Below are positions 1 to 14,936 of a stretch of 14,936 nucleotides of DNA, piece by piece (the stretch's first letter is position 1; each line of letters begins with the position of its first letter). The translations under genes were made by a program, and so were the position numbers. This stretch comes from Patescibacteria group bacterium (GTDB taxonomy: Bacteria > Patescibacteriota > Minisyncoccia > JAHIHE01 > JAGLIN01). The DNA is taken from assembly GCA_034660995.1 (NCBI GenBank), contig JAYEKL010000055.1, positions 1-14,936 of the forward strand, in the 5' to 3' direction. Below the pieces are notes generated by a model, which saw only the letters and a program-made list of their open reading frames with translations, was not told where the DNA came from and made no database searches.

Positions 1-45
1 ATCTTCGCCAAATCTAGCAGTTCTTTCTTCTAAATCATAATTCAT
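1..45 (-). CDS. 5' end (first 15 codons) of a second four-helix-bundle protein gene, truncated by the window edge
   Basis: Bases 1-109 are 100% identical to 1155-1263, which covers the ATG and the first 15 codons (MNYDLEERTARFGED) of the 4HB gene at 855-1199 plus 64 bp of its upstream region. Confidence 0.5.
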   Translation of the reverse strand, partial: MNYDLEERTARFGED

Positions 46-109
46 AAATTTAATGTTTTAAAAATTAAAAATTAGAATTTATTTATAAAATTAAAAATTA
101 CAAAATTTA
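1..109. repeat. Direct repeat copy 1 (109 bp, perfect) of the 4HB-gene 5' end plus upstream region; copy 2 is at 1155-1263
   Basis: Direct comparison of the two stretches shows no mismatches. Copy 1 may extend further left, beyond the window. Confidence 0.9.
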
Positions 110-113
110 TATC

Positions 114-785
114 CTATCTTGCCAGATCAAGATCGGCCATATCAGCAAGCCCTTTTTTCTCGGAAATCTCAGGGTTATATAGATTATAATAAAGTTCAAT
201 TAACTCTTGCGTGTTAAGCATTGTCATACGAAGTCCAGTTCCAGATAAATTTTCTATAACATGGTCCACTCTTTGAAACAGCTGATCTTTATATTTTTCA
301 AAAGTCGTTCGACTAGACATCAGCTTAGAAGAACTTCCAAAACCTTTAAGAACTGATAAAGCGCCTCCCTTTGACTCTGACACCGAGAACGGAACAACAA
401 TATAGAATGTTTTACTAACAATATTAGCCATTTTAACTAATCCTTGAATATACTCTATATAATTTGAAGTTTGCATACGAAGAAGTTCATTCATCTGTTT
501 TTTTTCCTGATCTTTTAAAATTTGCAAATAGTTATCAAGATTCAACTTTCTTGAATTTATTACTATTTGCACAGAAAAATCAAGAGAATTTAAAAAACTC
601 TGATAATGATAAATTATAGCGTCCTGCTCATCTATAGACTTAAGAGCAAAATTTATTGATGAAACCATTAGAACAGCTTTCATACTTCCGTTTTTCATAA
701 CAACAAGACCATCTTTTATTTCAGCAATCTCAAGATACTTTTGAACGCTTAACCCTTTTTTATTTTGTTTCTCTGGAGTGGACAT
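114..785 (-). CDS. Hypothetical 223-aa soluble protein resembling the N-terminal (CagE/TrbE/VirB4-type) domain of VirB4-family ATPases; it lacks Walker A/B motifs
   Basis: A clean ORF with no TM segments. The stretch IKDGLVVMKNGSMKAVLMVSSINFALKSIDEQDAIIYHYQSFLNSLDFSVQIVINSRKL fits the VirB4/TrbE N-terminal pattern (V-x-K-DGS..., F-x-L-x-G-x-D-x-E..., LN-x-AL-x-L, Q..R). No P-loop is present. The gene is bracketed by the duplicated 4HB gene ends. Confidence 0.4.
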   Translation of the reverse strand: MSTPEKQNKKGLSVQKYLEIAEIKDGLVVMKNGSMKAVLMVSSINFALKSIDEQDAIIYHYQSFLNSLDFSVQIVINSRKLNLDNYLQILKDQEKKQMNELLRMQTSNYIEYIQGLVKMANIVSKTFYIVVPFSVSESKGGALSVLKGFGSSSKLMSSRTTFEKYKDQLFQRVDHVIENLSGTGLRMTMLNTQELIELYYNLYNPEISEKKGLADMADLDLAR

Positions 786-854
786 ATCTTATAATTTTTA
801 AATTTTTAAATTTTATAATTCTTAAATAATGTTTAAATTTTTAATTTCAAAAAA

Positions 855-1199
855 TTATTTACTGCAAGTTTTAGTAATTTTAGAAAAAATTAAAGTTAAT
901 TCGTGAGCTTCTTTCCACAATTTTCTGCATTCACTTTCTTTTTCATTATTAGCTTTGGCGATCATTCTTAACCAGTGTTTTGTTTCATTTGCTTCTTTTT
1001 GGCAAATTCTTATTTTATTTTTAAAGTCTTTTTTAGAACTAGCTTGATTAGCTTCCATATAGTTAGCTCCAATGCTTGTTCCTGATCTTATAATCTGATT
1101 TATAAGTGGTTTGTTTATTTCATTACTTTCTAATAATTTTACAAAAATTATAATATCTTCGCCAAATCTAGCAGTTCTTTCTTCTAAATCATAATTCAT
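855..1199 (-). CDS. Four-helix-bundle protein (TIGR02436 / 23S rRNA intervening-sequence protein family; Avd-like)
   Basis: 114 aa carrying the family hallmarks ERTxRFxEDIIxFVKxL, RSGTSIGANYMEA, SKKDFxNKIRICQKEANETKHWLRM. Confidence 0.85.
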   Translation of the reverse strand: MNYDLEERTARFGEDIIIFVKLLESNEINKPLINQIIRSGTSIGANYMEANQASSKKDFKNKIRICQKEANETKHWLRMIAKANNEKESECRKLWKEAHELTLIFSKITKTCSK

Positions 1200-1263
1200 A
1201 AATTTAATGTTTTAAAAATTAAAAATTAGAATTTATTTATAAAATTAAAAATTACAAAATTTA
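1155..1263. repeat. Direct repeat copy 2 (109 bp, perfect) covering the 4HB gene start and its AT-rich upstream region
   Basis: Identical to 1-109. Confidence 0.9.
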
Positions 1264-1276
1264 AAAATTTTATTTA

Positions 1277-1720
1277 TTATATCTTCTCCTTAGGCCTTGC
1301 CTTTGCCTCATAAGGCATACTAACAGAAGTACTTGTATCAAGTAACCAAGCTAATTCTTTTATTCTATTTTTTGACACCTGCGTTGCTTGAATTTCTTTT
1401 TTTGCTTTCTTTTTCTGTGTTAATTTGAACATTCTTCCGTCTGGCTCTCTTCTCCAAATATAAAGATGGGGAGTAGTATAAAAATTTATTATATTAGTTA
1501 TCCATCTTAAAACAGTAAATCCTTTTGGTTTCCAAAAAGCAAAAGCTAAAGAAAGTATTGTCGTAGGAATAGCAATAATAATAAAATAGCCAAAACGAAA
1601 AAAAGTAAACGAAATAAGCATAATTCCAAACCCAATTATCATAAAAAGCGCTTGTTTTCCCGTAAAAGGACCAACAATTTTATCTTCTACATTTATAAAT
1701 TGTGGAACACTGTATTGCAT
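1277..1720 (-). CDS. PrgI-family (VirB3-like) small membrane protein of conjugation/T4SS-like systems
   Basis: 147 aa. The N-terminus MQYSVPQFINVEDKIVGPFTGKQALFMIIGF matches the PrgI-family signature (xVPxFIxVEDKIxGPxTxKQ). Two to three TM helices are followed by a basic C-terminal tail. It is adjacent to the VirB4-like and VirB6-like genes. Confidence 0.55.
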   Translation of the reverse strand: MQYSVPQFINVEDKIVGPFTGKQALFMIIGFGIMLISFTFFRFGYFIIIAIPTTILSLAFAFWKPKGFTVLRWITNIINFYTTPHLYIWRREPDGRMFKLTQKKKAKKEIQATQVSKNRIKELAWLLDTSTSVSMPYEAKARPKEKI

Positions 1721-1873
1721 AAAATTCTATTGTTATATTGTTCTATTATTAAATTGTTAACTTCTCATTCGTAAACTTCAAAATCAGTTAACTTTATATT
1801 ATTTATTGTATAAAACATCAAATTTAAAATTTAAAATAATGAGTAGTGTGAGTTATATTTCTACTAAATATCC

Positions 1874-1922
1874 TTCGACCTTGTGGAGAAATAACACGCG
1901 TAGAGTTCTCCATAAAGTCAAA
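1874..1922. repeat. Family-1 palindromic hairpin element: TTCGACCTTGTGGAGAA, 15-nt loop, TTCTCCATAAAGTCAAA
   Basis: Inverted repeat with one mismatch and one G:U pair. Related copies lie at 5808-5874 and 8514-8549. It sits between two codirectional minus-strand genes, in a REP/terminator-like position. Confidence 0.7.
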
Positions 1923-2043
1923 CAATATTATTATCTAAATCAATTCACGCTACTAATAATTTAATAATACTTATCAAGTTTTAAAAATTTCTTCTCCATA
2001 TCCTGCTAAAATTAACAATAGAGCAATACAACAATAGAGCAAT

Positions 2044-2832
2044 TTAATCCACTGTTTTTGAAAAATCTATTTTTTTATTCTTCGTAGAATATGGCAAAAG
2101 AATCTTCTCATCTACAGATTTTAGAATTAAATTTAGCTGTCTTCGTTCCTCTTCATTCATACTCTTTGTATTTTTATCATGATATACATACCGAGCACGC
2201 TCAATGTTAGAATGACGATAATGTCCCATTTTTTCTCTATAGTCTTTTAACCAATATTTTATCAATGGCTTCATCGGGGCCGACATACTTTTTAATTTTA
2301 TTGACTCTTGACTTCCAATTTGCTGTTTTTCAACAACTGGATATTTATCAATAAGATTCTTGATAGATTTTGAAACTATTGTGTCTGCCATTCTTTTTCT
2401 CTCTTCCGCTTCTTCCGCTTCTTTCATTTTTTCCATCGCTTCTTCTCTTTTTAAAAGCTGTTCTGTCAATTGTTTTAGCTTTTCTTTCGGGATTTCTCCA
2501 CCCAACTTTAAAATTTCATCTTCAATACCTGGAAAATAGCTATTAATAGGATAGAGAATTTCGCACAGAATAATAAGGGCGACTTCAATAGATTGTTTAT
2601 TATCTAATTTTAATCCTTCCTCAATAGCCTCAGCAAGCTGTTCAATTTTTATGTCTTTCAAAACTGTATATCTAATAATACCTTTTAAAATCTCATTTTT
2701 ATCCAAATTACTTTCTAAGTATTCTTTCCTTATTCTAGTAATAGCCTCTAAAGTATAATCTTCATAAATATTATCTAGAACAAAAGACGGAAGCGACTGG
2801 AATCTATTTGTTTTTTGATTATTAGTTTTCAT
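2044..2832 (-). CDS. Hypothetical 262-aa protein; soluble and coiled-coil rich
   Basis: Uninterrupted ORF in the T4SS-like gene run. No TM segments. The central part, EEAMEKMKEAEEAEERKR, is E/K-rich. No motif recognised. Confidence 0.65.
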   Translation of the reverse strand: MKTNNQKTNRFQSLPSFVLDNIYEDYTLEAITRIRKEYLESNLDKNEILKGIIRYTVLKDIKIEQLAEAIEEGLKLDNKQSIEVALIILCEILYPINSYFPGIEDEILKLGGEIPKEKLKQLTEQLLKREEAMEKMKEAEEAEERKRMADTIVSKSIKNLIDKYPVVEKQQIGSQESIKLKSMSAPMKPLIKYWLKDYREKMGHYRHSNIERARYVYHDKNTKSMNEEERRQLNLILKSVDEKILLPYSTKNKKIDFSKTVD

Positions 2833-2938
2833 TTTAATAAATTTAATCTACTTGATTGTAGTTATACTATCGTTCTACAGACTAAAACAAAACCAACATG
2901 AACTTTTGTTCTTAGATCTATTATTTATTACAAAATGT

Positions 2939-5413
2939 TTAGAACTTATCACCGCTTATTCTGCTTTTCATATTATCTATTTGTTTTTCAAAATCAATAA
3001 TTTTTTCCAGATTTGGAATTGCTTCTTCTCTAGACTTTATATTATTTTCAATTGTTATTTTTTTATCAGGATCTTTTTCTGTTTTTAATTTTTCCTTATC
3101 CTTCAAAAGTGCTTCGTACTGAGTCTTATTTAGTCCTAATAGTTCATCTTTCTTTTTACTCTTTGCTTTCTCAATAATTTCAAATTTTTCTTCATAACCT
3201 TCTTTATGAATACGCGTGCTTTGAGAAGAAGTGGTTTCAGCGCCATATTTTTCAAGATCTTCATCACTCATTTTTGCAACAACTTTTGGATCAAATTTTC
3301 CAAAAGCTTTTCCAATATGTTTTTCAAAATCTTTACCTGACTTTTCGAATACTTTTTCCACATCTCCGCCAAAATTAACTGCGTCAATTTTAATCTCTTC
3401 ATCCTTCTTTAATATTTTTTTTGCTTTTTCTTGCTCTTTCTTACTCTTTGTGTCATCTTTTGAATCTTTTTCAGCTTGTTTATATTCTTCCTTACTAAGT
3501 CCATTTGCTGCCAATCCTTCCGAAAATTCAGCCTGCTGTTTTTTACTTAATTTAGCTTTAAAAGCCTTTTTCTGACCCGAATCTAAGCTGTCATTTATTG
3601 CTCTTGCTTGCATTTTACCTTTAAGATTTTTAATCTTATTTACATCTCCACCATCTTCAATTATATCCAGAACTTCTTCTCTCATTATTTCTTCTTTATA
3701 AGCATCTTTTGATCCTCCTTTGTCTTTTATTCTTTGTTGCGCTTCATCACTAAATGTATCATCTTTTTTATTTTCTATTCTATCTTGCGCGCCGCTTGTC
3801 ATCGTTGCGAGATCTAAGTCTCTATGGGTAAGCTCTTTTAATTCTTTGTCGCTAAGAGATGCTTCTACTGCTGGAAACAATTTTTCTATATCATCTTTGT
3901 AATCGGCTACTTTACCATGCCCAGCAGCTGTTTCTACAAACAGAGCTTTTTCCTCTTTCGTTGCCGGTACTTGACCTTTTTTAATTGATCCTGTTGCTAT
4001 TTCATGCATCACAGTCAACTCTCTCTCTTTTTCAGCGCCATGTTTTTCTCTTTCTTTTTTCATTTTTTCTTCTCTTGACTTTTTATCTTCCGCATTTCTT
4101 TTGGAGGCTCTTACCCCCCCGCCAGGCAATTTTTTATCAATTTTATCTCTTTCCTTTTTTAAAACATCATAACCTTTTCTTACACTTTCATTTCTACTTA
4201 CAGCCCCTTTTCCCGCCTTCCTCCCATACCCTCCAGCCAATTTAACCCCCGCATAGGTTCCCATAGCAATTTTCCCAATTCCAGCAGCTCCGCCTATGAT
4301 TTTGTTAGAACCTGCTACACCAAGTCTTTGAGTAATTGGAATAACAGCTAAAAGCATAAGAAGCGGAATTGAATTCGGAATTATAAGCCGCACAACTCCA
4401 TTCATTATATTAAGATCACTACTGGTAGCTGCAAGTGGCGTAAAGTTAGTTACCAACTCATTCGCCATTGTCGCAGACAAATAAACAAAAAACATAAAAA
4501 TTGGACCGAACAAAGAATACTTTACCAGTTCACTCCACCACTCACTTGTATATTTAGACATTGAAGGCATTACAATGCTCAAAAACGCAATAGGAGAAAG
4601 AATTATTAAAAACACAAATGCCACTAAACGAATTAAAAGAAATATCGCCAACATAATATACACAAAACCTAAGACTAGGGAATATGCCAACGCAAAGGCT
4701 ACTAGAATAACTTTGTCTAGAGAAGCAGATGAACTATTATTAAGCATAATATTAAATTGATCCACGATAGAAGTAAGACTTCCTGCTCCTCCCTGAAAAG
4801 TTCCCATCCAGTTTCTTATTTCATACAAAAAAACTTGCCCGAAATCAATTACAAGTTTTGCAATTACAGCGCTAAAATTTATTAAAAATAGCGATATAAT
4901 AAGTTTCGGAAGAAGATTTTTTGCGTTAAACGTGCTACTTCTTAATATTGTGCCAAACGCGATAATAAGCAAAAAGAATAAATAAAAAGTATTACACATA
5001 TCTCTTACTGTTGTCCATCCAATATCAACAGTTGTAGAAGTTAAGACTCCTGGATTACTAGCGTCACCAACATATAATCCAGAATCAAGCGCTATATCAA
5101 TACACCACGCCCCAAATTTAACCAAAATAGTTGAAAAATAAAGGCCTAAATTCAAAATAGCAAAAGCGACTACGTATATAAGATTCATTATAGTACCACC
5201 TGGGTCATTTATAAGACTTTTTATCCCATCTGTAAGAAACCTAGTACCTATATTAACAAAACCAGCTTGAGCCTCGTAAACAGGAATGCTTACACTTACA
5301 ACTACAAGAAAAAGAACAATTGCTATTGATAAAAAATGTTTTTTTTGAAACTTTTTATTTTTTTGAAAAAATTTTGAAAAATTATTTACAAAAGATTTAA
5401 AATTTTCACTCAT
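2939..5413 (-). CDS. 824-aa polytopic membrane protein with a long K/E/D-rich low-complexity C-terminal half; candidate VirB6/TrbL-like T4SS channel component
   Basis: The N-terminal ~390 aa hold about 8 predicted TM helices after a signal-like start (…LFLVVVSVSIPVYEAQA). The C-terminal ~430 aa are highly charged (KKSREEKMKKEREKHGAEKERE…). It sits in a cluster with PrgI-like and VirB4-N-like genes. The VirB6/TrbL assignment rests on topology and context only. Confidence 0.45.
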   Translation of the reverse strand: MSENFKSFVNNFSKFFQKNKKFQKKHFLSIAIVLFLVVVSVSIPVYEAQAGFVNIGTRFLTDGIKSLINDPGGTIMNLIYVVAFAILNLGLYFSTILVKFGAWCIDIALDSGLYVGDASNPGVLTSTTVDIGWTTVRDMCNTFYLFFLLIIAFGTILRSSTFNAKNLLPKLIISLFLINFSAVIAKLVIDFGQVFLYEIRNWMGTFQGGAGSLTSIVDQFNIMLNNSSSASLDKVILVAFALAYSLVLGFVYIMLAIFLLIRLVAFVFLIILSPIAFLSIVMPSMSKYTSEWWSELVKYSLFGPIFMFFVYLSATMANELVTNFTPLAATSSDLNIMNGVVRLIIPNSIPLLMLLAVIPITQRLGVAGSNKIIGGAAGIGKIAMGTYAGVKLAGGYGRKAGKGAVSRNESVRKGYDVLKKERDKIDKKLPGGGVRASKRNAEDKKSREEKMKKEREKHGAEKERELTVMHEIATGSIKKGQVPATKEEKALFVETAAGHGKVADYKDDIEKLFPAVEASLSDKELKELTHRDLDLATMTSGAQDRIENKKDDTFSDEAQQRIKDKGGSKDAYKEEIMREEVLDIIEDGGDVNKIKNLKGKMQARAINDSLDSGQKKAFKAKLSKKQQAEFSEGLAANGLSKEEYKQAEKDSKDDTKSKKEQEKAKKILKKDEEIKIDAVNFGGDVEKVFEKSGKDFEKHIGKAFGKFDPKVVAKMSDEDLEKYGAETTSSQSTRIHKEGYEEKFEIIEKAKSKKKDELLGLNKTQYEALLKDKEKLKTEKDPDKKITIENNIKSREEAIPNLEKIIDFEKQIDNMKSRISGDKF

Positions 5414-5480
5414 ATTTTTTTGAAAAGAAGTAAAAAATAAACTAAAAAACTGGCAACATTAGACTATAGAAGAACATTTT

Positions 5481-5621
5481 TGTCATCTCGACTGGAGCAC
5501 TGATAAATTCAGTATAAACTTCGCGAAATGGAGAGATCTGTAAACACACTATGCCTGCTTTAAAAAATACATTTTATCCGTTTACAGATTTCTCTCCGCC
5601 AGTCGGCAGATCGAAATGACA
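5481..5621. repeat. Long imperfect inverted repeat (~141 bp) in the region upstream of the 824-aa gene
   Basis: The left arm TGTCATCTCGACTGG…GGAGAGATCTGTAAACA (5481-5546) pairs with the reverse complement of 5578-5621 (CCGTTTACAGATTTCTCTCCGCCAGTCGGCAGATCGAAATGACA). The left arm carries a ~31-bp insertion relative to the right arm. Confidence 0.7.
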
Positions 5622-5708
5622 GTTATAAAAAGTGTTCTTCTACGCCCTAAATATATAAAACCACTAATTTTAATTATATTATATCACAAAACAAAATAAA
5701 GGCAAAAT

Positions 5709-5757
5709 CATATTAACATATTAACATACTAACATTTTAACATATTAACATGCTAAA
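5709..5757. repeat. 8-bp tandem repeat array (ATATTAAC-like units, ~6 copies); left part
   Basis: CATATTAACATATTAACATACTAACATTTTAACATATTAACATGCTAA. The same unit resumes at 5959-5997 on the far side of the inserted element. Confidence 0.8.
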
Positions 5758-5758
5758 T

Positions 5759-5962
5759 AGGGGCTGGTGATTTTTAAGAAAATCAACAGGGCCTAAGTAT
5801 AATATTGTTCGACTTTATGGAGAACTATTGCGTGAAATAATGTTCTGTGCGTATTACTTCTCCACAAGATCGAAAAATATTAAGTGTGATGCTTAATACT
5901 TAATACTTAGACACACCCCCAACCCCCTCTCTAGAGGGGAACTATAAGAAAATCAGCAGATT
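5759..5962. mobile_element. MITE-like element A (~204 bp), family 3, with terminal inverted repeats GGCTGGTGATTTTTAAGAAAAT / ATAAGAAAATCAGCAGATTC; it carries a family-1 hairpin inside
   Basis: The terminal inverted repeats are visible directly. The interior 5808-5874 is a family-1 hairpin (CGACTTTATGGAGAA…TTCTCCACAAGATCG). The right half matches, in reverse orientation, element B at 13331-13450 (TCTGCTGATTTTCTTATARTTCCCCTCTAGAGAG…GGTGTGT). Confidence 0.65.
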
Positions 5963-5997
5963 CTAACATCTTAACATTCTAACATATTAACATTTTT
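5959..5997. repeat. 8-bp tandem repeat array, right part (TCTAACAT CTTAACAT TCTAACAT ATTAACAT)
   Basis: Same 8-bp unit as at 5709-5757. The array is split by element A. Confidence 0.75.
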
Positions 5998-6070
5998 CAG
6001 AAATAACAACTTTCCTTTATAAAAAGAAAGGGTGTAGAATCTAAAGAAATATTAAAGTTTTTCTCAATAA

Positions 6071-6099
6071 AAAAGGCGGGTACATATTTTTACGCGCCC
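6071..6099 (-). terminator. Candidate rho-independent terminator for the 209-aa gene
   Basis: On the minus strand GGGCGCGTAAAAATATGTACCCGCC forms a 7 of 8-bp GC-rich stem followed by TTTTTTATT. The stem overlaps the stop codon. Confidence 0.45.
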
Positions 6100-6719
6100 A
6101 CCACTTTGAAATTTGTTATCTCAATCGTCGCGCCAGCTGGCACGACAATCTCAATCGCTATTTCCCTATCTTTATCATAGTCACCTTGTTGGTGACGTTT
6201 ATAGTATCTTCCTCCTTCTTCCGAAAAATTCACAACCTCATACGGATACATGAGATTTGGAGGTGAATTCATGTCCCAAACTTTCATTTGGAACGATGCA
6301 GACGAATTTCCTTTGTAGTCAAAAGAAACCGCAAACATCGTATCATAGAAAGAGATTAATCTATATGTACTCTCTTTCTCTCCTCCTCTTATCCTAATCC
6401 AATCTGTTCCAGGATCCGCAGATCCGGAAACACTGACAGGAACTAACTTTAAGATAATTCCTTTTCGAGGATCTTTATCTCCCCAAAGATCAGTCTGAAC
6501 CAATCCAGAACAGATAGCTGCAACAAGAAAGATAAAAGAAAAAACTATCGCTAGCCCAATCTTCCTTTCTCCAGTCCCGCTGAAAACAATAAATGTGAGC
6601 AAAAATATTGCTATAAAAATCACAATTAGAGTTGTCCAATTAGTGCTCGCTCTCAATATGCTTAAAGCAAAAAAGAGAAGCAAGACAGAAAGTACTGCCT
6701 TTGTAAGTATCTGATTCAT
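6090..6719 (-). CDS. 209-aa membrane-anchored protein (3 N-terminal TM helices plus a ~130-aa soluble domain); possible NfeD-like partner of the upstream SPFH protein
   Basis: Its ATG overlaps the stop of the SPFH gene (TAATG), which suggests translational coupling. The order SPFH then small membrane protein mirrors qmcA-ybbJ-type pairs. No strong NfeD motif is seen, so the NfeD assignment is tentative. Confidence 0.3.
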   Translation of the reverse strand: MNQILTKAVLSVLLLFFALSILRASTNWTTLIVIFIAIFLLTFIVFSGTGERKIGLAIVFSFIFLVAAICSGLVQTDLWGDKDPRKGIILKLVPVSVSGSADPGTDWIRIRGGEKESTYRLISFYDTMFAVSFDYKGNSSASFQMKVWDMNSPPNLMYPYEVVNFSEEGGRYYKRHQQGDYDKDREIAIEIVVPAGATIEITNFKVVGA

Positions 6720-8137
6720 TATTTCTTTAACTCCTTAACAATCTCTAATACTGCAGCAGCTAGTTTCTGAGCATCAAGAGATTCATAGAAACCTCTCTTT
6801 CCTGGAACTACCGAGTGACCCTCTCTAACGGATTTATTATCCATTACCTGTTGCAGGCAATAGTTAAAAGTTTTGGGCTCTCCAATTTCTTTATAAGCCT
6901 CAAAAAGAATCCTTGCCTGCATTGTTTCGGTTTCGGTATCTTGTGTCTCTCCTTCCCTTTGCTTAAGCTCTGCCGCAGCCTTAACCATTTCGGCGAGATA
7001 TTCATCAGACGTTTCAATGCTTGAAATGGAAATTCTATAAATTTTGATTCCCAATAAATGAGAATCTCTTTTTCCATTCTTAGCCATTTCTTTGATTATT
7101 CTAGAATCAATCTTATCAACACCAGTCAGGTGTTTTATTAATTCAAGCTCCAGTTCTTCTATAATCTCCATATCATCATTATCATTATCTCCAATCAACT
7201 GATCAAAAGAATATTCTGCTACAATCTTCCTGAGCTTGCTCGCTATCATATTCTCCAGAGCATCGCGAACTCCTGATTGTTCTTTTGCAGAAATAAATTC
7301 TTCCAATTCAGTAATTTCTGGTTTGTACAGAACCTGAACCTTTCTTGCCTTAACGGGAACGTTTCCCTTAGCAAAAAGCCCGCCTATCTCTTCGAAATCT
7401 TCTGGCTCCTGATGAACTTCTACGACTAAAAAGTCGATAACACCAGGATAAATAATTAAAGTCCCAGAATCAGAAATTACATCAAAAAGTGGATTTCCGA
7501 AAAGAGTCATAACCCCGACACTTGGAGGCTGCGCAGGTATTTTCCTGGTCTTGCTTTTTAGATACCTCTTTAAACTTTCTAAAATCTCTGGAACTTTTAG
7601 CCACAGAATAATCAGCACTATTAATGATAGAAGTGCTGTTAGAAGTAGTCCAATATAGAGGTAAATAATGTATAAAACTGCTATGAAAATCATATACACA
7701 AGATAGGAAACTTTCCAGTGTTTAATAACATTTATAGCAAATTTCATTAAAAACGATATCTGGTCACTTGTAGTAATTTTTGTAATATGTGTGACCTTAC
7801 CGTTTTTACCCTTAAAAACAAATTGCTTTTTGAATCTAAATACATCTTCTGTTAATATCTCTACTATGCTCTTGCTCATACTAATTGTAAAAACCATTAC
7901 GAGAAGTATCAAAATGCTAATAATACTCTTGCCTATTCCAGCAAAAAGCGCTTTTGATGCACACAATAGATATGCCGTGCCAATAAATCCGAAGATTATA
8001 ATAATCTTCTCAATAAAAACAATCGGCATTCCATAGAGCTTAAGATCAGAATAACTTAAGCTGTTCGTATCGTTGTTTTCTTTTTCGGGCTCTTCATCTT
8101 CCCAAACTCTATCACACCATCTATCTCCAATTGCCAT
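6719..8137 (-). CDS. SPFH/band-7 (stomatin/prohibitin/flotillin-like) membrane protein, 472 aa, with an extended 4-TM N-terminal region
   Basis: The soluble part carries SPFH-like motifs: ALENMIASKLRKIVAEYSFDQLIGD (cf. LRxxIGxxxLDExLxxR) and LGIKIYRISISSIETSDEYLAEMVKAAAE (cf. WGIxVxRVEIKDxxLPxxxxxAMAAEAEA). A strong Shine-Dalgarno AAGGAGAT lies 8 nt upstream of the ATG. Confidence 0.6.
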   Translation of the reverse strand: MAIGDRWCDRVWEDEEPEKENNDTNSLSYSDLKLYGMPIVFIEKIIIIFGFIGTAYLLCASKALFAGIGKSIISILILLVMVFTISMSKSIVEILTEDVFRFKKQFVFKGKNGKVTHITKITTSDQISFLMKFAINVIKHWKVSYLVYMIFIAVLYIIYLYIGLLLTALLSLIVLIILWLKVPEILESLKRYLKSKTRKIPAQPPSVGVMTLFGNPLFDVISDSGTLIIYPGVIDFLVVEVHQEPEDFEEIGGLFAKGNVPVKARKVQVLYKPEITELEEFISAKEQSGVRDALENMIASKLRKIVAEYSFDQLIGDNDNDDMEIIEELELELIKHLTGVDKIDSRIIKEMAKNGKRDSHLLGIKIYRISISSIETSDEYLAEMVKAAAELKQREGETQDTETETMQARILFEAYKEIGEPKTFNYCLQQVMDNKSVREGHSVVPGKRGFYESLDAQKLAAAVLEIVKELKK

Positions 8138-8159
8138 AATATATCATCTCCTTTTATTT

Positions 8160-8300
8160 TGTTCTTATTCCTTGCTTGCCACAATTTAGAACTGCGACAA
8201 TAGTTGTCAATGATCAATACAATTGTCACTGATAATGATTGATTTTTAGCTAAAATCTCCCATTGTCAGAACCTTGAATTATACACTAAAAAGCAAGTTT
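8160..8300. promoter_or_regulatory. Probable promoter/operator region of the SPFH operon, with repeated TTGTCA/TGACAA half-sites
   Basis: GACAATAGTTGTC is a perfect 5-bp inverted repeat with a 3-bp spacer. CAATACAATTG is a second palindrome. Further TTGTCA copies follow in ATTGTCACT, ATTGTCAGA and TTTGTCAAG. Confidence 0.35.
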
Positions 8301-8366
8301 GTCAAGACCAGAATCCTACATTCCTACATTCTGCTCCCAAGCACAACATTACAAATAGAATACTCC

Positions 8367-8485
8367 GTTGGCTCCATAGTCCCGATAGGGCTGTGGAGCC
8401 TATTGTGATTTCAAACTTTATGAAAAGAGATTTAAAAAAATCCTGCATTTAGGCTCCACAGCTCTAAAGAGACTATGGAGCCAAC
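8367..8485. mobile_element. Family-2 palindromic MITE-like element (~119 bp), intergenic copy
   Basis: The perfect 15-bp terminal inverted repeats GTTGGCTCCATAGTC / GACTATGGAGCCAAC are joined by an inner stem GGGCTGTGGAGCC / GGCTCCACAGCTC. A homologous 81-bp copy lies inside rsmA at 9143-9223. Confidence 0.7.
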
Positions 8486-8513
8486 AGAACACATAACATC
8501 CCGCTTAATATTC

Positions 8514-8549
8514 TTCAACCTTGTGGAGAAGTTTATACGCATAGAACAT
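8514..8549. repeat. Half copy of the family-1 element (TTCAACCTTGTGGAGAAGTTTATACGCATAGAACAT), immediately 3' of rsmA
   Basis: Its reverse complement ATGTTCTATGCGTATAAACTTCTCCACAAGGTTGAA aligns with 5842-5877 of element A. Confidence 0.6.
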
Positions 8550-8555
8550 CATTTT

Positions 8556-9476
8556 TTAGTCTCTTAACAAAATAGCCAGCTTCTTCCATTCCTCTAAGCT
8601 CAATTCTTGCGCGCGAGCATTTAGACTTATTCCTGTTTTTGAAAGAAGTTCCTCGCTTTGTGTTTTTTCAATATGCAAACCAGCAGAAAGATTATTTACT
8701 AATTTTTTGCGCTTTGCTGAAAAACCAATTTTTATAATTTTAAATAAGTCTTTTGTAGAAACACAACTAATTGCGTTTTTGTCTGAAACCGTGCTTCTAT
8801 GAATATTTTTTATCTTTAAAATCGCAGAATCAACTTTCGGTTCAGGATAAAATGATGATTTATCAACATAATCAGTAATTTCAGGCTCGCCATAAACTTG
8901 CACGCTAAGAGCGAGAACACTTAGTTTTCCTGGCTTAGCGCATATTCTTTCCGCAACCTCTTTTTGCATAAGCAAAACGATAAACTCTGGTTGAGCATCA
9001 CTTTCTAAAAACATTTTTATTATCGGCGAAGTTATATAATAGGGGATATTAGAAACAAGCTTGTATCTCTCGTTAACAGAATATTTTTTTATAAATTCTT
9101 TTAATTTGATTTTTAAAATATCATCATTTATAACTTCAATATGTTGGCTCCATAGTCCCGTTAGGACTGTGGAGTCGCTTTGCGCAAAATGCTCCACAGG
9201 CCTATCGGGACTATGGAGCAAACGACTTTTTAACAACTCTGCTAATTTTTTATCTTTTTCAATCGCAATAACTTTACCGCATTTTTTTGAAAGCTCTTCT
9301 GTTAAAGTTCCAAATCCAGGACCAATCTCAAAAACAATATCTTCTTTTTTCAAATCAGAAACTTCAACAATTCTTTGAAGAACTGTCTCATCAATTAAAA
9401 AATTCTGTCCCAAACTTTTGAGAATTTTTAGATCTTCCTGTTTTAATATTTTTTTTATCTCTTCTTTGTTTAACAT
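8556..9476 (-). CDS. rsmA: 16S rRNA (adenine1518/1519-N6)-dimethyltransferase RsmA/KsgA, with a 27-aa in-frame insertion
   Basis: Motifs present: GQNFLID, FEIGPGFGTLTEEL (SAM-binding), IEKDKKL, SNIPYYITSPII, LMQKEVAERI, FYPEPKVDSAIL, FSAKRKKL. The segment LLHSPDRPVEHFAQSDSTVLTGLWSQ (aa 86-111, within the 27-codon in-frame insertion spanning codons 85-112) is absent from canonical KsgA and is encoded by a palindromic repeat. Confidence 0.9.
   Translation of the reverse strand: MLNKEEIKKILKQEDLKILKSLGQNFLIDETVLQRIVEVSDLKKEDIVFEIGPGFGTLTEELSKKCGKVIAIEKDKKLAELLKSRLLHSPDRPVEHFAQSDSTVLTGLWSQHIEVINDDILKIKLKEFIKKYSVNERYKLVSNIPYYITSPIIKMFLESDAQPEFIVLLMQKEVAERICAKPGKLSVLALSVQVYGEPEITDYVDKSSFYPEPKVDSAILKIKNIHRSTVSDKNAISCVSTKDLFKIIKIGFSAKRKKLVNNLSAGLHIEKTQSEELLSKTGISLNARAQELSLEEWKKLAILLRD
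9143..9223. mobile_element. Family-2 palindromic element (81 bp = 27 codons) inserted in-frame within rsmA
   Basis: GTTGGCTCCATAGTCCCGTTAGGACTGTGGAG…CTCCACAGGCCTATCGGGACTATGGAGCAAAC. The arms are near-perfect reverse complements and share their ends with the intergenic copy at 8367-8485. Confidence 0.7.
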
Positions 9477-9528
9477 GTTTTTAATCTTCTATACACTGCT
9501 GTTATTAAAACTCTCTGACTTTCTGGGA

Positions 9529-9545
9529 TAGAGACTAAGCCTCTA
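9529..9545. repeat. Small hairpin motif TAGAGACTAAGCCTCTA; a related copy lies at 9616-9630
   Basis: Two related palindromes of the form AGAG(A/G)C-TWA-GCCTCT, 86 bp apart, lie between the uvrD stop and the rsmA start. They are possibly terminator- or operator-like. Confidence 0.4.
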
Positions 9546-9615
9546 TACAATTATTTGTTATTTAAAATATCGTGTTCTATATAAAAACAAACCATAGTAC
9601 TAAGATTAGTGTGGA

Positions 9616-9630
9616 GAGGCTTAGCCTCTT
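9616..9630. repeat. Small hairpin AGAGGC-TTA-GCCTCT located 36 bp downstream of the uvrD stop
   Basis: 6-bp GC-rich stem with a 3-nt loop. There is no clear U-tract. Confidence 0.4.
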
Positions 9631-9666
9631 TCTAACAACAATACAGAATTACTTCTTCTCGCGCGT

Positions 9667-11715
9667 TTAATCAACATTAATATAATCAGATTCACTATCG
9701 TCTTCTCCCAGATAGCTATACCCCTGATTTTTGTAATCAACCAAATGTTCAGGCATATCAGAAATAAATCTTGAGGGATAATTTACCTGAGTCCTACCAA
9801 AGATTCTTCTTACTCTCGTGAATATAAGATGAACTTTGTTTTTTGCTCTTGTTATACCAACATAACACAATCTTCTTTCCTCTTCCATTTCGGCAGGATT
9901 CTCTAAGCTCATAGAATGAGGAAGAAGTCCTTCTTCAAGTCCGATAATAAAGACTGCGTCATATTCCAATCCTTTGGCAGAATGCAAGGTCATTAAAGTA
10001 ACTGCTTCTTGCTTGTCATCAACATTATCTAAATCAGTAGCGAGAGCGACTTCCTCTAAAAATAAACTCAAGGCTTCTTTCGTTGAAAATTTATCATATT
10101 TTTCAATGGCAGTAAAAAGTTCCTGAACGTTCTCCCATCTATTATTTCCCTCATCTGTCCCGTCTAAAATATATCCCCTATAATCTACAGATTTTAAAAG
10201 AAAATCAAGAAACTGACTTACTTTTACTTCCGATATCTTTCTCTTACATTTTTTTATAATACTTACAAATTCCATTAAATTTTCCATTCTTTTTTTTGTA
10301 ATATTTTTATGCTCATAATCCGTAATCGCCTCAATTACATTTATTCTTTCTGTTTTTGCTACGCTAATAATTTTCTCAAAAGTAGTTTTTCCTATTCCTC
10401 TTTTAGGAATATTTACAATTCTTTCAAAACTCAAAAAATCGTCTGGATTCTGAATAAAACGAAAGTAGGCTATAATATCTTTTATTTCTTTTCTCATATA
10501 AAACTTTATACCGCCAACAATTCGATAGGGAACATTGTAACGAAGAAAAGCTTCTTCAATAGATCTTGATTGAGCGTTTGTTCTATACAGAATCGCAATG
10601 TCCTTTAATTTTACATTACTCTTAGTATTTAATCTTGCAATTTCAGAAATTATAAATTCCGCTTCTCCCTTTTCGTCTGCTGCTTCATAAACAACAACCT
10701 TTTCTCCATTTCCTTTATTACTAAAAAGCTTCTTTTCTTTCTTGTTTATATTTTTTGAGATTACGCCATAAGAAACATCCAAAATTTCTTGAGTTGATCT
10801 ATAATTTTGCTCAAGAAGAATGGTTTTTGCTCCTGGATAATTTTTTTCAAATTCAAGTATATTTTTTATGTCAGCCCCGCGCCATTTATAGATACTTTGC
10901 CAATCGTCACCAACAACAAAAATATTTTTGTGTTTTTTACCAAGAAGATTTATCAATCTATATTGAGCATAATTTGTATCTTGATATTCATCAGCCATTA
11001 TATATTTAAATTTCTCCTGATATTTTTCTAAAACTTTTGGGTGATCTAAAAAAAGAATAGCAGTTTGCATAATAAGATCGTCAAAATCAAATGCATTACT
11101 TTCTTTTAGTCTTTTTTGGTACAAGCTATAAATTTTGCTAACATTTTCCTGAAAAAAACCATCAACCATATTTTCGTATCTTTGAGGAGTTTTAAGTTCG
11201 TTTTTTGCGTTAGAAATTTCAGCAAGTATGGCTCTTGGATTAGATTGCTCATCATTCATTTCAAGCTCTTTCATAATTTTTTTTACAAGAACTTTTTGGT
11301 CATCACCATCAAAAATAATAAAATCTTTTTTATATCCAATAGCTTCTGCCTCTTTTCGCAAAATTTTAACGCAAAGACTATGAAAAGTACAAATTGTCGG
11401 CTCAACAGAAGAGAAAGAAAGAGTGGCTGGACCAAAAGCATTCATTTGTTTTAATTCTCCAAATTTTTTACCAATACAAATCTTATTAAGCAAAGCTGTA
11501 GCCCTATTTTTCATCTCCTGAGCAGCTTTATTTGTAAATGTAACAGCAAGAATATCTCCCGGCTTTGATTTTTGACTTGCTATAATATGGACAATTCTGT
11601 GGGTTAAAACCCTTGTTTTTCCAGATCCAGGACCAGCGATCACCAAAACAGGACCCTCCGTAGTTAAAACGGCATCTTTTTGTTTTTCATTTAAGTTTTC
11701 TAAAATATCAGCCAT
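9667..11715 (-). CDS. uvrD: UvrD/PcrA-family superfamily-1 ATP-dependent DNA helicase
   Basis: Walker A AGPGSGKTRVLTHRI, TFTNKAAQEM, DEYQDTNYAQY (motif II), VVGDDWQSIYKWRGA, LEQNYRST, and the C-terminal VGITRAK. Confidence 0.9.
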   Translation of the reverse strand: MADILENLNEKQKDAVLTTEGPVLVIAGPGSGKTRVLTHRIVHIIASQKSKPGDILAVTFTNKAAQEMKNRATALLNKICIGKKFGELKQMNAFGPATLSFSSVEPTICTFHSLCVKILRKEAEAIGYKKDFIIFDGDDQKVLVKKIMKELEMNDEQSNPRAILAEISNAKNELKTPQRYENMVDGFFQENVSKIYSLYQKRLKESNAFDFDDLIMQTAILFLDHPKVLEKYQEKFKYIMADEYQDTNYAQYRLINLLGKKHKNIFVVGDDWQSIYKWRGADIKNILEFEKNYPGAKTILLEQNYRSTQEILDVSYGVISKNINKKEKKLFSNKGNGEKVVVYEAADEKGEAEFIISEIARLNTKSNVKLKDIAILYRTNAQSRSIEEAFLRYNVPYRIVGGIKFYMRKEIKDIIAYFRFIQNPDDFLSFERIVNIPKRGIGKTTFEKIISVAKTERINVIEAITDYEHKNITKKRMENLMEFVSIIKKCKRKISEVKVSQFLDFLLKSVDYRGYILDGTDEGNNRWENVQELFTAIEKYDKFSTKEALSLFLEEVALATDLDNVDDKQEAVTLMTLHSAKGLEYDAVFIIGLEEGLLPHSMSLENPAEMEEERRLCYVGITRAKNKVHLIFTRVRRIFGRTQVNYPSRFISDMPEHLVDYKNQGYSYLGEDDSESDYINVD

Positions 11716-11736
11716 AAAGTCATTATAACATAGAAT

Positions 11737-11772
11737 TGAATTTGGAATAAAGAATTCTGAATTTGGAATAAA
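11737..11772. repeat. Two direct copies of TGAATTTGGAATAAA (11737-11751 and 11758-11772), just upstream of the uvrD start
   Basis: Exact 15-bp direct repeat with a 21-bp period, in the divergent intergenic region. Confidence 0.6.
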
Positions 11773-11858
11773 TTAATCTTTATTTTATTTATATACTTTA
11801 TACTAAATACTAAATTGGCTTGACAAAATAGTCTATTATACATAAGTTGTGATTGACA

Positions 11859-11887
11859 TTGACATAGCCTTTAGCGTGTGGTAAATT
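11859..11887 (+). promoter_or_regulatory. Candidate sigma70-type promoter, TTGACA-17 bp-TAAATT with an extended-10 TG, facing the LysM-CHAP gene
   Basis: ATTGACATTGACA carries two overlapping -35 hexamers. GTGTGgTAAATT follows at the correct spacing. The site is about 200 bp upstream of the ATG at 12087. Confidence 0.35.
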
Positions 11888-12086
11888 GTTATATGTGAGT
11901 TATAATTTTATAATTTTTAGACTTTTTGTTGATTAATCTACGATTTTAGCTGAAATTAGTCAATTTTGATAGTAAAGATGATTATAAGACATAAAGTTTG
12001 AAGGAAATAAACAAATTAGTATTACAATAAGCAATCTAAAAGATAACAAAGGATTAGCTGAAATTACTCAAAAAAATAAAATTGGA

Positions 12087-13238
12087 ATGTTTTGTGGAGT
12101 TTTTTCTTTTTTTAGAAGTTATATTACTGTCTTTACAGTGATTTTTTTATTAACAACAGTGTCCGTAGTAAACTCTACTCCTCGAAATAGCTTTCAAAAT
12201 AAAAATGTTCTATTTTCCTATATGGATAGGGGAGAAGGAAGTAATAATGGCAAAACTATAATTATACGAAATATAAAAAATTCTGAATATATACAAGATA
12301 ATGAGAAAAGATATGTTCCTATCGTTAAGATTGCCAGCGCCAATTCTAATATTCTATTAGACTCAAATGGAAACAAAGAAAAAACAGACGCTTTAATTTT
12401 AGAAAATACAAGTACGGAAACTGCTTCCTTCGCTCTTTTCGATGGCACTTCATTTATTGCACCTGCTACCTATTTTGACAAATCTCTTTCTGATAATTTA
12501 AAATACGGCATAATGAAATATGTAGTAAAATCAGGAGATACGCCTAGTTCTATTGCAACTTCCTTTGGAATCTCAACTTACACTGTTCTTTGGGCAAATA
12601 AACTAAAAGTGGGAGATTACATCAGACCAAAACAAGAATTAGAGATATTGCCTGTAACTGGAGTTAAACATATTGTTAAACCAGGAGACACAGTAGAAGC
12701 TATTACTAAAAAATATAAAGCAGATAAAGAAGAGATTATAATTTTTAACAGTCTTAATGCTGATGGTAATTTTCAGGAAGGAACAGAAGGAAAAACATTA
12801 ATTATCCCTAATGGTGAAATGAAGGCTCCTGTAATAATAAGAAAGGCACCTACCCCAAGAACAACAACTGGAACGATTCTTTCTTCATCTAAATACAAAA
12901 CATCTGGTTTTGTAAATCCATTGAAGAGTCATAGATTCGCTTATGGACACTGCACATATTATGTAGCTAGCAAAATATATGTCCCATGGAGCGGTCACGC
13001 TAAATCTTGGCTTGCAAATGCCAGAGCTTATGGATATAGAACAGGAAACACACCTGTAGCAGGAGCCATTGTTGTTACAACTGAGAATAGATGGTACGGT
13101 CATGTTGGCTTAGTTGAATCCGTAACTGGAAATAGTATTACCATTTCTGAGATGAACTATGCAGGCTGGAATAGAAAAAGCGTCAGAGTTATCTCTATAA
13201 ACAGTCATGTTATAAGAGGATATATTTATGTACGTTAA
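12087..13238 (+). CDS. Secreted LysM-LysM-CHAP peptidoglycan hydrolase (cell-wall amidase/endopeptidase)
   Basis: Hydrophobic N-terminal signal/anchor. Two LysM-like repeats (YVVKSGDTPSSIATSFGISTYTVLWANKL and HIVKPGDTVEAITKKYKADKEEIIIFNSL). C-terminal CHAP domain with a catalytic Cys in GHCTYYV and a His in GHVGLVE. Confidence 0.8.
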   Translation: MFCGVFSFFRSYITVFTVIFLLTTVSVVNSTPRNSFQNKNVLFSYMDRGEGSNNGKTIIIRNIKNSEYIQDNEKRYVPIVKIASANSNILLDSNGNKEKTDALILENTSTETASFALFDGTSFIAPATYFDKSLSDNLKYGIMKYVVKSGDTPSSIATSFGISTYTVLWANKLKVGDYIRPKQELEILPVTGVKHIVKPGDTVEAITKKYKADKEEIIIFNSLNADGNFQEGTEGKTLIIPNGEMKAPVIIRKAPTPRTTTGTILSSSKYKTSGFVNPLKSHRFAYGHCTYYVASKIYVPWSGHAKSWLANARAYGYRTGNTPVAGAIVVTTENRWYGHVGLVESVTGNSITISEMNYAGWNRKSVRVISINSHVIRGYIYVR

Positions 13239-13330
13239 AATTTATAATATAAAAAAATTAGAAAGTTTAAACTTTAATTATGTATTACAAGAATATTCAT
13301 CCTGCAAGAATGTTACAAGTTATTAATTAG

Positions 13331-13450
13331 GCTCTGCTGATTTTCTTATAATTCTCCTCTAGAGAGAGTGTTGGAGGTGTGTTGAAAAACTTATTACACA
13401 CCCCTTACACCTCTCAAGAGGGGAATAATCGGTAAAAAATCACCAGTCCC
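13331..13450. mobile_element. MITE-like element B (~120 bp), family 3
   Basis: Ends GCTCTGCTGATTTTCTTATAATTC… and …GGTAAAAAATCACCAGTCCC are inverted relative to each other and homologous to both ends of element A at 5759-5962. The interior is palindromic (GTGTAAGGGGTGTGT / ACACACCTCCAACAC). Confidence 0.65.
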
Positions 13451-13468
13451 TAATTGTAAATTAATTTC

Positions 13469-13542
13469 GGGCTCGTAGCTCAGTTGGTTAGAGCGCTACC
13501 TCGACACGGTAGAGGTCAGAAGTTCGAATCTTCTCGGGCCCA
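13469..13542 (+). tRNA. tRNA-Val (anticodon GAC)
   Basis: Manual cloverleaf fold: acceptor GGGCTCG/CGGGCCC (one G:U pair), D-stem GCTC/GAGC, anticodon stem CTACC/GGTAG, loop TCGACAC, T-stem AGAAG/CTTCT, T-loop TTCGAAT, discriminator A. The 3' CCA is not fully encoded (the genome reads CCC). Confidence 0.88.
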
Positions 13543-13578
13543 CCCAGTTTCAAATTTTACATGATTGTTTAATTATTG

Positions 13579-13610
13579 TCTGCTGATTTTCTTATAATTC
13601 CCCTCTTGAG
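13579..13610. repeat. Solo family-3 element end (TCTGCTGATTTTCTTATAATTCCCCTCTTGAG), in direct orientation with 13333-13366 on the other side of tRNA-Val
   Basis: About 30 of 32 bp match the left end of element B. No partner inverted repeat is found downstream. Confidence 0.6.
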
Positions 13611-14040
13611 TATGTCAAAATATAATTCCAACTCTCAAATATTTTAAATTTTTGCAATAAATACTTCTATCGAAATAAAAGAAACAAGTTATATCAACAA
13701 TCTTTAATTGGAAATTTAAAGAAATTTTAAAAATGTTTTCTATTTCGTATAACGTATACTGGTAAGCGCATACACTAAACAAGATGTTAAAGAACGCTCT
13801 TGTAGCGAAGCGAAAAGAATGCGAGTGCATTTTGCTTAACGTCAAAGATATACGAAATTTTTCTGAAATGAAGTAGAAAAAAATTACGTGGTTTGATGCC
13901 AAAAAATATTTTTCGTTCTCAATTATCGGATTCGTTTTTAAAAATGAAAGATATGTTAAGAATTCACAGAGGATTAAAAAGGAATAGAAAACTTAAATTA
14001 ATAGATGAGATTTTATCAAAATAGCATTACTTATTTACTA

Positions 14041-14559
14041 TTAAGCCTCTTTATTTAATTTCTTTTCAAATCTGTAAAAAATGGCTCTCGGAGTAAAAAG
14101 AGAAGCCCAACATTTTTTTACATTTTCCAAAAGTGTATCTTTTGTTGTATTCAAAAAACTGTCTAATTGTCCCGCCCAAGTAGCAGAAGCAGAATCTTCT
14201 GATGTTGCAGAAGAACGAACAGCAACAAATTTAGAATCTAGGTTTTTATGAAATTTTAAAATTTCTGTTTTAATATCTTCAGGCATTTCTTTAGAAAGAA
14301 TTATGCCTTCAATTTTCTCAGAAGCATTTTCAACAGTATGAACTTCTTTTATATCAACCGTATTTAAAACAGTGTCAATTTCAACATTTAGATCCGTCTC
14401 TACTAAAAACCTATCAAAAACATTTGAAAGAATTACAAAACCATTAGGAACAGGAATTCCTGCTTGAGTCATTTCCACAAGAGAAGCACCCTTGCCTCCA
14501 GCAATCTCAGTATTTGCTTTGAATATTTGATTAAAATTTTTGATCAAAATTTCAGCCAT
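14041..14559 (-). pseudogene. Fragment encoding only the N-terminal (PPDK_N) domain of a PEP-utilising enzyme (PEP synthase / pyruvate phosphate dikinase family); probably a truncated remnant
   Basis: GGKGASLVEMTQAGIPVPNGF, VAVRSSATSEDSASATWAGQ and CWASLFTPRAIFYR align with the first ~170 residues of PpsA. The ORF stops where full-length enzymes continue for ~600 more residues. No continuation exists in any frame downstream. Confidence 0.55.
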
Positions 14560-14936
14560 ATTTTAAGATTAGCACATAATGTTTATAAATAAATCGTTTT
14601 CTGGAGCGATAGCAAAAGAAAACACATTACTATCCTCCCTTTTTTATTTTAGAAAAAATGACCAACGAGAATTCCTATAGTACAAATTTATTCCCTTTTA
14701 AAAGCCTATCCTTATTTTACATCTAGAAAAATATTTTTTGAATTGCGTATAACATTAGAGATAAAAAAAGTTTTTCTAGAACGAAGTAGAAGGAAAATTT
14801 AGACGGAATGAGTACAACAGAGTGGAGTTTTTTATCCCTTGTTATAATCTCGCGATAGCGGCTAGGAATAGTTGCAAGCGGTCGCGAAGCGAATTCTGAA
14901 AAGTAATTTTTGTGGACAATTATCTATCGTTGGAGC

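What the first reader, a model, noticed from the sequence alone, without database searches (positions are those of the whole stretch)
1..1263. Perfect 109-bp duplication of the four-helix-bundle gene start and promoter, flanking a VirB4-N-like ORF
Bases 1-109 and 1155-1263 are 100% identical. Each copy covers the ATG, the first 15 codons of a 4HB (Avd / 23S-IVS family) gene, and 64 bp of AT-rich upstream sequence. The minus strand therefore reads PrgI - 4HB - VirB4N-like - 4HB'. Perfect identity across a non-coding AT-rich stretch implies a very recent duplication or ongoing gene conversion. Avd-like proteins are best known as accessory proteins of diversity-generating retroelements, and no reverse transcriptase is present here. 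Two copies interleaved with T4SS genes have no ready explanation. The 4HB unit may behave as a small mobile cassette, or the protein may be a nucleic-acid-binding accessory of the secretion/uptake machinery.
Basis: seen in the sequence. Interest (0 to 1): 0.6.

Follow-up and report, generated by a model that had tools for sequence, protein, structure and literature searches.

The report
Duplicated hairpin-flanked four-helix-bundle gene cassette
The perfect 109-bp repeat is the left end of a second copy of a small, probably mobile gene cassette (a four-helix-bundle gene enclosed by inverted-repeat arms) that fills the gaps between genes in these tiny bacteria; the contig simply breaks inside that second copy.

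Summary
Bases 1-109 equal 1155-1263, and the minus strand reads PrgI - 4HB - TrsD (VirB4-N-like) - 4HB'. The window is a whole MAG contig, so the second copy is cut by the contig end.

The 64 non-coding bases are not shown to be a promoter. They are the left inverted-repeat arm of a cassette of about 480 bp: arm, 114-aa TIGR02436 gene, arm.

I found the same cassette, with conserved arms, in dozens of unrelated stop-to-start spacers of Patescibacteria. Neighbours include enolase|iPGM, DprA|ComM and tRNA|tRNA. It always lies on the strand of the upstream gene. The ORF is under purifying selection (dN/dS about 0.1). ORF-less arm-only derivatives sit in neighbouring spacers.

Close relatives confirm the architecture:
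- L175 carries PrgI-4HB-TrsD-4HB-VirB4 in one contig.
- L168 and L169 have a 4HB after TrsD.
- L171 has a different element duplicated at 95-97% on both sides of TrsD.
- An independent unitig (L004) repeats the TrsD-to-arm junction.

Best reading: an IVS-like, selfish spacer cassette that was recently copied or gene-converted into the adjacent spacer. A dedicated role in the T4SS and a DGR are not supported. The rest of copy 2 is unseen, and the RNA-processing model is inferred.

The parts
1..45 (-). First 15 codons (MNYDLEERTARFGED) of the second 4HB gene (4HB'), cut off by the contig end
   Evidence: Translation. Identical to 1155-1199. The contig is the whole record.
46..109 (-). Left inverted-repeat arm of cassette copy 2. 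It starts 4 nt after the trsD stop codon and lacks the outermost 9 nt present in copy 1.
   Evidence: 100% identical to 1200-1263. Junction compared with L004. Arm consensus shared with dozens of loci.
114..785 (-). trsD / TraC-like gene (stand-alone homologue of the VirB4 N-terminal domain, 223 aa), a regular component of the Patescibacteria T4SS
   Evidence: NCBIfam VirB4 and TrsD hits. PF26593 and more than 5000 homologues of about 223 aa. Conserved PrgI-TrsD-VirB4 order. PMC12102498.
786..854 (-). Right inverted-repeat arm of cassette copy 1. It ends about 4 nt before the trsD ATG.
   Evidence: Inverted repeat I1: arms 790-857 / 1205-1272, 68 nt, 76% complementary. Long-range stem in the RNA fold, z -3.9. 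Arm motif at 802-825.
855..1199 (-). Complete four-helix-bundle gene (114 aa, TIGR02436 / PF05635; pI 9.2)
   Evidence: Nearest solved structure 2RLD, E 6e-16. Family dN/dS about 0.1. pI.
1200..1272 (-). Left inverted-repeat arm of cassette copy 1. 1200-1263 is the duplicated part; 1264-1272 is the extra outer 9 nt. It begins a few nt after the prgI stop.
1155..1263 (-). Reference copy of the 109-bp repeat (arm plus the first 15 codons of 4HB)
1277..1720 (-). prgI (VirB3-like) gene, upstream neighbour of cassette copy 1
   Evidence: PF12666, 29.4 bits against a cut-off of 27. Synteny in L001 and 70+ GTDB loci.

Best explanation
The repeat is the left terminus (inverted-repeat arm plus the 5' end of the ORF) of a second copy of a compact cassette of about 480 bp. 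The cassette is: AT-rich left arm of about 64-73 nt, a 114-aa four-helix-bundle (TIGR02436 / 23S-IVS-protein family) gene, and a complementary right arm of about 65 nt. Copy 1 fills the prgI|trsD spacer. Copy 2 begins 4 nt after the trsD stop, in the trsD|virB4 spacer, and the assembler stopped inside it because it repeats copy 1. SHOWN: the cassette is a discrete unit with conserved arms. It is found in many unrelated stop-to-start spacers of Patescibacteria, including tRNA|tRNA spacers. It always lies on the strand of the upstream gene. Its ORF is under purifying selection, and ORF-less arm-only derivatives exist. It comes and goes between near-identical strains, and in relatives it occupies each junction of this T4SS operon, including both sides of trsD at once. 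INFERRED: (1) The element is a selfish or mobile spacer element. Copy 2 arose by a recent local copy event or by gene conversion between neighbouring cassettes. Spread to the adjacent spacer recurs in this clade with three different element types. (2) It is tolerated because it is co-transcribed with the host operon and its arms fold into a long stem with the ORF in the loop. This is the geometry of 23S-rRNA intervening sequences, whose stems RNase III cuts out. Processing at the stem would separate the flanking cistrons or tRNAs without harming them. (3) The basic 4HB protein, a relative of the RNA-binding pentamer Avd, acts on the element's own nucleic acid (its hairpin) for maintenance or spread, not on the T4SS. 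Confidence is about 0.7 for the structural reading (a real second cassette; a mobile spacer element) and about 0.3-0.35 for the RNA-processing and self-binding mechanism.
For: The repeat and the gene identities are confirmed.

Arms:
- The flanks 790-857 and 1205-1272 are complementary. The RNA fold closes the ORF in a long-range stem, z -3.9.
- In 79 loci with close 4HB homologues, 71 have significant upstream/downstream complementarity (median score 24 against 9.3 in shuffles).
- 164 other genes in the same loci score a median of 8. 91% of the 4HB genes exceed the control 95th percentile.
- Arms are conserved between loci: cross-locus complementarity equals self-complementarity. An exact 24-nt arm motif occurs in 36 of 175 fetched loci. 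All 36 carry a 4HB gene, and the motif mostly lies on the + strand upstream and the - strand downstream of it.

Context:
- The upstream gene is on the same strand in 64 of 64 loci. Gaps are about 60 nt.
- Neighbours are diverse housekeeping genes and tRNA genes. Only 12 of 78 loci have a T4SS neighbour.
- The ORF is under selection: dN/dS about 0.10 with dS saturated.

Architecture in relatives:
- L175 has PrgI-4HB-TrsD-4HB-VirB4 in one 2.8-kb contig.
- L168 and L169 have a 4HB downstream of TrsD.
- L092 has TrsD-4HB-VirB4, and L109 has 4HB-PrgI-4HB.
- In L171 the two spacers flanking TrsD are 95-97% identical over about 314 nt.
- L009 and L010 carry the full cassette at prgI|trsD and ORF-less arm pairs in the spacers on both sides.
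- L005 and L007 encode identical TrsD but carry different 4HB cassettes.
- L001 and L175 carry the same cassette type (85% aa) at different junctions.

Independent junction: the Logan unitig L004 (95.7% identical) runs arm-4HB-TrsD-arm with identical 30-nt ends, and its TrsD-to-arm junction differs from the window's by a 9-nt indel. Contigs of relatives also break right after trsD (L088, L172, L173).

Analogy: the Coxiella IVS has a 4HB ORF in the loop of a 28-bp terminal-inverted-repeat stem cut by RNase III (PMC4990558). CPR rRNA insertions carry 23S_rRNA_IVP and exist with and without ORFs. Avd is a basic pentamer, and a DGR preprint looked for Avd-binding RNA stem-loops.
Against: - Everything beyond codon 15 of copy 2 is off the contig. 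I could not retrieve the neighbouring contig or the reads. A full-length second copy is therefore inferred.
- No target-site duplication was seen, and the cassette encodes no recognisable transposase or recombinase. The mobility mechanism is unknown.
- The conserved arms are built from repeated octamers (AATTTTTN). I could not do a clean covariation test, so base-pairing at the RNA level, as opposed to DNA-level terminal repeats, is not demonstrated.
- No transcript data, and no RNase III gene, were examined.
- The L004 unitig closes on itself without a visible exit. That fits a tandem or circular [cassette+trsD] unit at least as well.
- In other genomes with two 4HB genes around one gene (L175, L109, L012), the copies are divergent rather than identical.
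- 12 of 78 closest homologues lie in the T4SS operon. That is a large share for one operon, although vertical inheritance with the query lineage would explain it.
Confidence: 0.7

Rival explanations
1. Copy 2 is only a fragment: the left arm plus the 5' end of the ORF (an internally deleted or decaying cassette), not a second functional 4HB gene.
For: ORF-less arm-only derivatives and decayed remnants are common in exactly these spacers (L010 and L009 trsD|virB4; L001 and L088 remnants; an in-frame stop in the L168 4HB). Copy 2 already carries a 9-nt deletion in its outer arm.
Against: The arm-only derivatives seen join the left arm directly to the right arm with no ATG or ORF remnant. Here the start codon and 15 codons are intact and identical. 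An assembler normally stops in a repeat because identity continues beyond what it can bridge.
Confidence: 0.13
2. The whole 1154-bp unit [cassette + trsD] is tandemly duplicated or amplified, or is looped out as a circle by recombination between the flanking direct repeats. The contig start would then be the beginning of the next unit.
For: The Logan unitig L004 is 1193 nt with identical 30-nt (k-1) ends. That is a closed 1163-nt cycle arm-4HB-TrsD-arm with no visible entry or exit. Direct repeats flanking trsD recur in this clade with different elements (window; L171; L169).
Against: Relatives resolved in single contigs show one trsD followed by virB4 (L175, L171, L001). The copy-2 junction has its own 9-nt indel, which is not expected for a fresh tandem repeat unit. 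A k=31 cycle also arises from two cassette copies when the flanks have low coverage.
Confidence: 0.08
3. Assembly artefact: a chimeric or looped contig end, or co-assembly of two strains that carry the cassette at different junctions. No single genome would then have both copies.
For: The repeat touches the contig end. Cassette position does vary between closely related strains (L005, L007, L002, L168). No reads were available to check.
Against: The contig passes both ends of trsD without a break. The trsD-to-arm junction is found independently in another run and strain, with a natural 9-nt difference. The predicted two-cassette layout exists in L175, and same-element-on-both-sides exists in the 84-kb scaffold L171.
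Confidence: 0.07
4. The 4HB protein is a dedicated nucleic-acid-binding accessory of the T4SS or uptake machine, and the repeated upstream sequence is its promoter, duplicated with the gene for dosage.
For: 12 of 78 loci with the closest homologues lie in the PrgI-TrsD-VirB4 operon. The protein is basic (pI 9.2) and related to the nucleic-acid-binding Avd.
Against: 66 of 78 loci have unrelated neighbours, including glycolysis genes, FolD and tRNA clusters. Most Patescibacteria T4SS operons have no 4HB at all. Strains with identical TrsD carry different 4HB subfamilies or none. Promoter-like matches are not above shuffles.
Confidence: 0.02

Closest known systems
ORF-containing intervening sequences (IVS) of 23S rRNA genes (Leptospira, Coxiella, Xanthomonas 'S23p' ORFs)
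   Same: Same protein family (PF05635/TIGR02436). Same geometry: terminal inverted repeats form a long stem with the 4HB ORF in the loop. Embedded in a transcribed spacer-like position of a longer precursor RNA. Sporadic distribution and regarded as selfish (PMC4990558). CPR rRNA insertions also carry this ORF and occur with and without ORFs.
   Different: The element here is not in rRNA. It lies between protein-coding genes, and in L020 between tRNA genes. The ORF is under strong purifying selection (dN/dS about 0.1), whereas the Coxiella ORF is decaying and probably untranslated. The arms are a conserved octamer-repeat sequence shared across many sites. RNase III excision is not tested here.
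Avd, the accessory variability determinant of diversity-generating retroelements
   Same: Homologous four-helix-bundle fold family. A small basic protein. Avd is a pentamer that works on structured RNA.
   Different: There is no reverse transcriptase, template repeat or variable repeat in the window or next to the homologues examined. The window protein does not hit the bAvd model PF22296 at E <= 0.1. The genomic context is operon spacers.
Hairpin-forming miniature inverted-repeat elements that sit inside transcripts (e.g. Neisseria Correia elements, enterobacterial ERIC; recalled from memory, not checked here)
   Same: Terminal inverted repeats. Insertion in intergenic spacers of operons, co-transcribed. 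For Correia elements the hairpin is a substrate for RNase III. ORF-less copies of the present element (L009, L010) look like such elements.
   Different: The full-length element carries a conserved protein gene that is not a recognisable transposase. No target-site duplication was identified. It fills the stop-to-start gap almost exactly.
Patescibacteria T4SS operon (VirB4, TrsD, PrgI/VirB3, VirB6, VirB2-like; PMC12102498)
   Same: The host locus is this operon. PrgI-TrsD-VirB4 order is conserved in 70+ loci. TrsD is the 'VirB4-N-like' ORF.
   Different: The cassette is not a component of that system. It is an occasional insert at any of the operon's junctions.

Membership tests
TIGR02436 / PF05635 four-helix-bundle (23S rRNA IVS protein) family | Sequence match to the family HMMs above the curated cut-offs | tested here: met
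   TIGR02436: 81.4 bits (cut-off 24). PF05635: 60 bits (cut-off 33.8). PDB 2RLD: E 6e-16.
TIGR02436 / PF05635 four-helix-bundle (23S rRNA IVS protein) family | Four-helix-bundle fold, pentameric ring | not tested
   No structure prediction was run. Inferred from homology to 2RLD (5 chains in the entry) only.
23S rRNA intervening sequence (IVS) | Located inside a 23S (or 16S) rRNA gene helix | tested here: not met
   The flanks are prgI and trsD. Rfam finds only a tRNA-Val in the window and no rRNA.
23S rRNA intervening sequence (IVS) | Terminal inverted repeats forming a stem that encloses the ORF | tested here: met
   790-857 / 1205-1272, 68 nt, 76% complementary. Fold z -3.9. 71 of 79 related loci show it, and it is specific relative to 164 control genes.
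23S rRNA intervening sequence (IVS) | Excision of the stem-loop from the precursor RNA by RNase III | not testable with these tools
   Needs transcript-end mapping or an in vitro cleavage assay.
Diversity-generating retroelement (Avd as accessory) | Adjacent DGR-type reverse transcriptase with template and variable repeats | tested here: not met
   Pfam scans of eleven of the ORFs of 90 aa or more (all but four that lie antisense within larger ORFs or are unsupported) found no RT. The only long repeat is the cassette itself. There is no bAvd (PF22296) hit for the window protein.
Transposable element with terminal inverted repeats (IS / MITE-like) | Conserved terminal inverted repeats and multiple copies at unrelated sites | tested here: met
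   Arms are conserved across loci. Contexts are diverse. ORF-less derivatives exist. Presence/absence varies among near-identical strains.
Transposable element with terminal inverted repeats (IS / MITE-like) | Encoded transposase or recombinase | tested here: not met
   The only ORF is the 114-aa 4HB protein, which has no transposase-family hit.
Transposable element with terminal inverted repeats (IS / MITE-like) | Target-site duplication flanking the element | tested here: inconclusive
   No consistent short direct repeat was seen by inspecting the flanks. No closely matched empty/filled site pair was available.
Patescibacteria / monoderm-type T4SS operon (host locus) | PrgI/VirB3, TrsD and VirB4 ATPase encoded together | tested here: inconclusive
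   PrgI and TrsD are present. The VirB4 ATPase lies beyond the contig end. It follows trsD in all relatives examined.

The most novel reading that the evidence does not exclude
Four-helix-bundle '23S-IVS proteins' are the cargo of a previously undescribed class of autonomous spacer elements. These are cassettes of about 480 bp with conserved terminal inverted repeats. They colonise stop-to-start gaps of any polycistronic transcript (mRNA or tRNA operons, and by extension rRNA, where they are known as IVSs). They spawn ORF-less miniature derivatives and hop preferentially into the neighbouring spacer. The 4HB pentamer would be the element's own maintenance or mobility factor, binding its hairpin. 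A corollary is that the identical direct repeats around trsD could mediate reversible loss, amplification or circularisation of an essential T4SS gene, as hinted by the self-closing 1163-nt unitig L004.
Probability: 0.3. Interest if true: 0.7.

Novelty: new variant of a known kind. Interest (0 to 1): 0.45.

Why it matters
The 4HB / 23S-IVS protein family is very large and has had no assigned function since it was found in rRNA intervening sequences in the 1990s. Here the same ORF-in-a-hairpin design appears outside rRNA. It is a conserved, selected cassette with ORF-less derivatives that fills the gaps between ordinary genes and tRNAs in reduced Patescibacteria genomes.

That suggests a concrete, testable idea. 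The protein may serve its own hairpin element, and the hairpin may let the element ride inside operon transcripts harmlessly.

There are also practical consequences. These cassettes break MAG assemblies at operon spacers. They create direct repeats around essential genes such as trsD. They should not be read as DGR remnants or as T4SS components.

Tried and rejected
- Extending the contig failed. Exact-protein look-ups for the window's TrsD and 4HB found no indexed contig. An exact 30-mer scan of the GTDB representative genomes found nothing. The MAG's other contigs could not be read.
- Rfam found no known RNA family in the spacers of the window, L171 or L001.
- The promoter/terminator scan was not above shuffles, so I dropped the 'promoter' label.
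- An RNA duplex-energy screen of 80 loci timed out. I replaced it with local alignment of the upstream flank against the reverse-complemented downstream flank, with shuffles and a control gene set.
- I abandoned a formal covariation test of the arms. The arms are octamer repeats of variable number, so alignment registers slip. Cross-locus complementarity equals self-complementarity. This shows conservation, not compensatory change.
- tblastn of 4HB proteins against the ORF-less 240-340-nt spacers of L171, L001 and L088 gave nothing significant. Only DNA similarity to the L005-type cassette arms links L001 and L088 to a 4HB cassette.
- My first 4HB HMM was too narrow and missed the L005 subfamily. 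I rebuilt it iteratively.
- The DGR reading was rejected: no RT and no template/variable repeats.
- The T4SS-accessory reading was rejected on context.
- Similarity between the two spacers flanking trsD is not general across Patescibacteria. Only L171 and L156, and weakly L001, exceed the cross-genome 99th percentile.
Full report
**1. The observation**

The repeat finder gives one long repeat in the window: 1-109 and 1155-1263, 109 nt, 100% identical, 1154 nt apart. On the minus strand, 45-1 translates to MNYDLEERTARFGED, the start of the 114-aa ORF 855-1199.

The 114-aa protein is a clear TIGR02436 / PF05635 four-helix-bundle (4HB) protein: 81.4 bits against a cut-off of 24, and 60 bits against 33.8. 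ORF 1277-1720(-) is PrgI. ORF 114-785(-) matches the N-terminal part of VirB4 models and, end to end, the TrsD/TraD model.

An exact copy of that 223-aa protein is on record from an NCBI Patescibacteria MAG contig of 14,936 bp. The window is therefore the whole contig, and the second copy is cut by a contig end. Contigs ending inside repeats is what assemblers do.

**2. The host locus is ordinary**

More than 5000 homologues of the 223-aa protein, nearly all about 223 aa, carry PF26593 'TraC-like'. In relatives the order is RsmA - Band7 - ... - PrgI - (4HB) - TrsD - VirB4 ATPase (611 aa) - ... - T4SS pilin.

Across 80 GTDB representative genomes, PrgI-TrsD-VirB4 is conserved and usually tightly packed. 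The literature describes exactly this set (VirB4, TrsD, PrgI/VirB3, VirB6, VirB2-like) as the Patescibacteria T4SS. It describes TrsD as a stand-alone remote homologue of the VirB4 N-terminus (PMC12102498). The 'VirB4N-like ORF' is therefore not a split or broken gene.

**3. What the 64 non-coding bases are**

The 4HB gene is bracketed by an inverted repeat: 790-857 pairs with 1205-1272, 68 nt at 76% complementarity. The minus-strand RNA 1290-770 folds with these two arms as a long-range stem closing the whole ORF (z -3.9). The duplicated 64 nt are the left arm.

A scan of JGI metagenomes returned 80 loci with 72-87% identical 4HB proteins.
- In 71 of 79 usable loci (these plus the window, L001, L004 and L007) the 100 nt upstream and downstream are significantly complementary (median score 24 against 9.3 for shuffles; direct-repeat control 10.5).
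- For 164 other genes in the same loci the median is 8 (95th percentile 12.9). 91% of the 4HB genes exceed that percentile.
- The arms are not site-specific. The left arm of one locus pairs as well with the right arm of another locus as with its own.
- The printed flanks show a shared design: AATTTTTAATTTTRTAATTTTT...AAATAAT - inner stem - ATG...stop - inner stem - ATTATTT...AAAAATTAYAAAATTAAAAATT.
- An exact 24-nt arm motif occurs in 36 of 175 fetched loci. All 36 carry a 4HB gene, and the motif mostly lies on the + strand upstream and the - strand downstream of it.
- In the window the motif matches only at the two arms of copy 1, against 0.02 expected.
- Promoter-like matches in the region are not above shuffles.

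**4. Where the cassette lives**

The gene upstream of the cassette is on the same strand in 64 of 64 loci, and the gene downstream in 55 of 67. Gaps are about 60 nt on either side, so the arms fill the spacer almost exactly.

Neighbours are diverse: a sigma factor, enolase|phosphoglycerate mutase, FolD, FBP aldolase|hydroxyacid dehydrogenase, DprA|ComM-like, and PfkB kinase|AdoHcy hydrolase. In L020 and L026 the cassette sits between tRNA genes. Only 12 of 78 loci have a PrgI or TrsD neighbour.

All but two of the 80 ORFs are intact. Pairwise dN/dS is about 0.10 with dS saturated near 1.9. So the protein is under selection, and the arms are better conserved than synonymous sites. The protein is basic (pI 9.2), and its nearest solved relative is 2RLD.

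**5. Dynamics in and around this operon**

With a broadened 4HB profile, a 4HB gene is found at every junction of the operon in some lineage:
- upstream of prgI: L093, L095, L139, L146, L152, L109, L030, L080;
- prgI|trsD: the window, L001, L004, L005, L007, L009/L010, L041, L045, L047-49, L079, L109, L117;
- trsD|virB4: L092, L168, L169;
- after virB4: L089.

Most operons have none. Other points:
- L005 and L007 encode the identical TrsD protein yet carry different 4HB subfamilies with different arms upstream of it. L002, L003 and L174 have none.
- L001 and L175 carry the same cassette type (85% aa identity) at different junctions.
- L009 and L010, which hold the closest 4HB homologue, have the full cassette at prgI|trsD. 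They also have ORF-less left-arm/right-arm hairpins of the same family in the spacers on both sides: upstream of prgI, and trsD|virB4.
- ORF-less and decayed versions of other arm families fill the spacers of L001, L088 and L171. 'Empty' spacers such as L002 770-880 are themselves near-perfect hairpins (z -6.7).

**6. Is a second copy after trsD real?**

Several independent lines say yes.
- (a) L175 is a 2.8-kb NCBI contig with 89% TrsD identity. It contains PrgI - 4HB (132 aa) - TrsD - 4HB (125 aa) - VirB4, which is exactly the predicted layout. Its two copies are only 55% identical in protein.
- (b) The Logan contigs L168 (95% TrsD) and L169 (92%) have a 4HB gene immediately downstream of trsD.
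- (c) In the 84-kb scaffold L171 (90% TrsD), the two spacers flanking trsD carry the same ORF-less palindromic element of about 310 nt at 95-97% identity. This is the same 'same insert on both sides of trsD' pattern with a different element. Such similarity is rare across Patescibacteria in general, so it is a trait of this clade.
- (d) L004 is a 1193-nt k=31 unitig from an unrelated sequencing run, 95.7% identical to the window. It runs arm - 4HB - TrsD - arm with identical 30-nt ends. Its trsD-to-arm junction (TAG GATA TAAAATTTTT AAATTTTG...) is the window's junction plus 9 nt. Those 9 nt are also present in the window's copy 1. The window's repeat boundary at 109/1263 is therefore a small slippage deletion in the outer arm of copy 2. 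It is not the end of the homology, and the two copies have separate histories.
- (e) Contigs of relatives repeatedly stop within 8-150 nt after trsD (L088, L172, L173).

**7. Explanation**

The repeat is the left end of a second cassette in the trsD|virB4 spacer. The cassette is best described as an IVS-like spacer element. It has the same protein family and the same ORF-in-the-loop-of-terminal-inverted-repeats geometry as the 23S rRNA intervening sequences. Those sequences are excised by RNase III and are regarded as selfish (PMC4990558). The same ORF occurs in rRNA insertions of CPR bacteria, which exist in ORF-containing and ORF-less forms. The difference is that this element sits in mRNA and tRNA operon spacers.

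Perfect identity of at least 109 nt, including 15 codons, points to a recent copy into the neighbouring spacer or to gene conversion between neighbouring cassettes. I cannot separate the two. L004 shows the duplication is shared with a strain that differs by about 4% overall, but by only 1 nt in this stretch.

Three things are inferences from anatomy and analogy, not shown here: that the arms act as an RNA stem processed from the operon transcript; that the basic 4HB protein acts on its own hairpin (Avd, its DGR relative, is an RNA-binding pentamer); and how the element moves. It has no transposase, and no target-site duplication was seen.

**8. Rivals**

- A truncated second copy is possible, since decay and ORF-less forms are common. 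However, the observed ORF-less forms retain no start codon.
- A tandem or circular [cassette+trsD] unit is suggested by the self-closing L004 unitig. It is not seen in any resolved relative.
- An assembly or strain-mixture artefact cannot be excluded without reads. It is disfavoured by points (a)-(d) in section 6.
- A dedicated T4SS accessory role, and a DGR, are both rejected on context.

**9. Novelty and verdict**

The duplication itself is an ordinary consequence of a repeated element plus a contig break. The element behind it is more interesting. In the paper library searched I found descriptions of 4HB ORFs only in rRNA IVSs/insertions and in DGRs. I found none of a conserved inverted-repeat cassette in operon spacers. 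This is absence in one library, not proof of absence.

I rate it a new variant of a known kind, of moderate interest.

Noticed in passing
window 9142-9224 (inside rsmA/ksgA 8556-9476, minus strand); also 8364-8405 and 8449-8488: A GC-richer palindromic repeat (GTTGGCTCCATAGTCCCGATAGGGCTGTGGAG and its complement) occurs twice in the spacer downstream of rsmA and, as an inverted pair, inside the intact rsmA ORF. The protein is 306 aa, against 278 aa in L001, and the RrnaAD match spans about 29 extra residues. This looks like an in-frame insertion of a palindromic element, reminiscent of Rickettsia palindromic elements (from memory). Related copies occur in L002 and L003 at about 6833-6893.
   Followed up: partly
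L171 3191-3500 and 4173-4493: Both spacers flanking trsD in an 84-kb scaffold hold the same ORF-less element of about 310 nt: AT-rich arms around a GC-rich long palindrome, 95-97% identical between the two spacers, RNA fold z -3.6. There is no Rfam match.
   Followed up: yes
L009 5050-5190; L010 2059-2200 and 3790-3915: ORF-less left-arm/right-arm hairpins of the same arm family as the window cassette occupy the spacers next to a full 4HB cassette. They look like miniature derivatives of it.
   Followed up: partly
L020 3792-4486; L026 1970-2747: The 4HB cassette lies between tRNA genes in a tRNA cluster, 58 nt after one tRNA and 68 nt before the next.
   Followed up: partly
L004 (whole, 1193 nt): This k=31 unitig begins and ends with the same 30-mer. 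It is a closed 1163-nt cycle arm-4HB-TrsD-arm with no visible entry or exit. That is compatible with two cassette copies, but also with amplification or circularisation of the unit.
   Followed up: partly
L005 2-337 versus L007 97-441: Two contigs encoding the identical TrsD protein carry different 4HB subfamilies (35% aa identity to each other's type) with different arm families at the same prgI|trsD junction.
   Followed up: partly
window 5706-5751 and 5956-5993: Two arrays of an 8-bp tandem unit (TAACATNT) lie in direct orientation. They bracket a core of about 205 nt in the 677-nt gap between ORFs 2939-5413 and 6090-6719. The core contains several short repeats that recur elsewhere in the contig (I2, I6, I7, I11, I18).
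   Followed up: no
window 1864-1931, 5798-5891, 8497-8532: A dispersed hairpin family built on CTTGTGGAGAA / TTCTCCACAAG occurs in three intergenic regions (D4, I6, I11). It may be a REP-like or regulatory hairpin.
   Followed up: no
window 13323-13364 and 13569-13610, around tRNA-Val 13469-13544: The single tRNA gene is flanked by an 88% direct repeat of 42 nt. That repeat is also the inverted complement of 5911-5966 (D5, I2, I7; tRNA).
   Followed up: no
window 1721-1760 and about 2010-2040; L001 6960-6990; L002 60-104 and 840-875: AACAAT-type repeats (TTAACAATTTAACAATAGAATTT) sit immediately before the ATG of prgI, trsD and virB4 in different strains. This is a shared leader or arm motif of unknown role.
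   Followed up: no
L168 810-1148: The 4HB gene downstream of trsD has an in-frame TAG where relatives have TGG (Trp). It is either a pseudogene or a sequencing or strain variant.
   Followed up: no
L051, L054 (left arm) and L077 (right arm): Small GC-rich hairpins (e.g. CTTGCCTACCGGCAAGCAGG) are nested inside otherwise canonical AT-rich cassette arms.
   Followed up: no
window about 11716-12086: Gene orientation and GC skew both switch here: minus-strand genes lie up to 11715 and plus-strand genes from 12087. The 370-nt divergent spacer holds a 21-nt tandem repeat at 11737-11778. A published survey notes that Patescibacteria T4SS loci often lie near the origin.
   Followed up: no
window 14041-14559: A 172-aa ORF matches only the first half of the PPDK_N domain (profile positions 2-163 of 328). 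It may be a split or truncated PEP-utilising enzyme gene.
   Followed up: no

Follow-up and report, generated by a model that had tools for sequence, protein, structure and literature searches.

The window, a stretch of 14,936 nucleotides from a Patescibacteria genome, contains on its minus strand the rRNA methyltransferase gene rsmA/ksgA. The product of 306 aa matches Pfam RrnaAD (1.6e-51), possesses all family-invariant residues and is 100% identical to a protein from a Patescibacteria MAG at NCBI. KsgA/RsmA is conserved universally, yet dispensable in E. coli, so that the word 'essential' in the original prediction was an overstatement. An 81-nt palindromic repeat lies within the reading frame of rsmA, and a second member of the same family is found downstream of the gene. 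The features of the locus are as follows.

8367-8485 (119 nt), no strand assigned: second REP doublet of this family, intergenic, in the spacer that separates rsmA from the Band_7 gene downstream of it
8367-8400 (plus strand) and 8452-8485 (minus strand): the two REPs of the intergenic doublet, with a 51-nt spacer between them
8556-9476, minus strand: host gene rsmA/ksgA
9143-9223, no strand assigned: 81-nt REP doublet (REPIN/BIME-like) in rsmA, from codon 85 base 2 to codon 112 base 1, encoding LLHSPDRPVEHFAQSDSTVLTGLWSQ
9143-9176, plus strand: left REP unit, in which the head GTTG is followed by the hairpin GCTCCATAG-T-CCC-GTTA-GGA-CTGTGGAG; exact half-site at 9147-9174 (plus strand)
9177-9189, no strand assigned: 13-nt spacer between the two REPs of the rsmA doublet, GCTTTGCGCAAAA
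9190-9223, minus strand: right REP unit, inverted, minus-strand head GTTT with one mismatch to GTTG; exact half-site at 9192-9219 (minus strand)

Anatomy and folding of the element

The two arms of the palindrome in rsmA are 32 nt long, 91% complementary to each other and separated by 17 nt. As DNA the element folds at -32.9 kcal/mol (z = -11.6; none of 200 shuffles equally good), and as sense RNA at -53.2 kcal/mol (z = -12.1). Each arm is a hairpin of its own: a tetraloop tops an upper stem of 3 bp, below which follow a lower stem of 9 bp (GCTCCATAG/CTGTGGAGC) that includes a T·G wobble and, at the foot, the head GYTG, and because of this the element is described as two inverted REPs in the layout of a REPIN or BIME. 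One REP unit comprises the 4-nt head and a 29-nt hairpin with a stem of 9 + 3 bp and the wobble; the hairpin probably carries a bulged T. The two strands of the REP are not equivalent, as the T·G wobble reads C·A on the opposite strand. The window contains four exact copies of the half-site GCTCCATAGTC-N9-CTGTGGAG, compared with 0.00 expected by chance.

One end of the rsmA copy is mismatched (GTTTG instead of the expected GTTGG), and each of its two arms deviates by about 9% from the family consensus; given this drift of the arms, the copy may be old and immobile. The intergenic doublet shares its ends with the rsmA element and folds at -37.8 kcal/mol (z = -10.9). A search of both window copies against Rfam delivered no family above threshold: the rsmA copy had no hits at all, and the intergenic copy only sub-threshold matches to generic microRNA-precursor (long-hairpin) models. 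A CRISPR repeat was considered and rejected, as the copies occur dispersed, singly or in inverted pairs, with no array seen and no Rfam match at threshold.

The RsmA loop and its filled and empty alleles

The insert adds 26 complete codons, and the reading frame remains open. In the AF2 model of the window RsmA the fold matches KsgA structures apart from the insert, which is located between a helix (residues 76-87) and a strand (residues 113-117). Values of pLDDT below 50 are confined to residues 89-109 and 229-236, and the 24 residues from 87 to 110 align with just 3 residues of the solved B. subtilis KsgA. The insert is predicted to be a disordered surface loop. Its placement relative to the SAM pocket and the 30S interface was derived from fold topology; by Rossmann-fold topology the loop would connect the helix after methyltransferase motif II with strand beta3 and face away from the SAM pocket.

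The filled orthologue L001 is longer than the empty orthologue L074 by precisely these 81 nt, and no target sequence is duplicated: the junction reads AAAAGTC, 81 nt, GCGTAAAAAAT in L001 and AAAAGTC, GCATAAAAAAC in L074. The left junction AAAAGTC is identical in the window and in L001. Compared with its closest empty orthologue, the window gene shows a net gain of 72 nt (24 aa) rather than 81, because the window lacks 9 nt adjoining the right end. The insert replaces a short native loop of RsmA.

The closest rsmA orthologues, with 86-88% DNA identity, are wholly without insert, and a similar insert is present at the same site in lineages with about 82% identical rsmA DNA. Between the window and L001 the element shares 85% and the gene 82% identity. 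The filled allele was found in three separate assemblies, and the MAG JAGLOZ01 carries an rsmA-insert locus (L003/L031). The head variants follow the family of each genome, with GTTG in the window and mostly GCTG in JAGLOZ01. In a rough NJ tree of rsmA the empty alleles fall between the filled ones. The data are compatible with common descent of the inserts in the window and in L001 as well as with independent insertion. In other lineages the same RsmA loop holds other, unrelated hairpin-like inserts, two of which were confirmed as repeats outside rsmA. Going by the rough tree, one and the same nucleotide position of rsmA would be occupied in lineages that stand apart and unoccupied in those nested among them. 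Metagenome scans with the left flank of rsmA and with the filled junction gave no matches to either.

The original prediction of a near-perfect palindrome, read through in frame with a length divisible by three in a segment that canonical KsgA lacks, agrees with these results. The alignment of orthologues and the mapping onto a structure which it had proposed returned closest relatives without the insert and a position in a loop predicted to be disordered; no conserved segment free of a DNA palindrome was encountered.

The REP family and its RAYT genes

The family was searched in GTDB representative genomes, using REP-adjacent 8-kb pieces per MAG. The same REP was detected in 68 stretches from about 25 MAGs, mostly labelled Patescibacteria. 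Among 73 non-redundant copies the head is GCTG in 29 and GTTG in 28 (57/73), never GTAG, and it is preceded by a pyrimidine in 61, the one regularity seen at the target site. The lower stem of the hairpin is conserved in these copies and the loop variable, while the upper stem is paired in 64, with the compensatory variants CCC/GGG (48 copies), CTC/GAG (7), CCA/TGG (2), CCG/CGG (2) and GGC/GCC (1). The window and related loci together contain 26 doublets; solo REPs are common too, and short doublets elsewhere in the family have spacers similar to TTTGYGCAAAA. A viral scan delivered seven matches, all from one conserved phage gene, which are regarded as chance since the GYTG head, a RAYT and a REP context are all absent.

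Five of the six reading frames of the REP are free of stops. Exact half-sites are situated in long stop-free frames in 21 of 72 cases (about 29%), 16 of these in Pfam-supported genes, and 12 Pfam-supported host genes were counted outside rsmA. Hosts outside rsmA are two Mur ligases, GT1, PheT, a MiaB-like enzyme, YbeY and NlpC/P60, as well as MurB, BacA/UppP, MFS, two Wzy_C proteins and an intein-bearing protein. The doublet length is divisible by three in six of eight cases in Pfam-supported hosts (two being rsmA), versus 5 of 16 intergenic doublets. Peptides encoded by the REP recur in unrelated proteins. The hosts seen are mostly genes of the cell envelope, translation and rRNA maturation. 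Membership in a repeat family with an intergenic sibling, as originally proposed, is thus extended to dozens of copies in related genomes, and the suggested search of other coding sequences found them occupied as well.

In five MAGs the same REP lies beside an ORF of 180-188 aa (loci L045, L030, L047, L068 and L033). Inverted REPs occur on both sides of this gene in L045, in L030, where full doublets are present on each side, and in L033; one REP was seen flanking it in L047 and L068. The four ORFs tested (L045, L030, L047 and L068) match Pfam Y1_Tnp and reach 100-108 bits with the NCBIfam model NF047646 'REP-associated tyrosine transposase' (equivalog, cut-off 80 bits). The L033 protein is 79% identical to the L030 protein and has a precomputed Pfam match to Y1_Tnp. 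The best PDB match of the L045 protein is E. coli TnpA-REP (4ER8), with the HUH histidines (NHVH) and the tyrosine of YIYxNP aligned. Several homologues of the REP-flanked transposase are named RayT by JGI, and Y1/RAYT is the sole gene type found between inverted REP copies. The L033 locus belongs to JAGLOZ01, the MAG with the rsmA-insert locus mentioned above, which contains at least 10 REP loci, one RAYT among them. In the 14.9-kb window a RAYT gene is absent; the cognate enzyme has thus far been found in relatives.

Origin of the insert and comparison with known systems

We consider it likely that the rsmA element belongs to the non-autonomous mobile elements of the REP/REPIN type, is linked to a RAYT and is translated as a tolerated loop. 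A single-stranded REP would present a strand-specific hairpin with GYTG head, T·G-wobble lower stem and, probably, a bulged T, a type of substrate that REP-associated tyrosine transposases of the HUH/Y1 group (RAYT, TnpA-REP) would use. By analogy to TnpA-REP and the IS200/IS605 enzymes, the doublet would have moved into rsmA by cut and paste in single-stranded form, without a target-site duplication. Because it has 81 nt (3 x 27), derives from a REP with so many open frames and landed in a loop, the insert would simply be translated as a disordered surface loop of about 26 aa. The element would owe its movement to the RAYT, RsmA would stay active and the insert would be neutral; translation of the insert and mobility of the family are predictions from sequence.

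That the element is an orphan palindrome of the type of the Rickettsia palindromic elements (RPE), lacking a dedicated transposase and distributed by past spread or recombination, with only a coincidental RAYT link in relatives, is unlikely. RPEs are reported to behave in the same in-frame manner within housekeeping genes (PMC3733652), the window is without RAYT and the rsmA copy looks aged, but the REP flanks a RAYT gene in five MAGs, with inverted copies on both sides in three of them, the defining layout of a REPtron, and its head is GYTG, not the CGTC of repeats reported without flanking transposase. Quite unlikely, too, is a co-option kept by selection, be it a loop that gives RsmA a lineage-specific function or an mRNA hairpin (-53 kcal/mol) that regulates translation or stability of rsmA. 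The palindrome is still strongly foldable, lineages with about 82% identical rsmA DNA retain a similar insert at this position, and the element is no less conserved (85%) than the gene; against this, the insert is wholly missing from the closest orthologues (86-88%), unrelated inserts occupy the same loop in other lineages, and the segment is predicted to be disordered, with the same peptides appearing in unrelated proteins.

Small size, inverted termini and many dispersed copies would also fit a classical MITE with terminal inverted repeats, arisen by deletion from an insertion sequence that encodes a DDE transposase. This origin is highly improbable: no target-site duplication exists in the L001/L074 pair or at either window copy, each 'terminal repeat' is a conserved hairpin with covariation that commonly occurs solo, and a Y1/RAYT gene is the only one between inverted copies. 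A very stable hairpin inside an ORF could in turn point to removal or skipping of the 81 nt before the mature protein (intron-like, intein-like or by translational bypass), or to an assembly artefact. Such an explanation is most improbable as well, with no Rfam family above threshold, no intein motifs in the 26 aa, a stop-free length in multiples of three as expected for a translated segment, an enrichment of such lengths among intragenic doublets, and the filled allele in three independent assemblies.

Beyond the preferred reading of a RAYT-linked REP doublet in rsmA, it is conceivable, as a tentative extension, that REP-type hairpins are still active and account for much of the variation in protein length among Patescibacteria, that the RsmA loop is a shared landing pad and that the fill/empty pattern reflects RAYT-mediated site-specific reinsertion or precise excision. 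In this extension, roughly a quarter to a third of the RAYT-linked copies would lie in frame in genes, many of them core genes, because intergenic space is scarce. If it were true, peptide loops in coding sequence would be gained and lost reversibly and driven by an enzyme.

For annotation of genes in these Patescibacteria, translated REP hairpins, and not lineage-specific domains, would account for many differences in length that lack an explanation, for loops modelled with low confidence and for recurring peptides (WLHSPDRAVEP or GSTALKGLWSQR, for example). For protein evolution, a Rickettsia-like insertion of peptides would be tied to an identifiable enzyme, and the filled and empty alleles of one site make insertion specificity and precise excision testable. 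REP-RAYT systems have so far been treated as extragenic and studied almost only in Proteobacteria, and a GYTG-headed family is described here from genomes of about 1 Mb.

With the known REP/BIME/REPIN and RAYT systems (Nunvar 2010, PMC2817692; Bertels & Rainey 2011, PMC3116915, PMC3337134; Ton-Hoang 2012, PMC3333891; Corneloup 2021, PMC8266576) the family shares an imperfect palindrome of about 30 nt, whose stem has a conserved head of 4 nt at its base, an asymmetry of the strands due to G·T pairs or a bulge, inverted REP pairs as a larger hairpin, a gene for an HUH/Y protein of about 180 aa flanked by REPs (REPtron), the lack of a target duplication and many dispersed copies. The classical head is GT[AG]G, that of E. 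coli TnpA-REP being GTAG and crucial (PMC8266576), whereas it is GYTG here, with a 4-nt head at the equivalent position and an analogous architecture. Classical REPs are extragenic, whereas about 29% of the copies here are inside open frames, mostly in Pfam-supported genes. No publication connecting Patescibacteria with RAYT or REPIN turned up in the literature search, and they go unmentioned in a phylogenomic survey of Y1 enzymes from 2018.

In-gene REPs are known elsewhere, but in the literature searched were not found in ultrasmall Patescibacteria. Di Nocera, De Gregorio & Rocco (2013, PMC3733652) described single and dimeric REPs wholly within ORFs of known proteins, the dimers encoding 20-30 aa; the authors regarded them as insertions that loops or linkers can tolerate, and the GTAG class flanks RAYT genes. 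The present family differs in sequence, tag and phylum, and its hosts are mostly cell-envelope, translation and rRNA-maturation genes, whereas replication and repair genes were enriched there.

RPEs resemble the present family as palindromic repeats in frame in housekeeping genes of reduced genomes, adding a peptide without disruption of the fold. They were reportedly described by Ogata et al. in 2000. RPE-4 and RPE-6 have CGTC ends and no associated transposase, and such CGTC-tagged repeats have a stem of 8-9 bp and a loop of 4-5 nt (PMC3733652). RPE hosts are alpha-proteobacteria, whereas the family here occurs in Patescibacteria with a cognate RAYT; compared by eye only, the RPE tag showed no resemblance. 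The likeness to RPEs drawn in the original prediction therefore holds for the behaviour of the element, but not for its family, which is a REP doublet with a cognate RAYT in relatives.

Insertion sequences of the IS200/IS605 type (IS608), which transpose as single strands by 'peel and paste', share with the present system the enzyme superfamily, the recognition of subterminal hairpins in which a base is unpaired or mismatched, and the lack of a target duplication. IS200/IS605 elements are known to excise precisely. The determinants of recognition have been described (PMC8266576). In contrast to these insertion sequences, the element in rsmA is gene-less, and the RAYT is a chromosomal gene flanked by REPs.

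The palindromic element and other repeats of the window

The features of the rsmA region are:
8556-9476, minus strand: rsmA host ORF, 306 aa, matching the rRNA adenine dimethylase family (1.6e-51)
9143-9223, within rsmA: 81-nt palindrome with the sequence GTTGGCTCCATAGTCCCGTTAGGACTGTGGAG-TCGCTTTGCGCAAAATG-CTCCACAGGCCTATCGGGACTATGGAGCAAAC
8367-8485, intergenic: sibling element of 119 nt with the same ends as the rsmA copy

The arms of the rsmA element are 32 nt long and 91% complementary. Its fold reaches -32.9 kcal/mol as DNA (z = -11.6 against shuffled sequences) and -53.2 kcal/mol as sense RNA (z = -12.1). The element encodes the peptide LLHSPDRPVEHFAQSDSTVLTGLWSQ, and the reading frame stays open past it. 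These arms and folds, the host ORF and the second copy bear out the original prediction of an in-frame palindrome in rsmA with an intergenic sibling, and the feature is real.

Because each arm forms a hairpin on its own, the element consists of two REP-like hairpins in inverted orientation, separated by 13 nt, the layout of the inverted REP pairs known as REPIN or BIME (PMC3337134). The motif GCTCCATAGTC-N9-CTGTGGAG occurs in four exact copies in the window, two per element and pointing inward, versus 0.00 expected. The window and related genomes together supplied 73 non-redundant copies for a REP consensus. The 4-nt head is GCTG or GTTG in 57 copies and is preceded by a pyrimidine in 61. The 9-bp lower stem, GCTCCATAG/CTGTGGAGC, is mostly fixed by the collection pattern, leaving only head, upper stem and loop as free observations; its T·G wobble turns into C·A, a mismatch, when the opposite strand is read, and a T is probably bulged in the hairpin. 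The 3-bp upper stem is paired in 64/73 copies with compensatory variants (CCC/GGG, CTC/GAG, CCA/TGG, CCG/CGG and GGC/GCC), and the tetraloop is variable.

Further repeats and features of the window are:
5911-5966, 13327-13382, 13401-13436, 13569-13610: second hairpin repeat family (CCCC..CTCTnnAGAGGGG)
13469-13544: tRNA-Val, with copies of the second family on both sides
1863-1931, 5799-5885, 8497-8532: third repeat family (CTTAATATTCTTCAACCTTGTGGAGAAGT), inverted pairs in two places plus one solo copy, 11 nt away from the intergenic REP doublet
5706-5751, 5956-5993: short arrays of 8-nt periodicity (TAACATNT)
1-109, 1155-1263: perfect 109-nt direct repeat; the contig begins with one copy
14041-14559, minus strand: 172-aa ORF covering only the first half of PPDK_N (profile positions 2-163 of 328)

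The direct repeat could reflect a genuine duplication around TraC-like and small ORFs, or else an end effect of the assembly; the 172-aa ORF may be a gene fragment. The CCCC..CTCTnnAGAGGGG motif is also nested in REP doublets within MFS, UppP, MurB and MiaB-like genes of related metagenome-assembled genomes (MAGs).

Insertion site and the RsmA loop

The rsmA loci compared, all syntenic with the window, were L001 (orthologue P0002, 78% amino acid identity), which carries the insert, and L074 (P0005) and L004 (P0008), which are empty. The filled L001 sequence reads AAAAGTC|GCTGG...81 nt...CCAGC|GCGTAAAAAAT, the empty L074 sequence AAAAGTC|GCATAAAAAAC; they differ by a clean 81 nt with no target duplication. 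In the window the left junction is the same as in L001, and 9 nt are absent to the right of the element, hence a net gain of 72 nt. At L073 (P0011) the right REP and right flank are as in L001, with the left REP replaced by a GTAG-headed hairpin, GTAGAGACGCGATTAATCACGTCTCTAC. The filled P0002 allele was found in three separate assemblies, which rules out an assembly artefact.

The data fit two histories: a single old insertion with later precise in-frame losses, or recurrent insertion at the identical nucleotide. In a rough NJ tree the empty orthologues P0003-P0010 are sisters of the window, within a clade that has the filled P0002 as its outer member. The rsmA DNA of the window is 82% identical to L001 and 86-88% identical to the empty alleles; the element itself is 85% identical to that of L001. 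Head variants track the family of their own genome: the window has GTTG, MAG JAGLOZ01 mostly GCTG. Y1 enzymes are known for site-specific integration and precise excision, and either history suits such an enzyme.

An AlphaFold model of RsmA, built on 37 orthologues, has a mean pLDDT of 81; values under 50 are confined to residues 89-109 (the insert) and 229-236. The model agrees with KsgA structures, among them ribosome-bound ones. Helix 76-87 precedes the insert and strand 113-117 follows it; B. subtilis KsgA has 3 residues here opposite 24 in the query. From class I methyltransferase topology, this loop, entering the N-terminal end of beta3, would lie on the opposite face from the SAM pocket. 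The insert-bearing RsmA keeps every invariant residue of its family, and the REP consensus is stop-free in five of six frames. The insert is presumably translated, and appears to be neutral.

In 22 of 110 orthologues the loop measures 15 aa, its maximum being 77 aa, and several inserts derive from other hairpin-like sequences:
GTAGAGACGC...GCGTCTCTAC hairpins: peptides VETRLI.. and ETQHCCVST
related solo REP: peptide GSTGLKPQWSQ
CCCCC..GGGGG hairpins: peptide PPDKGGLGG
KATFANVAF: read as a palindrome solely from back-translation

The GTAG-headed and CCCCC..GGGGG types are also found outside rsmA in the collected loci. The loop is a shared landing site for several hairpin families.

A second, degraded hairpin-derived insert is located in rsmA at 8748-8798, minus strand (RsmA aa 227-243, RSTVSDKNAISCVSTKD), the only other segment with pLDDT below 50. 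At this site L001 carries a palindrome with a GTAG head, GTAGAGACGCGATT...AATCGCGTTTCTAC, which is missing from L073; L004 is shorter here. In orthologues P0101 and P0102 a third site (alignment columns ~270-310) holds about 43 aa after KKYSSD, with a peptide, SSPRRSLSAEDC...QSSAERLQRG, resembling a translated palindrome.

REP copies in other genes and the associated transposase

Long stop-free frames (at least 40 codons either side) hold 21 of 72 exact half-sites. Outside rsmA, 12 host genes are Pfam-supported, with these products:
two Mur ligases, MurB, BacA/UppP
PheT, a MiaB-like enzyme, YbeY
GT1 glycosyltransferase, NlpC/P60, MFS transporter
two Wzy_C proteins, an intein-bearing protein

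Another four half-sites (L019, L025, L049, L059) lie in frames without a Pfam match or too short to judge. Doublet length is divisible by three in 6/8 cases in Pfam-supported hosts (two being rsmA) versus 5/16 intergenic cases, an excess expected if the copies within genes are translated and selection filters them. At L051 (2869-2959) an in-frame doublet lies in a protein that also has an intein/Hint domain, placing two kinds of selfish insert in one gene.

An exact-pattern scan with one genome per species placed the REP, as many doublets and many solo copies, in 68 stretches from about 25 MAGs, most labelled as Patescibacteria groups (Paceibacterota, Parcubacteria, Moraniibacteriota, Magasanikbacteria, Falkowbacteria and Saccharibacteria). 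In related MAGs the REPs accompany a gene for a REP-associated tyrosine transposase (RAYT); none lies within the window. At L045 a 180-aa ORF sits between two inverted REPs that are 640 nt apart, at L030 a 181-aa ORF has a complete doublet on each side, and L047, L068 and L033 are arranged similarly. All four tested ORFs (L045, L030, L047, L068) match Pfam Y1_Tnp and score 100-108 bits with the NCBI equivalog model for this transposase (cut-off 80). Among solved structures, the L045 protein has its best match in E. coli TnpA-REP (4ER8), the alignment spanning the NHxH and YIYxNP motifs. The L033 protein, outside these four, is 79% identical to that of L030 and has a precomputed Y1_Tnp match; its unit is:
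L033, 713-755 and 1333-1376: REPs
L033, 779-1321: RAYT gene between them

This protein has 582 relatives at E <= 1e-10, and all of the 120 matches listed are at least 60% identical; many are labelled Patescibacteria, named 'transposase' by NCBI and, for several, 'RayT' by JGI. MAG JAGLOZ01 holds both the L033 RAYT and an insert-bearing rsmA (L003/L031). RAYT would have driven the movement of the element.

Arrays of 8-mers in inverted orientation (GTGTAACG) flank the L033 unit at 659-694 and 1380-1413, and comparable arrays flank REPs in L038, L042, L050, L057 and L059. The same REP also occurs in MAGs labelled Nitrospinia or Gammaproteobacteria: JAJDAS01 (L006, L014, L053, L059, L060, L069), CAYHWE01 (L036, L063, L065) and CAZEYK01 (L047). 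These stretches have a GC content of 37-48%, and the L047 RAYT is 78% identical to a Patescibacteria RAYT; mis-binning, mislabelling or horizontal spread could be the cause.

Comparison with known systems

Intragenic REPs are documented, as Di Nocera et al. 2013 (PMC3733652) list GTAG and CGTC REPs inside ORFs, and RAYT genes with internal REP insertions are known. TnpA-REP recognizes single-stranded REP strand-specifically via the head tetranucleotide and stem irregularities (PMC8266576). A literature search found no paper tying RAYT or REPIN to Patescibacteria, and the group goes unmentioned in a 2018 survey of Y1 enzymes. What is new is the sequence family with its GYTG head, its occurrence in this host group, the high share of genic copies and the RsmA hotspot used by several families. 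The likeness to Rickettsia palindromic elements drawn in the original prediction is supported and sharpened: the 81-nt element is a REP doublet of a RAYT system that behaves like those elements.
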